Assembly: GCA_039714075.1 (NCBI GenBank)
Contig: JBDLKA010000008.1
Coordinates: forward strand, 1 to 62,651
DNA length: 62,651 nt
Direction of reading: 5' to 3'
Origin: Candidatus Krumholzibacteriota bacterium
Lineage (GTDB): Bacteria > Krumholzibacteriota > Krumholzibacteriia > LZORAL124-64-63
In this document: one piece after another, positions 1-62,651 of the stretch
How positions within the stretch are numbered: position 1 is the stretch's first letter
How the letters are laid out: each line of letters opens with the position of its first letter
Notes under the pieces: generated by a model
Databases searched by the model: none
Told to the model about the DNA's origin: nothing
Seen by the model: only the letters and a program-made list of their open reading frames with translations
Position numbers and translations under genes: made by a program

Positions 1-2
1 CG

Positions 3-893
3 CCCCTGTTCCTGGGCTTCCTTCACAACGTGCCCTTCTTCTGGGTCACGACCGGCATCCTTGGCGAGATGCTGCTGACCGCCGCCCTGGTCCTGATCGC
101 CTTTTTCTTCGTCGATACCTTCTTCTACCGCAGGGAAGAGAACAAGCCCGAAGCCTCCGGCGACGAGGGCGGGATCCGGATCGAAGGCTGGCACAACTTC
201 TTCTTCCTGCTCGGCGTGATGGTCGCGGTGATCATGTCCGGCTCCCTGAAGCTGGTGGACGTCCCCATCTACAGCGGCGGCAGCCACGCGGTCATGGTGC
301 CGTTGCAGAACTGGCTGAAGGACATCATCATCATCGTGATGGGCATCCTGTCGCTGAAGACCACCGCCCAGGCCCTGCGCAAGAAGAACGGATTTTCCTG
401 GTTCCCCATCCAGGAAGTGGCCTACCTGTTCGCGGGCATCTTCATGACGATCATTCCGGCCCTGGCCATCCTGAAGGCGGGATCGGCGGGCGCGCTTGCC
501 GATCTGACCAACGCCGTGCATGGTCCGGTGCGGTACTTCTGGGCCACGGGCATCCTTTCCAGTTTCCTGGACAACGCGCCCACCTACCTGACCTTTTTCA
601 ACGCCGCGCTGGGCGACCTGGGCCGGGTGGAAGCTGACATTCCCGGCATGCTGGGTTATCTCGACCAGTCCCTGCGCAACGAGGTCTTCATCAGCGACCT
701 GACCGCCATCTCGGCGGGAGCTGTGTTCATGGGCGCGGTGACCTACATCGGCAACGCGCCGAATTTCATGGTCAAGGCCATCGCCGAGGAAGCGGGGATC
801 CCGATGCCCAGCTTCTTCGGGTACATGCTCAAATGGTCGGTTCCCATCCTGATGCCGATCTTCGTCATCGTGACCTTCGTGTTCTTTGCCTAG
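3..893 (+). CDS. Putative Na+/H+ antiporter-family (ArsB/NhaD superfamily, DUF1646-like) membrane transporter, 5'-truncated
   Basis: The frame is open from the window edge (PLFLGFL...). Many hydrophobic helices, with motifs LSSFLDNAPTY and GAVTYIGNAPNFMVK. Confidence 0.8.
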   Translation, partial: PLFLGFLHNVPFFWVTTGILGEMLLTAALVLIAFFFVDTFFYRREENKPEASGDEGGIRIEGWHNFFFLLGVMVAVIMSGSLKLVDVPIYSGGSHAVMVPLQNWLKDIIIIVMGILSLKTTAQALRKKNGFSWFPIQEVAYLFAGIFMTIIPALAILKAGSAGALADLTNAVHGPVRYFWATGILSSFLDNAPTYLTFFNAALGDLGRVEADIPGMLGYLDQSLRNEVFISDLTAISAGAVFMGAVTYIGNAPNFMVKAIAEEAGIPMPSFFGYMLKWSVPILMPIFVIVTFVFFA

Positions 894-906
894 AGGAGAT
901 TGAGAT

Positions 907-1503
907 ATGGCCACGAAAAACAGCCCCGCCAAGCAGTCGTTCTACGAAGTCGTTTTCATGGGCAAGCCCAAGGTCGTGCGCGCGTTCATGAAGGGTTTCG
1001 TCATGGGCACCCTCGACGACGCGACGGTCATCTACAGCTTCAACTCGGGCGTCCATCACGAAGGCAAGGCGGAGAAACTGGCGGAGATGGTCGGCATCCG
1101 GGGCACCGACTGCCACGTCATCGTCGATGCGGCCACCAGCGCCCTGCTGAAGAAGCGCACCAAGCGGATCACCCGGGAGACCGGCCTGGAAATCACCTCG
1201 CACCGCCACATCCGCTCGGCGAGCATGTTCTTCAATTTCCACGCCTATGCTCCCCGGTATAATCAGGAGATTGTCAGCATGGTGAAGAAGCTGCCGGCCG
1301 GGCTGCGGCTGGAGGGTTTCCAGCACGAGGTGAAGCTCGATCCCAAGGCCAAGGGGATCGAGGCCTATGCGGCTGTTCATCATTACGAGGCGTGTGGGGA
1401 GGCGACCGTGGTCGGGCGGATTGATCTGCTTGTCGCGTTGAAGAAGAAGTTCGCGGATTTTCCCCTGATCCAGTCCGAGGATATCGTTCTGAAGCTGGCT
1501 TAA
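907..1503 (+). CDS. Hypothetical cytoplasmic protein, 198 aa
   Basis: GAGGAG RBS upstream, host-like codon usage, 13 nt after the antiporter stop. Confidence 0.75.
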   Translation: MATKNSPAKQSFYEVVFMGKPKVVRAFMKGFVMGTLDDATVIYSFNSGVHHEGKAEKLAEMVGIRGTDCHVIVDAATSALLKKRTKRITRETGLEITSHRHIRSASMFFNFHAYAPRYNQEIVSMVKKLPAGLRLEGFQHEVKLDPKAKGIEAYAAVHHYEACGEATVVGRIDLLVALKKKFADFPLIQSEDIVLKLA

Positions 1504-1508
1504 GGGCC

Positions 1509-1606
1509 GGGAGCAGGCCCGTAATAGAAGAATCCCGGATGTCCTCAACCCATCTTTCAGATGGGCCTGCGGATTACCGGGATTCTTCTATTACGGACCT
1601 GCTCCC
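1509..1606. repeat. Long imperfect palindrome (REP/MITE-like), copy 1
   Basis: 30-nt arms at 1509-1538 and 1577-1606 with 1 mismatch. Inner hairpin CCCATCT-TTC-AGATGGG flanked by TCCTCA...CCTGCGGATTA. Confidence 0.85.
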
Positions 1607-1646
1607 TACTCCCAAGCTCATTTCCAAATCGATATTCATAGTGAAG

Positions 1647-1671
1647 GGAAGGCCCCCCGGGGGGTCTTTCC
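1647..1671. terminator. C6G6 palindromic hairpin, probable terminator
   Basis: GGAAGGCCCCCCGGGGGGTCTTTCC directly after the stop of 1675-2244, between convergent genes. Confidence 0.55.
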
Positions 1672-1674
1672 AAG

Positions 1675-2244
1675 CTACCGATACAAGCTCTTGATCGTGC
1701 CCCAACCCATGGTCTCGGAAGCGACGCTGCAATCCGTAGTGATGTGGGCGACCTGACCCTGCAGGGCCTCCACCCGATTTCCGTCTGCCAGGATGATGTA
1801 GGGATTGATCACCGGAATTGGGGAACCGCTGGCCATTTCAACATGGAAGGTTCCGTCGGGAGGCCCGCTTCCCATGAACATGTAGTCAAACCGGACCAGG
1901 GGGGTGGCGACAGTGGCCGGGAAAGGCTCCGTGCAGGCAACGCTCAGGTTGTCCAACTCCGGCGGCACGATCCAGATGATTCCGCAAGGCCAGTGGATGC
2001 CCAGTTCCACGTAGGGACCGGTCCAATAGTAACCCGCTTCAAACCCCCGTATCATTCCATGCGTTGGATTGGTATAGACGATCCAGACGGAAAAGGAAAC
2101 GAACGGCAGCAGGTCGTCTTTGCAGGTTTGATCGCCGAAATCGTCGAAATAGACTCCCAAAACGTCAGGTCGCGGGTCGGTGACTCCCAGGACGGATTGG
2201 GTCAATATAAACAGGAAAAAGCCCACCAATATCAAACGTGGCAT
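1675..2244 (-). CDS. Secreted protein with C-terminal WGxIKxLYR tail
   Basis: AGGAGG RBS, signal peptide, beta-rich body, ends in ...ASETMGWGTIKSLYR. Confidence 0.8.
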   Translation of the reverse strand: MPRLILVGFFLFILTQSVLGVTDPRPDVLGVYFDDFGDQTCKDDLLPFVSFSVWIVYTNPTHGMIRGFEAGYYWTGPYVELGIHWPCGIIWIVPPELDNLSVACTEPFPATVATPLVRFDYMFMGSGPPDGTFHVEMASGSPIPVINPYIILADGNRVEALQGQVAHITTDCSVASETMGWGTIKSLYR

Positions 2245-2324
2245 ATCCCACCTCCTGATAAAGTGAACGGCACATATTGAGGCCCAGCCATCAAATCATA
2301 CATAATTGAACCGGGGGCAGCCAC

Positions 2325-2353
2325 AAACAGGGCGGCCCCGAAGGACCGCCCTG
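2325..2353 (-). terminator. Intrinsic terminator with cUUCGg tetraloop
   Basis: Minus strand reads CAGGGCGGTCC-TTCG-GGGCCGCCCTG-TTTG, downstream of the lipoprotein gene. Confidence 0.7.
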
Positions 2354-2380
2354 CCTTTGGGCGATAATGAAGCGAGTGAA

Positions 2381-3556
2381 CTATTGAACGAGGTCTTCCG
2401 CCTCATCGTCGCACAGGGTGGTCCAACGGCCCTCGTAGAAACCGCCGGGATAACCGGGCACCGGGTGGGCGCGGCCGCCCAGCAGACCTTCGACGTTCCC
2501 GTTCCGGGTCACCCAGGCGCCTCGGAATTCACCCAGGTCGCCCTCTTCACCGGCCGGGTCCCAGCCGCCGCGCATCAGACCCATGAATCGGCCCTGGCGG
2601 TCGATGAACTTGCCGACAAAGACCCGTTCGCCTTCCGCGGTCACACCGTAACCGCCGCGCATGAAGCCGTGGATGCGGCCGTTGAGGGTGATCCAGGCGC
2701 CGGCGAACACACCAAGACGCTCGCCCTGATCCTCGGTGTTCACGGTGTCGGGACGGTCCTGCCGCATATGGCGGTAACGACCGGACAGGAAACCCTTGGG
2801 GCAGATCTCGATGTCGTCCAGGCCGAATCCGTTCAACTGGATCCTGTTGCCCTGGTCATCCACGTCGATGACCTGGTCCATATCCACCAGATCGCTCACC
2901 AGGAACTCGCCCTGGTACAGCGGCATGTCGATGTACAGCTTGTTGGCGACCTCGGGCTCGGTGGACGGGTCCAGCGGCGGCTCGATGATCTGAATCAAAA
3001 GACCATCGTAATGGCATGTGGTCCGCGAAATGAAAGCCACCGTCTGCGGGTTCAGACGCGGGAACACCACGTGGTCGGCGGGGAATTCGAACTTGATCAT
3101 GCGCTTGACCACGACCAGGCCGCGGTCGGTGCGGATGGTGCCCGTCCAGTCGGTCACGTCACAGGGCGGTTCGATGGTCGTGGAGTCATCCGGACCCCGC
3201 AACATGCCCCAGCGCAGACGCAGGAAGGTGAAACGGGGGCGCTCGCCGTCCGTGTAGCGTTCCATGTTCCGGCTGCGCTCCTCCATCTCGCGGACCAACG
3301 GATTGTCGGCTGTCGGATCGTCCACGACTTCCTGTTCCTCGGCCAGCAGCATGGCCTTCAAACCCTCGTCACCGAAGGCCACCTCTTCGTCGCTGGCCGT
3401 CAGGCCGCCGTAGGGGTCGCCGAGATCCAGTTGTTCGTAATCGTCGCCGCCGGTAAGGTTCGCGGCCGTCAATTCGGAGTCTTCGTTGCTGCAGCCGGCC
3501 AGCAGGTAAAGGGCCAAAAGGACCCCCGCGACCAGCAAAATGTAATTCCTGTTCAT
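2381..3556 (-). CDS. Hypothetical lipoprotein
   Basis: MNRNYILLVAGVLLALYLLAG-C lipobox, AGGAGG RBS, Gly/aromatic beta-strand repeats in the C-terminal half. Confidence 0.8.
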   Translation of the reverse strand: MNRNYILLVAGVLLALYLLAGCSNEDSELTAANLTGGDDYEQLDLGDPYGGLTASDEEVAFGDEGLKAMLLAEEQEVVDDPTADNPLVREMEERSRNMERYTDGERPRFTFLRLRWGMLRGPDDSTTIEPPCDVTDWTGTIRTDRGLVVVKRMIKFEFPADHVVFPRLNPQTVAFISRTTCHYDGLLIQIIEPPLDPSTEPEVANKLYIDMPLYQGEFLVSDLVDMDQVIDVDDQGNRIQLNGFGLDDIEICPKGFLSGRYRHMRQDRPDTVNTEDQGERLGVFAGAWITLNGRIHGFMRGGYGVTAEGERVFVGKFIDRQGRFMGLMRGGWDPAGEEGDLGEFRGAWVTRNGNVEGLLGGRAHPVPGYPGGFYEGRWTTLCDDEAEDLVQ

Positions 3557-3618
3557 GATCGTCCCCTCCTGAGGAATGGTCATTTTTGCCCCTGATGTGA
3601 ATTCCAACGAACGGAATA

Positions 3619-3634
3619 TGCAGAGGGGATGCCA
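3619..3634 (-). promoter_or_regulatory. Candidate sigma-54 (-24/-12) promoter
   Basis: TGGCATCCCCTCTGCA gives GG-N10-GC, about 60 nt upstream of the lipoprotein start. Confidence 0.5.
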
Positions 3635-3786
3635 ATTCACTCCCGCAAAAACAACTCATTGGGATATATCATCTTGGAGATTCCAGCAGAAAAAAAACGA
3701 CCAGAGGGATCATCAAAAGTGTACGCCAGGGGACAGTCCAACCGCGATTCCGTACACACACGGGCGCACCGGAACCGGACACCCGG

Positions 3787-4242
3787 TTACGACCCCGAAC
3801 GCTTGACCTTCAGCTTCAGGGCCATCAATTCCTCGTGCCGCACACCCAGCAGGGTGCCCATCTTGTGCATCAGGGCATCCTCACGGGCTTCCAACACCCC
3901 GTCGCTGTAGACCACCTGCCAGAGCAGTTCCAACACGGCCAGTTTGCGGGGCCGGCTGAAGCTGTCGTTGATAAGGCGGGCGAACTGGTAGAGGTCCCCG
4001 CTTTTCTGTCGCTCGGAGTCGGCCGCGTGAAGCAATTCCGCGGTCTGGTCGGAATCCAGGCCGAACCGGCGGCCCACCAAATCAGCGATGGCCTTTTCCT
4101 CATCCTCCGAAAAATCCTGGTCCGCGTGGGCGACTTCCAGCAACAGTGCGCATGTGGCCACCTGCAGATGGTTCAAATCTTCGGCCTTGTCCTCGGCGGG
4201 GGCCATGGTGTCCTGGAAAAAACGGCTGAGGGATTCGAACAT
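3787..4242 (-). CDS. TerB family tellurite-resistance-like protein
   Basis: ALLLEVAHADQDFSEDE and LWQVVYSDGVLEAREDALM motifs. Confidence 0.85.
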   Translation of the reverse strand: MFESLSRFFQDTMAPAEDKAEDLNHLQVATCALLLEVAHADQDFSEDEEKAIADLVGRRFGLDSDQTAELLHAADSERQKSGDLYQFARLINDSFSRPRKLAVLELLWQVVYSDGVLEAREDALMHKMGTLLGVRHEELMALKLKVKRSGS

Positions 4243-4268
4243 TCAATCTCCAGACCGGCGGCGCCGGA

Positions 4269-5408
4269 TCAAAGGGGCTGGCGGGTCCAGGTGGAACCCG
4301 GCAGGGTGAGTACTTCGTAAGGAATGGTTCCGAGCAGATCGGCCAACGCTTCGACAGTGATGGTTTCTTCTCCCTGGCGCCCCAGCAAGACCGCCTGGTC
4401 GCCGGCGTCGGCATCGGGAATGTGCGTGACGTCGGCCATGCACAGATTCATGCAGATGCGCCCGACCAAAGGCGCCCGGCGGCCGTGGATCAGGACGTAA
4501 CCACGTCCCGAAAGGGCCCGCGGCAAACCATCGGAGTAGCCCACCGGCAGCACCGCGATACGGCTGTCGGTCATGGCCTTCCAGGACCGGCCGTAGCCGA
4601 CGGTTTCCCCGGCGGGCACCGATCGTACCTGCGACACGGCCACCTTCCAGGTCAGCGCCGGTTCCAGGGTGACCTCTTCCCGGCCGCGCTGGCGAACCGA
4701 AACCAGGGTCTCCCGCGACGGCCACACCCCGTAGGCGCTGATGCCCACCCGGGCGATGGCCCGGTGGCTGCGGTCCCACAGCAGGGCGGCCGCGCTGCAA
4801 CTCATGTGCTGGACCAGATCGTCGAATCCCGCTGCCGCAAGCGTATCCCGGAAGCCGTCGAACCGTTTCATCTGGGCCTTGGCGAACCCGTGGTCGGTGG
4901 TGTCCTCGATATCGGCGAAATGGCTGGAAAGTCCCACCACTTCGAGTCCGTCCGAATCCCGCAGAATCCCGATCGCTTCGTCGAGTTCCGCCTCGACCAG
5001 CCCTTGGCGGTTGACCCCCGTTTCCACCTTGAGGTGCACCTTCACCGCAGCCCCGCCGGCGGCCGCCGCCCGACAGGCGGACAGTGACGCGACGGTGATT
5101 TCCACATCCAGGTCGGCCGCCGCCGCGGCCTCCGACCGGTTGACGGGCCCCAGAACCAGAATGGGAACCGTGATTCCCTCGTCCCGCAAACAAGCCGCCT
5201 CGGCCAGGGAATGGACGCCCAGCAGATCGGCACCGCCGGCCAGGAAGGCTTGCGAGGCAACAAGAAGGCCATGGCCATAGGCATCAGCCTTGACCACGGC
5301 CATCAGTCGTGTGGCAGGTCCCGCCAGACGGCGGAAAACCGCGATGTTCCTTGTCAGGGCGGCCCGGTCGACCTCGATGGTCAACCAGCTTCCGTCGCTA
5401 TCAGGCAC
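4269..5408 (-). CDS. alr: Alanine racemase
   Basis: PLP-lysine motif AVVKADAYGHG, plus VGYG, GYSDG, GRICM and GTIPYE. The GTG start overlaps the end of fur. Confidence 0.95.
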   Translation of the reverse strand: MPDSDGSWLTIEVDRAALTRNIAVFRRLAGPATRLMAVVKADAYGHGLLVASQAFLAGGADLLGVHSLAEAACLRDEGITVPILVLGPVNRSEAAAAADLDVEITVASLSACRAAAAGGAAVKVHLKVETGVNRQGLVEAELDEAIGILRDSDGLEVVGLSSHFADIEDTTDHGFAKAQMKRFDGFRDTLAAAGFDDLVQHMSCSAAALLWDRSHRAIARVGISAYGVWPSRETLVSVRQRGREEVTLEPALTWKVAVSQVRSVPAGETVGYGRSWKAMTDSRIAVLPVGYSDGLPRALSGRGYVLIHGRRAPLVGRICMNLCMADVTHIPDADAGDQAVLLGRQGEETITVEALADLLGTIPYEVLTLPGSTWTRQPL

Positions 5409-5916
5409 CCCGGGCTTCAGCGGCTTTCTTGTTCTTGCGCTTGTTGCAGGCTTCCTTGTCCTTGCAGGCACCGTAAAGCTCCAAACGATGTCGGTAGATC
5501 TGGAAATTGTTTTCCTCGGCCAGCTTTTCCTGAAGAGCCTCCAACCGGGGATTGAAGAATTCGGAGATCATCCCGCACTCGAGACAGATCATGTGGTCAT
5601 GGTGCTCCACATCGGAATGACCTTCGTAGCGGGCCAGGCCGTCACCAAAACGGCGTTCCTCCACCAGGTTGCTTTCCACCAGCAGGTGCAGCGTGCGGTA
5701 GACCGTCGCGTACCCGATTCTGGGATTGACCTTCTTGACCTCGTTCAGCAGTTCCTCAACCGAGATGTGCCCGCGCAACCGGAAGAAAACCGAGATGATT
5801 GTGTTGCGCTGGCGTGTGGTTTTCAGGCCCTTGCGTTGAATGAACTCGGCAAAGGCGGCTTCCTTTTCCTTGACGAGGTTCTCGTCCACTTCCTTGGATG
5901 GGTTAACGGGTGCCAT
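5401..5916 (-). CDS. fur: Fur family metal-dependent transcriptional regulator
   Basis: GLKTTRQR, ATVYRTL, HHDHMICLECG, HRLELYGAC. Metal specificity (Fur or Zur) is not established. Confidence 0.9.
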   Translation of the reverse strand: MAPVNPSKEVDENLVKEKEAAFAEFIQRKGLKTTRQRNTIISVFFRLRGHISVEELLNEVKKVNPRIGYATVYRTLHLLVESNLVEERRFGDGLARYEGHSDVEHHDHMICLECGMISEFFNPRLEALQEKLAEENNFQIYRHRLELYGACKDKEACNKRKNKKAAEARGA

Positions 5917-5996
5917 GTTGGACCTCTCGCTATTGAAGTGATTCCTGAAGACCAGGCTGAAATTCCGACTGGAATTGATTTCTGTTTTCGTAATTC

Positions 5997-6025
5997 AGAA
6001 TAAGCTCACTTCAATCCGGTGTCAA
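5997..6025 (-). promoter_or_regulatory. Sigma-70 promoter of fur-alr-terB
   Basis: TTGACA-17 nt-TATTCT. Confidence 0.7.
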
Positions 6026-6034
6026 GAAACCCAC

Positions 6035-6868
6035 TCAATTGAATAACAGCTCCACCGCAACCCTTTCCTGCGGAATAACATACCAAAATGTCCGCCCATC
6101 GTGAAGCAGCAGGACATCCTGACCGCGAAACAAAAATGATCCTGTATCCACTGTAGCGCTCCAGGAGCGCCGGGATCCGGACAGCCGGTACAACCGTCCG
6201 GTGCCACTGTCTGTCACCCACATGTTCTTGCCGTCCCAGGCCACGCCGTAAGGCGAAAACCCGGGCGTCACGGCGGAGCGGGTGATGGCTCCCGCCTCGG
6301 GATCGAAACGGTCGACCCGGCCGGTGTCCCGATCCGAAAGCCACACGTAGCGGCCGTCGAAACACATGGCGCCGGGACGATGTCCGGGAGCGTCGAAGGC
6401 TTCCTCGACCTGAAGAGTGTCCACCTGGATCTGGTACAGGATGGAGCTGCCGTCTTTGGCGTCCCCGCAGCTGTAGAGGTATTCCCCGTCCCACGCCAGG
6501 GCCCGGTCCAGCACGCCGCTGAAATCCTCCCTGAGCAGGATATCACCGGCCCGGTCCCGGAAGACCAGACTGACTTCACGATCACCCGACCTGCTCATTG
6601 AATCCGGGATGGCTTCCAGCACAACCAGAGTGTCGGGGCCCATCCAGGTAATTCCGGCAATGATTCCGGCATCACCCAGGGACATGGTGTCCAGGGTCGT
6701 GAATGACAGCGTCAGGTCCGGAGCCTCGTCATCGCCGGCGGCCGCGGACCGCGCCGGCACCATGGCCTGGGTCCCACAAACAACCACTGCCAGAGCCCAC
6801 AGGACTCCGGCTCGCCGGCAACCATTCACCAGGATAACCAGGTGCCTCATCAATATCATCGGATCCAT
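6035..6868 (-). CDS. Secreted beta-propeller protein (YncE/glutaminyl-cyclase-like repeats); start uncertain
   Basis: Repeats ALAWDGEYLY, MCFDGRYVWLSD and VAWDGKNMWVTD after a hydrophobic N-terminus. Confidence 0.7.
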   Translation of the reverse strand: MDPMILMRHLVILVNGCRRAGVLWALAVVVCGTQAMVPARSAAAGDDEAPDLTLSFTTLDTMSLGDAGIIAGITWMGPDTLVVLEAIPDSMSRSGDREVSLVFRDRAGDILLREDFSGVLDRALAWDGEYLYSCGDAKDGSSILYQIQVDTLQVEEAFDAPGHRPGAMCFDGRYVWLSDRDTGRVDRFDPEAGAITRSAVTPGFSPYGVAWDGKNMWVTDSGTGRLYRLSGSRRSWSATVDTGSFLFRGQDVLLLHDGRTFWYVIPQERVAVELLFN

Positions 6869-6879
6869 CCCTTCAGCAA

Positions 6880-8079
6880 TCAACCGGAACCGGCCAGCCG
6901 CCGTTGGCGAAGAAGGTCGGCGCTCTTGTCCAGGATTTCGTTGAGCCGTTTCCATTCCAGGGGCTTGGTCGCGGTCAGGTCCACGATGGCTTTATCCGCG
7001 CCGGCCAGCAATTCCTCCCGGCCCCAGCCGGTGATCAGGACAATCACCAGGGACTGGTCCTGTTTCCTCAGCAGTGAAGCCAGTTCCAATCCCGAGCGGC
7101 CGGGCAGGGACTGATCCACCAGGGCCAGACCGAATTTCCCGGGCGCGAATCCTTCCAGGGCGCTGTGGGCGTCCCTGAAGGGGGTCACCCGGCAATCCAA
7201 CTCGGTCAGGACATCGGTGAGCATGTCCCGGACCCCGGTATCGTCATCCACCACCAGCACGGGAAAACCCGCGGGCCGGGATCCGGGTTCCGTTTCCCCG
7301 CGGTTTTTTTCCTCAGCGGCATGAACGACCCGGTCGATCCGGGGCAGATCCACCAGGAACCGGGCGCCGATTCCCTGCTCCGAGTCGAGATCCAGCCGGC
7401 CGTCGAAACACTTCAACAGCTGCCGGCTGCCCGCCAGTCCGACGCCCCGGAATTCCTCGCCGCTGGAGGAAAAACCCGGTTCAAAAATCCGCCCGGCGAG
7501 GTCCTTGTCAAGCCCGGGCCCGTTGTCGGTGACGCTCAGAGTGACACGCCCCTGCCGGGCGGAGGCGGCAATGTTGATGCGCCCCCCCGCGGGCAAAACC
7601 TCCAGGGCATTGATCAGCAGGTTGCTCAGCACTTCCCTGACGACCTGGCCCGGCACCGAGGAAAACAGGTCCGCGGGAACATCCTGCTCCAGGACCCAGG
7701 ATCCCGGTGACTCGTCATGCCCGGCCTTGGCCCAGCTACCGGTACCTTCGGGCCGGATCAACAGCGAGACCGCGCGCACCGCGTCCCGCAGGTTGACCAC
7801 GGCGGCACTTCCGTCACGCTGGTCCTCCGGAAGCCCCCTTTGCAATCTCTTGATCATGGCGGCGGCATCCCCCGCGGCCAAAACGATGGCTTCCAGATCC
7901 TCGCGCCGGGAACCCGAACCTTCACGCATGAGCAGAAGCTCGGCGCGACCCACGATCACCGCCAGCATCTGGTTGATGTCATGCACCGCCCCGGCTTTTC
8001 TCAACAAAGCGGCGGCGGATGTCTCCGAATGATTATTGGCGGCCGGATTGCGATCCCCACCACCGCGTTTCTCGGGCAT
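6880..8079 (-). CDS. Hybrid histidine kinase (HisKA-HATPase-REC) with no obvious sensor domain
   Basis: H-box HDINQML, N box NLLINA, G1 DNGPG, F box IFEPGFS, G2 GVGL. Receiver VLVVDDD...VDQSLPG...KP. Confidence 0.9.
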   Translation of the reverse strand: MPEKRGGGDRNPAANNHSETSAAALLRKAGAVHDINQMLAVIVGRAELLLMREGSGSRREDLEAIVLAAGDAAAMIKRLQRGLPEDQRDGSAAVVNLRDAVRAVSLLIRPEGTGSWAKAGHDESPGSWVLEQDVPADLFSSVPGQVVREVLSNLLINALEVLPAGGRINIAASARQGRVTLSVTDNGPGLDKDLAGRIFEPGFSSSGEEFRGVGLAGSRQLLKCFDGRLDLDSEQGIGARFLVDLPRIDRVVHAAEEKNRGETEPGSRPAGFPVLVVDDDTGVRDMLTDVLTELDCRVTPFRDAHSALEGFAPGKFGLALVDQSLPGRSGLELASLLRKQDQSLVIVLITGWGREELLAGADKAIVDLTATKPLEWKRLNEILDKSADLLRQRRLAGSG

Positions 8080-8154
8080 GATTTTTCCCCGGTAAAGACC
8101 CGTGTCCAATCCCGTTCCGGGGATCATACACCTCAAAGCTGTTCACGCAATAGT

Positions 8155-9195
8155 TCAGACGGCAAGGAGAGGTTCCGGGGCCGGCGGCGCCACGGCGGAC
8201 CACAGGGGCAGGACTATGGACAGTTCAGCATGATCCCGGGGCCCGGTCCCGAGCCGGGGTTTGACCCCCAGCACCTGGAGCAGATGGGGTGAGATCAACA
8301 TCCGGGTCAGGTTTTCGAACTCGGCCCGGTCCAGCCGGGTTTCCTCCCCGATTCCGGAAACCAGGACCGAGAGGCGGCAATCCCCACTGACCGGATCGGT
8401 TTCCAGACGGAAGACCGGGCGGTTCGCCGGACAGAGAAAGGTGAACACCCGCTCCATCTGCCGGGTCAGGATTCCCAGGAGCCGCAGGTCCGTGAGTATC
8501 TCACATGATGCACTGTTTTGATCCAGGCGCACCTCTAGGTGATCCGGGATGGTGCCGACCATCGCGGATGCCGGTTGGGGCACCAGATCGGCGGCGGGAG
8601 CCTCTTCGGCCAGCCACATCAATTCCTGGCTCCACTCGACCGCATCGGCCAGCCGGTTGAGATTGCGCAGGGCCAGACTGAGCATCCTGGCCGACCCGGG
8701 GGCCGGATCTTTTTCATCCCCCAGGACGGTCAAGGCCGTCTTGACGGCGGTCAGGGGGCTGCGCAATTCATGCCCCACGAAATCCCGGAACCGGCTCTCG
8801 TCATGCTGGGATCCTACCTCTCCACGCAGCACGCGGGCCCGCTTGACGCAGGACTGGACCGCAACCTTCAGGCGGGAACCACCCGGACCGAAATCAGGAA
8901 TGGTGATCCAGGGATTCACGGCCAGGGAGTCGGATTCCGAACCTACGACCAGAAGGGGGGCCGCTGCCGCGGCCGCCCCTCCTGCGTCGGCACCATCGGG
9001 CATGGCGCTGAAACCGTTTTCCGCGTGACCGCTGTCCTTTTGCAAATGCAACACGGCGTCGCAATCCTCGACGGTGGCCTGGAAACCGGCAGGATCGCCC
9101 TGGGGCAACCGGCCCACCGTCACCCCCCACTGCCATAGCAGGGACCGCAAGGCGGGATGCCGCTGAATGTCACCGTTGAAAAGGACGTGGGCCAA
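8155..9195 (-). CDS. HisKA-domain protein with a degenerate ATPase domain
   Basis: FVGHELRSPLTAVKTAL H-box, but no recognisable N/G1/G2 boxes. TTG start with an AGGGAG RBS. Confidence 0.7.
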   Translation of the reverse strand: MAHVLFNGDIQRHPALRSLLWQWGVTVGRLPQGDPAGFQATVEDCDAVLHLQKDSGHAENGFSAMPDGADAGGAAAAAAPLLVVGSESDSLAVNPWITIPDFGPGGSRLKVAVQSCVKRARVLRGEVGSQHDESRFRDFVGHELRSPLTAVKTALTVLGDEKDPAPGSARMLSLALRNLNRLADAVEWSQELMWLAEEAPAADLVPQPASAMVGTIPDHLEVRLDQNSASCEILTDLRLLGILTRQMERVFTFLCPANRPVFRLETDPVSGDCRLSVLVSGIGEETRLDRAEFENLTRMLISPHLLQVLGVKPRLGTGPRDHAELSIVLPLWSAVAPPAPEPLLAV

Positions 9196-9270
9196 GGTCG
9201 AACTCCCTGAATATTCCCCGGTCGGCAAGGGCCGCTTCCCGGGTCGGCCAAACTGCGATGCGGCCCAAAA

Positions 9271-9286
9271 CGCAAGGTGTATGCCA
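9271..9286 (-). promoter_or_regulatory. Candidate sigma-54 promoter
   Basis: TGGCATACACCTTGCG closely matches TGGCAC-N5-TTGC, about 75 nt upstream of the HisKA gene. Confidence 0.6.
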
Positions 9287-9499
9287 TGGCTCAATCCCTT
9301 GGTAAAGCGTAAATTAGAGAGAATCAACGAGGGAACGACGGGATCTATCCCCCACCCCGGGGAACGGGGGGGAACAACAGGGAACAAGGGTCATCCCCGG
9401 GGCAGAAAGAGTATGCCGAGGGTGGCTTCGTGCGTTTGGGGATGGGAATGGAAACCGGCAAGGCAAAAAGCAAGCATGTATCGGGAAGACGAGCCGGGA

Positions 9500-10390
9500 T
9501 CAGGGTTCGTCCGCGGGCGCTTTCAGGCGATGACGGGTGCTGTCCAGGCGCCAGGCCACGGTAAAATACCAGGCGGCTGGCCGATCGAGGGTTCCCTGGA
9601 GTTCCCGGGCCACCTTGAAACCCAGCGAGCCGCTGTCTCCCCAGGGCAGCCACCATTGCACGCCCGCCAGTTGGGACCGGCGCGAATCACGGTCCTGGAA
9701 ATCATAGGTCGCGCCCAGCCGGCTCCCCCGCCCCCGGTACATGTCCCATGAGGCCCCCAGGTGGAATCCGCTCGGAAACGCGGCCGAGGTCAGGTAATCC
9801 TTGCCGGAATCCATGTTGGACAGGTACCCCGCCACCAGACCCAGATGGGTCTTCTCACCCAAAGGCACAATTTTCTTCAATTCCAGACGCAGGGGCAGGC
9901 TCGTGGAGGAAAACGGATATACCCGGTCGCTGCCGCTGGGCAGACCCAGGGCCAGGGCGTAGTCGACATTTCCGGCCAGGGGCAATCCCACCGGACCGGT
10001 GACCCCCACTTCAATCTGCCCGAAACTGGAGGTCCGCTTCTCGTTGGGCCAACCGTTTTGCCCCTCTTCCCCGATGACCCAGGGCCACCTGCCGGCCAAG
10101 GTCGTGTTGCCCATATCGAAAGTCAGATGGGGCAGGCGCAGGAAAAATGCGCCGTCGTCACCGGCGGGCAAAACGGTGGTCAAAAGAATCCGGTTCAGGT
10201 TCCAATCGAACTTGGGGTCGTGGAACCGGTTGATTTCAACAACCAGGGCGAGACGCGACGTGGAATCAGCCGGTGTGAACCAGGGGATGGCGTCCAGGTG
10301 CATGATCTGCGCCTTCGCCCCGCCGGGAAGGAACAGAAAGAGCGCCAGAAACAGGAAAACCCACCTTGGACGGCGGCAGACGGGAAACAT
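9500..10390 (-). CDS. Putative outer-membrane beta-barrel protein
   Basis: Signal peptide ending GAKA, amphipathic strands, aromatic final strand WYFTVAWRL. Confidence 0.7.
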   Translation of the reverse strand: MFPVCRRPRWVFLFLALFLFLPGGAKAQIMHLDAIPWFTPADSTSRLALVVEINRFHDPKFDWNLNRILLTTVLPAGDDGAFFLRLPHLTFDMGNTTLAGRWPWVIGEEGQNGWPNEKRTSSFGQIEVGVTGPVGLPLAGNVDYALALGLPSGSDRVYPFSSTSLPLRLELKKIVPLGEKTHLGLVAGYLSNMDSGKDYLTSAAFPSGFHLGASWDMYRGRGSRLGATYDFQDRDSRRSQLAGVQWWLPWGDSGSLGFKVARELQGTLDRPAAWYFTVAWRLDSTRHRLKAPADEP

Positions 10391-10392
10391 GA

Positions 10393-11037
10393 CTACCGGG
10401 GCGCCTTTTCGATCAAACGAACGACCCCGGCCTCCGCGAAGTAGCATTTGATGACCTGGCGCCCGCCCGGCAGGTCCTCCTTGGCGACCACCACGCCGCA
10501 GTCCTCCCAGGCCTGGTGGTGGATGCACTGCCCGACCTCGTAGGTCTCCCAGGGCCGATACGGGGAAGGCTCGCTTTGATCCTTGGCCTCGAGCATGGCC
10601 GCATATTCGTGGATGGGTTCGGCGGGTTCCTGCGGCGGCTCGGGTTTTTTCTTTTCCGGAGCCGGCTCGGGGGTGTCGTCCCCGGAAAGGTCATCCAGTT
10701 CGGGCAGGGTTTCGGGATCACCGGCGACGTGCCTGGCCTTCATCATGTCGGCCGGGCTGTCCCAGGGCAACTCACCGTCGGTTTTGGCGGAACCGGAGGA
10801 ATCGGGTTTAACGGTAGCGGAGGAAGGATCGGGTTCCGGTTCCCCCGCCGGTTCGGGATCCGCGGGCTTGTCCGGAGATTCGGTCTTGAGGTCGGCCCCG
10901 CTCAGCTTGGGCAGAAAGCCCTGGCACTGGGGGCAACGGAACCAGATGACCCCATCATCCTCCTCGCCATCGCCGGTAGGAACGACTTCCATCTCAAGCC
11001 ATTCCTTGCAGACGGAACAAAACTGTCTGGACTTCAT
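10393..11037 (-). CDS. Zinc-ribbon, acidic linker and Tudor-like C-terminal domain protein
   Basis: CSVC...CPQC, then a Pro/Glu/Asp-rich linker, then YEVGQCIHHQAWEDCGVV. Confidence 0.75.
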   Translation of the reverse strand: MKSRQFCSVCKEWLEMEVVPTGDGEEDDGVIWFRCPQCQGFLPKLSGADLKTESPDKPADPEPAGEPEPDPSSATVKPDSSGSAKTDGELPWDSPADMMKARHVAGDPETLPELDDLSGDDTPEPAPEKKKPEPPQEPAEPIHEYAAMLEAKDQSEPSPYRPWETYEVGQCIHHQAWEDCGVVVAKEDLPGGRQVIKCYFAEAGVVRLIEKAPR

Positions 11038-11055
11038 CAGATTCACCGGATGTGG

Positions 11056-11235
11056 TCAGGGATTGATCTTGCAGCAGTTGTCGGCTTCATCCTTGCCCAT
11101 ATAGCGCATCCCGCACACGAGGCATTTTTTCGGACCGTCGATGCGTCCCTCGGTTTCGGCTTTGGTCAGCAGCCTTTCATACTTCACGAAACTTTCATCA
11201 CGGACAAGAATGTCATCTTCCTTGACGCTGGCCAT
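11056..11235 (-). CDS. 59-aa Cys4 zinc-finger microprotein (absent from the ORF track)
   Basis: MASVKEDDILVRDESFVKYERLLTKAETEGRIDGPKKCLVCGMRYMGKDEADNCCKINP, with a strong AAGGAGGAG RBS. Confidence 0.8.
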   Translation of the reverse strand: MASVKEDDILVRDESFVKYERLLTKAETEGRIDGPKKCLVCGMRYMGKDEADNCCKINP

Positions 11236-11322
11236 TGGCTCCTCCTTGGCTCTGGAAACGCGTCTGTCCTGGATGTCTTGTCAAAGAGGCTCCTGCCTGC
11301 CAGGACGCGTACGATGGGCTGC

Positions 11323-11351
11323 ATACTATTACAATGTTCAAACCGAGTCAA
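11323..11351 (-). promoter_or_regulatory. Sigma-70 promoter
   Basis: TTGACT-17 nt-TAGTAT upstream of the microprotein. Confidence 0.7.
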
Positions 11352-11406
11352 TAATGTGAACCGAAATTTTTAAAACAGGCGCGGGGTTTCCACAAAACAG
11401 GCGGGG

Positions 11407-12252
11407 TCAGGACTCGGCGGCGCGGGCGGCGAGGGAATCGTCGTCTTTCGTACGGGCCGCCGCAATCTCCTCGACACGATAGAGATCACCGAGATCAACC
11501 AGCCCGAGTTGGTCGGATTCCCGGAGAGCTTCCAGCAGAACACCGGCCGTGGCGGCGGCGTCGGCGCCGGCGCGATGGGGATTGCCGTGCTCGATGCCGA
11601 AATGTTCCGCCAGGTCGGGAAGACTCCGGCTGCCCAGGTCGGGCCAGAACTGACGGCTGAGCTGCAGGGTGCACAGACCGGTCACCGCCGGGCGTCCGAT
11701 GCCCCGCCGGGCGAACTCCCACCTCAGGAAGGGAAGGTCGAAGCGGATGTCATGGGCCACGAAGACAAACCCGTCGAGCAGGCCCACCAGGTTCTCCGCC
11801 AGATCGGAAAAAGTGGGCGCGCCTTCCAGGTTCTCGTTGCTGATGCCGGTCAGGCGGGCCACCCAGGGCGGAATGGCGCGGTCGGTCCAGACCAGGGATT
11901 CGAATTGCTCGACCACCTTGCCGCCGCGGACCTGGATCAGGCCGATTTCGATGATTTCATCGACCCCGATGACACTGCCGGTTGTTTCCAGGTCGACCAC
12001 CGAAAAGGTGGCTTCCTGAAGGGTTTTGTCCAGCAGCGGCGAACCCAGCACGGTCCAGCAATGGTCATGGGTTTCGACGAAGCGCGGATCGTCCGCCAAC
12101 AGGGCCCGGACAACAACCTGGGTTTCAGGCATTTCATGGCGACGGGCGCCGAAAAGGCGCCTGGCGATGGCCGGAGTAGGTAGAGGCTTCTGCTGGCCCA
12201 GCAGAAATTCGTGGGCCTCAACCCGGAATTCGTTCAGGTCGTTGGGAATCAT
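11407..12252 (-). CDS. DEDDh 3'-5' exonuclease (DnaQ/PolC-exo like) with a small N-terminal domain
   Basis: VVDLETTG, LTGI, VAHDIRFD and HRAGADA motifs. Confidence 0.9.
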   Translation of the reverse strand: MIPNDLNEFRVEAHEFLLGQQKPLPTPAIARRLFGARRHEMPETQVVVRALLADDPRFVETHDHCWTVLGSPLLDKTLQEATFSVVDLETTGSVIGVDEIIEIGLIQVRGGKVVEQFESLVWTDRAIPPWVARLTGISNENLEGAPTFSDLAENLVGLLDGFVFVAHDIRFDLPFLRWEFARRGIGRPAVTGLCTLQLSRQFWPDLGSRSLPDLAEHFGIEHGNPHRAGADAAATAGVLLEALRESDQLGLVDLGDLYRVEEIAAARTKDDDSLAARAAES

Positions 12253-12284
12253 GTCATAACTATACCACAGGCCAATAGTGGGGG

Positions 12285-13118
12285 TCAATGACGGGGACCG
12301 AGAACCGGTTTCGCCTGATAGCCAAACCCTAGCAATTCCATCACCTCCACCCTCACCTGGGGCGCAGGGGCGGAGAACTTTCTGCTCGGCGGATCCAGCC
12401 GGGACTCCGACCGGACCCTTTCCGCGGCGAAGGCGAGCCCCAGGAAGGGGATTTCCTCGTGGATCGCGGCGGTGATCTCCCGGGTGGTCGTCTGGATCAT
12501 ACGACCCGCGGGAAGATCGGCGCTCTGGGTGTCTGCCGCCGTCATGATCAACTGATCGCAGAGGTACTGGGTCCCCGCGATGACCCGGGTCGTGGGATCT
12601 TTTCTTTCGGTATGGTCGGGAGTGAATTCCGTATCCAGCGAGGCGGATACCAGGGGGTCGTTGCGCAACTGCTCCCGGGAAATCTTTTCGGGGATTCCGT
12701 CCAGCCACTTTTCGGCCGACACGACGGCATCCAGCAGGTGCCCTTCCCTTGCCAACAGGGTCCGGGACAACCTCAGCCTGGCCCCCTCGCCCGGGACCGG
12801 CACCAGGCTCCCATCGGGCAGCTCGTCCAGGGGCAGCAACTCCACCAGCAAGGTCTCATCGTCGGAACCGCCTTCACGATCCAGACAGACGATCCTGGTC
12901 AGTCCCTCGTCCCGGCGTCCTCCGGCCATGACCTGGGTCCGATAATCCACCCAGGCGCCCTCGGTCATGCGCAGGGGCAGCTCCCGCTGCCGCCACAGGG
13001 TGAATACGTCAAGGGCGCGGACCGGCCGCACCCCCGACGAGATCATGCCGCAGGCCACCCAGAGCAGGGTGAAGCCCAGGACGATCCTAATGTTTGATCT
13101 TTTCCCAGTAGGTCGCAT
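12285..13118 (-). CDS. Hypothetical exported protein; start approximate
   Basis: Signal-like RIVLGFTLLWVACG...VRA. Overlaps the 3' end of the upstream cytochrome gene. Confidence 0.7.
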   Translation of the reverse strand: MRPTGKRSNIRIVLGFTLLWVACGMISSGVRPVRALDVFTLWRQRELPLRMTEGAWVDYRTQVMAGGRRDEGLTRIVCLDREGGSDDETLLVELLPLDELPDGSLVPVPGEGARLRLSRTLLAREGHLLDAVVSAEKWLDGIPEKISREQLRNDPLVSASLDTEFTPDHTERKDPTTRVIAGTQYLCDQLIMTAADTQSADLPAGRMIQTTTREITAAIHEEIPFLGLAFAAERVRSESRLDPPSRKFSAPAPQVRVEVMELLGFGYQAKPVLGPRH

Positions 13119-14460
13119 AGTCGAATTCCGGACTGTTCTTTTGATCGTGACACAGGGTGCAGGAATCCTTGGCCTGGGCGACCCACTTGTTGTCCCGCGC
13201 ATGCTGGCTGCCGTAACCATGGCAGGCTTCGCACTGGACGTTGGCCAGCTTGTTGTACGGTGATTCATCCGAGTAGCCGTTCTTGAACCGGTAACCGGTG
13301 GTGTGGCACGACAGGCATTCCGGCTCGAAACTTTGCCCCTTGTTGCGGATGGTCGCGAAGGCCGACCGGTGGGGAGAATCCAGGTACACCTTCCAGGCAT
13401 CCTCGTGGCAGGCCATACAGGCGCGGTCGCCGAGGTAGGTTTCCTTTTCCGACCCCATGGTCCGCGGATATTCCGCCCGCTTGGCGGTCTTGAACTCCAG
13501 CAGGTCGACCTTGAACTGTTCCACCCGGGCCAGCATCTGTTCGTCGTTGGCGACCTCTTCGTTGAGGGCGGTGATCCCCACATCGATGGCCATGACCCGG
13601 CCGTCCGCATCGTCGATGAAAAGATTCGCCCGGCCGATGTAACGACCTTCGAAAGCCGCCGCGAAAACAGCGGTGTCGTTGATGACCCGCTCGGCGTTGA
13701 TGTTGCGCGACGTGTGCCCGATGACACACATGTCGATTCCCTTGACCTCGTTCAGCAGTTCGCCGGTGGCCTGTTCGCCGAGATGGGCCAGCAGCACGAC
13801 CGAATCGGCCTTTTCCCGCAGCCGGGGCAACAACTCGCGCAGGACCGCCACCGGTTCATCCACCTGGTAGACCTCTTCGGAGGCCGCCATGGAAATGATT
13901 TTCTGCCGGGGATCCAGGACGCTGACGATGCCGATCCTGATGCCGCTTCTTTCCACCACCAGGAACTCGGGCAGAATCAGTTCGCCCGTCTTGCCGGAAC
14001 GCACATTGGCGTTGGTGAAGGGCAGATCGAATTTTTCGATCATTTCCAGCAGGAAAGGCAGCCCGTAGTTGAGGTCCCGCTCGCCCAGGGCGATGGCGTC
14101 GTACCCCAACTCACCGGTCATTTCGGCCAAAAAGGTCGACTGATGTTTTTCGTTCTTGTTCCGGGGACCGAAAAGGTCGCCGCCGTCCACCACCAGCACC
14201 GGCCGCTCTTCACTCCAAACTCCGTCCATAAAGGTGGCCCTCCGGGCCAACCCGCCACGCTTGTTGGATTTTCAGCCGCAGGGTTCGATCTTGCCCTTGA
14301 TGTCGGTGGTGTAGAGCAGAACGAGGTCCTGCCAGGTACCCTCGCCGGCCCGGGCGCCGGCCGGCAGGACAACCGGGGCGATGGCGGAAATCACGAAGGC
14401 CAGTACCAGCGCCAGACTCATCAATCGCAGGGCACCGGTCAGGTCCTTGAGCTTGATCAT
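13087..14460 (-). CDS. UshA-like (5'-nucleotidase-fold) selenoprotein fused to a tetraheme cytochrome c; in-frame UGA (Sec63) at 14272-14274
   Basis: ORFs 14272-14478 and 13087-14250 are in the same frame, separated by one TGA: YTTDIKGKIEPCG*KSNKRGGLARRAT. Also VDGGDLF, LGERDL, four CxxCH motifs and a signal peptide. Confidence 0.88.
14233..14274 (-). promoter_or_regulatory. Candidate bacterial SECIS element
   Basis: Hairpin GG(U)UGGCCC-GGA-GGGCCACC with a bulged U and a G-starting loop 28 nt after the UGA. Confidence 0.7.
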
Positions 14461-14568
14461 AACGGAAACCTTTCGCACATGCTGAAAACGGCTGCCGCCT
14501 TGCGCCGGCGGCAGATCATGATCACCAACGGGCTGATACCGCGGGTGATGGTCTTAAGTTCCGGTATC

Positions 14569-14597
14569 ATAATAAAAGGAGCCTCGCGGAGGGGCAA
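14569..14597 (-). promoter_or_regulatory. Sigma-70-like promoter of the selenoprotein operon
   Basis: TTGCCC-17 nt-TATTAT. Confidence 0.5.
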
Positions 14598-14649
14598 CCC
14601 GCGAAAAACCCGGCAGGTCCCCGAGCGGACCGGCAAACCGCCGGACACG

Positions 14650-14677
14650 AAAAGGGCGGCCCCAAAGCCGCCCCTTT
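14650..14677 (-). terminator. Intrinsic terminator of hup
   Basis: GGGCGGC/GCCGCCC stem followed by a T-tract on the minus strand. Confidence 0.75.
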
Positions 14678-14706
14678 CTTCACCATTCTTCCCAAATGAA
14701 GGTCGG

Positions 14707-15000
14707 TTACTTCTGCACCCGGTCCTTCAGGCTCTTGCCCGCCACGAAAGCGGGATACTTGGCCGCGGGAATGACGATCGAAGCGCCGGTCTGCGGGTTG
14801 CGACCCGTCCTTTTCTTGCGCTTGCGACGTTCGAAGGTTCCAAAGCCGGTGATCTGCACCCGATCACCCTTGGACACTGCGTTGGCGATGATCCCTTCTC
14901 GCGGAGAGGTTGAGAAGATGGCATCGACAGCGCGCTTGGACGCGGCCTTGGTCATTCCGGTCTTCTTGGACAGTTGTTCGGTAAGTTCCGTCTTATTCAT
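14707..15000 (-). CDS. hup: HU family DNA-binding protein
   Basis: MNKTEL...VQITGFGTF...GRNPQTG...PAFVAGKSLK, AGGAGG RBS, short STSPREG insertion. Confidence 0.95.
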   Translation of the reverse strand: MNKTELTEQLSKKTGMTKAASKRAVDAIFSTSPREGIIANAVSKGDRVQITGFGTFERRKRKKRTGRNPQTGASIVIPAAKYPAFVAGKSLKDRVQK

Positions 15001-15154
15001 ACATATCACCTCCTTTCAGGGGCCATCAAACCCCGGCCTCAAAGGGATTGTCAACATCTAATTCGAGTATTTCCAGTCCTGGCGGGATAAAATCAAACCC
15101 GGGTTTTTCAGGAATTGGGAAAACGGCATGAGGGCGGGCATCCGGGACCGGTGA

Positions 15155-18100
15155 TCAGAAGACGCCGCCGCCGATTGCGCCGCCGACCGACCCCATGTAA
15201 TCCTCGCGGCCGCGGGCGAATTTCAGGCTGGGAATGGACTTCAGATAGATCCGGAAACCGAACTGCGAATCCAACGAGCTGATGGTGCGGGTGAATTCGA
15301 TCTTCCAGCAGTGAAGGTCCCGGTGCAGGCTGTACTGCTGGCGGGTGGGCATACCCGCGGCCAGGTCGAAGGAGGCCTGGTAACGGAACTGCCATTTCCG
15401 GGTCAGACTTGTGTTCAGGGACAGGTTGCCGGTGGCGCGCTTGGTTCGCGTTTCGTTTGTGTAACTGTATGACATGGATGCATTTACATCGAACGGAATA
15501 TACCGCCCGCCTTCGGTCGGATCCTTTTCATCCGGTCCTTCCTGCCGGCCCGGACGGTTGTAGAAATCGTAGAAACTGCTCTCTTCACCGTCGAAGAGTT
15601 CCTCCTGTTCCGAGGTGTCGATGAAATTGCCGTCTTCATCATATTCCCCGTAACGGTCCTCGGCCTGGAGACTGTCGGCGGCGGCCTGGAGATCGACTCC
15701 CAGCCGGTCGATGGCGCTGTTGCGTTTCTGCTCTTCCATTTCCGCGACGTCGCCCACGTCCAGTTTGCCCGCAAAACTCAGCCCGTAGGTGAACCGCGTG
15801 GACTTCAAGGCCAGGCTATAGGGATCGATGGAATTGCTGACCTTCAATTTCAGATAGCGGCTCTGCCCCGGTTTGACTGTCAAACCGCTGGATATGTCAT
15901 TCCAACGCTCCCCCGACGCTCCCTGGGGATTGTACGAAGTGTTCAGGGACCAGTCGATCACCCCGTCCAGTTTCTTTTCGGTAAAAGTGGTGTCGTTTTC
16001 CTGGCTGACGTATTTGAGGTCGAAACGATTGTCGAACCCCAGCCCGATGGACGACCCGTAGTCCTGGCGGTTCCGCAGCCCCGGCCGGACGTTCCAGGAC
16101 GAGTTGAACCTGGCCGTGTGACGGACCGCGCGGAACCGGCCCACGTTCATGGGAAAAAGGCCGTACAGGGTCGTGCCCAGGGAGGTGCCGAAGGAAAGGC
16201 TGGGCGAGGTTTCCTCTTCGGTGTAGGACGTGTCACGGTACGCCCCGCCGGCAGCCAGATTGGTGTCCGGACCCCAGATCCGGCCCGCCATCTCGTGGCG
16301 CTGCCACCTTTGCGCGGCGCTGGCCGAGAAACTCACGTTGAAAATGGCGACCCGGGGAGGGCGCAGGCTGAGGGACCAGTTCCCGTTGGCCTGATAATCC
16401 CTGGTGTCGGTCAGTTCCCGGCCCGTCTCCGATGACTGGAAGGAATAGCCCTGCGAAAAATAGGTGTTCCGCAGGGCATTTCCTATAAAGCTCCCTTTTT
16501 GACCGCTGCGCAGGGACGGACCCAGGGTCAGCTGTTTGAAATTCAGGGACAGGCTGGGCAGGGTCATGGAATACAGCTGGTTGTCGCTGCCCGGATCGGT
16601 GGGATCCTCGGCGTTGACCCTTTCATCCCGCTTGGCGCTGAGATTGGCGCTCATGAAGGACCAGTTGCGGCTGATGTAGACCGTGGAGTTCATCTGGCCG
16701 CTGACGATGTCCCGGTTGTTGGAGCCCGCCAGGTCGTTGCTGGTCAGTTTGGTCGAGGCCATTTTCACGTCGGCGCGGAATTTGTAATCGTCGAACATGG
16801 TGGGCTGGTTGTGGTTCCAGCGGAACTGCCATTCGCGGGTGGTCCGCCCCTCACCCAGACCCTCCTTGTGGGAATAGTCCAGCCCCCCGTTGAACGCGTA
16901 CCGCTTCACGTAACGGTTCTGGATGCGGAAACCGAAATCCTGACGTTCGTTGTAATCGCCCTCGACCAGGAAATCCATGTAGTCGTTGGTGGCCCAGTAA
17001 TAGCCGAAATCCCTGATGTAACGGCCCTCGCGGCTGGACCAGCCGAAGTCGAACGAGGGGAAGAGGATTCCCGACTGGCGGCCGGACTTGAGGCTCTTGT
17101 AATAGAAGGGCAGCGCGAACACCGGCACATGCCCGATCCGCAGGACCACCGGCGCGGCCACCACCTTGTCCCCCGGCTTCATCTTCATATTGTCGGACCA
17201 GAAATGGTAATGGGGGCCCTCGAGGTCGCAGGAGGTCATCCGGCCGCCGCAGATCTTCATGGTCTGGTCCGGGAACCTCCGGATGCTGTCCCCCTTGTAG
17301 TAGTAATTGTCCATGGTCGTGACCCCGGTTTCGACGGCCGCGGTCTTGTGTTTGAAATTGTAGCCCATGCGCTCGCCGACGATGCTGTCCGCGTCCTCCA
17401 CCAGGGGCTCGCCCTCGGCGTACAGCTCGCGCTCGTCGGTATCCATTTTGATGTGGTCGGCGGTCAGTTTCATGGAACCGAACTGCAGGGAACCCTCGTC
17501 CTGGATTTCCATGGTCCGGTCCAGCATTTCGAAGGCCACTTCGCCACCGGAATAATCGACCTGCTCGGCGTTGGCCAGGAAGTTCAGACCCGATCCGGAG
17601 GTGTCGAAACCGGCGGCCGCCAGGGAATCCAGGGCGGCGGTCAGCAGGGAATCGGCGGCCGCCATCTGGGCGGGTGTCGCACCCAGGGATGCCAGGGTGT
17701 CCGCGGCCGCGACGCTGTCCTCTCCGGACCGGGCCAACTGGTCGGCCAAACGTTTCGAACGCCCCAGCATTTCCCGCATGGCCGCGATCTTGGCGAAGCG
17801 GTAGGTGCCCACCGCGTTGCCCATGACCTTGACCCTTTTGACCTCCTGGTCGCGGAAATTGATGATGATGGTATCGCCGCTGACATCGTTGGTCGCAACC
17901 TCGTCGGTCAGGTCCTGGGGCGTGAACCGGCTGCGGGCGTTGCCGACGACCACGGTGCGGGTGATCTTCGAGTCCTCCATCTCGACGGTGATGGTGTCGC
18001 CCTCGAGGATATCCAGATCCGGCAGGCCCTCGTAGACGGCGGCCAGACTGTCGGGAGCGGTGTCCTCCATGCGGCCGTTGCCCATCACCAGGACTTCGCG

Positions 18101-19066
18101 CAGCTGCCCCTCGAGGTAGAAGAACTCGATCCGGTCGCCCTTCATCACGCTCGAGGCGGCCATGGCCACTTCGGGATCACCGGTCAACACCAGGTGCTCC
18201 TGCCCGAAGGCCACCGCCGTATCGGCCCGGGCCTTGGTCTGGCCCTGGTCGATGCGCACCGAATCAACCATCACCACCCGGTCTTCTTCCCGGTAGAACC
18301 GCATCAGGCCCGCCGTACTGGTCAACGGGCCGCCTTTCTGTTCGCGGCTGGTCAGGACGGGATTGGCATCGACCTCGGCGGTATTGTCGGCGGAGGAAAA
18401 ATTGGCGTGATCCCCGGTGACCAGGTTTTTTGCTCCCGGTTCCATGATGCGCACGTGTCCGAAGGCTTCGCCGTCACCGGATTCGCGATCCTGGGCGATG
18501 GTGTCGCCCCGGACCGAATAATCCGGCGTCACCAGCAGGGCGTCCCCCATCAGCCTGAGAATGCGTCCGTTGTCCCGGGTCTCCCCCCGGCGACTGGTCC
18601 CGATGGTGCCCTCTTCCTCCAGACGAACATTGCCGAAAAAATCCCCCGTGCCGAGGAAGCGGTCGTAGTGGGCCCGGTCGCAGGTCAGAACCGCCCCGAA
18701 CCGGGTCAGGCGGACATTCCCGACAAACTGGTAGTATTCGCGTTCGCGGTAGTAGAAAGCGGTGTCGGATTCGGCTTTCAGGGTGTCCCGGTCGATGTAG
18801 ACGTTCCCGTACATGCAGGAAACTTTTTGGCCGTCGATGACGCGGTCCACATAGCGGTCGGCCAGGCCCCGCGTTGACGGACGGGGCGCCCGTTTTTCGG
18901 ACACGTCATCCTGGGCGTGGGCGGGGTGGGGAATTTCCAGAATACGGCCGGCGCCCAGGACGGCCGCCACGGCCACCGCGGGCAGCAGGACCCCACGGAC
19001 AAAACCCCGGCCGGCCCGCCGCGTCGGCGTGCCGTGATCGGGAGAGTTGCCGCCGGTCCCTTTCAT
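15155..19066 (-). CDS. lptD: LPS-assembly protein LptD with an extended multi-OstA N-terminus, 1303 aa
   Basis: TSCDLEGPHYHF, PVFALPF, RQSGILFP, GYYWATNDYMD and RDLHCW motifs. Repeated OstA-like beta-jellyroll segments. Confidence 0.88.
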   Translation of the reverse strand: MKGTGGNSPDHGTPTRRAGRGFVRGVLLPAVAVAAVLGAGRILEIPHPAHAQDDVSEKRAPRPSTRGLADRYVDRVIDGQKVSCMYGNVYIDRDTLKAESDTAFYYREREYYQFVGNVRLTRFGAVLTCDRAHYDRFLGTGDFFGNVRLEEEGTIGTSRRGETRDNGRILRLMGDALLVTPDYSVRGDTIAQDRESGDGEAFGHVRIMEPGAKNLVTGDHANFSSADNTAEVDANPVLTSREQKGGPLTSTAGLMRFYREEDRVVMVDSVRIDQGQTKARADTAVAFGQEHLVLTGDPEVAMAASSVMKGDRIEFFYLEGQLREVLVMGNGRMEDTAPDSLAAVYEGLPDLDILEGDTITVEMEDSKITRTVVVGNARSRFTPQDLTDEVATNDVSGDTIIINFRDQEVKRVKVMGNAVGTYRFAKIAAMREMLGRSKRLADQLARSGEDSVAAADTLASLGATPAQMAAADSLLTAALDSLAAAGFDTSGSGLNFLANAEQVDYSGGEVAFEMLDRTMEIQDEGSLQFGSMKLTADHIKMDTDERELYAEGEPLVEDADSIVGERMGYNFKHKTAAVETGVTTMDNYYYKGDSIRRFPDQTMKICGGRMTSCDLEGPHYHFWSDNMKMKPGDKVVAAPVVLRIGHVPVFALPFYYKSLKSGRQSGILFPSFDFGWSSREGRYIRDFGYYWATNDYMDFLVEGDYNERQDFGFRIQNRYVKRYAFNGGLDYSHKEGLGEGRTTREWQFRWNHNQPTMFDDYKFRADVKMASTKLTSNDLAGSNNRDIVSGQMNSTVYISRNWSFMSANLSAKRDERVNAEDPTDPGSDNQLYSMTLPSLSLNFKQLTLGPSLRSGQKGSFIGNALRNTYFSQGYSFQSSETGRELTDTRDYQANGNWSLSLRPPRVAIFNVSFSASAAQRWQRHEMAGRIWGPDTNLAAGGAYRDTSYTEEETSPSLSFGTSLGTTLYGLFPMNVGRFRAVRHTARFNSSWNVRPGLRNRQDYGSSIGLGFDNRFDLKYVSQENDTTFTEKKLDGVIDWSLNTSYNPQGASGERWNDISSGLTVKPGQSRYLKLKVSNSIDPYSLALKSTRFTYGLSFAGKLDVGDVAEMEEQKRNSAIDRLGVDLQAAADSLQAEDRYGEYDEDGNFIDTSEQEELFDGEESSFYDFYNRPGRQEGPDEKDPTEGGRYIPFDVNASMSYSYTNETRTKRATGNLSLNTSLTRKWQFRYQASFDLAAGMPTRQQYSLHRDLHCWKIEFTRTISSLDSQFGFRIYLKSIPSLKFARGREDYMGSVGGAIGGGVF

Positions 19067-20046
19067 CAGCCGGCCTGCTCCATTTCCCGGGCCAGGCAGG
19101 CCGCTCCCACCGCGGCGGCCAGCGGTCCCAGCTCCGCGGTCACCACGGGGATGTTTCTGGCTTCCCTGGCCAGCACCAGTCCGGGAACCGTGGCCCGGCA
19201 GGGATCGAGAATGAGATCCCCCGCCTGCGCCACCCCGCCGCCGATGATGATGCGGTCGGGATCCAGCAGGTTGACGATGTTGCCGATGGCCTGGCCGAGC
19301 CTTCTGCCGGCCACGTCGAAAATCCCGGCGGCGTCGGCGTCGCCCTGGCGGGCGAGTGCGGCCAGATCCTGGGTGTTGAGGGCCTTGCCCCGGCTGGAGA
19401 CCAGATTCGCCAGCGCACTCTGCGGATCTCGCTCACCCGCCACTTCGCGGGCGCGGCGCAACAACCCGGTGCTGCCGGCCCAGGCTTCCAGACAGCCCCT
19501 TCCTGCGCAAGTGCAGGGCGGACCGGCGGGATCCAGGACCATGTGTCCGATTTCCCCCGCCCCGCTGTTGGTGCCGACCACGAGTTCTCCCTGGATGATG
19601 ACGCCGCCGCCGACGCCCGTGCCCAGGGCGATCATGACCAGGTTCTTGTATCCGCGTCCGACCCCCTGCCGGAATTCCCCGTAAAGGGCTCCGTTGACGT
19701 CGTTGACCAGGGCCAGGGGAACATCCTCGAAAACGGTTTTGATATCTGCGGCCAGGTTCCGGTCCTCCCATCCCGGCAGGTTGGGAGAGCGGCCCAGCAT
19801 TCCGGTCGCCGGATTGACGATTCCCGCGCAGGCCATCCCGACGGCCGCCAGGCGCGGCAGCCCGGGTTCACCTCCCAGAGCTTTCGCAACGGCGTTTCTG
19901 AGGCTCTGCATGCTGGAGATGATGCTGCCCGTGTCGGTCGGAACTTCACCCTTTTCCAGGATGCAGCCGGCGGCATCGGTCACCACGAATTTGACGGCGG
20001 TTCCGCCCGTATCGACGCCGAGGAAGAGGTCCTTCTTTTCCATCAA
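19066..20046 (-). CDS. ROK family sugar kinase (glucokinase-like)
   Basis: GVDTGGT, NDVNG, LGTGVGGG, GEIGH and CTCAGRGCLE motifs. Confidence 0.92.
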   Translation of the reverse strand: MMEKKDLFLGVDTGGTAVKFVVTDAAGCILEKGEVPTDTGSIISSMQSLRNAVAKALGGEPGLPRLAAVGMACAGIVNPATGMLGRSPNLPGWEDRNLAADIKTVFEDVPLALVNDVNGALYGEFRQGVGRGYKNLVMIALGTGVGGGVIIQGELVVGTNSGAGEIGHMVLDPAGPPCTCAGRGCLEAWAGSTGLLRRAREVAGERDPQSALANLVSSRGKALNTQDLAALARQGDADAAGIFDVAGRRLGQAIGNIVNLLDPDRIIIGGGVAQAGDLILDPCRATVPGLVLAREARNIPVVTAELGPLAAAVGAACLAREMEQAG

Positions 20047-21512
20047 TCCTCTCCAATACTCTTGAGCACCAGATCCGCGGGCGATGCCGTGCGGGTGGCT
20101 TCAAGATCGGTAATTCCCATTCTGTACAGGGTTTCCGCCACGGTGAAACAACTGCCGGTGACCAGGACGACATCCTCCGGCCGCAGCCGGCGGGCCAGCA
20201 ATTCCAGGGCGCCGGGAATATCCGGAGCCACCGTGGCCGCCGGCAAACCCTCCGGCCCGTCCCACTCATCCGGCTCATCCGGCCAAGCTTCCGGGTCACG
20301 GCCCCAGCCGCGGAACAATTCTTCCAACTCGGTGCGGGTTTTCGACCGGGGCAGCGATACCGGCACCCCGATCACGGTCTCGACCCCTTGGAGCATGGCG
20401 GCCGGATCCACGGAAACATTCTTGTCATGCATGGCGCCGTACACCACGACCTTGCGGCCGGATGTCCGCCGCCTGGAAAACTCCCGCCACACGTTGTCCA
20501 GGGCCTGGGTATTGTGCGCGGTATCAAAAATCCAATCCGGATTCGAAAACACAGTCTGGTACCGCCCCGGCAGGAAAAGATTCCCCAGGACCCCCGCCAA
20601 ATCCCCCGGCAGCAGGTCCATACCCAGGACCGGTTCCAGTTCGGACAGGGCAAGAACCGCCAAAGCGATGTTGCGCCGCATGGTCACCGTACCCGGATCG
20701 GGCAGGCCCGGGAACACCTTTTCCCTGAGGACCAGGTCCCAAACCCCGCGGCCGTTGTCCCGGTCGGCATCGGCGAAGCGGGCCAGTTCGTCCAGAAAAT
20801 GGCAGGGGCTGCCCGCCAGGACCGCCGCCTGGAAAACCTGGCCGCGCAGTTCCGGATCGACCCCGCAGAACAGGGGCACCCCCTTCTTCAGGAGGCCCAG
20901 CTTTTCGGCGGCGATCTCCGGCAGCGTGTCGCCGAGAATCCTTTGATGGTCCAGACCGATCGTCGTCAGCAGGGTGGCCGCCGCAGGCAGGGCGTTGCTG
21001 GCGTCCAGGCGGCCGCCGAGCCCCGTCTCGCAGCAGAAGAAATCCACTTTTTCATCGTGGGCTATCTGCACCGCCAGGGCGGTCAGGGTCTCGAACCAGC
21101 TGGCTCCGTGTTTTTCCACCAGGGGTTTGATTTTTTCCACGCGCGCGGCGAAAGCGGACGCTGCGACCGGCTTGTCGTCGATCATGATCCGTTCGTGGAC
21201 ATTCAGCAGATGGGGACTGGTGTAGGTCGCCACCCGGTAACCGGCGGACTGCAGCAGATGGGCCAGCGCCCGGGTGGTGCTGCCTTTGCCATTTGTGCCA
21301 GCGGTAACCAGGGTCCGGAGATGATCCTGGGGATCGCCGAGATCCGCCAGCAGCCCCTGGATACGGACCAGCCCCGGACGAATACCGAATCGGTTGAGAC
21401 TGAAAAGCCAGCGTGTGGCCTCGTCGCCGGCGACAAAGGGTGGTGCGAGATCAAGGCCGACGCCCGGTTCGCCCGGATGATTTCCGTTACGGCGGGGGCT
21501 GCCCAAACCCAC
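20043..21512 (-). CDS. folC: Folylpolyglutamate synthase/dihydrofolate synthase; start approximate
   Basis: AGTNGKGST, YTSPHL, ETGLGGRLDASN, DTAHN and TGS motifs. Follows accD, the canonical order. Confidence 0.92.
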   Translation of the reverse strand: MGLGSPRRNGNHPGEPGVGLDLAPPFVAGDEATRWLFSLNRFGIRPGLVRIQGLLADLGDPQDHLRTLVTAGTNGKGSTTRALAHLLQSAGYRVATYTSPHLLNVHERIMIDDKPVAASAFAARVEKIKPLVEKHGASWFETLTALAVQIAHDEKVDFFCCETGLGGRLDASNALPAAATLLTTIGLDHQRILGDTLPEIAAEKLGLLKKGVPLFCGVDPELRGQVFQAAVLAGSPCHFLDELARFADADRDNGRGVWDLVLREKVFPGLPDPGTVTMRRNIALAVLALSELEPVLGMDLLPGDLAGVLGNLFLPGRYQTVFSNPDWIFDTAHNTQALDNVWREFSRRRTSGRKVVVYGAMHDKNVSVDPAAMLQGVETVIGVPVSLPRSKTRTELEELFRGWGRDPEAWPDEPDEWDGPEGLPAATVAPDIPGALELLARRLRPEDVVLVTGSCFTVAETLYRMGITDLEATRTASPADLVLKSIGED

Positions 21513-21517
21513 GCCGC

Positions 21518-22399
21518 TCAGCCCCGCGGCGGGCGACGCACCGAAACGTCCCGACCGTCGACGAACCAGTGCAGGGTCCGCTCGAGGTTTTCCTTCAGGT
21601 TCTTCCGCTCGGTTATGATGTCCACCATGCCGTGCTCGAGCAGGAATTCCGAGGACTGGAATCCCTCGGGCAGATCGCCGCCGATGGTCTGCTTGATGAC
21701 CCGGGGACCCGCGAACCCGATCAGGGCGCCGGGCTCGGCCATGTTGATGTCGCCCAGGGTCGCGTAACTGGCGGTCACACCGCCGGTGGTCGGATTGGTC
21801 AGCACCGAGATGAAGGGGATGCCCTCGTTGCGCAGCCGGGCCAGGACCGCGCTGGTCTTGGCCATCTGCATCAGGGACAGGAGAGATTCCTGCATCCTGG
21901 CCCCGCCGCTGCGGCTCAGGATAATGGCGGCTTCCCTGTGGCGCAGGGAGTCCAGCAGCGCCCGGGCGATCTTCTCGCCCACGACCGAGCCCATGCTGCC
22001 GCCCATGAAGGTGAAATCCATGATGGAAACCGAAACGGGGATGAGTCCGATCTGGGCGCGCCCGGTGATGACGGCATCTTCCTTGCCCGTCTTTTGCCGC
22101 GTGGCCTTGATGCGATCCCGGTAACGCTTGGAATCCTTGAAATCCAGGGCGTCCTTGCTGGTGATGCCGCGGTGGGTTTCGGCCCAGGTCCCCTCGTCGA
22201 AGAGCAATTGGATATACTGCTCGGTGGTGAAGGGCAGGTGATGGCCGCAGGAACCGCACACCCACAGGTTGCGGTCCAGTTCGCGGTGGTAAAGGATCTC
22301 CGAGCACTTGGGGCACTTGCGCCACAAGTTGTCCGGGATATCCTTTTTCTGATTGGTCAGGGCTTTTATCCCCTTTGCAGCCTGTGTCAACCAGGACAC
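21518..22399 (-). CDS. accD: Acetyl-CoA carboxylase carboxyltransferase beta subunit
   Basis: CPKC...CGSC zinc finger, GGSMGSVVGEK, SGGARMQE, PTTGGVTASYA. Confidence 0.97.
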   Translation of the reverse strand: MSWLTQAAKGIKALTNQKKDIPDNLWRKCPKCSEILYHRELDRNLWVCGSCGHHLPFTTEQYIQLLFDEGTWAETHRGITSKDALDFKDSKRYRDRIKATRQKTGKEDAVITGRAQIGLIPVSVSIMDFTFMGGSMGSVVGEKIARALLDSLRHREAAIILSRSGGARMQESLLSLMQMAKTSAVLARLRNEGIPFISVLTNPTTGGVTASYATLGDINMAEPGALIGFAGPRVIKQTIGGDLPEGFQSSEFLLEHGMVDIITERKNLKENLERTLHWFVDGRDVSVRRPPRG

Positions 22400-22549
22400 G
22401 GCGACCTCCTCACAATGTCGGACGAAGGTGGATCAGCGGGCGGTTATCTGACGGGGCCCGCCGGAGATGCAAGTTTGCACGACCAGGCCCGCTTTATCAA
22501 CCCCCTGCCAGCTAATCTAGCCTCTTTCTACCACTGCGGACAACCTTTT

Positions 22550-23026
22550 TCAGGTATCCAGGATGGCCCGGACCCCGGTGGTCATGATGATGGCGTCTTC
22601 CCCGTTGTCGGCATAATACCCCGGCCGCACGCCCGTGGGGACAAAACCGTATGCCTGGTAGAAGGCCCGGGCCTGGCGATTGCTTTCCCGGACCTCCAGG
22701 GTGACTTCCTCCATCCCCAGTTCCACGGCTTTCCGCGCGGCGGCAAGCAACAGGGCCGCCCCCACGCCCCGGCGACGTAGATCCGGATCCGTGGCGAGGT
22801 TCAGGATGTGGAGCTGGTCGACGATCTTCCAGGCCATCAGGTAGCCGGCCACCTTGCCGGCAACCTCGGCCACAAGAGGCAGGCGCAAATGGTCCGTGGC
22901 CAACTCCTGCTCCAGCGCCTCGGCTTCCCAGGGATCGGCAAAGCAGCGCTTTTCCAGGGCCACGACCCGGGCCAGGTCTTCGCGCCGCGGAGCGCGCACC
23001 GAAATTCCCGGGTCCGTTTCATCCAT
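22550..23026 (-). CDS. rimI: Ribosomal-protein N-acetyltransferase RimI
   Basis: HILNLA...RRRGVG...LEVRESN...YYADNGEDAIIM. Start overlaps the tsaB stop. Confidence 0.92.
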   Translation of the reverse strand: MDETDPGISVRAPRREDLARVVALEKRCFADPWEAEALEQELATDHLRLPLVAEVAGKVAGYLMAWKIVDQLHILNLATDPDLRRRGVGAALLLAAARKAVELGMEEVTLEVRESNRQARAFYQAYGFVPTGVRPGYYADNGEDAIIMTTGVRAILDT

Positions 23027-23808
23027 CAGGTCGGCCTTTCGGACCTGTGGGAGCTCACATCGCCCCCGGGCTTTGCGGGCGTCAGGTCCAGTTTCCTTTT
23101 GACCTCGGCATCGGACACCCGCATGTACTCGGGCACCAGGGTGAAGGGATGGACCTGCGGCAGCCCGCCGGCATTCATGGCCAGAGCCAGGGCGCGGGCG
23201 GTGGCCGGATGGGCGGACGACCAGCGCCGCAGCACCGGTCGGCCCTTGCTCGCAAGTTCCGGACGCAGTTCCTTGCCCTGCCCCAGCAGCAGGCCGGTGC
23301 CGTCGCCTCCGTAAACCGGTTGTTCGGGGTCGTCGACGGTTTCGAGAACGCGGGCCCACCACTGATCCGGGCGCAGCGCCGCCGGTTCGGCAACCGGCCG
23401 AACCCATGTCCCCTCCCGCACGAAAACTCCCGAGAATATTTCACCCCGCCGGGCATCCAGAACCGGCACCGCAAAGCCGGCCTCGGGGAATTCATCCAGC
23501 AGGGCGGCGGCCATGGCGGCGAGGGAGGTGACGCCCACCAGTTCGCAGCCCAGACCCCAGGCCAATCCCTTGGCGGTGGCGACCCCGATCCGGACCCCGG
23601 TGAAACTGCCCGGCCCGACGGTGACCCCCACCCGGTCCAATTCATTTTTGGCGCGGCCGGCTTCAGCCAACATGTCTTCGATCACGGGCAAAAGCGCATC
23701 GGCGTAGCTGCCCGACACGTTCAAGGGACGGTATTCCAGGATGTTCCCATCCTGCGCCAGGGCGAAGCGGCCCCATTTCGTGGACGTGTCTATCGCCAGG
23801 CTCAGCAC
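23026..23808 (-). CDS. tsaB: t6A biosynthesis protein TsaB
   Basis: LAIDTS, GPGSFTGVRIG, DARRGE and PEYMR motifs. Confidence 0.95.
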   Translation of the reverse strand: MLSLAIDTSTKWGRFALAQDGNILEYRPLNVSGSYADALLPVIEDMLAEAGRAKNELDRVGVTVGPGSFTGVRIGVATAKGLAWGLGCELVGVTSLAAMAAALLDEFPEAGFAVPVLDARRGEIFSGVFVREGTWVRPVAEPAALRPDQWWARVLETVDDPEQPVYGGDGTGLLLGQGKELRPELASKGRPVLRRWSSAHPATARALALAMNAGGLPQVHPFTLVPEYMRVSDAEVKRKLDLTPAKPGGDVSSHRSERPT

Positions 23809-24350
23809 GACCGGCCTTTCGGTTGCTTGTCGGAATTTCCGCCGCCGAAGGCTTCGGCCCACGGCTCGAACAGCTGCGGGGTTCCCCTCAGATGCCAGAT
23901 GCGGTCGTCCTCCTTGGCCCCGTGGGTCGCCAACAGTTCGATCCGGGGCGTGTCCGGACCCAGTTCCTCCAGGAAGAGTTCGGGCCATTCCACCACGGCC
24001 ACCGCCGTCCGGTCCCACAACTGTTCCAGGATGTCGGGCACACCGATATCCGCCAGGTCGGCGCCGGGCTCGATCCGGTAGAAATCCAGATGGTGGACCG
24101 GCAGACGTCCGGTGTAGGTGTTGACCAGGGTGAACGTGGGCGAGACCACGTCCTGGGTCACGGCCAGTCCCCGGCACAGCCCCTGGGTGAAGCAGGTCTT
24201 GCCGGAGCCCAGCCTGCCGTAGAGCAGAATGATCTCCCCCCCGCGCAACAGGCCGGCCAGCTGTTCGGCCAGCCGGGCGGTTCCTTCGGGTCCGTGGACC
24301 TCGCGGTGGCGGCTGAATTCCGCCGGTGTCGGCACGGGATGGTCAGCCAT
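23802..24350 (-). CDS. tsaE: t6A biosynthesis ATPase TsaE
   Basis: GRLGSGKT, SPTFTLVNTY, HLDFYR and VEW motifs. Confidence 0.95.
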   Translation of the reverse strand: MADHPVPTPAEFSRHREVHGPEGTARLAEQLAGLLRGGEIILLYGRLGSGKTCFTQGLCRGLAVTQDVVSPTFTLVNTYTGRLPVHHLDFYRIEPGADLADIGVPDILEQLWDRTAVAVVEWPELFLEELGPDTPRIELLATHGAKEDDRIWHLRGTPQLFEPWAEAFGGGNSDKQPKGRSC

Positions 24351-24379
24351 CGGTTTCACTCCGGGTGCGGGCCGTCACG

Positions 24380-25969
24380 TCAACGCGGCCGCAGGACGAC
24401 GAAGGGACAGATCATTTCCTCGAGACTGATGCCCCCGTGCTGGAAGCTGTCCCGGTAAAGCCGCTCGTACTCGTGGAAATTGGTGGGATACACCAGATAG
24501 CAATTGTCGGCGGTGACGGCATAGTTCTCGATGGTGGTCTGGGCCGGCAAACGATAGTGCTCGGGATTCTTCATCAGCATGACCCGTTCCTCGTTCACGC
24601 CCAGGTTGTCCCCGAACTTGTAGCGGACGTTGCTGCTGGTGTCCCGGTTGCCCCGGATCTGGACCGCACGTTTGCAGAGCTTGCTCCCGTGGTCCGTGGT
24701 CAGGATCACCGTGCAGTCCCGGCGGGCGAGGTTCTTCATGACGTCGAACAGGTTGGAATGTTCGAACCACGACCGCATCAGGGTGCGGAAGGCCGCCTCG
24801 TCCGGCGCCAGTTCCTTGAGGATGCGATTCTGGCTGCGCCCGTGGGCCATGATGTCGAGAAAATTGTAGACGCCGGCCACCAGCCGGGTGTCGCCCAGGG
24901 AGCCGAGGTTGCGGTGGAGCAGATCCGCATCGCGCGCATCGGACACCTTGTAGTAGCGATTGCTGCCGACCGCGGGACTGCCGATCCGCTTGAGGAGCTC
25001 GTTCATGAGTTCGCCCTCGAAGGCGTTGCGGCTGCCGTCGTGGTCCGCCGACGATATCCACCACTGGGGATAGCCTTCGGCGATGTCCAAGGGATACAGG
25101 CCCGAAAACAGGGCGTTCCTGGCGTAGGGCGTCGCCGTGGGCAGGATGGACCAGTAATGGCGGCGTTCCATGTGGAAGAAGGTCTCGAGCAGGGGTTCGA
25201 TCATGCGCAGCTGATCCTGGCGCATGCAGTCGATGACGATCCAGAACACCTGTTTGCTGTTCCGGATTTCGGGCTCGACCCAGGTCTCGAACACGCGCGG
25301 GCTCAACAGGGGAGACTCCACCACCTCGTCGACCGCCGAGCCCACCCCCGTGGCGCCGTCGGCGTTCACCCAGGTCCGGTAATGTTCCCGCACGTACTTG
25401 GCGAAAGACAGGTTCGCCGCGGTCAGCTGATCATCGAGGGTTTCCAGCAGACCACGGTCGCTGTACTGGAACAGGTCCATGCTCCAGGTGACCAGATCCA
25501 GGTAAATACCTTCCCAGTCGGCGGGCGAATCCGCGGCGGCGAACCGGTCCCCCAGAGCCATGAAATTGCTCATGTAGTTGCGGGACACCTCTTCACCAGT
25601 CAGCTTGCGGGCTTCGAGCTGCCGCTTGAGGGTGGACAGGATCTGCAGGGGGGAAACCGGCTTGACCAGGTAGCCGTCGATGCGCTTGCCGATGGCCCGG
25701 GTCATCAGGTCCTCGGCCTCGCTCTTGGTGATCATGATCACCGGGATGTGCGCGTTAATCTTGCGCAATTCGCCCAGCGTTTCGAGGCCGCCCATGCCGG
25801 GCATCATCTCATCCAGGAGGATGGCGTCGAAGTCCTTCTCCGCCAGCACGGCCAAGGCGTCCAGCCCGTTGGTCACCCCCTCCACCTCGTAGCCCTTTTC
25901 GCCCAGATAGCGGACGTGTCCCCCCAGTTCCTCGAAATTGTCGTCGACCCAGAGTATGCGAAAAGCCAA
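24380..25969 (-). CDS. porX: PorX-like response regulator (REC plus PglZ/alkaline-phosphatase domain)
   Basis: ILWVDD, LLDEMMPG, ITKSE, IDCMR, LPTATPYARNALFSG, TTDHG and SFQHGGISLEEM motifs. Confidence 0.9.
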   Translation of the reverse strand: MAFRILWVDDNFEELGGHVRYLGEKGYEVEGVTNGLDALAVLAEKDFDAILLDEMMPGMGGLETLGELRKINAHIPVIMITKSEAEDLMTRAIGKRIDGYLVKPVSPLQILSTLKRQLEARKLTGEEVSRNYMSNFMALGDRFAAADSPADWEGIYLDLVTWSMDLFQYSDRGLLETLDDQLTAANLSFAKYVREHYRTWVNADGATGVGSAVDEVVESPLLSPRVFETWVEPEIRNSKQVFWIVIDCMRQDQLRMIEPLLETFFHMERRHYWSILPTATPYARNALFSGLYPLDIAEGYPQWWISSADHDGSRNAFEGELMNELLKRIGSPAVGSNRYYKVSDARDADLLHRNLGSLGDTRLVAGVYNFLDIMAHGRSQNRILKELAPDEAAFRTLMRSWFEHSNLFDVMKNLARRDCTVILTTDHGSKLCKRAVQIRGNRDTSSNVRYKFGDNLGVNEERVMLMKNPEHYRLPAQTTIENYAVTADNCYLVYPTNFHEYERLYRDSFQHGGISLEEMICPFVVLRPR

Positions 25970-25984
25970 GATCGGCTCCTTTGT

Positions 25985-27241
25985 TCAGGACTTCGGCGGG
26001 TTGGCCGCCGCCGGCAGGGTCACCAGGAAAGTGGTTCCGTGCTGGTTGGTCGATTCGATGCGGATCTTCCCGTTGTGATACTGGGTGGCGATCCGCTTGA
26101 CCAGGGCCAGGCCCATGCCCCAACCCCGTTTTTTTGTGGTGAACCCGGGTTCGAAGATCTTGTTCCCTTCCCGGGCCGGAATTCCTTTTCCCGTATCGGA
26201 AACGCGCAGCTCCACGCCACCGCCGGAAATATCGGCCAGCTTGATGGTGATGGTCCCCTTGCCCTCGCTCAGGGCGTCGATCCCGTTCTTGATCAGGTTC
26301 TCCAGCACCCACCCCAGCAGGTCACGGTTGAAGATGACGGGATTGGAGGCATCGCCCTCGCGCCGCAACTGGACCCGACCCCCCACGTGGGGCAGGCGGT
26401 TCCGGAAGTAGACGATGGTCTGGTCCACGACCCCGACCAGATCGGTATCCTCGAGTTTGGGCAACGATCCGATCTTGCTGAAACGCGCGGAGATCATGCT
26501 CAGACGATCGACGTCCCGATTGAGCTCGACCATGACCTCGTCGTTCTTGTTCAACCGTTCCTCCAGCAGGGCCAGCCACCCCATGATGGACGTCAGCGGC
26601 GTGCCCAGTTGGTGCGCCGTTTCCTTGGCCATGCCCGCGAAAAGAGCCTTCTGCTGCGCGTCCTTCTTGCTTTGCAGGGCCCACAAGATAACCAGAAAGA
26701 ACAGGGCCATCACCATCAGTTCCAGATAGGGCATGATCCGCAGGCGCTGGCTCAGGGCCGACCGCCCGTAGTGCAGGGTCCCCACCCTTTTCCCCTCCTG
26801 GTTGAAGATGGCGAAAGGCTGCTGCTCCTGGTCGTAGGCCGCCGCCAACGACAGGATCTCGATGATGATCGGGTTGCTGGGCTTCGACATGTTCTCCTGG
26901 AACAGCACCTGGTACTCGGGCAGGGGAATGCCGATCACCGGTTCGTTCCACAGGATCGGGCGCCCCTCGTTGTCGGTGATGATAATGGGCACCTCGATGG
27001 TGTTGATCATCGTGACCACCGGGCGCACCTCCTCCAGGGGCTTGTTCTCGAGCAGGAGACTGGCGACGCCGGAAATGAGCTGGGTCGCCAGGAAGCTCTG
27101 CTTTTCCACGCTCTTGGACATCCGGATGGTAAAGATGGTGGTGGCCACCACGATGCTCACCCCGCCCAACAGCAGGTAGATGTTGAACAGATCCTGGCGC
27201 CGGATCCTGCTGAACAGTTTATGTCCCAAGCCAATGACCAT
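25985..27241 (-). CDS. Membrane sensor histidine kinase, probable partner of the PorX-like regulator
   Basis: Two TM helices, KETAHQLGTPL, ENLIKNG, DTGKG, GFTTKKRGWGMGL. Start overlaps the serS stop. Confidence 0.9.
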   Translation of the reverse strand: MVIGLGHKLFSRIRRQDLFNIYLLLGGVSIVVATTIFTIRMSKSVEKQSFLATQLISGVASLLLENKPLEEVRPVVTMINTIEVPIIITDNEGRPILWNEPVIGIPLPEYQVLFQENMSKPSNPIIIEILSLAAAYDQEQQPFAIFNQEGKRVGTLHYGRSALSQRLRIMPYLELMVMALFFLVILWALQSKKDAQQKALFAGMAKETAHQLGTPLTSIMGWLALLEERLNKNDEVMVELNRDVDRLSMISARFSKIGSLPKLEDTDLVGVVDQTIVYFRNRLPHVGGRVQLRREGDASNPVIFNRDLLGWVLENLIKNGIDALSEGKGTITIKLADISGGGVELRVSDTGKGIPAREGNKIFEPGFTTKKRGWGMGLALVKRIATQYHNGKIRIESTNQHGTTFLVTLPAAANPPKS

Positions 27242-28500
27242 CAGTCGATGTACTCCCTGCCGCCCATGTAGGGCACCAGAACCTCGGGAACGCGGATGCG
27301 GCCGTCGGCGGTCTGGTAGTTTTCCATAATGGCGACCATGATCCGGGGCAGAGCCAGTCCGGAGCCGTTGAGCGTATGCACGAACCCCCTGCTGTCCGGC
27401 CCCTTGAACCTGATACCGGCCCGGCGGGCCTGGAAGTCCACGAAATTGCTGCACGAGGAGACTTCAAGCCACTTTTCCACGCCGGCGGACCAGACCTCCA
27501 GGTCGTAACACTTGGACGCCGCGAAGCTGAGGTCACCCGTGGCCAGGGCCAGCACCCGGTAGGGCAGCTCCAGTTTCTGCAGCAGTTCCTCGGCGTCCGC
27601 GGTCAGGCTCTCCAACTCGTCCCACGAGGTTTCCGGGGCCACGAACTTGACCATTTCGACCTTGTTGAACTGGTGGACCCGCAAAAGGCCGCGGGTATCC
27701 TTGCCCGCGGCGCCGGCCTCGCGCCGGAAACACGGGGAAAACGAACAGTACTTCAAGGGCAGTTCGGCGGCGTCCAGCGTCTCCTTCATGTGGACGTTGG
27801 TCACCGACACCTCGGCCGTCGGAATCAGGAACAGATCATCCACCTGGCAGTGATACATGTCCTCTTCAAGCTTGGGCAACTGGCCGGTTCCGGTCATGGC
27901 CCGGCGTCCGACCAGATAGGGAATGTTGAATTCCGTGTAGCCCTGTTCCAGATGGACGTCCAGAAACCAGTTGATCAGGGCCCGTTCCAGGCGCGCCCCG
28001 GCGCCCGAGAGAACCGTGAACCCGCTGCCGCTCATCCGCGCGGCGCGCTCGGGATGAAAAATGCCCAACTCCGCGGCGATGTCCCAGTGGGGCATGACCG
28101 TGAAATCGAAAGTGGGAAGGTCGCCCCAGGTGCGGATCAGTTCGTTGTTTTCCTCGCCGCCCGCGGGCGCGGTCTCGTGCGGGACGTTGGGGATGCGCAG
28201 GTAGAGCTGTTCCACTTCCTGTTCCAGAACCTCGGCCTTGGCTTTCAGTTCCTTGATCCGGCCGGAGACCTCCTTCATGGCGGCGATCGCCTCGCCGGCA
28301 TCCTCGCCCGCCTTCTTGCGCTCGCTGATGGCGCGGTTGGCCTTGTTGGCCTCGGCCTGGAGGGTTTCGGTTTCCTGCAGGGCGGCCCGGCGCTCGGCGT
28401 CCTTGTCGTAATAGGCTTCGATATCCACCGATTCGTTCTTCAAGGCAACCGCCTTGACGACAAGGCCCCGGTTTTCGCGGAGGAATTTGCGGTCGAGCAA
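27241..28500 (-). CDS. serS: Serine-tRNA ligase
   Basis: GTGQLPK, LIPTAEV, FRREAG, RVHQFNKVE, EVSSCSN and HTLNGSGLA motifs. Confidence 0.98.
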   Translation of the reverse strand: MLDRKFLRENRGLVVKAVALKNESVDIEAYYDKDAERRAALQETETLQAEANKANRAISERKKAGEDAGEAIAAMKEVSGRIKELKAKAEVLEQEVEQLYLRIPNVPHETAPAGGEENNELIRTWGDLPTFDFTVMPHWDIAAELGIFHPERAARMSGSGFTVLSGAGARLERALINWFLDVHLEQGYTEFNIPYLVGRRAMTGTGQLPKLEEDMYHCQVDDLFLIPTAEVSVTNVHMKETLDAAELPLKYCSFSPCFRREAGAAGKDTRGLLRVHQFNKVEMVKFVAPETSWDELESLTADAEELLQKLELPYRVLALATGDLSFAASKCYDLEVWSAGVEKWLEVSSCSNFVDFQARRAGIRFKGPDSRGFVHTLNGSGLALPRIMVAIMENYQTADGRIRVPEVLVPYMGGREYID

Positions 28501-28712
28501 GGGAATCCCTTTCATTGACTGGCTCTGGTCGGAGTCCTGGACATACCAATACCCTGGGACCGGTTCCCTTTTCAAAAAAGGGAAATGAAATTGCATTCCG
28601 GACCCGCGGCTGGTAGAAGGGTAGTAGCAAAACGGCCCGGGCGGCAAGGCAATTCCCCGTCCGCGGCCCCGAACCCGTTTGTTGCCGAATAACGCGGAGT
28701 CGACACCTGACC

Positions 28713-29465
28713 ATGGACAGAACCCAACTCAATGCCAGGTTGCGGGATCTTCCCGCCGCCCGCCGGATCATCACCGCGCTGGATGTGCCCACCATGGGCC
28801 AGGCCCTGAGCCTGGCCGAGAGCCTCGGCACCGCCGGAGGATTCGTCAAAGTGGGTCTGGAACTGTTTTCCGCCGCCGGGCCCGAAGTGGTGCACCGGCT
28901 GAAGAACCTGGACCGCGACATCTTTCTGGACCTGAAATACCACGACATACCCAACACCGTGGCTTCGGCGGCGGCGGTGGCCGCTTCGCTGGGGGCGTCC
29001 CTTTGCACCATGCACGCTTCCAACGGCAGAGCAGCCATGACCGCCGCGGCGGAAGCCCTGGCCGCCGCCCCAGTCGATTCCCGGACCGGCCGCCGGCCCG
29101 CCCTGCTGGCGGTGACCATCCTGACCAGCCTGTCCGAACAGGAGATGGGCGAAGTCAGCCCCTCCCACGATTTGCTGCAGGACCGCATCCTGAGGCTGGC
29201 CAGGCTGGCCTGGGACTGCGGCTGCGACGGCCTGGTCTGCTCGGCCGCCGACTTGCCCGGCCTGCGGGCCGCCCTGGGCCCCGAACCGTTGATCGTGACG
29301 CCCGGCATCCGGCCCGCCGGCGCCGCTGCGGGCGACCAGCACCGCGTGACGACGCCCCGTGAGGCCGTGGATGCGGGCGCCGATTTCCTGGTGATCGGCC
29401 GGCCGATCACCAAAGCTCCCGATCCCGGCGCCGCTCTTCAGGCCATCGCCGCGGAACTGACTTGA
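28713..29465 (+). CDS. pyrF: Orotidine-5'-phosphate decarboxylase
   Basis: IFLDLKYHDIPNTV, TPGIR, DQHR and VIGRPIT motifs. Confidence 0.97.
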   Translation: MDRTQLNARLRDLPAARRIITALDVPTMGQALSLAESLGTAGGFVKVGLELFSAAGPEVVHRLKNLDRDIFLDLKYHDIPNTVASAAAVAASLGASLCTMHASNGRAAMTAAAEALAAAPVDSRTGRRPALLAVTILTSLSEQEMGEVSPSHDLLQDRILRLARLAWDCGCDGLVCSAADLPGLRAALGPEPLIVTPGIRPAGAAAGDQHRVTTPREAVDAGADFLVIGRPITKAPDPGAALQAIAAELT

Positions 29466-29495
29466 ATCCCTGACACGAAAAGGAAGGCCTTTTCC

Positions 29496-30068
29496 ATGAC
29501 CGAAGAAAAGATCCTGACCCTGATGGAAGAACTGGGCGCCCTGCACAGCGGGCATTTCCTGTTGAGCAGCGGCCTGCACAGCGACCGGTATTTCCAGTGC
29601 GCCCGCATTCTCCAGTTCCCGGAACTCGCGCGGGAGTTGGGCGCCGCCATGGGAAAATTTTTCGATGACGCGGCCACCGACCTGGTGGTCAGCCCCGCCA
29701 TGGGCGGCATCCTGATCGGACACGAGGTCGCACGGGCCCTGGGGCGCCGTTTCGTCTTCACCGAACGCAAGGACGGGGTGATGAGCATCCGCCGCGGATT
29801 TTCGTTGGAAAAAGGTGAAAAGGTGATCATCGCCGAGGATGTCGTCACCCGGGGCACCAGCCTGCTCGAGGTCATCGAAGTGGTCGAGGCGGCCGGCGGC
29901 CAAGTCATCGGCCTGACCAGCATCATCGACCGCACCGGCGGCGAGGTCGAACTTCCCTTGCCGCTGCACTCGCTGGCCAGGGTCCAGGTCCAGACCTGGC
30001 AGGCCGACGGCTGCCCCCTTTGCGCCGAAGGCAGGGAACTCGTCAAACCAGGCAGTCGAGGCAACTGA
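29496..30068 (+). CDS. pyrE: Orotate phosphoribosyltransferase
   Basis: GHFLLSSGLHS and the PRPP motif IAEDVVTRG. Confidence 0.95.
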   Translation: MTEEKILTLMEELGALHSGHFLLSSGLHSDRYFQCARILQFPELARELGAAMGKFFDDAATDLVVSPAMGGILIGHEVARALGRRFVFTERKDGVMSIRRGFSLEKGEKVIIAEDVVTRGTSLLEVIEVVEAAGGQVIGLTSIIDRTGGEVELPLPLHSLARVQVQTWQADGCPLCAEGRELVKPGSRGN

Positions 30069-30079
30069 CAGGAGAGGCC

Positions 30080-31687
30080 ATGGTCAAGGTTTCCGTTGTC
30101 CCCCCCGTTGACGGACCTGAAGCTCTCCGTGCGCCCCGCTGGCGCACCTGTATTTCCGGCGGGATCCTGGCGGCCCTTTTGTTTCTCGCCGTTTGGGTCC
30201 CCAACCATCCCTCCCGGCCCCTGTTGCCCACCGACGACCTCTACACCCACCTGAGCGTGGCCCGCCATCTGGCGCGCGGCGAGGGTTTCCGGACCGACAT
30301 GACCTACCCTCTTTCCTTCGCCTTTCCCTTCGCCCGGGAATTGCCGCAGCCCCTGATCCACCGCCAGCCCGGATTTTCCCTCCTGCTGACGGTCCCCTAC
30401 GTGGCGGGCGAGGGATATCCCCACCAGGTGGTCGACCGCGTGCGGCAGATGCAGATCGTCCTGCTGGGTTTGCTGGTCATGACCGGAACCGCGCTCTTCA
30501 TCAGGCGGGGATATCCGGCGGCCGTGGTTCCCTGGCTGGTTTTCCTGTACGCCAACCCGCTGCTGGTTTTCGCGGTGGATTGGGGCATGGTCGAACTGGC
30601 CTGTTCGCTGCTGCTGCTGGTCCTGTGGCTGAGAATGCGCAGCGACAAGCAGGCCCGACCCAACTGGATCGACGGCCTGCTGGCCGGGGCGCTGTGCATG
30701 CTGCGGCTGGATCTGTTCTGGGTGCCGGTCCTGTGGTGGATTCTGCTGCACCTGCTCAAGAGGGAGGGTTTGTCGGGCACCGGCTGGAACCGGCGCCGCT
30801 GGGCCCTGGTCTTGGGGGCCTGGTTGCTGGTCGTCGCCCCCTGGGCGGTCCGCAATATCCAGGTCACGGGCCAGCCGGCCTTCAGCCTGCAGACCTACGC
30901 CGAACACGTGAAGGATACCCGCGCCTGGCCCGGATACACGGTGTACCGGCAGCTGGAGCCCCAGCCGTTCTTCGAGACCATGACCACCGATCCGGTCCCG
31001 GTCCTGCGCAAAGTGGGCCGAGGCATGAAGTTTTTCTACCGCGACCTGCACAACCTGGCACCGCTGCCGGTCCTGATCGTCCTGGTTGCCGGGGTCCTGG
31101 CCTTCCTTGTCGTCCGGCTGAAAATCATGCCGGCCACGCCCAGGCGGCGCCGCTGGGACTCGATGTTCGGCCTGCCCGAGGCGGCGCGTACCGGTCCGGT
31201 GGCCCTGACTGTCCTGACCATCGTGCTGCTGACCGTCCAGTATTCCTTTTTCGATCACAGTCAGCGGCACCTGCTGGTCGTGCTGCCGGTGCTGCTGTGG
31301 GAATTCGCCCCCTGGCTTGGAGGCCCCATCCGGCGGATCATCAACGACCGCCAGGAAATCCTCGGTCCGCGGTCCCCCCTCATGCGGGATCTGGGGTCCG
31401 TTATCGTGCTGCCGGCCGCCGCCGCGGTGGTGCTGGTCCTTCTTTTTCCCTGCCGCCTGCCCGGTTGGGAATACGCCGCCAAGGAGGCCGTCAGCCGGGC
31501 TCCCAAAATCGAGGAACAAATCGATTTCGCACGCCGGACGACCGACGGCGTCCTGTTCGTGGACAATTCCGCCGTGCCCTGGTTCATCGACCGGCCGGTG
31601 GTGTGGTCACCCACGCAAAAGGCCGCCCGGGGCCGGATCTGCGACTGGCTGGGGCAACCCGTGGCCGTCCCGAAGGACCAGCCATGA
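30080..31687 (+). CDS. Polytopic membrane protein, GT-C (ArnT/PMT-like) glycosyltransferase-like
   Basis: DD motif after TM1 (TDDLYTHLSVAR), RQPGF, PWAVRN, about 10 TM helices. Confidence 0.65.
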   Translation: MVKVSVVPPVDGPEALRAPRWRTCISGGILAALLFLAVWVPNHPSRPLLPTDDLYTHLSVARHLARGEGFRTDMTYPLSFAFPFARELPQPLIHRQPGFSLLLTVPYVAGEGYPHQVVDRVRQMQIVLLGLLVMTGTALFIRRGYPAAVVPWLVFLYANPLLVFAVDWGMVELACSLLLLVLWLRMRSDKQARPNWIDGLLAGALCMLRLDLFWVPVLWWILLHLLKREGLSGTGWNRRRWALVLGAWLLVVAPWAVRNIQVTGQPAFSLQTYAEHVKDTRAWPGYTVYRQLEPQPFFETMTTDPVPVLRKVGRGMKFFYRDLHNLAPLPVLIVLVAGVLAFLVVRLKIMPATPRRRRWDSMFGLPEAARTGPVALTVLTIVLLTVQYSFFDHSQRHLLVVLPVLLWEFAPWLGGPIRRIINDRQEILGPRSPLMRDLGSVIVLPAAAAVVLVLLFPCRLPGWEYAAKEAVSRAPKIEEQIDFARRTTDGVLFVDNSAVPWFIDRPVVWSPTQKAARGRICDWLGQPVAVPKDQP

Positions 31688-32415
31688 GCGGTTCCGGGGA
31701 CTGGCTCCAGCAGGCGCCCCTGTTGTCCGACCAGGACTGGCGGCACGGCTGGAGCAACAGCCGGGGTCCCGATTTCCGACCGGACGCCGACGCCCCCGAG
31801 CAGGCGGACCGTGTTCAGGAACTTGTTCTGGCGGCGAGACTGAAAACCGGCGCCTGGGCTCGTCAGGTCCACGGCGGCAAGGTGCTGCAGGTCACCGAGG
31901 CCGGCTTCGCGGGCGAGGCGGACGCCCTGTGGACCGATCAGCCCGGACTGGGCGTCATCGGACGCGGCGCGGACTGCCCGTTGATCCTGGTGGGTGGAAC
32001 ACGCCCGGACGAGACCCGGGTCTGGGGATTCGCCCACGCCTCCTGGCGGTCCACCGTACAAGGCATCACCGCGGGCCTCATCCTGGCCCTGACCGAAGCC
32101 GGCGCCGATCCCGCCGGCCTGCGGGCGGTCATTTGCCCCTCGGCCGGTCCCTGCTGCTACGAAGTGGGTGAAGAGGTTCGCCAGGCGGCCCTCGAATCCC
32201 TGGGTCCGGGAGCCGCCTGGTTTTTCCTGGAGAATTTCGACCGTCTCAGCTTCAACCTGTGGGAGGCCAACATCGCCCAGCTGACCAGCGCGGGCGTGGC
32301 CGAGAGCAACATCTTCAATGTGGGACACTGCACCATCTGCGGGGGCGATCTGTATCCCAGCTATCGCCGCGACGGGGACCAGGCCGGACGGTTCGCCGCC
32401 GTCATCGGTTTCTGA
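31684..32415 (+). CDS. pgeF: PgeF/YfiH family protein
   Basis: QVHG, ADCP, HASWR, CCYEVG, CT and SYRR motifs. Confidence 0.9.
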   Translation: MSGSGDWLQQAPLLSDQDWRHGWSNSRGPDFRPDADAPEQADRVQELVLAARLKTGAWARQVHGGKVLQVTEAGFAGEADALWTDQPGLGVIGRGADCPLILVGGTRPDETRVWGFAHASWRSTVQGITAGLILALTEAGADPAGLRAVICPSAGPCCYEVGEEVRQAALESLGPGAAWFFLENFDRLSFNLWEANIAQLTSAGVAESNIFNVGHCTICGGDLYPSYRRDGDQAGRFAAVIGF

Positions 32416-33223
32416 CCAGCGCTTCTACGGTCACCTGGATTCCCAACGCCAGACCGAAGGTGCAGACGATGGCCGCCCCGGTGGGCAGATCCAGCACGTA
32501 ACTCAAGGCCGATCCCGCAACGACCACCGCGGTTCCCATGCCCACCACCCAGAAGAACTGGGCCTTGAGGGTGGAAAAAAGCCGCAGGGCCATCACCGCG
32601 GGGACCACCAGCAGGGTGAAGACCAGAAGGACTCCCGCCACCTGCACGCTCGAGGTGACCACCATACCCAGCACCATGTAGAACACGAAGTCCCAGCGGC
32701 CCAGGGGCAGACCGTCGCGGCGGGCCTGTTCCGGGTCCTCGGAAATCCGCAGCAGCGGTTTGTGGCAGAAGTACAGGACCACTCCCAGGACGCCGTAAAG
32801 AATGGTGGTCTTGATCACCACCGGCCAGCTGACCCAGAGGATCGCTCCGACCAGCAGGTGGTTGATCTCCTCCCCTCCGTGGGGAACCAGGGTCAGCACC
32901 AGGATCATGGCCGCGCTGAACACCACATAGATGATGCCGATGTAGGCTTCCTGGGGTATCCGTGAATCCCCGCCCCGGGTCCCGGACAGCAGCAGGGCGC
33001 CCAGAAAGGTGGCGATCAGGCCCACGATGTAGGCGTTGTCCGTGCCCACCTCCGCACCGAACAGCAGGGCCAGGGCCACCCCGAAAGCGGCGATCTGGGC
33101 CAGGGCGATGTCCACGAAAATGACCCCGCGCTTGACCACATGGGAGCCGAGATACCCGTGCATCGCGACCAGCACCAGGGATATGGCGACGGGCGCGGTC
33201 ATCATTTCCATGAATCCGCTCAT
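32402..33223 (-). CDS. Metal ABC transporter permease (ZnuB/MntB-like)
   Basis: HGYLGSHVVKRGVIFVDIALAQ, EAYIG, GVLLVFTLLVVPA and DLPTGAAIV motifs. Confidence 0.9.
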   Translation of the reverse strand: MSGFMEMMTAPVAISLVLVAMHGYLGSHVVKRGVIFVDIALAQIAAFGVALALLFGAEVGTDNAYIVGLIATFLGALLLSGTRGGDSRIPQEAYIGIIYVVFSAAMILVLTLVPHGGEEINHLLVGAILWVSWPVVIKTTILYGVLGVVLYFCHKPLLRISEDPEQARRDGLPLGRWDFVFYMVLGMVVTSSVQVAGVLLVFTLLVVPAVMALRLFSTLKAQFFWVVGMGTAVVVAGSALSYVLDLPTGAAIVCTFGLALGIQVTVEALVRNR

Positions 33224-34209
33224 GAGTCCGCCTTCGGCCTGGCCGCGCCGGCTGTTTCCAGGTTGCGGCAGATCACCTCGAACAATTCCAGATAGCCGGT
33301 GGCTTCCTCGACCGCCAGGGTCGAGCCCGGCAACACCGCCAGTTCGGCGCCGATCTTTCCGGCCACGTGGGCCGCGGCCTCGATGTGATTCCAGGTGGCG
33401 GCGATCACCAGAACCGGATTGTGTTGCCGGCCGAGTTCGATCAGACCTTCGACATGGCGCGGGGCCGGAGAGATGCCCGGCCGGTTCTCGATGACCCCGA
33501 TGATTTCCAGATCCATCCAGGCGGCGAAATACTCCCAATGCTGGTGATAGACGATGAGTTTCCTGATCCCCAGACCGCCTATCCGGGTTTCCCAGTCCTT
33601 TTGGCGCTCTTCAATCCGGCGGGCCAGTTGATCCGCCCGCTGCCGGTAACGGTCGGCGGCCGCCGGATCGAGGACGGCCAGTCGTTCTGCGATCAGGTGA
33701 CCGACCGCGATTCCATTGCGGGGATCCAGCAGGTAATGCGGGTTTCCCAGAGGGTGGATGTCGCCCTGCGAGCGATCAACCTCGCCCACGGGAACCTCGA
33801 GGATTCCCCCCTCGCCCAACGCCAGGGCGCAGTTCAACTCGCCCTGCTGCCCGGGACGAATGCGGGGATTGCGGGCCGCGTCCAGCAGCAGCGGCAGCCA
33901 GCCGATTTCGAGTTCGAGTCCGTTGTAGACCAGCAGGTCCGCCTTCTTCATCCTGCGGGCCAGGGAAGGTTTGGCGGGCAGGACATGGGGATCGCGGTGG
34001 CCCTTGCACAGGAATTCCACTTCCACGTCATCGCCACCGACCTGCTCGGCTATCCAGCCCAGATCAGCGAGGGTGGCCACCACCTTGACCTTGGCCTGAG
34101 CCGGGCCGGGTAAAACCAGACCCGCCCCGAAAACCATCATGGCCAGGAACATTCCTATTCGGATCACGACGGGCCGACCCGCTGACCTGAAGTTGTCGAT
34201 GTTCAGCAT
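33220..34209 (-). CDS. Metal ABC transporter substrate-binding protein (TroA/ZnuA-like)
   Basis: DPH, NGLELEIGW, DIHPLGNPHYLLDP, YH and PGISP motifs after a signal peptide. Confidence 0.92.
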   Translation of the reverse strand: MLNIDNFRSAGRPVVIRIGMFLAMMVFGAGLVLPGPAQAKVKVVATLADLGWIAEQVGGDDVEVEFLCKGHRDPHVLPAKPSLARRMKKADLLVYNGLELEIGWLPLLLDAARNPRIRPGQQGELNCALALGEGGILEVPVGEVDRSQGDIHPLGNPHYLLDPRNGIAVGHLIAERLAVLDPAAADRYRQRADQLARRIEERQKDWETRIGGLGIRKLIVYHQHWEYFAAWMDLEIIGVIENRPGISPAPRHVEGLIELGRQHNPVLVIAATWNHIEAAAHVAGKIGAELAVLPGSTLAVEEATGYLELFEVICRNLETAGAARPKADS

Positions 34210-34220
34210 GCCGATCCTCC

Positions 34221-35360
34221 TCAATACAGATGGGCCGGATGCGACCCGATGGTGAAGTTGGCCTGAACGATGAACCGCAGATCATCCTCCATGGTGACCT
34301 TGTCCTGGTGGTAGACCATCTCGGCCCTGACGGCGCTGAATTCGCTGGGCGCGAACGTCAGGTTGATCTTGTATTCCCGCAGGTCGCCTTCCAATCCGTG
34401 GTCGTGGCCTTCGTGACCGGGTTCCTCCGCCGCGGCATGGTCGATCCCCGCGTCCGCCTGACCGACGCCCAGTCCCAGCCACCAGTTGCGGTGGAAACGG
34501 TACTGGGCCAGGCCGTACCAGCCCCAGGGATCGCCTTCGCCTTCCTCGTAGTCGGGCCACAGCGCCTCGACGGTCAGGTTCAGGGCGGGGCCGCGGGTGC
34601 GGGCCGAAGAGATCCACTTCCAGGTGAGATCGGCCCCGTACATGTCCACCTTTTTGTTCTCGCCGGGATGGCGGGCGTCGGGACCGTGCAGGTACGAACC
34701 GCTCAACTCGAGGGTGGCATCGTCGGTCAGGTCCCACAGGTTGGTCAGCCTGCCGCCGCCGGCCAGGTTCTTGTTGTGGGCGTCGAACGGCGCGGCCTCG
34801 CCGCTGACTCCGTAGATCCTGAGGTCGCTGTACCAGGGCACCGGCGCGGTGACGATGCCCATCGCCCCGGTGTCCGCGAAGACGTGGTCACTGAGGAAGG
34901 CGGCGATCGCCACAGGAGCATCGCTGAAGGGGAACTGGTGCATGTGCAGCGGAGCGTGCTTGCCGAAAGGCAGGGCGAACTTGCCCAGCCTGAGGCCCAG
35001 GTCCGCGGGCAGGGATTGCCCGTCCAGATACGCTTCCTCCACATGGACGACCATGCCTTCGGCGTGGGCGTCTTCCTCCCCCTCGTGGGCGTGCGCCGGA
35101 TGCATGCCGATGTTGAAGTTGGCCTTCCAGAAGGGGTCCACCACCGAGGTGAACTGGACTTCGACGCCGTCGATCTTGAATCCGTTCAGGTCGCCGGTGG
35201 GATTGTCCCGGGACGCCTGCCCCCGGATCAGACCGTTGACGCTGATGGCCGGGTTCATGGACCGGGACGCCCCGGTCAGGGTGCTGGATTGAGCCAACGC
35301 GAGCGCGGGTATTCCTGACAGGATCATCAGGTAAATCAGGGTTTTTGCCGGAAATGGCAT
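34221..35360 (-). CDS. His-rich outer-membrane beta-barrel, probable metal uptake porin
   Basis: Signal peptide, NPAISV, EEAY, FGKHAPLHMH, His-rich loops, PSEFS, and C-terminal IGSHPAHLY. Confidence 0.8.
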   Translation of the reverse strand: MPFPAKTLIYLMILSGIPALALAQSSTLTGASRSMNPAISVNGLIRGQASRDNPTGDLNGFKIDGVEVQFTSVVDPFWKANFNIGMHPAHAHEGEEDAHAEGMVVHVEEAYLDGQSLPADLGLRLGKFALPFGKHAPLHMHQFPFSDAPVAIAAFLSDHVFADTGAMGIVTAPVPWYSDLRIYGVSGEAAPFDAHNKNLAGGGRLTNLWDLTDDATLELSGSYLHGPDARHPGENKKVDMYGADLTWKWISSARTRGPALNLTVEALWPDYEEGEGDPWGWYGLAQYRFHRNWWLGLGVGQADAGIDHAAAEEPGHEGHDHGLEGDLREYKINLTFAPSEFSAVRAEMVYHQDKVTMEDDLRFIVQANFTIGSHPAHLY

Positions 35361-35413
35361 GACAGCCTCCGTCTTGAATGGGTTCCGTGTCCGTTGATCA
35401 GGGAAACCGGATG

Positions 35414-35737
35414 TCAGACAGAGACGATCGGGGGCCCGCGGGCGGCGGGAACCAGGAGGGCGGAATCGGTGGGAGCTTCCGCTTCCCCGGGGAACAGGAG
35501 TTCAAACGTCCGCGCGAGTTCCAGGTTTGGAACCGCGGGTGTCTCGGCAATAAAGGTGGCATTGACGAGGCAGAAGTGGCAGCCGTCAGTCTGACCCGCC
35601 TCATGCAGATGGGTGGCGCCGTGGGCGGCCAGACCGATCTGGACGGTCAGCAGAAGAACACCGGCCAACGCGGCGAATACTCGCCGGCGCCGCTGTTTAA
35701 ACCCGCTTTTCCTGGCTGCCGGACTTGTCTTGATCAT
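35414..35737 (-). CDS. DUF2946/CruR-like leader protein (TM-His-CxxC...RGPP), candidate ribosome-arrest peptide
   Basis: RRRR, hydrophobic helix, HGATHLH, CHFC, Pro/Ala linker, C-terminal AARGPPIVSV. Confidence 0.8.
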   Translation of the reverse strand: MIKTSPAARKSGFKQRRRRVFAALAGVLLLTVQIGLAAHGATHLHEAGQTDGCHFCLVNATFIAETPAVPNLELARTFELLFPGEAEAPTDSALLVPAARGPPIVSV

Positions 35738-35744
35738 GAAGTCC

Positions 35745-35773
35745 ATTCTAATGGCAATCATTCCTGCCGTCAA
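35745..35773 (-). promoter_or_regulatory. Sigma-70 promoter of the metal uptake operon, with a Fur-box-like inverted repeat in the spacer
   Basis: TTGACG-17 nt-TAGAAT. The spacer region contains AATGATTGCCATT. The predicted +1 falls at or near the ATG at 35737. Confidence 0.65.
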
Positions 35774-35784
35774 TCCGGGCTGGG

Positions 35785-36963
35785 CTACCGCTCACTGCAC
35801 ATCCGTACCAGCCGGGGATCAAACCGCGCGACCTTGCTTACCAGGTCCGCCTGGCAGGACATGACCTCCTCGATATCCTTGTAGGCCATGGGCAATTCGT
35901 CGAGCCCGGCCGAAATCAGGTTCACCTTTTTCCGGGCCAGGAATTCCCGCCCCTCCTCCCAGGTGAACTTCTTCTTCGCCGCCTTGCGGCTCATCCTGCG
36001 CCCCGCACCGTGCGCCGCCGAGTTCAGCGATTCCGCGTTTCCCAGCCCGCGCACCACATACCCGGGTGTGGCCATGCTGCCGGGGATCACGCCCAGCATG
36101 TCCCTGCCGGCGGGCGTGGCGCCCTTGCGATGCACCACCACTTCCTTCCCGTCGTGCACCTCACGCCAGGCGAAGTTGTGGTGGTTTTCCACCTTCAGGA
36201 GCGATTGGACACCCAGGTTGCCCACGATGCGCCGGTGGATCAACTCGTGGTTGGCCGACGCGTACCGGCCCATCAGTTCCATGGCGTGCCAGTAATGCCG
36301 CCCTTCTTCACTTTCCAGGGACAGCCAGGCCAGCGACGCCAGATGTTTCGGCAGTTCAGGATGCATTTTGGCGGCCACCCTGCTGTAGTGCCGGGCAATG
36401 GCGGCCCCGGTTCCCCGGCTCCCGCTGTGGCTGAGCAGGGCCAGGTAGCGGCCCGCCTGCAGGCCCAGGCTGTCGGCCTCCAGAACAAGTTCGCCGAATT
36501 CAACAAAGTGGTTTCCCGCGCCCGAGGTGCCCAGTTGCCCCCAGGCCTTGTCCTTCAGACCGGCCAGGAAAGAGGTTTCGTGCCAGTCATCATCCATGAC
36601 CTGGTGGCTCAGCTTCTGGTCTTTGCGGAAGGTGCCGCCGACGCCGAACAGGGTTTCCCGCACGAGCGCGTTTCTCAAGGCCTCTTCGCGCTCTTCAAGT
36701 GCCGCCACCGGCCAGTCGACCACCGTCAGGCACATGCGGCAGGCAATGTCCATCCCCACCGCGTAGGGAATGACGGCGTTGTCGGTGGCCAGCACGCCCC
36801 CGATGGGCATGCCGTACCCGCAGTGGGCGTCGGGCATCAGGGCGCCTTTGCGGGAGATGGGCAATTCACAGGCGTTTTTCATCTGCCGGAGGGAGGCGGC
36901 GTCCGCCATGTCGCCCCACTGGCGGAAAGGAACTCGTCCGGTGGTCTGGTCTCTCCGGTTCAT
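35785..36963 (-). CDS. rtcB: RNA-splicing ligase RtcB
   Basis: MPDAHCGYG, GMDIAC, GNHFVE, HHNFA, HRKGAT, PGSM, HGAGR and DELPMAYK motifs. Confidence 0.95.
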   Translation of the reverse strand: MNRRDQTTGRVPFRQWGDMADAASLRQMKNACELPISRKGALMPDAHCGYGMPIGGVLATDNAVIPYAVGMDIACRMCLTVVDWPVAALEEREEALRNALVRETLFGVGGTFRKDQKLSHQVMDDDWHETSFLAGLKDKAWGQLGTSGAGNHFVEFGELVLEADSLGLQAGRYLALLSHSGSRGTGAAIARHYSRVAAKMHPELPKHLASLAWLSLESEEGRHYWHAMELMGRYASANHELIHRRIVGNLGVQSLLKVENHHNFAWREVHDGKEVVVHRKGATPAGRDMLGVIPGSMATPGYVVRGLGNAESLNSAAHGAGRRMSRKAAKKKFTWEEGREFLARKKVNLISAGLDELPMAYKDIEEVMSCQADLVSKVARFDPRLVRMCSER

Positions 36964-37055
36964 TTGGTATTCCCCTCGTCCCTATTAATCATAAGGCGAG
37001 GGGTGGTTGGCGGCGATCTCCAAGGTGCGGATCCCTTCGGGGCACTTCTGAAAAA

Positions 37056-37310
37056 TCAGTCCAGATCCAGCGTCACGGTACCTTTGTTGATCCGGCACTG
37101 GCACATCAACCGCCGTTGGGGATCCAGATCCAGGGCCGCCTCTTCCTGGGTGGGCGCCGACAGATTGTTCAATCCGGACAGCACCGTGGTCGCGCATTTT
37201 CCACACACGCCCTTGAAGCAGCCGAAAAGGACGCCCAACTCGGCGGCAGCCTCCATGGATCCGCCGGCAATGGCATTTTTCTGACGGGAGCGGGTTTTGA
37301 TAACGGGCAC
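37056..37310 (-). CDS. 2Fe-2S ferredoxin
   Basis: CxxGxCGxC...RLMCQ motif and AGGAG RBS. Confidence 0.85.
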   Translation of the reverse strand: MPVIKTRSRQKNAIAGGSMEAAAELGVLFGCFKGVCGKCATTVLSGLNNLSAPTQEEAALDLDPQRRLMCQCRINKGTVTLDLD

Positions 37311-37489
37311 GGTTCATCTCCTGTTCACGGGACGGGTCAATTTTCCGATTTATTCGCAGATCCCATGGTAGCTAAATACCTCGCACCCACAAGGGTCACC
37401 GGGCTTCATGACCCGGTATGCTCTTGCGCATTTCCAGTTTTGGACTCTTACTGGGAACAAGCAGCAACAAGAATTCCGGAAAGGCTGAA

Positions 37490-37963
37490 ATGAAAACCGT
37501 TGGTTCGGGCCTGGCCCTGTTCGCATTTGCAATCCTGATGGGAAACGCCGCCACCGCTGGAGATAATCCCGTGAAATACAACTCTCTCGACTACGAGGAA
37601 ACCCGGGTCATCCTGCAGAAAGGCACCGAAACGCCCTTCTCCGGGGAGTACGAAACCAACTGGGCCAAGGGCACCTACCTGTGCAAGAGGTGCAATGCCC
37701 CGCTCTACGAATCGGGCACCAAATTCAACGCCCGCTGCGGGTGGCCCAGTTTCGACGACAATATCGAGGCCGCCGTGAAACGCACCATGGACGCCGACGG
37801 CCGGCGCACCGAAATCACCTGCGCCAATTGCGGGGGGCATCTGGGCCACGTCTTCCGGGGAGAAGGGTTCACGCCCAGGAACACCCGCCATTGCGTTAAT
37901 TCCATTTCGATGGTGTTCATCCCCGAAGGCGAGGAACTGCCGGAGATGATCAAGGAAGAGTAG
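37490..37963 (+). CDS. msrB: Methionine-R-sulfoxide reductase with signal peptide
   Basis: GTE, CKRC, CGWPSF, CANCGGHLGHVF and RHCVNS (catalytic Cys form). Confidence 0.95.
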   Translation: MKTVGSGLALFAFAILMGNAATAGDNPVKYNSLDYEETRVILQKGTETPFSGEYETNWAKGTYLCKRCNAPLYESGTKFNARCGWPSFDDNIEAAVKRTMDADGRRTEITCANCGGHLGHVFRGEGFTPRNTRHCVNSISMVFIPEGEELPEMIKEE

Positions 37964-38180
37964 CAGCAAGTTCCTCCTATTGACTGCCACCTCCCAATTT
38001 CTGTATTTTTCCTAATGATCTAAATTCCCATCTGTGGATTTTTTGGGAATGGAATCATCGCCCATCAGTCGCATCGTATATATCGCTCATCCAGCGAAGA
38101 GAGCATTGAAAACCCGCCATCCCTTAAGACAATTTCGCCAATTGCCGCCGGGCGTGGCACATGTGACTAAGGGGACTAAC

Positions 38181-40694
38181 ATGATATTCGTGCGAATGAT
38201 TCTCATTGGAGTTCTTATTCTGGCAGGTGCGGTTTCGGAAGCCTCGGCCCAGGATCAGGCTTGCCACAAATATGAAGCGGACCTGCACTGGTTGGGGAAT
38301 GTTGAAACCCCCGGCAGCGCCATGGGGATGGCTGCTGATGGGAGTTACCTCTACGTAGCGGACGGGTCGTCCGGACTGCAGGTGATCGACGTGACCCGTC
38401 CGGGTTCCGCATATATCGCAGGGTCGGTGGACACCCCGGGCTTCGCCTTCGATATCGTCATCTCAGGCCACCTTGCGTATGTCGCCGACAGCGTGGCCGG
38501 CCTTCAGGTGATCGACATTTCCACGCCGGAGGCCCCCACCATCGTCGGAGCTGTGGATACTCCTGGAGCCGCCCAGTCGGTATCAGTCAACGACGGCTTG
38601 GCCTATGTTGCCGATGGAACGACCGGCATCCAGGTGATCGACGTTTCCACCCCGACGGCTCCCGCCCTTGTTGGATCAATGCCCACGCCGGACACCGCCC
38701 ACGACATCACCGTCGACGGCAAAGTGGCATTTGTAGCCTGCGGAAGTGCAGGGCTGTTGGTCGTCGATGTGCTCGACCCCGCCCTGCCTTCGGTGATCGG
38801 TTCCGTGGTAACGCCGGGATACAGTTGGGAGTCCGCTGTTTCCGGAGACCGCGTCTTCGTGGCCGACGGAACTTCAGGGCTGGCCGTGGTCGATGTTTCG
38901 AATCCCGGCTCCCCCGTGGTGACGGCTTCCCTGAACACCGGCGGCATCGATAACGGCATCGCCATGAATGAAGGAAGGGCCGTTCTGGCCAGCGGCAACA
39001 TCGGCCTGAAAGTGATCGACATTTCCGCACCGGACAGCCCCGTGATCGAGGGCATCCTTGACCTGCCCGAGATGTCGCCGGGAATCGCCCTTTCCGGCGA
39101 CCTGGCTTTTGCGTCCGCTTTGGGGATGAAGCTTCAGATCGTGGACGTCGCCGAGGGGGCCGCCTCCGAACTGATGGGCACCTTGGATCTCGGCCAGACG
39201 ATCAGGGGCGTTGCGGGAACCGGGAATCTGGCCTTCGCCGTCAGTGGTACGGGTTTCAGCGTCATAGATTTGACGGACCCTTCCAATCCCGAGTTGATTG
39301 GTACCGGACGCGGTAGTGGGCGTAGAATCGCCCCGGCGGGGGATTTCGTCTACCTTGCCGGTGCAACTCTGACCGTCATCGACGTTTCCGTGCCGAAAGA
39401 GCCGAAATTGGCCGGACTGGCCCCGGTATCTTCCGTGGATGTTGCCGTCATGGGTGATTATGCCGTGGCCACCGATGGGCTGGACGGACTGAACGTTCTC
39501 GACATGACGGATCCGACTTCCCCGAAGGTTACCGGACACCTTGATTTTCGGGCCCTCAGCGTGGCGGCTCGGGGCAACCACGCCTTTGTGACCAGTGGCG
39601 AAGCCGGCCTTTGGATCGTGGATGTCTCCCACCCGGAAAAACCGTTTGTGGCGGGAATTCTGGATACTGACGGCAGGACCTCCGATGTCGCCGTGGTTGG
39701 AAACTACGTCTATTTGGCCGACGACGAGGCCGGCCTGAAAGTTGTGGATGTGTCCGATCCTTCAAACCCAGTGGTCGTCTTTGAAAAGGATTTCCATCAA
39801 TACACGATGTACGTGGCCGCTTCCGGAAACAACCTCTACGTGGGAGACTGGATCGATACTCCGTTCTTTTGGACAACGCTCCATGTCCTGGACATTTCCG
39901 ACCCTTTGAATCCCGTGGTGACCGGCAGTGTACCGCTGCCCTTCCTGCACGATGACATCGCCATTGCGGGCGAACATGTCCTTTTGGCCGGTCAGCGGGG
40001 CGGTCTCCTGGTCGCAAAGGGACAATGTGCGGATGAGACCGGGGTGACTGTGGACATAGACATCAAACCAGGCAGCGAAACAAATTCCATCAACTGCAAC
40101 CATCTCAACGGCGTTGTCCCGGTGGCCATTCTCACAACGGACGAATTCGAGGCGACGAATGTGGACCACACGACGGTGCGGTTCGGAGAGGGCGGTGCGG
40201 AGGAAACCCATACACACCGCTCCGGGTCTCTGAAACGCCATGAAGAGGATGTCGATGGTGACGGGGACACGGATCTGGTTTTCCATTTCGCCAAATCGGA
40301 CATCGGCATCCGGTGCGGCGACACCGAGGTTGTCCTGACGGGAGAAACTTTCGCCGGCAGGAGCATTACCGGCACGGACGCCGTATTGACGGTACCGGGT
40401 GACGGCGCGGGCGTGTCATCATCCAGCAGTGTCCGGATTTCTCCGAATCCCTTTAATCCGACGACCACCATCATGTTCCAGACCGATCGGCAGCAGCCTG
40501 TCAGGATCGCGGTCTATGATATGAAGGGCCGTCACCTGGCGACGATCGCCGACAAGCAGTACGCCGCCGGCCAACACTCCGTCCAATGGCTGGGCAGTGA
40601 CACACAGGGTCGCGCGGCGCCCTCGGGAGTGTATTTCTTCAAGATCCATATGGGAGGCAGGGTGGAAACCAGAAAGGCGATGTTGGTTCGATAG
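38181..40694 (+). CDS. Secreted LVIVD-repeat protein with C-terminal FlgD-Ig-like domain
   Basis: Many YVADG.SGL.VID repeats, a DIDIKPGS module, and SPNPFNP...SGVYF. Confidence 0.9.
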   Translation: MIFVRMILIGVLILAGAVSEASAQDQACHKYEADLHWLGNVETPGSAMGMAADGSYLYVADGSSGLQVIDVTRPGSAYIAGSVDTPGFAFDIVISGHLAYVADSVAGLQVIDISTPEAPTIVGAVDTPGAAQSVSVNDGLAYVADGTTGIQVIDVSTPTAPALVGSMPTPDTAHDITVDGKVAFVACGSAGLLVVDVLDPALPSVIGSVVTPGYSWESAVSGDRVFVADGTSGLAVVDVSNPGSPVVTASLNTGGIDNGIAMNEGRAVLASGNIGLKVIDISAPDSPVIEGILDLPEMSPGIALSGDLAFASALGMKLQIVDVAEGAASELMGTLDLGQTIRGVAGTGNLAFAVSGTGFSVIDLTDPSNPELIGTGRGSGRRIAPAGDFVYLAGATLTVIDVSVPKEPKLAGLAPVSSVDVAVMGDYAVATDGLDGLNVLDMTDPTSPKVTGHLDFRALSVAARGNHAFVTSGEAGLWIVDVSHPEKPFVAGILDTDGRTSDVAVVGNYVYLADDEAGLKVVDVSDPSNPVVVFEKDFHQYTMYVAASGNNLYVGDWIDTPFFWTTLHVLDISDPLNPVVTGSVPLPFLHDDIAIAGEHVLLAGQRGGLLVAKGQCADETGVTVDIDIKPGSETNSINCNHLNGVVPVAILTTDEFEATNVDHTTVRFGEGGAEETHTHRSGSLKRHEEDVDGDGDTDLVFHFAKSDIGIRCGDTEVVLTGETFAGRSITGTDAVLTVPGDGAGVSSSSSVRISPNPFNPTTTIMFQTDRQQPVRIAVYDMKGRHLATIADKQYAAGQHSVQWLGSDTQGRAAPSGVYFFKIHMGGRVETRKAMLVR

Positions 40695-40767
40695 CCATCG
40701 GAGTCTGGAAATCCATGGGGCCGTTGGATATGCGGACGGCCCCACAGCCTATCACCCATACCATTGC

Positions 40768-40795
40768 GAAAAAGGCCCCCCGGGGGGCCTTCTTT
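40768..40795 (+). terminator. C6G6 palindromic terminator
   Basis: AAGGCCCCCCGGGGGGCCTT followed by CTTT. Confidence 0.65.
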
Positions 40796-41033
40796 GCGAG
40801 CGACTACAGGAAATCCCCGGGACCCATCCCCCCTTCCTGACCATCACGACACCTTATTCCTCCGGGGGTTATTCGCAATGCGGCACGGAATGACCCAATC
40901 CTGCTTATAGTGCAATTATTTGGGAAAACACAACTTACACCTACTTGGCCCAACTGGCACGATCCTTCCTTGTAGGGCGTCGGAACGAATGAACCCGGCT
41001 CGACCGGGAGCCGAATATCCTGTAGGAGAGAGT

Positions 41034-41858
41034 ATGCGAATCATTGCCGTAGCCATGACCAAGGGCGGAGTGGGAAAAACGACCACCGCCGTGAACCTGT
41101 CCCACGGACTGGCCCAGCGGGGCCACCGCGTCCTGCTGGTGGACGCCGACACCCAGGGCCAGTGCGCCAAGGCGCTGGGCGTGGAAGCGGACCTCACCCT
41201 GACCGATGTCCTCACCGAAGACGTCCACATTCTGGACGTGGTGACCCGCGCCCGTGAAAACCTGGACCTCGTGGCCTCCGATTACCATCTGGCCAAGGGA
41301 GCGCTGGCCATTTCCCGTCGTGAATGGGGCGGCCACCTGGCGCTGGCCGAGGTCCTGGAACCGGCGGCCGACCGGTACGATGTCGCGGTGATCGACGCCG
41401 CGCCCGGTTTCGACGCCATCGCCGTCAACGTCCTGGGCTGCGCCCACGACGTCGTGGCTCCCGTGGCCCTGACCCCCGCGGCCCTGGCCGGGGTGCTGGA
41501 CTTCGTCCGGCACGTGGGATCGGTGCAGAAACACAACACCCGCCTGAACCTGCGCTACGTGCTACCGACGTTCCTCGATCTTCGGGTGCGCCAGTCCACC
41601 GAGATGATGGGCCAGCTGCGCGGCCACTTCGGGTCCCAGCTCTGCACGCCCATCCGCGTGAACGTCGATCTGGCCGAGGCTTTCGGTTTCCAGAGCACCA
41701 TCTTCGAGCACGCGCCCAGTTCACGTGGCGCCGGGGATTACACCCGGTTCATCGAACGGGTGGAATCCGACGGCCGGGTCCTTCTGGGAGACAAGTTGAA
41801 GCAGGGTTCACGGGAGGAAATTTCCACGGACCGGACGCCGGTGGGATGTCCGGCTTGA
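41034..41858 (+). CDS. Orphan ParA/Soj family ATPase
   Basis: KGGVGKTTT, VDADTQG, IDAAP and IRVNVDLAEA motifs. No adjacent parB. Confidence 0.9.
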   Translation: MRIIAVAMTKGGVGKTTTAVNLSHGLAQRGHRVLLVDADTQGQCAKALGVEADLTLTDVLTEDVHILDVVTRARENLDLVASDYHLAKGALAISRREWGGHLALAEVLEPAADRYDVAVIDAAPGFDAIAVNVLGCAHDVVAPVALTPAALAGVLDFVRHVGSVQKHNTRLNLRYVLPTFLDLRVRQSTEMMGQLRGHFGSQLCTPIRVNVDLAEAFGFQSTIFEHAPSSRGAGDYTRFIERVESDGRVLLGDKLKQGSREEISTDRTPVGCPA

Positions 41859-41889
41859 TGTCGGCATCCAGGCTGGACCCATTCATGAG

Positions 41890-41912
41890 AGAGGGCCCCC
41901 GGGGGGCCCTCT
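41890..41912 (+). terminator. C5G6 palindromic terminator
   Basis: AGAGGGCCCCC-G-GGGGGCCCTCT after parA. Confidence 0.55.
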
Positions 41913-42018
41913 TCCTGTCTGAAACCCCGTCGGCCGGGCAACCTGTTTGCGATGTCCGGTTCATGTACTAGGTTTCCCCGAGTCCGGAATCATCGGTTTT
42001 ATGGAAAAAGGAAAAAAA

Positions 42019-42198
42019 GTGAGCTTCTTGAAAAAACTATTCGGGGGCGCAGCCAACCCGCCCGAGTCGGCCCGCAACATGAGCCGCAACGCCACCTGCT
42101 GGTGCGGGTCGGGCAAGAAATACAAACAGTGCCATTTCGAGGATGACCGCGGGTATTTCACCACCCGGCAGAACGAAGCCTGCAAGGGGCCGACCTGA
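42019..42198 (+). CDS. Small SEC-C motif protein (may extend to 42207 if the UGA is Sec)
   Basis: MSFLKKLFG...RNATCWCGSGKKYKQCH...ACKGPT*GR*, with an AAGGA RBS. Confidence 0.85.
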   Translation: MSFLKKLFGGAANPPESARNMSRNATCWCGSGKKYKQCHFEDDRGYFTTRQNEACKGPT

Positions 42199-42228
42199 GG
42201 CCGCTGATATCCGGGCTGGGTCCAGCCC

Positions 42229-45200
42229 CTACATCGACCGCCGGTACTGCCCCCCCACCTCGTACAGCGCCCCGGAAATCTCCCCGAGCGTGCAGACCTT
42301 GGCCGCCTCGATCATCGCCTCGAAGGTGTTTTCGTGCTCCACGGCCGCCTTCTGCAGGGCCGCCAGCGCCGCCCCCGCAACATCCGCGTTCCGCGCCTTG
42401 AAGGCCTCCAGGGTCGAAATCGCGAACTCTTTCTCCTCTTCAGTGGATCGGATCACTTCTCCGGGTATCACCGTCGGCGACCCGTTGGGATCCAGATAAG
42501 TGTTCACCCCCACGATGGGCAGCTTGCCGGTGTGCTTGCGCATCTCGTAGTACATCGATTCTTCCTGGATCCGCGTGCGCTGGTACATGCGCTCCATCGC
42601 CCCCAGAACACCGCCGCGTTCGCTGATCGACTGGAACTCCGTCAGCACCGCCTGTTCCACCAGATCGGTCAGCTCTTCGATGACGAAAGCGCCCTGCAGC
42701 GGGTTCTCGTTGTTGGCCAGCCCCAGTTCCTTGTTGATGATCAGCTGGATGGCCATCGCGCGCCGCACCGACTCCTCGGTCGGCGTTGTGATGGCCTCGT
42801 CGTAGGCGTTGGTGTGCAGGCTGTTGCAGTTGTCGTAGATGGCGTACAGCGCCTGCAGCGTGGTGCGGATGTCGTTGAAGGCGATCTCCTGCGCGTGCAG
42901 GCTGCGGCCCGAGGTCTGGATGTGGTACTTCAGCTTCTGGCTGCGCTCGTTGCCGCCGTACTTGTTCTTCATGGCCTTGGCCCAGATCCGCCGCGCCACC
43001 CGACCCATGACCGAGTACTCGGGATCCATCCCGTTGCTGAAGAAGAACGACAGGTTGGGCGCGAAGCTGTCGATGGGCATGCCGCGCGACAGGTAGTACT
43101 CCACGAAGGTGAACCCGTTGGCCAGCGTGAAGGCCAGCTGACTGATGGGGTTCGCCCCAGCTTCGGCGATGTGGTAACCGCTGATCGACACCGAGTAGAA
43201 GTTCCGCACCATGTTGTCGATGAAGAACTGCTGGATGTCGCCCATCATGCGCAGGGCGAACTCCGTCGAGAAGATGCAGGTGTTCTGGGCCTGGTCCTCC
43301 TTCAGGATATCCGCCTGCACCGTGCCGCGCACCGCGCACAGGGTGTCGGCCTTGATCTTCGCGTACACGTCGGCCGGCAGAACCTGGTCGCCGCTGACGC
43401 CCAGCAGCATCAGGCCCAGGCCGTCGTTGCCCTGGGGCAGGTCGGGGCCCTTGCGCCGGTACTTGGGCCTGGTCATTCCCCTGTCCTTGTAGATCTTGTC
43501 GATCTTCGCGTCGACCTCGTCCTCCAGCCCATTGGCCTTGATGTACTTCTCGCAGCCCTGATCGATGGCCGCGTTCATGAAGAACGCCAGCATCATGGGC
43601 GCCGGCCCGTTGATGGTCATCGATACCGAGGTCTTGGGATCGGCCAGGTCGAAGCCCGAATACAGCTTCTTGGCGTCGTCCACGGACGCGATGGAAACAC
43701 CGCTGTTGCCGATCTTGCCGTAGATGTCCGGGCGCCGGTCCGGGTCCTCGCCGTACAGCGTCACCGAATCGAAGGCGGTCGAAAGACGTGCTGCCGGCAT
43801 GCCCAGCGACACGTAGTGGAAGCGCCGGTTGGTGCGTTCGGGCCCGCCCTCGCCGGCGAACATCCGGGTCGGATCCTCGCCCTCGCGTTTCAGGGGAAAC
43901 ACCCCGGCGGCGAACGGGAAGAACCCGGGCACGTTCTCGGTCAGGACCCAACGGAGGATGTCGCCCCAGTCCTCGTACCGCGGCAGACAGACCTTGGGGA
44001 TGCGCGTGTGGCTCAGCGACTCGGTGAACAGATCCTGCTCGATCTTCTTGTCGCGAACCTTGAACACGTACTTGTCGGCGCGGTAGCGCGCGACCATGGC
44101 CGGCCAGTCGCGCAACCTGTCGCGGCAGTCGGCGTCCAGGCGGCCCTCCAGGTCCTGGTACATGTCCACCAGATCCTTCAGGTAGTCGGGCTCGCCGGCC
44201 ACGTGCTCGATGGCCATGACGACGCCGGCCTCGTCGGGATTGACGACCTCGACCGATTTTTTGCCGATGTTCGCCCGCAGCAGTTCGATGGTCCCGTGCA
44301 GCTGATACAACTGCCGGGCGATGGCGCACTGCCCGGCCACGAACGTGTCGTAGTCGCCGCTGGCCTCGACGATCTCCGCCAGATACCGCACCCGTTCGGG
44401 CGGAATGATGAAGGCGCGCTTGCTCATGGCCTCGGTGACTTCGTAACCGGACTCCAGGGGCGCGCCGGTCTTGTCCACCACCCTGGTGATGATCGCCTGG
44501 TACAGCTCGTTCATGCCCGGATCGTTGAACTGCGAAGCGATGGTGCCGTAGACCGGCAATTGATTGTCGTCGGCGTCGAACTCCTGGTGGTTGCGCCGAT
44601 ATTGCTTGCGCACGTCGCGCAACGCGTCCAGCGAGCCGCGGTGGTCGAACTTGTTGATGGCGATCAGGTCGGCGAAATCCAGCATGTCGATCTTCTCGAG
44701 CTGGGTCGCCGCGCCGTATTCGGCGGTCATCACATACAACGAAACATCCGAGTGCTCGGTGATCTCGGTATCGCTCTGCCCGATGCCGCTGGTCTCGACG
44801 ATCACCAGGTCGAACCCGGCCGCCTTGCAGATGTCGATGCTCTGCTTCACGTACTTCGACAAGGCCAGGTTGGACTGCCGCGTGGCCAGCGACCGCATGT
44901 AGACGCGCGGATGATCGATGGCGTTCATGCGGATCCGGTCGCCCAGAAGAGCCCCGCCGCTGCGCCTTCGTGAGGGATCGACCGACACGATGGCAATGGT
45001 CTTGTCGGTGAAGTCGGCCAGGAACCGCCGCACCAGTTCGTCCACCAGGGAGGACTTGCCCGCCCCGCCGGTGCCGGTGATGCCCAGCACGGGAATGACC
45101 TTCGCCCCGGCGATCTTGCCGCCGGCAGCCCGGACCGCGGACATCAGGTCCTCGTCATGATCCGGGTGGTTTTCCGCCAGGGAAATCAACCGGCCCAAAG

Positions 45201-45732
45201 CGCGGGGATCCTTCTCATCGAGGCCGGCCAGGTGCGCCGACAGGGAATCAGCGGTCGGCACCCGGCCCACTTCGAAATCGCACTGCCGCAAAACGTCGTT
45301 GATCATGCCCTGCAGACCCATCTCGCGGCCGTCGTCCGGCGAGAAGATCCGCGCGATTCCGTAGGCGTGCAGTTCCTCGATCTCCGCGGGCAGGATGGTC
45401 CCGCCGCCCCCGGCGAAAATCCTGATGCCGACCCCCGATTCCTTGACCAGGTCGTGCATGTATTTCAGGTACTCCACATGCCCACCCTGGTAGCTGGTGA
45501 TGGCGATGCCCTGGGCATCCTCCTGGATGGCGCAGTCGACGATCTCCTTCACCGAGCGGTTGTGCCCCAGATGGATGACTTCAGCACCGCTGGCCTGCAG
45601 GATACGCCGCATGATGTTGATGGCCGCATCATGGCCGTCGAACAAGGAAGCCGCCGTCACGATACGCACGTGGTGGGCGGGCTGGTAGGGTTCGATCTTC
45701 TGTGTGGCGGGATGGACGGCTGGGTCGGACAT
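42229..45732 (-). CDS. icmF: Fused isobutyryl-CoA mutase/G-protein chaperone IcmF
   Basis: N-terminal B12-binding DGHDAAIN, MeaB-like GTGGAGKSS and NKFD, mutase barrel with the Phe specificity motif PTRMFAGEG. Confidence 0.96.
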
Positions 45733-45921
45733 GGGTACCTTTCGGCCGCGGAATCAGGGAGAACTCCGCACGGCAGACACAACAAACCATGGCCGGGGCT
45801 GGGAAATCCAGACAGCCACGGCGGATCATTCTCTTGCTTCAAATCTAGCACAGGCATACGATTTGGACAATCTCCGGCAAAACCCGTTGCCGACCGAAAA
45901 CCACCTGATTCCGGAGGCGCC

Positions 45922-46401
45922 ATGCCCGACTGGAACATGTTCAAGGCCACCTGGTCGCTGCGATTGTTCGCGCTGACGCGGATCCCCCTGCTGGCGATCG
46001 TGCGGCCGACCCTGCTTGCGGCCGACCGGGAATCCTGCGTGGTCAGGCTCCCGTTGACCTGGCTGGCGAAAAACCATCTCGGCTCCCTCTACTTCGGCGC
46101 CCTGTGCATCGGGGCGGACGTGGCCGGCGGCCTGATCGTCATGAACCTCATCCGCGCCCGCCGCTCACCGGTGGCCTTCCTGTTCAAGGACTTCCACGCG
46201 GACTTCCACAAGCGGGCCGAGGGCGCCACCGTCTTTTCCTGCCGCGACGGGAAAAAGCTGGCGGACCTGCTGGACCGGGCCGAGACCAGCGGGGAAAGGG
46301 AAGAGGATGTCGTCGACGTGATCGCCACGGTGCCGGAAAAGCTGGGCGACGAACCGGTGGCCAGTTTCCGGCTGACCATCAGCATGAAGAAACGCGGCTA
46401 G
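45922..46401 (+). CDS. Hotdog-fold thioesterase-like protein (DUF4442/PaaI-like)
   Basis: KNHLGSLYFGALCIGAD and FHKRAEG motifs, GGAGG RBS. Confidence 0.85.
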   Translation: MPDWNMFKATWSLRLFALTRIPLLAIVRPTLLAADRESCVVRLPLTWLAKNHLGSLYFGALCIGADVAGGLIVMNLIRARRSPVAFLFKDFHADFHKRAEGATVFSCRDGKKLADLLDRAETSGEREEDVVDVIATVPEKLGDEPVASFRLTISMKKRG

Positions 46402-48158
46402 ATTCCCACCTTGAAGTAGACCCGCCACCAGTCCTTTTCGGCGTCGGATCCGTCGCCGGGAGCGGCGTTTTCCCGATTCCATTCCGCGGTGATTTCCCAC
46501 AACAGGGGGCTCGGAGGGGCAAGATCGGCCGCCGGCCCCCAGGGGGGCCCTGACGGAAGATTCTTCACCGACAGGGCAACCGTGGTCAATCGTCCCGAAC
46601 CCGGAGTCACTCCAACCATGCCCCAGGTGGCGTGACGCACCCGCAGCGCCGGTTCCAGGCCCCTGCCCGGCGGCCGGACCCGCACCAAACCGGTGAAGGA
46701 CTCGCCCGACCCGCCCAGCGCGTGCCCCAGCAGCCAGCCGTCATGGCTGTAACCCTCGGTGGGGAAACCGCTGTTGCTGTACCACAGCACGGTTTCATGG
46801 AGCAGCTCGGAATATTCAAGACCCAGGTCCCAGGCCGGATCGACAAGTTCGACCCCGATCACCGAAGAAGGGATGGATATCTGCGGCACCCACCCGCCGG
46901 GTCCGCTGGGCAGGAAATCGGTGCCGGCGTAATCCCAGAACACCCTTCCTGCCGCGGCCGGCAACAGCGGCCATGGCGCGTGACGCCACCGGGCTTCGAG
47001 TTGGGCCGAGAAGATGCGGTCGGTCACCGGGCCATGGGTGGTCTCGCTCCAGGTCGTGCCCTTGATGGGAAAATTGATCTGCAGGAGGTCGCCCCACAGG
47101 GAACCCTCGCGGGGCACGGCCATCGCCGTGTGGGTGAAGGTGGTCCGGAACCAGGAGGTGAACCGCCACCCGATCAGCCACTGGAAGAACCAGGGCTGGT
47201 CGGCCTTCTCGTGGTAGATGTCCACCCGACCCCGGTAGCGGACCAGACGCTCGGTCAACCGCCCGGTCATCAGCAGCAGGTCGTCGGGCGCGAAGAAGTT
47301 CCAGAAAGCCGAGCCCCAGTCGAAGGGCCGGGTCCGCCGCGCCGTCACGGCGGGAAACGAGGCGCCCGACCGGTCCAGCGCCAGGGCGCCGGTCAGGCCC
47401 GGTCCCGTGGTCCGCGGCGCCCAGCCGCCGCTGAAGCTCCAGCGGCCCCAGGTCACCCCGGCCACGGCGCGCGGAGCGTCGACGGTCCAGCGACCGTTCC
47501 GCAGGCGGGCATCCCGGACCTGGCTTCTGCCGGTGGGGATGCTCCACCCCGGCCAGGCCAAAGCCGACCGGTCCCCACCCGGACCGGAAAAATCGATGCC
47601 CGCCGGGGCCACCTGTCCGGTCAGGCGCCCGGTCACGGAAATCCACCAGGGCCCCGCCGAGAAATCCAGGACCGGTTCGAAGGTCGCATTCCAGCCCGGA
47701 GCCCAGCCGAGTCCGGCTTCCCGGGCGAAGGGCGTTCCGAGATCGGTGAACCCGGTGGCCGCCCTGCCGGACACCCTCATTTGGGGGGGGTGGACCTTGC
47801 AGTCGCAGCCGTACCAGGTGCGGCCGCCCCCGCCGCGCCGGTAGCGGTCCCGCCAGAACTCCAGACGGGCCAGTTCCTCTTCATCGCCGAAGGCTGCGGC
47901 CTCGCCGGACATGGCCTGGTCATACGCTCCGTCCAGCAGGTCGGCCAGTTCGCCCTCGGTCACAGGTTGATACACGGGAGGAAAGACACCCGCCTCCAGG
48001 GCCAGGCGCCGCACGGTTTCCCAGGGCACGGTGCGGGCGTCGGATTCCACCGGGTCGAACCCGGCAAAAGAAATCCCCGGCGCCGCGAAGGCACCGGGGA
48101 TGGAAATCAGAATCGTTGCGACCAGGGCCGTCAGGCGCCGGGGCCGCAGATAACTCAG
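46398..48158 (-). CDS. Capsule assembly Wzi-like outer-membrane protein; start non-canonical or uncertain
   Basis: Signal-like N-terminus, helical N-domain, GPGLTGALAL, LGHALG, and C-terminal strand VYFKVGI. Confidence 0.7.
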   Translation of the reverse strand: MSYLRPRRLTALVATILISIPGAFAAPGISFAGFDPVESDARTVPWETVRRLALEAGVFPPVYQPVTEGELADLLDGAYDQAMSGEAAAFGDEEELARLEFWRDRYRRGGGGRTWYGCDCKVHPPQMRVSGRAATGFTDLGTPFAREAGLGWAPGWNATFEPVLDFSAGPWWISVTGRLTGQVAPAGIDFSGPGGDRSALAWPGWSIPTGRSQVRDARLRNGRWTVDAPRAVAGVTWGRWSFSGGWAPRTTGPGLTGALALDRSGASFPAVTARRTRPFDWGSAFWNFFAPDDLLLMTGRLTERLVRYRGRVDIYHEKADQPWFFQWLIGWRFTSWFRTTFTHTAMAVPREGSLWGDLLQINFPIKGTTWSETTHGPVTDRIFSAQLEARWRHAPWPLLPAAAGRVFWDYAGTDFLPSGPGGWVPQISIPSSVIGVELVDPAWDLGLEYSELLHETVLWYSNSGFPTEGYSHDGWLLGHALGGSGESFTGLVRVRPPGRGLEPALRVRHATWGMVGVTPGSGRLTTVALSVKNLPSGPPWGPAADLAPPSPLLWEITAEWNRENAAPGDGSDAEKDWWRVYFKVGI

Positions 48159-48421
48159 CAGCCCACCATCTTCAGGGTCAGGCCGCCGAGAACGACCACG
48201 GGCAGGAACAGGATCAGGGCGCCGACCGGAATCACCGCCAGGAAAACCGTGCCCAGGATCAGCATCAACGGAACGACAAACACCAGGGCCAGCAATCCCT
48301 TGGTCAGGACAAAGAGGATCTTGAACGGCAGCAGCACCATGGCGAAAACGAATTTCAAAAGCAACATGCCGACACTCAGGGCCACCATCAGGATCGACAG
48401 GAGAATGATCAGTTCCAGCAT
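48155..48421 (-). CDS. Small hydrophobic membrane protein, 88 aa
   Basis: GGAGG RBS and an almost entirely hydrophobic sequence. Confidence 0.75.
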   Translation of the reverse strand: MLELIILLSILMVALSVGMLLLKFVFAMVLLPFKILFVLTKGLLALVFVVPLMLILGTVFLAVIPVGALILFLPVVVLGGLTLKMVGC

Positions 48422-48672
48422 CGCAGGTCCTCCGGCAAGGGGTCATCACGTTCGTACGGCCCGCTTCAGGCAACCGTTCCAGTGATACGATTTGCGGCGG
48501 GTCAGGTTGCATCGAACCGCGGTCTATGAACATACCCGGTGGACCGGTCCTTTATTCGCCGTGCAAGGTCTGCGATCATGTTTTCATTCCCGCCATCAAA
48601 CCGAATAATTAACCACCATTGATGCATATTTCATCTGTTATAGAAATCCAAATAACCAAACAGAAAAATTTC

Positions 48673-48702
48673 TGGTCAAAACAACACTAAAAGTGCTATA
48701 AT
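48673..48702 (+). promoter_or_regulatory. Extended -10 promoter facing a non-coding region
   Basis: TGGTCA-18 nt-TATAAT with a TGn extension (TGCTATAAT). Confidence 0.55.
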
Positions 48703-48708
48703 ATGACT

Positions 48709-48796
48709 ATAGCTGCTTCATTGGCGACACTTCCCGGGTAATGTCGAAGCTCGCGCACTTCAATCTTCATTCCCGGGTAGACCGTGAAGCAGCTAT
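48709..48796 (+). ncRNA. Candidate structured small RNA (strand tentative)
   Basis: Perfect 12-bp terminal stem ATAGCTGCTTCA/TGAAGCAGCTAT enclosing two copies of TTCCCGGGTA. Begins 6 nt after TATAAT. Confidence 0.45.
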
Positions 48797-48866
48797 TAAT
48801 TCAGCCATCCCAAACAGCATACCACCTTCTGAAATCAGGGTCAACATCGGCCCGGATTCCCCTCCG

Positions 48867-48909
48867 AAAAAAACCGGACGGTCCCCGGCCAAAGCCAAAA
48901 ACCGTCCGG
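48867..48909 (-). terminator. Intrinsic terminator of the M16 peptidase operon
   Basis: CCGGACGGT/ACCGTCCGG stem followed by T7 on the minus strand. Confidence 0.75.
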
Positions 48910-48932
48910 ATTGATCGTCAAAAACCGACCTG

Positions 48933-51059
48933 CTACTGGGTGAACAGTCCGGCATCCACGTCGGGATTCGCCTTGAACGATTCCACCGTACCGGTGCCGA
49001 AGAGTTCGTCATCGTAGGTGATGCGCATCGTCTTGGGCATGGTGAAGCCGTCGGCCTCCATGTAGGAGTCGATGTACACCTTCTGGGTGACCGGAGCCTG
49101 GGTCATGGGCGAAACGCCAGGCTGTTCGACCATGACCACCTGGTTCGTGGCCGCATCGATGTAGAGGATCCGGAAATCCTCGCCCACGCCGGTGGCGTAA
49201 ACCGCCTTGCACTTCTTGCCCTCGACTTCCCGGGGCTCGAGCGCCTGGAAGGTCCAGGCGTCCAGGTTGCGCAGCATGCCCAGCATGTCGGTCTGCAACT
49301 CTTCCTTGGCCGCGGCCAGGTCTTCGCCTTCGAGGGGTTTATCGCCCATCGGCCCGGTGGCCCAGCCCTTGTCGCCGGCGATGACGCTGGTCATGTTGCC
49401 GAAAGGCGTCTTCTGCAGGGTGTGGGCCCTGTCGGGAAAGACGACCTGCTTCTCGATGGTGAAGGTCATGTCCATGCCCTGGATGGTGGCCTCGAGCACG
49501 CTGGTTTCACTGTAGCTCTTGATGTCGGCGAATTTCGCCTGCCCGCCGGAGGCATCGGCCACCGAGGCCATCAGGGCCTTGCCGGCCTCGAGGCTGGCCG
49601 GAGAGGCCAGGGGCACTTCCATGGCCGGTTCGGGAATGGTGATGTCCACCATGCTCACCGGACCGAAGGTGGTAAAGTCGCCGTCCCATTCCTTGTAGTT
49701 GCCGACCGCGAAGATGGTCATCTGGTCGGGCTTCCAGACGGCCTGGGCGGCCTCGAGCACCTGCTCCTTGGTCATCGCCTTGACCTGGGCCTGGTACTTC
49801 TGCAGGAAGTCGGGCTCGTACCCGTAGCGCTCGAACATGACCATGCGGTCGAGGATCTCGCGCTTGGTGTCATAGCTGAACACCTCGGAGTTGAGGATTC
49901 CGTCCTTGGCGACGGCCAGTTCCTCGTCGGTGACCGGTTCTGTGATCATCTTCTCGATCTCGGTCAGAACGGCCTCGCTGGCATGCTCGCTGGATTCGCT
50001 CTTGGTCATGGTGAAGGCCATGAAAAGGCCCTCGTTGCGGAACCCGGTGCCGCTGCTGCTGCCCACCGAGTAGGCCAGGCCCTGACGGCTGCGGACCTCG
50101 TTGAACAGGCGCGTGGCGAACCCGCCGCCGAGGATCCGGTTGCCCACCTGGACGCCGGCGTAGTAGGGGCTGTCGGCACGGATGCCCTTGTGACCCATGA
50201 TGATGGTGCTCTGCGTGAGGTCGTCCTTGTCGACGATGTTCACGGTGCGGGGGAAGTCGGGGATCTCCGGATCCGCGGGCAGGGGCACGGTGGCCTTTTC
50301 CCAACCGGCGAACGCGGCCTCGATCTTGCCCACCATTTCCTGACTGTCGAAATCCCCGATGACGACCAGGTACATCCGGTCGGGATGGAACCAGTCATTG
50401 TGGAAGTCGATCATGTCCTGCTGCGTCACCGCCGCGATGGTCGCGTACTCGGCGTGCCGGGCCATGGGGTGATCCGCGCCGAAGACGGCTTTCATGCCTT
50501 CGCGCCGGGCGATGGTCATGGGATCGTCGTTCCGCCTGCTGATGCCGGCTTTCGCCGATTCCTTGGCGATCTTGATCTTGTCCTCGGGGAAGGCGGGATT
50601 GCGCAGGATATCGGCCAGCAGTTCGAGGCCGAGGTCCGTGTCTTCCTTCATCGCGGACAGGTAGGCCCCGCCGCTGGACTGGCCGACCCAGGTTTCGACC
50701 GACAGGCCGCGGGCCTCGACGAGTTCGTCGAGATCGTCGCCGCTGCGTGTCTTGGTGCCGCCGCTGCGCATCACGGTGCCGGTCATGCCGGCCAGACCGA
50801 TCTTGTCGGCCGACTCGTAGATGCTGCCCACGTCGATGGTCGCGCTCAGCTCGACCAGGGGGAACTTGTGGTCCTCGGCCAGATACAGGATCATGCCGCT
50901 TTCCAGCTCCACCCTCTCGTAGGTCGGCATCTTGATTTCGTTCAGTTCGGGAATCTTGATCTTCTCCCAGGGCTTCTTCGCCAGGCTGGCCGGAGCGAAC
51001 GCCAACGTGACGAACACGAGCACCAGGAGCATGGCGGCCATTCTCTGGTTGGTCTTCAT
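48933..51059 (-). CDS. M16B peptidase non-catalytic subunit with an extra C-terminal LolA-like beta domain
   Basis: HxxEH is absent, RLFNEVRSRQGLAY is present, signal peptide, about 230-aa C-terminal extension. Confidence 0.85.
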   Translation of the reverse strand: MKTNQRMAAMLLVLVFVTLAFAPASLAKKPWEKIKIPELNEIKMPTYERVELESGMILYLAEDHKFPLVELSATIDVGSIYESADKIGLAGMTGTVMRSGGTKTRSGDDLDELVEARGLSVETWVGQSSGGAYLSAMKEDTDLGLELLADILRNPAFPEDKIKIAKESAKAGISRRNDDPMTIARREGMKAVFGADHPMARHAEYATIAAVTQQDMIDFHNDWFHPDRMYLVVIGDFDSQEMVGKIEAAFAGWEKATVPLPADPEIPDFPRTVNIVDKDDLTQSTIIMGHKGIRADSPYYAGVQVGNRILGGGFATRLFNEVRSRQGLAYSVGSSSGTGFRNEGLFMAFTMTKSESSEHASEAVLTEIEKMITEPVTDEELAVAKDGILNSEVFSYDTKREILDRMVMFERYGYEPDFLQKYQAQVKAMTKEQVLEAAQAVWKPDQMTIFAVGNYKEWDGDFTTFGPVSMVDITIPEPAMEVPLASPASLEAGKALMASVADASGGQAKFADIKSYSETSVLEATIQGMDMTFTIEKQVVFPDRAHTLQKTPFGNMTSVIAGDKGWATGPMGDKPLEGEDLAAAKEELQTDMLGMLRNLDAWTFQALEPREVEGKKCKAVYATGVGEDFRILYIDAATNQVVMVEQPGVSPMTQAPVTQKVYIDSYMEADGFTMPKTMRITYDDELFGTGTVESFKANPDVDAGLFTQ

Positions 51060-51107
51060 GATCGTTCCTTTCGACACCCCGTCACTGCGGGGTGCGGCTG
51101 AAGCTCC

Positions 51108-52613
51108 CTAGGAGGCCTCTTCGGTTTCAATGATGGCGACGGTGCGGTTGGTCTCGACGAAAATCTCCGCCGCCACCCGCTTGATGTCCTCGAGCGTCAC
51201 GGCTTCGATCTGCTCGACTTCCTGGAACAGCTCGCGCCAGTCGCCCGTGTACGTCTGGTACCAGGCCAGCTGGCTGGCCATGCCGGCGTTGCCGCGCAGC
51301 CCGCGGATGAAATTGGCCCGCGTGCGCTGCTTGACGGCTTCCAACTCTTCGGCGGTGATGCCCTCGGCCACGATCTTGTCGATCTCGGCGAAGATGGCCT
51401 TCTCCATGTCCGCACCGGTCTGGCCCTTGACGGGAATGGCGAAGGCGATCAGGCCGGTCTGGTACTTCTTCCCGGGGAAGCCGGGGAAGGTCATGGCCTG
51501 GACGGCGATCTTCTGTTCCTTGACCAGGCTCTTGTACAGGCGGCTGGTGCGGCCCTGGCCCAGGACGTCGGCGATGACCTCGTAAACCGGCCAGTCCGGA
51601 TGCCGGACGTTCTCGATGTGGTAGCCGGCGGCGAACACGGGCTGGGCCGGATCCTTCAGGACCATCCGTTTTTCACCCAGTTGCTTGGGCTCCAAGGTCT
51701 CGACCGGCTGGGGATTGCCCTTGGGAATGTCCGAGAAGTACTTCTTGGCGTACTTCTTGACCTCGTCGAGCTTCACGTCGCCCACCAGGGCCACGACGAA
51801 GTTCGATCCGACGTAGTTCTCGTCGTAGTAACGCTGGCAGTCCGCGCGGCTGATGTTGTTGATGTCGGACATGTACCCGATGGTCGAGTGGTGGTAGCCG
51901 TTGGCCATGAACATCAGGTTCTGGAACTGCTCGATCATGCGGCCGATGGGGTTGTTGTCCGTGCGCATGCGGCGCTCTTCGGTGACCGGCCCGTCCTTCT
52001 CGGTGTAGAACTCGCGCAGCACCGGGTTGGCCATGCGGGAACCCTCGAGATAGGCCCACAACTCCAGGCGGTTGCTGGGGAAGTTGTACAGGTACACCGT
52101 CACGTCGCTGCTGGTGTAGGCGTTCAGGCCCTGGCCGCCGTTGTTTTCGATGATCTGGCCGAACTCGTTGGTCACCACCAGTTCGCGGGCGGCATCCTTG
52201 GCGGCGGTGAAGGCCGCTTCCAGTTCCTCGATTTTGGCCGGGTCGGCATTGATGCCCTTCAAACGCTCGGCCTTGAGCGCGGCAAACGCCTCGTCCTCGA
52301 CGGCCATGGCCTTCAATTCGGCCTTGTGGTCGTTGGTGCCGATTTCCGATGTGCCCTTGAAGGCCATGTGCTCAAGGATGTGGGAAAGACCGGTAATTCC
52401 CCGGACCTCGTTGGCGCTGCCCACGTTCACGAAAGTCCGGAAGGAAAACACGGGGACGTCGTGGTTTTCCAGCACGATGAAATGCACCCCGTTGTCCAGG
52501 GTGAATTCCTGGATCTGGCCCTCGAGATCGAGGTATGTCTGGGCGCCGGCCCCGGCTGCTCCCAACAGCAGGAAGACCACGGCCACAGTCAGGATACGGA
52601 TTCTAGCAGGCAT
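51108..52613 (-). CDS. M16B zinc peptidase catalytic subunit
   Basis: GLSHILEHMAFKGT, NAYTS, EERR motifs and a signal peptide. Confidence 0.93.
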   Translation of the reverse strand: MPARIRILTVAVVFLLLGAAGAGAQTYLDLEGQIQEFTLDNGVHFIVLENHDVPVFSFRTFVNVGSANEVRGITGLSHILEHMAFKGTSEIGTNDHKAELKAMAVEDEAFAALKAERLKGINADPAKIEELEAAFTAAKDAARELVVTNEFGQIIENNGGQGLNAYTSSDVTVYLYNFPSNRLELWAYLEGSRMANPVLREFYTEKDGPVTEERRMRTDNNPIGRMIEQFQNLMFMANGYHHSTIGYMSDINNISRADCQRYYDENYVGSNFVVALVGDVKLDEVKKYAKKYFSDIPKGNPQPVETLEPKQLGEKRMVLKDPAQPVFAAGYHIENVRHPDWPVYEVIADVLGQGRTSRLYKSLVKEQKIAVQAMTFPGFPGKKYQTGLIAFAIPVKGQTGADMEKAIFAEIDKIVAEGITAEELEAVKQRTRANFIRGLRGNAGMASQLAWYQTYTGDWRELFQEVEQIEAVTLEDIKRVAAEIFVETNRTVAIIETEEAS

Positions 52614-52755
52614 GAACGCCTCCGATGTTTTGCCCTGGGGTACAGGGCGGCACAATTCTGACCCGGCCTTTTCCAGGCAGGGCGCGAGAAAACTGAAAAA
52701 CAGCCTGAATTCCTGTGAATTCGGGCCCAATGGCGGGGGTTTGAAACGTTTTGGC

Positions 52756-52784
52756 AAGCTATCATGACCCCTGCTGTATGTCAA
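52756..52784 (-). promoter_or_regulatory. Sigma-70 promoter of the M16 operon
   Basis: TTGACA-17 nt-TAGCTT with a TGn extension. Confidence 0.65.
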
Positions 52785-52798
52785 ACAGGGGTGGTACG

Positions 52799-52896
52799 TA
52801 CCAAAGGGAGACGGGGTTCCGGGTGTTTTGAATAATCCTCAGGCCTGCGGCCCTGCGGATTATTCAAAACACCCGGAACCCCGTCTCCCTTTGGTA
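52799..52896. repeat. Long perfect palindrome (REP/MITE-like), copy 2
   Basis: 40-nt perfect arms at 52799-52838 and 52857-52896 around an 18-nt centre. Core TCCTCA...CCTGCGGATTA. Confidence 0.9.
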
Positions 52897-52931
52897 AGCA
52901 CCGCCGCTGCCAAGAGCAAGAGGGGGCGCGA

Positions 52932-55900
52932 CTACTTCAAGAGGGTCATCTTTCCCAGGACGGACTCGCCCGCTGCGCGGGCATCGTAGAAATAGAGGCC
53001 GCTGGCCGCGGCGGAGCCCTGGTTGTCGGTGCCGTCCCAGACGACGGTCTGGTCGGCGCCGGCGGGGCGCGGGCCGTCGATCAGGGTCTTTACCAGCTGG
53101 CCGCGCACGTTGTAGATGCTCAGTTTGAAGTGGCCCGCCCGGGGCAGCGAATACTTGATCGTCGTGCTCGGATTGAAGGGGTTTGGATAGTTGCCGGCCT
53201 GGAAGGTTATGCCCGGCACTTCGATATCGACCGGTGACGGGACTCCCGCCGGAACACCGAAGTACTGCAGGACGTCTCCCAGGAGCTGAGCGCGGCCCGG
53301 CAGGATATTGACCGGGGCGGCAGGGTCATTGTAGATGTTCATCAGGTCGTACGGTAACGAAATGACGCGGCTGGTGCCCATCAGGCCCGCGGTTGAATCC
53401 AGGGTGGCCGCGGAGTAGGTATAGACTCCCGGTACGCCAATCGGATCAGTGAATTCGGCCAGGCGGGTTCCGTTATTGAAAGTCGCCACGGCGTCAAAGG
53501 TGTTGATGCCGGAACAGCCGCCGAAGGCGATCCAACTCTGAAGGCCGCCATTGAAAACCGGATTGGAAGCCGTGGCCACGGCCAGCGGTGACGTCTGGTT
53601 GCCTATGAGCGGCCGGATATCCTGTTCGTGGAATTGAACTCCCATGTAGTTTTCCAGGAGTCCCACGGTTGCCGAACCCTTCCAGATAAGGTCACTCGCC
53701 AGGTTATCACCGGTCAAGAACATGTCCTTTCCGCCCTGATCTAGCCAGCCGGTCAGGGTTCCGACATCGTCCCCGGGGTCGTTTTGGTAATCGCCGTTGG
53801 CGATGGTGTTCACCCACAGATCGCCCGCCGTGTAGAGGATTTCCTCGTACCCCTCCAGCAGAATACCGTTGGCGCGGCCGCCGATGCCGTTGCCGACTCC
53901 CGAGGTGGGCCCGTTGACGTAATAAACGTCATAGTCATCCTCCACCAGCAGGCCCAGTTGGTTGAAGGCGGAATACCACTCATCCTCGCCGCCACGATTG
54001 GCGAAGTCGTTGATGAACAGTATGCCCGGGTGGCTGAAGTCCGCCTCTAGCGATGGCAAGGCGCGGACCGTGAAGGTGGAGTTGTAACCCATGGGGTCGC
54101 CGAAGCCGGTGCTGAAACCCGTTGTGTCGGGAGGCATGAGGGCGGTCCGGGGATCGGTGCCGCCCGCACCGCCGATGGCATCCGTCGCGGCGATGTAGTA
54201 GTGCAGCACGTCGCCCGGGAACAGGAAACCCGTATCCGGCAGGTCGAAGGCCCATTTATCCTGGGTCGGGGTGCCGCTGTACCCGACGGCCGGCATACCT
54301 GTGACCGAGCCTGCGGCCGGCAGACCGGAGGTCCGGTACGGATCGAAGACGGGATTGCGGTCCATGATGTAGTGTAGCTCGGGATCACCGTCGAGTCCGG
54401 AGCCTGTTCGCATGGGCTTGATGTCGACAACCAGCGAATCCCCGGGGTCATTCCGCAAATGAGATGCCGGGGAAATATGGTTTGCCATGTCGAAGCGAAC
54501 ACTGTGGGACCCCGGATCACCGGGATCGATGGAACCACGATCAGGGAAGTTGTCCTGGGCCAGATCATACTCGCGGGCGGACATGGCCGGGCCGAGGTGT
54601 GGAAAGATCTTGAGGGTCACGTTGTCGAAGTAGGGCGCCGGGTAGCCATCGTTGCCGACCCAAAAATGCACCCAGCCGAATTCGAAGACCGCCAACTGGA
54701 TCTGGATTTCGTCACGGCCCGGGTTCAGCAGGTCGGTTACGAATTCCTCATGGTGGTGATATTCCGGCCCCCCGAAGTTGAGCCAATTCCTGTCCATCCA
54801 ACCCTGGGAGGCGATATCCTGGACTCCGCTGCCCGCCGAGTTGTCGGTGTCCGCGGACCTGACACCCCAGAGGTATGCTATTCCGGGAGCGTCAGCGGTC
54901 AGATCCTCGTGACGGTAAACGCTGAAGGTCAGAATCGCCCCATCGTAATCGGGCCCGGTCCCGCTCTTGGGGGCGGGCCAGGTCATCACAGGGGATTCGA
55001 TGGCATTGTGAAGATGTTCCGAAGGGCCGCCCAGACCGCCGGTCGTGTTGACGATGTAACCGCCCGGACCGTAACACCAGTTGAGGCATTGGGTGCCGCC
55101 GGTGCCCGGGACCACGATCCCGTCGTCGATGAAAGCCGCCTGCGGCGAAGTATTGGAAATACAGGGATCGAGGTCGTCGAGACCCATCCAGATCTTGGCG
55201 AAGTCCCCCACCCCTGGAGGATAGCCGATACTCCACAGTCCGAAATCGTCGGCCACGCCGCCGTGCTCGAAATCCTCGAAGTAATCCATGGTGAACCCGC
55301 CGTTGACCAGGTGGACGTTGATGTCGTCGACCTGGCACGCACCGGCGGTCGGATACTTGCAATCGGTGTCGGACCAGCTGCCGTCGGACTTGAAGCGGAA
55401 GTACACGGCGATATCCGTTCCGTCCAGGTACTCTGCGGGCTGGTAGGTTACCGAATCGTTGACCGCCACGGTCCCGAAGCTATCCCAGACCTGCATGTTG
55501 GCATAATTTTGACCTTCGTACAGGTAACTCAGGTAGATGTAGTCGTAACCAGGCTCCGTGTCGTGGATCAAGGTGGCGGTGACCGTCACGGTTGAACCGA
55601 CCCCGGGATTGGGCACGGTCTGGCGGAATTCGATGAGATCGTGCCAGCTATTGCCGTAGCCGCCCTCGACGTCGCTGGTATCGCAGGCGGCAATACTTAT
55701 ATCTCCGCACCACGCGGCAAAGTTGGCGGGATCGGGTTGGTTGTAATTGCTGACGTTCCAGTGGGACACGGTGGGCTTATTGATGTCGTAGTGGGTCCAG
55801 CCGTTCCAGTCGGGGTTGCCGTCCGCATTTTCGAAATCACCGAAAAAGGCAGGTTCGCCGGATTCGTTGGTCGGGTCGCCGTGCGAGGCCATCAGGTTGA

Positions 55901-56057
55901 TGGTGTCGGCCCCGGCCTTGGCCAGGTCCGGGCTGCCGCCGTAAACCATCTCCCCACCGCTGGAAAGCCGGGGCACTTCACCGGCCTGGACCAGGGAGAC
56001 GAGAAAAACCGCCAGGAGAACAAAGGGTACGGGAAGGGCGAAGGAACGAGTTTTCAT
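52932..56057 (-). CDS. Large secreted FlgD-Ig-tailed protein, paralogue 1 (1041 aa)
   Basis: Signal peptide, InhA/MAM-like DTEPGYDY and FRFKSDG, an alpha/beta domain, and NYPNPFNP...SGLYF. Confidence 0.9.
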   Translation of the reverse strand: MKTRSFALPVPFVLLAVFLVSLVQAGEVPRLSSGGEMVYGGSPDLAKAGADTINLMASHGDPTNESGEPAFFGDFENADGNPDWNGWTHYDINKPTVSHWNVSNYNQPDPANFAAWCGDISIAACDTSDVEGGYGNSWHDLIEFRQTVPNPGVGSTVTVTATLIHDTEPGYDYIYLSYLYEGQNYANMQVWDSFGTVAVNDSVTYQPAEYLDGTDIAVYFRFKSDGSWSDTDCKYPTAGACQVDDINVHLVNGGFTMDYFEDFEHGGVADDFGLWSIGYPPGVGDFAKIWMGLDDLDPCISNTSPQAAFIDDGIVVPGTGGTQCLNWCYGPGGYIVNTTGGLGGPSEHLHNAIESPVMTWPAPKSGTGPDYDGAILTFSVYRHEDLTADAPGIAYLWGVRSADTDNSAGSGVQDIASQGWMDRNWLNFGGPEYHHHEEFVTDLLNPGRDEIQIQLAVFEFGWVHFWVGNDGYPAPYFDNVTLKIFPHLGPAMSAREYDLAQDNFPDRGSIDPGDPGSHSVRFDMANHISPASHLRNDPGDSLVVDIKPMRTGSGLDGDPELHYIMDRNPVFDPYRTSGLPAAGSVTGMPAVGYSGTPTQDKWAFDLPDTGFLFPGDVLHYYIAATDAIGGAGGTDPRTALMPPDTTGFSTGFGDPMGYNSTFTVRALPSLEADFSHPGILFINDFANRGGEDEWYSAFNQLGLLVEDDYDVYYVNGPTSGVGNGIGGRANGILLEGYEEILYTAGDLWVNTIANGDYQNDPGDDVGTLTGWLDQGGKDMFLTGDNLASDLIWKGSATVGLLENYMGVQFHEQDIRPLIGNQTSPLAVATASNPVFNGGLQSWIAFGGCSGINTFDAVATFNNGTRLAEFTDPIGVPGVYTYSAATLDSTAGLMGTSRVISLPYDLMNIYNDPAAPVNILPGRAQLLGDVLQYFGVPAGVPSPVDIEVPGITFQAGNYPNPFNPSTTIKYSLPRAGHFKLSIYNVRGQLVKTLIDGPRPAGADQTVVWDGTDNQGSAAASGLYFYDARAAGESVLGKMTLLK

Positions 56058-56115
56058 GATCTGCCCCTTGGAAATACAAATTTTTACAGCAGTAATCGGC
56101 GAACGAATGTCAATG

Positions 56116-56144
56116 ATGGTAAAGCAATAGCGGGGCTGATGCAA
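56116..56144 (-). promoter_or_regulatory. Sigma-70-like promoter of paralogue 1
   Basis: TTGCAT-17 nt-TACCAT. The boxes are conserved with the paralogue 2 promoter. Confidence 0.65.
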
Positions 56145-56203
56145 CTCGCCCTATATCAACCAGATACATTCCCCACCGTTTCTGTCTAGGTTACAATGAC
56201 TTA

Positions 56204-59200
56204 TCACTTCATGAGCATCATTTTCCCCGTTTTGACCTCGCCCGCCGCGCGGGCCTCGTAGAAATAGAGGCCGCTCGCCGCAGCCGTGCCCAGGTTGTCG
56301 CTGCCGTCCCAGACTACGGTCTGGTTTTCGCCGGCGGGGCGCGGGCCGTCGATCAGGGTTTTCACCAGCTGGCCGCGCACGTTGAAGATGCTCAGCTTCA
56401 GATGACCCGCCCGGGGCAGCGAGTACTTGATGGTCGCCCGCGGATTGAAGGGGTTCGGGTAATGGCTCGCCTGGAACCTGATGCCGGGAATATCGTCGAC
56501 GCCGCTCGGATCGTTCCCGGACACCACGCCGAAATAATCCAGGACGTCCATCAGAAGCAGCGCGCGACCAGGGACCTGGTGGACGGGTGCTGCGGGATCG
56601 GTATAGACGTTCATCAGGTCGTAGGGCAGGGAGATGACCCTGCTGTTGCCCGCTTGACCCACGACGGCATTCAGGGTGGCCGCCGAGTAGGTATAGACTC
56701 CCGGCACGCCCACGGGGTCGGTGAATTCGGCCACGCGGTTACCGGTACCGAAGACACTCACGGCATCGAAGGTGTTGATGCCGGGACAGCCCCCGAATGC
56801 GACCCAACTTTGCAATCCGCCGTTGAAAACCGGATTGGCGGCCGTGGCCACGACCAAGGGGCTCGTCTGGTTGCCTATGAGCGGTAAAATATCCTTTTGT
56901 TGTATTCCGACACCCATGATGTCATTCAGGAATTGATTAGCGGCCGTTCCCGAAAATGAGAGACTATACGCCAGGTTGTCGCCGGTCAGGAACATGTCCT
57001 TGCCGCCGATTTCCAGCCAACCGGTCAGGGTTCCCACATCATCGCCGGAGTCGTTGTTGAAGTCACCGTTGGCGATGGTGTTCAACGACAGATCGCCCGC
57101 CGTGTAGAGGATCTCGTCATACCCCGCCAGCAGGGCACTGTCGGCGCGCCCGCCGATGCCGTTGCCGACGCCCGTGGAAGGCCCGTTGACGTAATAGACG
57201 TCATAGCCCTCCCCCACCAGCAGACCCGCGTTGCCGAGGGCGGTGTGCCACTCGTCCTCGCCGCCCAGGTTGGCGAAGTCGTTGATGAAAAGTATGCCCG
57301 GGTGGCTGAAGTCCGCCTCGAGCGAGGGCAGGGCCCGGACCGTGAAGGTGGAGTTGTACCCCAAGGGATCACCGAAGCCGGTACTGAAACCCGTAGTGTC
57401 GGGAGGCATCAGGGCGGTCCGGGGATCGTTACCGCCTTCGCCGCCGATGGCGTCCGTCGCGGAGATGAAGTAATGCAACACATCGCCCGGGAACAGGAAC
57501 CCCGTGTCGGGCAGATCGAAGGCCCATTTATTCGCGGTCGGCGTGCCGGCAAGACCCACGGCGGGCTGACCGGCGACCGAGCCCACGGAAGGCAGACCGG
57601 AGGTCCGGTACGGATCGAAGACCGGGTTGCGGTCCACGATGTAATGCAGTTCCGGAGCACCGTCGAGTCCCGCACCGGTCCGCCTGGCGGTGATATCGAC
57701 AACCAGTGAGTCCCCGGGATCGTTCCGCAGATGAGAAGCCAACGAAATGTTGTTTCCCATGTCGAAGCGAACGCTGTGGGAACCGGGATCGTTGGAATCG
57801 ATCGTCCCGGATTCGGGGAAGTTGTCCTGGGCCAGGTCGAATTCACGGGCGGACATGGCCGGGCCGATGTGCGGGAAGATCTTGAGGGTCACGTTGTCGA
57901 AATAGGGCGCCGGGGTGCCGTCGTTGCCATTCCAGTGAAAGATCCAGCCGAACTCGAAGGGCGCCAGCTGGATCTGGACCTCGTCCCGGCCCGGGTTCAT
58001 CAGGTCGGTCGCGAACTCCACCTTGCGGTGGTAATCCGGCCCTCCGAAGTAGACGAAGTTCCGATCCTGCCACTCCTGCGTGGCGATATTCTGGACACCA
58101 AAACCCGCCGAACCATCCGTATCCGCGGACCGGACGGCCCAGATGAAGAAAATGCCGGGAGCATCCGCCGAAAGGTCTTCGTGGCGATAGACGGTGAAAG
58201 ACAGGACCGCACCGTCGTAATCGGGCCCGGTGCCATTCTTGGGGGCGGGCCAGGTCATTACCGGGGATTCGATGGGATTGAGCAGGTGTTCCCTCGGACC
58301 CGCCAGACCGCCGAGCGTGTTGACGATGTAACCGCCCGGCCCGTAACACCAGCTGAGGCATTGGGTGCCCCCCGTGCCGGGAATAACGATCCCATCGTCG
58401 ATGAACGCGACCTGGGGTGTGGTGTTGGTCACGCAGGGATCGAGGTCATCGAGCCCCGACCAGATCTGGGCGAAGTCTCCCACCCCCGGGGGAAACGCGA
58501 TGTTCCACAGTCCGAAATCGTCGGCCACGCCCCCGTGTTCGAAATCCTCGAAGAAATCCTCGGTATAACCGGCGTTGACCAGGCGGACGTTGATGTCGTC
58601 GATCTGGCACGCGCCGGCGGTCGGCCATTTGCAATCGTCGTCGGACCAGGCGCCGTCCGAAGTGAACCGGAAGTACACCGCGATATCCGTACCGTCCAGG
58701 TAGTCCGAGGGCTGATACGTGACCGAATCGCTGACCGCCACGGTTCCGTCACCGTCCTCGACCCAAAGGTCCGCGTATGGCTGCTCCTTGTATCGATAGC
58801 TCAGGTAGACGTAATCGTACCCAGGTTCCGTATCCATGATCACGGTGGCGGTGACCTTCACCATCGACTCGACCGCGGGAAAAGGCACGGTCTGACGGAA
58901 TTCGATGAGGTCGTGCCAGCTATTGCCGTAACCGCCCGCCACGTCGGAGGTGTCGCAGGCGGCGAAGCTGATGTCTCCGCACCACGCGGCGTGGTTGGCC
59001 GGATCGGGCTGGTTGTAGTTGCTGACTTGCCAGTGAGAAACCGTGGGCTGGGTGGCGTCCCAGTGGGTCCAGCCGTTCCAGTCCGGGACGCCCGCCGCGC
59101 TTTCGAAGTCGCCGAAATAGAAGGGCTCGCCGGGCCCGTTCGTCGGGTCGGAACGGGTCGCCATCAGGTTGATGGTGTCGGCCCCGGCCTTGGCCAGGTC

Positions 59201-59329
59201 CGGGCTGCCGCCGTAAACCATGTCCCCGCCCTTGGAAATCCGGGGCCGTTCGCCGGCCTGGGCCAAGGACGTGAAAAAAACCAGCAGAAGGACAACGGGT
59301 ACAGGAAGAGCGAGGGAACGAGGTATCAT
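56204..59329 (-). CDS. Large secreted FlgD-Ig-tailed protein, paralogue 2 (1041 aa)
   Basis: Colinear with paralogue 1 and highly similar over the full length. Confidence 0.9.
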   Translation of the reverse strand: MIPRSLALPVPVVLLLVFFTSLAQAGERPRISKGGDMVYGGSPDLAKAGADTINLMATRSDPTNGPGEPFYFGDFESAAGVPDWNGWTHWDATQPTVSHWQVSNYNQPDPANHAAWCGDISFAACDTSDVAGGYGNSWHDLIEFRQTVPFPAVESMVKVTATVIMDTEPGYDYVYLSYRYKEQPYADLWVEDGDGTVAVSDSVTYQPSDYLDGTDIAVYFRFTSDGAWSDDDCKWPTAGACQIDDINVRLVNAGYTEDFFEDFEHGGVADDFGLWNIAFPPGVGDFAQIWSGLDDLDPCVTNTTPQVAFIDDGIVIPGTGGTQCLSWCYGPGGYIVNTLGGLAGPREHLLNPIESPVMTWPAPKNGTGPDYDGAVLSFTVYRHEDLSADAPGIFFIWAVRSADTDGSAGFGVQNIATQEWQDRNFVYFGGPDYHRKVEFATDLMNPGRDEVQIQLAPFEFGWIFHWNGNDGTPAPYFDNVTLKIFPHIGPAMSAREFDLAQDNFPESGTIDSNDPGSHSVRFDMGNNISLASHLRNDPGDSLVVDITARRTGAGLDGAPELHYIVDRNPVFDPYRTSGLPSVGSVAGQPAVGLAGTPTANKWAFDLPDTGFLFPGDVLHYFISATDAIGGEGGNDPRTALMPPDTTGFSTGFGDPLGYNSTFTVRALPSLEADFSHPGILFINDFANLGGEDEWHTALGNAGLLVGEGYDVYYVNGPSTGVGNGIGGRADSALLAGYDEILYTAGDLSLNTIANGDFNNDSGDDVGTLTGWLEIGGKDMFLTGDNLAYSLSFSGTAANQFLNDIMGVGIQQKDILPLIGNQTSPLVVATAANPVFNGGLQSWVAFGGCPGINTFDAVSVFGTGNRVAEFTDPVGVPGVYTYSAATLNAVVGQAGNSRVISLPYDLMNVYTDPAAPVHQVPGRALLLMDVLDYFGVVSGNDPSGVDDIPGIRFQASHYPNPFNPRATIKYSLPRAGHLKLSIFNVRGQLVKTLIDGPRPAGENQTVVWDGSDNLGTAAASGLYFYEARAAGEVKTGKMMLMK

Positions 59330-59388
59330 GGTCTGCCCCTTGGATACAATAATGGCTTCAGCGATAGACGGGCGAACGAATGTATTTG

Positions 59389-59417
59389 ATGGTAAAGACA
59401 CGGCGAGAACGGCGCAA
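59389..59417 (-). promoter_or_regulatory. Sigma-70-like promoter of paralogue 2
   Basis: TTGCGC-17 nt-TACCAT. Confidence 0.65.
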
Positions 59418-59477
59418 CTCAGCCTATGACAGAGACATATGAATACATACTATTTCTATCGTATTTTCAGTGACTTA

Positions 59478-62400
59478 TCACCGCAGGAGGGTCATTTTTG
59501 CGGTCATGACCTCCCCCGCCGAGCGGGCTTCCAGGAAATACACGCCGCTGGCGGAGGCCGAGCCCAGATTGTCGCTGCCGTCCCAGACAACGGTCTGGCC
59601 GGTGCCGGCGGGCCGCGGGCCGTCAATCAGGGTTTTCACCAGCTGGCCGCGCACGTTGAAGATGCTCAGTTTCAGATGTCCGGCCGTGGGCAGCGAAAAC
59701 TCGATCGTCGTCCTGGGGTTGAAGGGGTTGGGGTAATTGCCTGCCCGGAAAGTGATTCCCGGCAGCACTGGTGAAGGATCAGGAACATCGCTCCAGATAC
59801 CAAAATAATTCAGGACATATTCCAAAAGCATGGTACGGGCCGCGAAGGGACTGCCTGGTGCAGAGGGATCGGTGTAGATATTCATCAGATCCACGGGCAT
59901 CGAGATGATCCTGCTCTCGGTAGGCCCGGGATTCCGGATATTCAGGGTGGCGGCGGAGTAGGAATAGAATCCGGGCATCCCTTGGGGATTGGTGAATTCG
60001 GCCAGGCGAAACGCGCCCCCCATGGGCTCCACGCCGTCGAAGGTGTTGATGCCGGGACAACCACCGTAGGCGTACCAGGTGTAAAGGGGGCCCAGGAACA
60101 CCGGGTTGCCCGCAATGATTTTAACCAGGGGCGTCACCTGATTGCCGATGGATGAGCTTATCGAATTTGTCCAGACCCTTACCCCCATGTAATCCTCTGC
60201 GAAGGCTGATGTTGCGGCCCCGGCCTGGTCGAGATCACTGGCCAGTTCGTCACCGGTCAGGAACATGTCCTTGCCGCCGATGTCCAGCCAATCGGTCAGG
60301 GTCCCCACGTCATCGCCGGCGTCGTTGTTGAAATCACCGTTGGCGATGGTGTTTACCCCCAGATCGCCCGAGGTGTAGAGGATCACCTCGTAATCCTTAA
60401 GCAACAGGGAACTGGCCCGCCCTCCGATGCCGTTGCCAACCCCCGAGCTGGGACCGTTGACGTAGTAGATGTCGTAATCCCAACCGGACAGAAGCCCGAT
60501 GTCGCTAAAAGCGGTATACCACTCATTCTCACCGCCGCGGTTCGCGAAGTCGTTTATGAACAGAACGCGCGGATGGGAATCATCAACCCATATCGACGGC
60601 AGGGCATGAACGACAAACGTGGAATTGTAGCCCATGGGGTCGCCGAAACTGGTGCTGAAGCCGGTGGTGTCGGCGGGCATGAGCGAGGTCTGTGGGTCGG
60701 CGCCACCCACGCCGCCGATGGCGTCCGTGGCGTAGAAGTAATAATGCAGGACGTCTCCCGGGAACAGGAAGCCGGTGTCGGGCAGATCGAATTGCCATTG
60801 GCCCGGAACAAATTCAACGCCCCCTGCCGGGGCACCAACAACCGACCCCCGATCCGGCATGCCGGCAGTACGATAGGGATCAAAAACCGGATTGGGATTC
60901 AACAGATAGTGCAATTCAGGATTACCGGTCAAGCCTGCCCCGGCCCGGACGGGAATGATGTCCGCCCGTATGGAATCACCCGGATCGTTCCGCAGGTGCG
61001 CATTCCAGGATATGTTCTTCGCCATGTCGAAGCGCACGCTATGTGAACCCGGGTCGCCCGGGTCGATGCTTCCCCGTTCGGGAAAATTGTCCTGGGCCAG
61101 GTCGATCTCGCGAGCGGACATCCCCGGGCCATTGTATGGGAAGACCTTTACCGTCACGTTGTCGAAGAAGGGAGCAGGGTATCCGTCGTTGCCCGTCCAG
61201 TACCATATCCAACCCAACTCGTAACAAGTCAGCTGCACCTGGACTTCGTCGCGGCCCTGAAACATCAGATCGGTCACGTCGTCACCGGCGCGGACATAAT
61301 CGGGACCACCGTAATAGACGTAGTTACGATCCCGCCAACCCTGTTCCGTGATGGCCTGGACGCCGTTCCCGGCGGAACCGTCGGTATCGGCGGAACGGAC
61401 ACCCCAGGTATAGAACATACCGGGAGCATCAGACGAAAGATCCTCGTGACGATAGACACCGAACGTCAGGATGATGCCGTCATAGTCGGGAGCTCCCGCA
61501 TCCTTGGCCACCGGCCAGGGCATGACGGGCGATTCGATGGCCACGTGCAGGTGATCGGACGGACCGGCGAGCCCACCGGTGGTCGAGACGATGTAACCGC
61601 CGGGTCCGTAGCACCAGTTGATGCAGTCACTTCCGCCGGTGCCGGGAACGACCTGGCCGTCATCGAGGAAGGCCACCTGGGCGGTGTAGTTGGTGTTACA
61701 GGGGTCGGCGTCCCGAAGATCTTTCCAGATATGGGCAAAGTCGCCGACACCGTCGGGGAAGGCGGTGTTCCAGATGCCGAAATCATCGGCAACGCCGCCG
61801 TGCTGAAAGTCTTCGAAGTAGTCATAGGTGTTACCGTCGTTCACGAGGTTGACGTTGATATCATCGATCCGGCAGGCGCCGGCTGAAGGGAAGGAGCAAT
61901 CCTCGTCGGACCAGCCGCCATCTGACCTGAAGCGGAAAAAGATCGCGATGTCCGTGCCATTCAAGTACTCCCCAGTGGAGTAGGTGACCGAGTTGTTGAC
62001 GGACACGGTGCCGGAGCCGTCCCAACTCTGCATGTCGCCCAAGTTCTGGCCCTCGAATCTGTAGCTCAGGTAGCTGTAATCGTACCCGGGCTCCGAGTCG
62101 TACTGCAGGGTGGCCGTGACGGTCACCTGGGTGCTTACCGCGGTATTCAGGGCGCCATTGGGATCATCGCTCCCATCGGTACGGAACTCGATCATGTCGT
62201 GCCAGTAGTTGCCGTAACCACCGACGGAATCGCTGGCGTCGCAGGCGGGGATGGCGGGATCACCACACCAGGCGGCGTAATTGCCCGGGACGGCCTGCTG
62301 GAAGTCGCTGACCAGGAAGTGGGTCTCGGTGGGCTGGGTGATGTCCCAGTGCGTCCAGCCGTTCCAGGCTGGATTTCCCTGAGCATCCTCGAAGTCCCCG

Positions 62401-62627
62401 TCGAAGTACGGTTCGTTGCCTCCGTCGCGGGGATCGGTATTGTTGGTGGGATCATTCGACGCCGCCATCAGGTTGATGGTGTCGGCTCCGGCCTTGGCGA
62501 AAGTCGGATTCCCACCATGGATCACACCGCCGCCGCGGGAATACCGGGGCAGGTCCCCGGCCTGAACCGAAACTGCCAAAAGCATACCCGCCGTCAATAC
62601 ATAGCCGAACATTCGAAAAATATTCAT
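59478..62627 (-). CDS. Large secreted FlgD-Ig-tailed protein, paralogue 3 (about 1049 aa)
   Basis: Colinear with paralogues 1 and 2 but more diverged. GGAG RBS. Confidence 0.9.
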   Translation of the reverse strand: MNIFRMFGYVLTAGMLLAVSVQAGDLPRYSRGGGVIHGGNPTFAKAGADTINLMAASNDPTNNTDPRDGGNEPYFDGDFEDAQGNPAWNGWTHWDITQPTETHFLVSDFQQAVPGNYAAWCGDPAIPACDASDSVGGYGNYWHDMIEFRTDGSDDPNGALNTAVSTQVTVTATLQYDSEPGYDYSYLSYRFEGQNLGDMQSWDGSGTVSVNNSVTYSTGEYLNGTDIAIFFRFRSDGGWSDEDCSFPSAGACRIDDINVNLVNDGNTYDYFEDFQHGGVADDFGIWNTAFPDGVGDFAHIWKDLRDADPCNTNYTAQVAFLDDGQVVPGTGGSDCINWCYGPGGYIVSTTGGLAGPSDHLHVAIESPVMPWPVAKDAGAPDYDGIILTFGVYRHEDLSSDAPGMFYTWGVRSADTDGSAGNGVQAITEQGWRDRNYVYYGGPDYVRAGDDVTDLMFQGRDEVQVQLTCYELGWIWYWTGNDGYPAPFFDNVTVKVFPYNGPGMSAREIDLAQDNFPERGSIDPGDPGSHSVRFDMAKNISWNAHLRNDPGDSIRADIIPVRAGAGLTGNPELHYLLNPNPVFDPYRTAGMPDRGSVVGAPAGGVEFVPGQWQFDLPDTGFLFPGDVLHYYFYATDAIGGVGGADPQTSLMPADTTGFSTSFGDPMGYNSTFVVHALPSIWVDDSHPRVLFINDFANRGGENEWYTAFSDIGLLSGWDYDIYYVNGPSSGVGNGIGGRASSLLLKDYEVILYTSGDLGVNTIANGDFNNDAGDDVGTLTDWLDIGGKDMFLTGDELASDLDQAGAATSAFAEDYMGVRVWTNSISSSIGNQVTPLVKIIAGNPVFLGPLYTWYAYGGCPGINTFDGVEPMGGAFRLAEFTNPQGMPGFYSYSAATLNIRNPGPTESRIISMPVDLMNIYTDPSAPGSPFAARTMLLEYVLNYFGIWSDVPDPSPVLPGITFRAGNYPNPFNPRTTIEFSLPTAGHLKLSIFNVRGQLVKTLIDGPRPAGTGQTVVWDGSDNLGSASASGVYFLEARSAGEVMTAKMTLLR

Positions 62628-62651
62628 GGCCATCTCCACTTTGGGAACATC

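Follow-up and report, generated by a model that had tools for sequence, protein, structure and literature searches.

The UshA-like CxU selenoprotein family (COG0737) was catalogued by Zhang and Gladyshev (2008; PMC2398784) and has been relisted in two further papers (PMC9312934; PMC13188914); in the portions of these three sources available to us the family is given without a function, and no heme domain is mentioned. The family has thus been present in lists since 2008, and the NCBIfam model that covers it, NF041198 “UshA-like (seleno)protein,” already includes a heme tail. Our literature search, in which subscription journals lay outside the scope, found nothing on the function of the family or its heme fusion, and nothing on selenocysteine in Krumholzibacteriota.

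Several described systems can be compared with the protein reported here. Members of NF041198 have in common with it the PCGU motif, an alternation of Sec and Cys in one and the same column, a 5'-nucleotidase-like N-domain and a multiheme tail. With E. coli UshA, human CD73 and the snake-venom 5'-nucleotidase it shares the N-domain fold as well as the helix between the domains (Foldseek E about 1e-24 to 1e-20), and with 5'-nucleotidases the start of the GGxARRAT helix and the GD motif; in alignment, the eukaryotic 5'-nucleotidases also have cysteines in the loop after DxH. Unlike these enzymes, it has DIK, GERD, Sec, and hemes in place of the nucleotide-binding C-domain. SoxB, a dimanganese member of the 5'-nucleotidase family, is likewise periplasmic and shows a distant sequence relation in the N-domain (TIGR04486, 1.4e-21; SoxB chains, 1.1e-16), but its metal ligands are only partly kept in the selenoprotein, and SoxB is not known to have a heme domain or Sec. 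Cytochrome c554 of Nitrosomonas (PF13435; PDB 1bvb, 1ft5, 1ft6) has the same four-heme module; c554 is a stand-alone electron carrier, whereas in the selenoprotein it follows a catalytic-type domain within one fused chain. The UshA-like (seleno)protein family 2 (NF049981) also has a Sec-containing 5'-nucleotidase-like N-domain, yet it differs in its CxxU motif, its 262-position profile and the lack of a heme tail.

The window analyzed here is a stretch of 62,651 nucleotides from a Candidatus Krumholzibacteriota bacterium (contig JBDLKA010000008.1), to which all coordinates refer. A first-pass annotation, made from the letters alone, had placed at 13087..14460 a hidden selenoprotein of 457 aa, with a signal peptide and a frame running through an in-frame TGA. 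These coordinates are correct, the strand, which had been left unstated, is the minus strand, and translation of that strand confirmed the frame: it starts with ATG at 14460, ends with the stop TAG at 13089-13087, contains a single in-frame TGA at 14274-14272, and has 457 codons before the stop, hence 457 residues if the TGA at codon 63 is Sec. The context of codon 63 on the minus strand is EPCG-TGA-KSNKRGGLARRAT, translated as YTTDIKGKIEPCG-U-KSNKRGGLARRATFMDG, which puts E-P-C-G-U at residues 59-63, behind the first of the metallophosphoesterase motifs.

With U read as C, the protein scored 278.2 bits against NF041198, the motif of which is PCGU and the curated cut-off of which is 275, and the proposed membership in the UshA-like CxU family therefore stands, by 3 bits. 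A six-frame search with the same model gave 153.4 plus 112 bits flanking an unmatched stretch, the 112 bits coming from profile positions 353-519 matched to 13114-13578 of the window, the heme tail. Positions 270-352 of the 519 (about 80) have no counterpart in this protein, and the linker region is therefore shorter in this lineage. The locus is an unannotated member of a catalogued family, truncated by gene callers, and is not new in kind; the family is large, with at least 530 loci confirmed when one genome per species is counted. We put at roughly 0.7 the explanation that we favor as a whole, which includes a redox role proposed below: that the locus encodes an exported, periplasmic selenoprotein of the NF041198 family.

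That the UGA at codon 63 (14272..14274, minus strand; motif P-C-G-U) is evidently decoded as Sec, with help from a hairpin that lies downstream within the coding sequence, follows from comparison of many genomes, and we are close to certain that this is a real selenoprotein of the UshA-like family. PCG-TGA-K was found in frame in 29 of 30 orthologous loci, the remaining locus being cut by a contig end; in the same 29 the consensus is D[IV]KGK[IV][ED]PCG-TGA-[KR], and the protein is conserved on both sides of it in one frame. Across the phylum, 150 of 151 sampled genomes have a match to the gene (E <= 1e-30), and nearly all of the full-length phylum matches among those listed contain exactly one TGA. 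The first-pass annotation had pointed to homologues with Cys or TGA at this codon and to the sel genes as tests of its proposal, and the outcome of both agrees with it. Homologues free of TGA have Cys in the codon-63 column (including P0041, L066-L069, L072 and L073), and in a set of 81 family members drawn from many phyla this position is TGA in 54, Cys in 23 and another residue or a gap in four, so that 77 have TGA or Cys. The genome encodes selA (448.1 bits), selB (327.8), selD (363.8) and tRNA-Sec (68.5), all above their cut-offs. The selD gene of this genome itself contains one TGA. A sequencing error, which had also been raised, is not supported: contigs from two sequencing runs, one of them from a variant strain in a second sample, do not differ at the TGA of codon 63, and the variant strain has 20 SNPs in the frame (15 synonymous and five nonsynonymous), two of the synonymous ones lying upstream of the TGA.

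The bSECIS-like hairpin occupies 14232..14252 (minus strand), overlaps the codons for G-L-A-R-R-A-T, and has a stem of 9 bp that contains a single U.C mismatch, with GGA as the apical loop. A hairpin with this loop and a spacing of 28 nt from the UGA had been noted at first reading; it is real, and loop and spacing are as given, but what was then called a bulged U is an in-stem U.C mismatch in the register that covaries. Bacterial SECIS elements are stem-loops found shortly 3' of the UGA with a G in the apical loop, and the present hairpin agrees with this in its covarying stem, its apical loop of GGA or GGC across orthologues, and its 28-nt spacing from UGA to loop. In the alignment of 29 orthologues, 93.9% of 261 cells are paired; shifting the 3' arm by 1-3 columns lowers pairing to at most 59%, and none of 500 shuffles matched the observed pairing or covariation score. 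Seventeen cells are altered on both sides, with compensatory changes at synonymous sites, as in pair 33-51 (GC 22, AU 7) and pair 36-48 (GC 14, GU 11, UG 3, AU 1); column pair 34-50 has CG in 8, GC in 5, UA in 1 and other combinations in 15. Codon use points the same way: where sequences code A-R-R at the stem, the codons are GCC-CGG-[AC]GG in 67 of 75 Sec forms versus 0 of 5 Cys forms. Folding of the single 101-nt sequence was not significant (z = 0.26), and RNAalifold on the alignment returned the upper six pairs only. The minimum free energy of the 57 nt 3' of the codon did not distinguish the Sec forms from the Cys forms (mean -20.5 kcal/mol in both), and an Rfam search gave no SECIS family and two matches at chance level.

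Gene callers were expected to split such a gene, and they have done so: the database protein of this locus has 380 aa and begins at M78, and 119 of 120 relatives among the matches listed are N-terminally short (343-395 aa). Public calls of this kind, together with the non-significant single-sequence fold after the UGA, are what speaks for the TGA being a true stop or an error, leaving either a 62-aa exported peptide and a cytochrome of ~380 aa or a pseudogene. We find this scarcely credible, as 29 of 30 loci keep frame and sequence through the TGA, Cys occupies the site in homologues, the hairpin covaries and constrains codon use, the genome has the full sel machinery, and the variant strain keeps the TGA with mostly synonymous SNPs on both sides of it. 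The downstream part alone would also be without a signal peptide, and c-type heme attachment requires export. The signal peptide (14347..14460, minus strand) covers about residues 1-38 and ends in AGARA, before GEG, with the cleavage site judged by eye; pLDDT is below 50 in this stretch of the model. Four matches to Cytochrom_C_asm were found in the genome. For annotation this means that the gene model here and hundreds of public relatives are truncated at the UGA, the correct model at this locus being one 457-aa selenoprotein that includes its signal peptide.

The mature protein begins with a remodelled 5'-nucleotidase/metallophosphoesterase N-domain at about residues 43-300 (13561..14334, minus strand). 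In Foldseek the model matched 5'-nucleotidases best (E = 2.9e-24, about 310 aligned columns), a profile search matched a solved 5'-nucleotidase at 4.7e-36, and pLDDT in the domain is mostly above 90; with C61-G-U63 read directly from the translation, a Cys-Gly-Sec motif on this fold, as first proposed, is well founded. Landmarks along the domain are D53-I-K55, C61-G-U63, GG69-70, R73, R74, G94-D95, G126-E-R-D129, N152, H226 and G248-H249. In profile alignment to solved 5'-nucleotidases DIK falls on NDVH and GERD (126-129) on GNHE, in agreement with the altered metal motifs reported at first reading (DIK for DxH, GERD for GNHE). The metallophosphoesterase motifs are present as DIK, GD, GERD, H226 and GHTS; the domain keeps the fold and has lost residues required for phosphoester hydrolysis, namely the His of DxH and the Asn-His of GNHE.

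A long linker helix at residues 307-329 (13474..13542, minus strand; DSSP on the model) is the counterpart of the 5'-nucleotidase interdomain helix, and the 5'-nucleotidase alignments extend through it. Behind it, residues 344-457 (13090..13431, minus strand) form a cytochrome c554-like tetraheme domain, which scores 49.3 bits against PF13435 (gathering cut-off 20.8) and matches the c554 chain 1bvb_A at 5e-19 in the profile search; the model of this domain has low confidence (pLDDT 48-80). Its four CxxCH motifs, all on the minus strand, are C348-M-A-C-H352 (13405..13419), C382-L-S-C-H386 (13303..13317), C410-E-A-C-H414 (13219..13233) and C434-T-L-C-H438 (13147..13161), and these, with PF13435 above its cut-off, bear out the proposed fusion to a tetraheme module. 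The first motif is invariant in 40/40 and 81/81 sequences, the second and third are supported by the motif itself and the alignments, and the fourth is present in 80 of 81 sequences with one gap. The tetraheme domain occupies the place of the 5'-nucleotidase C-terminal substrate-binding domain, and a Pfam search found no 5'-nucleotidase C-domain in the protein; judged by its motifs and profile matches, the nucleotide-binding C-domain has been replaced by a c554-like module with four predicted c-type heme sites. A hydrolase fold turned in this way into a heme-wired Sec/Cys redox module would be a striking case.

Three other identities were considered and rejected. An active 5'-nucleotidase of the UshA type (COG0737) does not fit a protein in which DxH, GNHE and GHxH are not intact and the C-terminal substrate-binding domain is absent. 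The SoxB thiosulfohydrolase model (TIGR04486) gave 76.5 bits against a cut-off of 550, and family 2 of the UshA-like (seleno)proteins (NF049981) gave 47.2 bits against a cut-off of 140.

Conservation across the 81 family members falls on the CGU loop and its surroundings (C61 in 71, G62 in 76, U or C63 in 77, G69 in 79, G70 in 76, R73 in 78, R74 in 73 and N152 in 73) and on the hemes, the four CxxCH motifs and H364/H420 being present in 80-81 of the 81, where 80 loci had been chosen with patterns on heme motifs 2 and 3 and the invariance of these two is partly by construction. The ligand set D95/E127/H226/H249, in contrast, is kept together in 41 members and lost together in 19. Because Cys61, Sec/Cys63 and the hemes persist across both of these metal-site subtypes, including where the ligand set is lost, CG[U/C] and the hemes are the conserved core of the family; the block-wise retention or loss of the remaining metal ligands against this constant background is new here.

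The first-pass annotation had suggested a different center, in which Cys61 and Sec63 ligate a metal in a remodelled dimetal site, replacing the DxH His, so that the metal center and not the selenol is the catalytic site wired to the hemes. The protein at this locus does keep D53, D95, E127, H226 and H249, with the CGU loop immediately after the first metal motif; that 41 of 81 members retain D95/E127/H226/H249 together points to selection acting on a site, and Sec use tracks the set (37 Sec to four Cys among members that keep it, six Sec to 13 Cys among those that have lost all of it, kin not being independent). Yet the 19 members without all four ligands still keep CG[U/C] and the hemes, so that metal is not the essential element of the family; two families of the phylum (L059 and L074) have lost D53, D95, H226 and/or H249 and kept PCGU, and only 6 of 81 members have His at position 55. 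We regard metal ligation by Cys61 and Sec63 as unlikely to be the answer: this lineage may have a Cys/Sec-ligated metal center, yet the family's conserved core does not include one. The broader proposal that a metal at D53/D95/E127/H226/H249 also takes part in this lineage is one we would entertain tentatively, as less likely than not. Retention of the full ligand set, here and in 41 of the 81 relatives, is equally compatible with catalysis that depends on a metal and with chemistry of thiol and selenol alone.

Under the explanation that we favor, the protein would be a redox enzyme and not a nucleotidase. Reactivity would reside in the Cys61-Gly-Sec63 loop, which follows closely on what was once the first metal motif; this center would act as a selenolate or cycle as a selenenylsulfide, and would trade electrons with the heme chain and thence with periplasmic or respiratory carriers. 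That the CGU motif and the hemes form a catalytic redox unit seems to us probable. On the substrate we are far less confident: a protein thiol, such as that of a DsbA-like partner, is improbable taken alone, and the odds of a small sulfur, selenium or peroxide substrate are comparable.

The neighborhood of the gene gives little direction within the window, where HU, LptD, a LolA-like ORF and a DEDD exonuclease are found, housekeeping and envelope genes with no redox hint. Directly downstream lies an ORF of 277 aa with a lipoprotein-like N-terminus (12285..13118, minus strand); its first 32 nt lie within the 3' end of the selenoprotein gene, which makes it a possible operon partner. It follows the gene in 27 of 29 other loci of the same family, both misses being at or near a contig end, and has weak matches in 2 of 16 distant loci. 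Searches of Pfam and NCBIfam assigned it to no family, and its matches in the ESM Atlas were all to clusters without a name. Its model (pLDDT 83.6) has LolA3 as best Foldseek match (E = 2.2e-5, TM 0.26-0.38), a weak lead to a fold that may be of the LolA/LolB/RseB kind.

In distant lineages the neighbors are more suggestive. In five distant loci, which include both metal-site subtypes and pairs from Nitrospinota and Thermodesulfobacteriota, the gene is followed immediately and on the same strand by a DsbA-like one (gaps of 18-244 nt), and directly upstream in four more are DsbD_TM+Trx (one), a DsbH-type thioredoxin domain (one) and MauE/DoxX (two); the five genomes with an adjoining DsbA-like gene gave no match to DsbB or VKOR. 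Such distant lineages, with the gene beside DsbA-, DsbD- or MauE-type genes in genomes without DsbB or VKOR, are a further new observation. They speak for a cytochrome-linked periplasmic thiol oxidoreductase, in which CG[U/C] would undergo disulfide or selenenylsulfide exchange with exported proteins, DsbA-like or other, pass electrons to or from the heme chain, and stand in for DsbB/VKOR. The distribution of the genes is in keeping with this: DsbB occurs in 0 and VKOR in 3 of the 151 phylum genomes, against 150 for the selenoprotein gene, and among 50 carriers outside the phylum a DsbA-like gene is present in 25, DsbB in only one and VKOR in six, 19 of the 25 being without both (genomes reached through their loci, whatever their completeness). 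The same reading is opposed by the lack of any DsbA-like match (PF01323, PF13462) in this genome, which is 92% complete, and in most of its phylum; as only 16 of 151 phylum genomes have a DsbA-like gene, a role as DsbA oxidase is not general here. Nor is the complementarity significant in Acidobacteriota, where among 101 genomes DsbB or VKOR is found in 4 of 19 carriers versus 33 of 82 non-carriers (Fisher p = 0.19), and in the neighbor scan, which covered 80 loci and 87 of 115 nearest ORFs, most neighbors are unrelated housekeeping genes. We consider a thiol oxidoreductase of this kind improbable. By the Acidobacteriota counts, lack of DsbB/VKOR is not specific to carriers. A related reading, in which the CGU loop is a selenenylsulfide switch with a four-heme wire that couples two-electron thiol/disulfide chemistry of the periplasm to one-electron respiratory carriers, and supplies the missing oxidant or reductant of DsbA-like and other envelope proteins where DsbB or VKOR is lacking, strikes us as decidedly improbable; if true, it would explain a near-universal core gene of this phylum beside genes of envelope biogenesis (LptD and the LolA-like ORF).

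The heme ligands bear on another possibility. Conserved extra histidines number only three (H364, H420 and H457) for four hemes, and one heme is therefore without a conserved His sixth ligand, which is also new here. In c554 one heme is five-coordinate, and SoxAX and TsdA have His/Cys-ligated hemes. With these precedents, and with an N-domain related to SoxB, the protein could be thought to act in inorganic sulfur, selenium or peroxide chemistry, for example in thiosulfate/tetrathionate or polysulfide turnover like that of enzymes with a Cys-ligated heme, Sec63 then lying close to, or bound to, the heme without a conserved sixth ligand, or as a heme-fed selenol peroxidase. The SoxB score far below its cut-off argues otherwise, as does the lack of sox, dsr, ttr or comparable genes next to it in the scanned loci, and a near-universal single-copy gene beside housekeeping genes suggests a core function and not a substrate-specific one; we judge this reading quite unlikely. 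The habitat is on its side: the samples listed as containing this stretch, among which there are no RNA datasets, are marine, cold-seep and sediment metagenomes.

The gene at 13087..14460 on the minus strand forms a single frame of 457 codons, from ATG 14460 to TAG 13089-13087, and its sole interruption is an in-frame TGA at codon 63 (14274-14272, minus strand). The product begins with a signal-peptide-like N-terminus (cleavage region AGARA|GEG), downstream of which the residues around the TGA read LVLLYTTDIKGKIEPCG-U-KSNKRGGLARRAT, and its C-terminal part carries four CxxCH heme motifs at residues 348, 382, 410 and 434. Translation table 11 yields two ORFs, one of 62 codons from ATG 14460 (listed as 68 aa, from an upstream GTG) and one of 387 aa; the database protein has 380 aa and begins at M78, and 119 of the 120 database relatives listed are N-terminally short (343-395 aa). 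The first-pass annotation had described the frame, the heme motifs and the splitting by standard gene callers correctly, and 13087..14460 appears to be a genuine, mis-called selenoprotein.

Five independent lines of sequence evidence identify the TGA as a selenocysteine codon, as had been proposed: its conservation, homologues with Cys, a downstream hairpin, the sel machinery, and an unchanged TGA in a variant strain. Six-frame searching gave a protein match at E <= 1e-30 in 150 of the 151 genomes of the phylum, with exactly one TGA in nearly all listed full-length matches; 29 of the 30 best loci hold D[IV]KGK[IV][ED]PCG-TGA-[KR]…GG[LV]ARR in one frame, and the thirtieth, cut by the end of its contig, starts only at residue 68. 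A database relative without the stop (P0041) has Cys at the Sec column, ECGCKGHPRGGLARRAT, as do paralogues or distant members at loci L066-L069, L072 and L073; across 81 members of many phyla the column holds TGA in 54, Cys in 23 and another residue or a gap in 4. The organism's own genome encodes selA, selB, selD and tRNA-Sec, all above cut-offs, together with cytochrome c assembly proteins. A sequencing error is ruled out by contigs from two runs of one study, the first possibly the source sample: codon 63 is TGA in both, and one run represents a variant strain that differs in 21 places along the compared stretch, 20 of them inside the frame (15 synonymous, two of these upstream of the TGA, and 5 not). 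The selD gene (L010, G000:C31:20863-21777, minus strand) also has one in-frame TGA, so the organism's selenophosphate synthetase is probably a selenoprotein as well.

A covarying, SECIS-like hairpin has its GG loop 28 nt past the UGA: in an alignment of 29 orthologous stretches its stem has 9 bp and its loop is GGA or GGC, with pairing in 93.9% of 261 cells versus 32-59% with the 3' arm slid. Three pairs are altered on both sides (columns 33-51: GC 22, AU 7), and for pairing, number of double changes and covariation score alike, 0 of 500 shuffles came up to the observed value; because columns 33 and 51 both fall on third codon positions, protein selection does not account for the covariation. 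Codon choice was checked as a control: A-R-R is written GCC-CGG-[AC]GG, which forms the stem top and GG loop, in 67 of 75 distinct Sec forms versus 0 of 5 Cys forms, the Cys set being small. The hairpin first reported is real in its GGA loop and spacing, its "bulged U" being better described as a U.C mismatch within the stem.

The gene is a member of an already catalogued selenoprotein family, and new as a member only. It scores 278.2 bits against NCBIfam NF041198, "UshA-like (seleno)protein" (UshA_like_PCGU; curated cut-off 275), which upholds the earlier reference to a known UshA-like CxU family; in the six-frame search the profile aligns at positions 13-269 to the N-domain and at 353-519 to the heme tail (112 bits), and the fusion therefore belongs to the curated family and is not peculiar to this gene. 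"COG0737, UshA-like, CxU" appears with 76 Sec sequences in the 2008 ocean-metagenome selenoproteome (PMC2398784) and is tabulated again in two later reviews (PMC9312934, PMC13188914), the 2026 one citing NF041198; the passages on the family in these three papers state no function for it. Scanning one genome per species, we found at least 530 loci encoding a relative, in Krumholzibacteriota, Nitrospinota, Acidobacteriota, Planctomycetota, Latescibacterota, Thermodesulfobacteriota, Brocadiaceae and others. In many genomes from other families of the phylum (e.g., G129:C161:9212-10531 and G022:C71:8700-9947, as genome:contig) a copy with TGA is accompanied by a TGA-free one, and the TGA-free copies inspected (L066, L067, L073) have the motif SCGC. 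Thirteen Acidobacteriota genomes hold N-domain-only relatives with a single TGA (e.g., G289:C1:1009502-1010347, G268:C124:6581-7459), spanning profile positions ~4-290 in ORFs of ~310-460 aa, one of which also has a TAA; these are heme-less UshA-like selenoproteins, perhaps "family 2" (NF049981).

The AlphaFold model (mean pLDDT 82.8; N-domain mostly > 90, heme domain 48-80) resembles 5'-nucleotidases across ~310 columns, interdomain helix included, and a profile search of solved chains matched 5'-nucleotidases (up to 4.7e-36), c554 (5e-19) and SoxB (1.1e-16), in agreement with the proposed fusion of a 5'-nucleotidase-like domain to a four-heme module. The likeness lies in the N-domain fold and interdomain helix, whereas a heme module stands at the place of the C-domain; model and matches therefore indicate that it replaces the domain bringing the nucleotide to the metal site. 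The metal-site motifs are altered as first noted, with DIK for DxH and GERD for GNHE; what survives is GD, H226 and, of GHxH, the first His. The usual phosphoester hydrolysis seems unlikely for this protein.

Conservation was counted over 80 kept loci plus this gene: C61 is conserved in 71/81, G62 in 76/81, U/C63 in 77/81, G69 in 79/81, G70 in 76/81, R73 in 78/81, R74 in 73/81, G94 in 78/81, N152 in 73/81, H457 in 73/81, and the four CxxCH, H364 and H420 in 80-81/81. Two heme motifs were search patterns of the 530-locus scan and their invariance here is partly by construction, although both are also invariant in an independent 40-sequence alignment of the phylum. The former metal ligands are far less constant (D53 41/81, D95 51/81, E127 48/81, H226 49/81, H249 47/81), the block D95/E127/H226/H249 being complete in 41/81 members and wholly absent in 19/81; all the old positions are kept in this protein. 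The constant core of the family is therefore CG[U/C] plus four hemes, and the residual metal site seems to be an addition that depends on the lineage, one that this lineage keeps. Only three extra histidines are conserved for four hemes, which leaves one heme with no conserved sixth-ligand His. Some lineages have lost the Cys that stands two positions ahead of Sec and read PAG-U or AFG-U instead (L064 and L065, from phylum families f4 and f7, and L095, L105, L112, L130 and L135), so not every member of the family can form a Cys-Sec selenenylsulfide.

The analysis establishes how the UGA is decoded, the fold, the family, which positions are conserved and the gene context, whereas all of the chemistry is what we infer. 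Most likely, the protein would work as a redox enzyme in the periplasm, with a former nucleotidase scaffold holding a Cys61-Gly-Sec63 centre that passes electrons to or from the four-heme wire, possibly assisted in this lineage by the residual metal site. Candidate substrates would be thiols of proteins, or else small sulfur or selenium compounds or peroxides.

The window and the same taxonomic family share the order LptD – HU – selenoprotein – 277-aa ORF – DEDD exonuclease. Upstream lie an LptD-like protein of 1303 aa (LptD_2, LptD_N; 15155-19066, minus strand) and an HU-type DNA-binding protein (14707-15009, minus strand); the first 32 nt of the 277-aa ORF (12285-13118, minus strand) lie over the 3' end of the selenoprotein gene. 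This ORF keeps its downstream place throughout the taxonomic family, and weakly in two other families; it has a lipoprotein-like N-terminus and nearly invariant C78 and C187, and matched no Pfam or NCBIfam family. Its confident model (pLDDT 83.6) best matches LolA/LolB/RseB-type structures at TM of only 0.26-0.38, a weak match that makes such kinship a possible lead. HU adjoins the selenoprotein gene in 10/16 distant loci and LptD_2 in 4 further loci. In distant phyla, 28 of the 115 nearest flanking ORFs were set aside by eye because they were short, lay across the start of the gene or were distant from it; the 87 scanned are mostly housekeeping genes (RadA, DciA, Maf, LptD, signal peptidase, PHP).

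At five distant loci (L097, L119, L141, L145, L150), spanning both ligand-keeping and ligand-losing subtypes, a DsbA-like gene lies immediately 3' on the same strand, and immediately upstream are DsbD_TM+thioredoxin (L104), a DsbH-type thioredoxin domain (L119) and MauE/DoxX (L122, L144). The lead, one of gene adjacency only, is that the CG[U/C] centre might engage in disulfide or selenenylsulfide exchange with DsbA-like or other exported proteins, replacing DsbB/VKOR. DsbB and VKOR gave 0 matches each in the five genomes with the adjoining gene, and 0/151 and 3/151 (2 over cut-off) in the window's phylum; outside it, 50 carriers, counted irrespective of genome completeness, include 25 with DsbA-like proteins, 1 with DsbB and 6 with VKOR, and 19 of those 25 have neither. 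The DsbA-like Thioredoxin_4 domain, however, occurs in only 16/151 genomes of the phylum, and the organism's own genome (92% complete) has no DsbA, DsbB or VKOR match; because the phylum is mostly without DsbA, such a role cannot be general there. Our control comprised 101 Acidobacteriota genomes, 19 with the full two-domain architecture (one as a partial match), and included two unpublished genomes (G223 and G248, both non-carriers without DsbB/VKOR, which bear on this tally only). DsbB or VKOR was found in 4/19 carriers versus 33/82 non-carriers (odds ratio 0.40, Fisher p = 0.19, kin not being independent), a difference of the expected sign but not significant, and most non-carriers likewise are without both. 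Several Thioredoxin_4 matches of carrier genomes have one in-frame TGA (e.g., G181:C45:8967-9395, G156:C24:48655-49128); they would represent DsbA-like proteins in Sec form, a family already among the selenoproteins of PMC2398784.

Follow-up and report, generated by a model that had tools for sequence, protein, structure and literature searches.

Nascent-chain metal sensing has so far been demonstrated by experiment for copper only. In Bordetella pertussis, CruR (Bp2923) is the first gene of a metal-import operon, according to the available part of PMC9426467, and its arrest was mapped by toeprinting, with stalling as the on state and metal as the off state (PMC12992588). In Rhodobacter capsulatus, the exported nascent sensor CutF stalls in response to copper, and the stall melts a stem that hides the SD sequence of cutO, so that the detoxifying oxidase is switched on (10.1101/2022.11.11.516240 and 10.1101/2025.02.05.636593, in the portions available). 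SecM, ApdA, ApdP and ApcA combine the same arrest core with the same logic of SD unmasking (excerpts of PMC12992588 and PMC10502375). RGPP was the strongest arrest core in published tests and tolerated different contexts, and all seven of the C-terminal RAPP/RGPP proteins of S. lividans that were tested arrested. Sensing of Ni/Co has already been proposed for His-only CutF-like members (available part of 10.1101/2022.11.11.516240). Rows of a published table list, without comment, RAPP leaders before 'zinc-regulated' outer membrane genes, with nine such downstream proteins, and two DUF2946 genes are among the genes changed in a Zur study (PMC4176598, as far as its accessible text goes). Our literature search, to which subscription journals were mostly closed, found no paper on a zinc-sensing arrest peptide.

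The window analyzed here is the whole 62,651-nt stretch of DNA presented above. It carries a candidate arrest-peptide leader before three genes for metal uptake (Table 1). We consider it very probable that the leader forms an arrest-based metal switch, and assign a probability of roughly 0.6 to the full zinc version, a cis-acting nascent-chain zinc gauge in which stalling in low zinc would turn the importer on.

Table 1. Features of the candidate leader and its operon (positions in the window)
Feature	Position	Strand	Basis and remarks
Sigma-70-type promoter, TTGACG (35773-35768), 17 nt, TAGAAT (35750-35745)	35745..35773	-	Promoter scan; predicted +1 at or next to leader ATG
Leader ORF, 107 aa, CruR/CutF-like arrest-peptide candidate	35414..35737	-	ORF call; ends ARGPPIVSV
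Hydrophobic signal/anchor helix V20-A38	35624..35680	-	Sequence, hydropathy, AlphaFold2; probably N-in, C-out
Candidate metal site H39, H43, H45, C53, C56	35570..35623	-	Conservation and spacing
RGPP arrest motif R100-P103	35429..35440	-	Conservation and published arrest tests
Anti-SD arm, last codons V-S-V and first stop base	35416..35425	-	Fold; +10 to +19 from predicted P-site codon
Inner hairpin of the 53-nt spacer, joins the two arms	35381..35408	-	Fold; variable in sequence, weakly supported
SD arm with porin GGAGG (35370-35366)	35365..35374	-	Fold
His-rich general-porin-fold outer membrane protein, homologue of Vibrio 'Omr'	34221..35360	-	AlphaFold2, Foldseek, homology
ZnuA-type binding protein of the Vpa1307/ZnuAII kind; His80, His163, His227	33220..34224	-	PF01297; start codon uncertain
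ABC-3 (ZnuB-type) permease, last operon gene	32402..33223	-	PF00950

The leader has a basic N-terminus (R9-R19) preceding the hydrophobic helix, in which hydropathy reached 2.31 over 17 residues. In the AlphaFold2 model, residues 10-43 formed a helix with a pLDDT of 90-97 (overall pTM 0.46), and the C-terminal half, conserved in length and not in sequence, was unstructured. The candidate ligands, H39/H43/H45 and C53-H-F-C56, lie 44-61 residues N-terminal of R100, RGPP stands 4 residues before the stop codon, and 53 nt separate the stop from the porin ATG (35360). The 107-residue ORF was thus found with the features that the original prediction had given it, except that the gap in its 'HGATHLH-x-CHFC' is 7 residues. 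The longer starts TTG 35773, ATG 35761 and ATG 35746 were rejected; they overlap the promoter and are absent from relatives. The NCBIfam search returned no name for either the leader or the porin. Among the 34,231 stop-to-stop frames of at least 60 aa in the genome, R[AG]PP was C-terminal in 69 and A[AG]PP likewise in 69, so the C-terminal motif alone is not above chance; when a hydrophobic segment and His/Cys were also required, 2 and 0 frames were left, respectively.

Measured against the rules for CutF-like proteins (Ozturk et al. 2023), the leader is shorter than 150 aa, has PP within its 15 C-terminal residues and a signal peptide (judged by hydropathy only), and is followed by a same-strand gene within 1000 nt. 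A CutF-like stem-loop was also found by computation: it masks the SD of the next gene at a distance that the stalled ribosome could reach, with weak support from compensatory changes. An export signal as in CruR/DUF2946 proteins, a basic stretch plus a hydrophobic helix, was indicated by sequence, hydropathy and the model; copper-homeostasis genes and a long spacer were not found, the genes downstream being the porin, PF01297 and PF00950. The expected membership of DUF2946 (PF11162) was not borne out, with a score of 16.4 bits against the Pfam cut-off of 23.7 (E 0.015). Matches at E<=0.01 were obtained for 4/34 and 7/63 homologues in two overlapping sets (best 1.2e-4), and rank 4 in the ESM Atlas was a cluster with 48% DUF2946 at 0.95. 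The proposed kinship with CruR and CutF therefore holds for architecture, RxPP and the 43-45 residue spacing, and not for the Pfam cut-off and the copper genes; the leader class is known from CruR/CutF, and strict membership fails on these last two points.

Conservation was assessed in a near set of 49 loci, 38 of them distinct, of which 3 had too little upstream DNA and 35 were informative. A leader preceded the porin in 35/35, ending in R[AGSD]PP in 34 (RAPP 16, RGPP 13, RSPP 3 and RDPP 2) and in PKTSPP in one. In the alignment of the 34 homologues, whose rows were picked by this motif, R100, P102 and P103 were the only invariant columns; H39 was at least 90% conserved and His was present throughout. 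CxxC was present in 19/34 and missing in 15/34, and where present it always lay 43-45 residues before the Arg (19/19; 43 in the window), the corresponding range being 41-48 in 23 distant loci. All Cys were lost and the His cluster was kept in three loci (L019, L042 and L043). Conservation of H, CxxC and RxPP upstream of porin homologues, originally proposed as a check, was found for RxPP (34/35 near loci) and His and not for CxxC; the loss of RxPP in syntenic homologues that would have told against the proposal was not seen. Over 82 codons in 8 members of the genus, pN/pS was 0.54, ranging from 0.44 to 0.61 over the whole ORF. The distant set comprised 110 distinct loci, 75 with at least 750 nt upstream, and a leader was detected in 57 of these 75 (50 by script and 7 PKxxPP-like ones added by eye). 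Under a rule fixed beforehand, 20 of 40 further hold-out loci passed, with 2 near misses.

The leaders varied in their ends and ligands. In Sulfurovum mangrovi, an annotated hypothetical gene before the same cassette (L177, 3213-3569) is a leader with HSKHHH, CxxC and HAPP. Leaders of one phylum (that of G061, probably Myxococcota, judging from how the porin homologues are named; L059-L088 and L178-L217) end in APKxSPP; ends of this type comprise PKTSPP, PKQSPP, PKNSPP and PKQGPP, and these leaders carry HxxCxxHG and a second HxC site. The literature search, covering few subscription journals, found no paper describing PKTSPP/KTSPP as an arrest motif. LHxH and CxC took the place of CxxC in L102-L124 and similar metagenome loci, amounting to 21/49 R-type leaders. 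In several relatives (L009, L019, L042 and second matches in G001-G004 and G021) the cassette occurs twice, and the leader of the additional copy, which is His-only, may read another metal. The genome under study has a second His-rich RAPP leader (L055; G000:C15:44574-45032, +) directly before genes for an outer membrane efflux protein, a CusB/HlyD protein and an RND-like pump; it is probably the equivalent for efflux and would respond to metal in the opposite sense.

The stops and starts of the porin, binding protein and permease genes overlap, and a convergent PF02578 gene lies beyond the permease. The porin had no Pfam match. Its AlphaFold2 model was a beta-barrel (pLDDT 86), and the best Foldseek matches were trimeric general porins, not TonB receptors; a profile of its family found the V. 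campbellii homologue with an E of 2e-32. The family is unnamed, and databases mislabel its members as TonB-dependent. The best solved relative of the binding protein was Synechocystis ZnuA, with Mn-binding proteins also among the solved relatives; it was 30% identical to the Vibrio protein, and the conserved DPH and GNPH histidines were common to both. No ATPase gene followed the permease in 14/14 near and 37/37 metagenome loci whose flank extended for 800 nt or more, and one was found nearby in 8/70 short loci of another phylum. The leader hence does head a porin, binding protein and permease operon as foreseen, and the ABC system presumed there is incomplete for want of an ATPase gene in the operon. 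The genome has a separate complete ZnuA-ZnuC-ZnuB operon (G000:C50; L054 2522-5008, -), before which neither a recognizable Zur box nor a leader was seen; it is possible that this operon donates the ATPase.

In V. parahaemolyticus, the homologous omr-znuAII(vpa1307)-znuBII genes lie in the same order, also with no ATPase, in the available parts of PMC9817125 and PMC3794297. They belong to the predicted Zur regulon and rose 283-1034-fold in zinc limitation (PMC9817125), and Vpa1307/ZnuAII aided growth in zinc depletion in one strain (PMC3794297) and had a minor role in another (PMC9817125), as reported in those same parts. In the V. campbellii record examined here the three genes recur in that order, accompanied by neither an ATPase nor a leader. 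The V. campbellii binding protein and permease (30%) are closer to those of the window than the genome's own ZnuA/B are, and the binding protein matches Vpa1307 in His spacing and in the motifs encoded by the primers printed in PMC3794297. This V. campbellii cassette comes with two sites that each differ from the Vibrio Zur box at a single position, whereas the window has the leader and no recognizable Zur box: the best matches at its promoter had 3-8 mismatches to four consensus boxes, from which the host's operator may differ. Two Fur-family regulators are encoded in the genome (window 5473-5832, -; G000:C113:10061-10399).

Distant loci were searched for the Zur-like box TGCAA-N5-TTGCA, the core of the box predicted for Desulfovibrio (PMC545781, accessible part), which was chosen after seven patterns had been tried on the first set. 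Of the loci lacking a leader, 7/18 had a perfect box; of those with a leader, 2/57 had one that deviated at a single position. Among the hold-out loci it was found in 7/20 without and 0/20 with a leader (Fisher p 0.008, uncorrected for kinship); on independent pairs, which were too few, the median p was 0.5 and not significant. Of 36 loci that lack a leader, 22 also lacked the box. Mapped onto a quickly built tree of 78 porins, the box required 9 changes, at least 6 of them forced. These sequence comparisons show a trend for the Zur-type box and the leader to be mutually exclusive. In four loci (L071, L077, L085 and L087), a divergent gene that looks hemerythrin-like by eye shares the Zur-like box with the porin.

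The predicted promoter, TTGACG-17-TAGAAT before the leader ATG, was confirmed as the sole promoter-like site in 34500-36500, where 0.2 were expected in shuffles. The ATG lies 7 nt past the -10 hexamer, and across 8 aligned promoters only TT, TA..T and ATG were invariant. A -10 hexamer 6-8 nt before the start was present at 19/32 near leaders vs 0/32 porin starts, and the same geometry at 55/1,385 long frames of the genome, a rough baseline. This enrichment at leaders supports a leaderless mRNA, probably with its 5' end at the leader ATG. The resemblance of the promoter spacer to a Fur site was dismissed (5 mismatches, not conserved). So was a terminator-like site at 35675, which falls within the leader ORF; such sites were no commoner than chance predicts (1 found, 1.8 expected). 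An RtcB-family RNA ligase gene (35785-36963, -) ends 11 nt before the -35 box. No terminator was found between the two, and read-through into the operon is possible; rtcB was rejected as part of the transcription unit, being absent at this place in every other locus (L001-L049).

In the minimum-energy fold, 35425-35416 paired with 35374-35365 in a 10-bp stem with a probability near 1, so that the porin SD was paired with the last codons of the leader. The small hairpin GACGG-AGG-CTGTC, originally taken to hold the SD, exists and is worth -2.7 kcal/mol alone; it does not serve as the gate, as its probability in context was 0.00. It was also discarded as a switch in stalled models (0.02-0.12 at +15/+18), and it folded alone in only 2/8 genus members. 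To compare native anti-SD/SD partners with swapped ones, 23 dereplicated near loci were used, 11 close kin having been dropped. The duplex energy was -15.2 kcal/mol for native and -12.0 for swapped partners (0/100,000 permutations), and native pairing peaked exactly at the motif. Synonymous recoding weakened the pairing (15/23 loci at or under 0.1), the native partner ranked best in only 6/23 loci, and Pro codons are partly anti-SD by nature. Distant loci (47 R-type and 10 K-type) gave the same outcome, and there the comparison also held against upstream windows taken from the gene itself.

For the stalled state, P102 was assigned to the P site, following the toeprint of CruR. A ribosome footprint at the RGPP site lowered the computed cost of opening the RBS from 13.3 to 7.9; the cost fell in 32/34 loci, and in 2/34 the RBS was not opened. 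Control footprints placed 45-60 nt upstream gave no lowering, and those 15-30 nt upstream gave only 0.6 kcal/mol. In the stalled model of the window, the SD did not open fully (unpaired 0.05-0.87; cost of opening 8-10 kcal/mol). The intergenic fold of the window was not unusually stable against shuffles (z -0.72), and among 10 close sequences 92.6% of positions were paired with one compensatory pair, the covariation score being reached by 62/500 shuffles. A stalled ribosome would break the anti-SD stem, which would make stalling the on state, and by these computed folds the gate is the long stem formed with the last codons of the leader.

Other explanations were weighed against this reading. 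The same stall and anti-SD switch may answer to a metal other than zinc, or to others besides it (Ni, Co or Mn bound by His, or Cu bound by CxxC), which we regard as unlikely. With a separate complete ZnuACB in the genome, transport of a different metal by the cassette is possible, CxxC at the CruR spacing is compatible with copper too, and further points in its favor are the widely differing ligand sets among loci, the Mn-binding relatives of the binding protein and the His-only CutF-like leaders linked to Ni/Co genes (available part of 10.1101/2022.11.11.516240). These are set against the zinc regulation of the orthologous Vibrio cassette and the Zur-type boxes that replace the leader; copper in particular is opposed by the lack of CxxC in 15/34 near loci and by an operon without a copper gene. 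Zinc is the likeliest signal, and the comparative evidence favors it over Ni/Co. The original extension of the mechanism beyond copper thus stands insofar as the operon is non-copper, and its newness is weakened by the Ni/Co leaders already proposed in print and by the RAPP leaders in the published table.

Attenuation of the CruR type, in which the stall would shield a rut site from Rho, release would end transcription and the SD stem would be secondary, is improbable. The spacer has 53 nt vs 162, the anti-SD pairing is partner-specific and located at the stall site, and the C excess (C/G ratio 1.5 in the last 26 codons, 1.4 in the spacer and 1.1 in the porin gene) is modest and due in part to Pro/Ala codons, even though CruR also heads an importer and works in this way (accessible text of PMC9426467). 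A SecM-like monitor that gauges export capacity or the redox state of the envelope would share the secM-secA architecture (PMC10502375, in part), with His/Cys that are not metal ligands and a Cys pair that may form a disulfide, as proposed for CutF in the available part of 10.1101/2025.02.05.636593; with metal-uptake rather than Sec genes downstream, and the His cluster kept where all Cys are lost, we give it very little credence. Equally remote is a stable small membrane protein that would act in trans, as a metal chaperone or a subunit of the transporter, and whose synthesis RGPP would only tune: purifying selection extends over the whole ORF (pN/pS 0.44-0.61) and an ATPase-less operon could use an accessory part, whereas the model shows no structure for the C-terminal half, whose length is conserved but whose sequence is not, and the cassette exists without a leader in Vibrio and in 18/75 distant loci.

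In the preferred zinc reading, an mRNA that probably has no 5' leader would begin on the leader ATG, and the basic N-terminus and helix would insert the nascent chain into the Sec channel. Arrest at RGPP would then place the His/Cys cluster at the periplasmic face, and the arrested ribosome would cover the anti-SD arm and free the porin SD, so that the porin, ZnuA-type protein and permease are made. With plentiful periplasmic zinc, the metal would bind the cluster, a helix-loop-helix would fold and pull, and arrest would be released; the ribosome would terminate, the stem re-form and the operon shut, possibly followed by Rho. If true, a zinc-reading leader would let bacteria gauge zinc outside the cytoplasm, which Zur cannot, and a likely role would be assigned to the unnamed porin family. 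The broader proposal of a widespread arrest peptide, encoded by leaderless mRNA, that senses zinc in the periplasm while it is being exported, is evolutionarily interchangeable with Zur on one porin-ZnuA-ZnuB cassette, has ligands from His plus CxxC to His only and uses an undescribed PKxSPP core in one phylum is tentative, at somewhat less than even odds. The natural His-only and PKxSPP variants offer a panel for metal selectivity and new arrest cores.

Compared with CruR, as described in the available part of PMC9426467, the window leader has a similar export signal and a CxxC 43 rather than 45 residues before an RxPP near the C-terminus; the same polarity is likely, and the His cluster is an added feature. 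CruR responds to copper before a TonB receptor, whereas the window leader precedes a porin, ZnuA and ZnuB; CruR has a 45-nt 5' leader, a 162-nt spacer and Rho-dependent termination, in contrast to the probably leaderless mRNA, 53-nt spacer and anti-SD stem here. The signal peptide of CruR is dispensable, and its paper, in the same part, knows of no riboswitch for Cu or Zn. The window leader would resemble CutF in the export of the nascent sensor and, by computation, in an SD-hiding stem; the accessible portions of the two CutF reports describe CxxxC with a proline run instead of RGPP, and stalling induced by copper, whereas metal at this importer would relieve the stall. SecM, ApdA, ApdP and ApcA monitor Sec/YidC activity and control protein-export genes, in the parts of PMC12992588 and PMC10502375 available, in contrast to a leader that precedes metal uptake. 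The locus would thus pair CruR polarity with the CutF RNA switch, which makes it a direct test of how metal binding releases or prolongs a stall.
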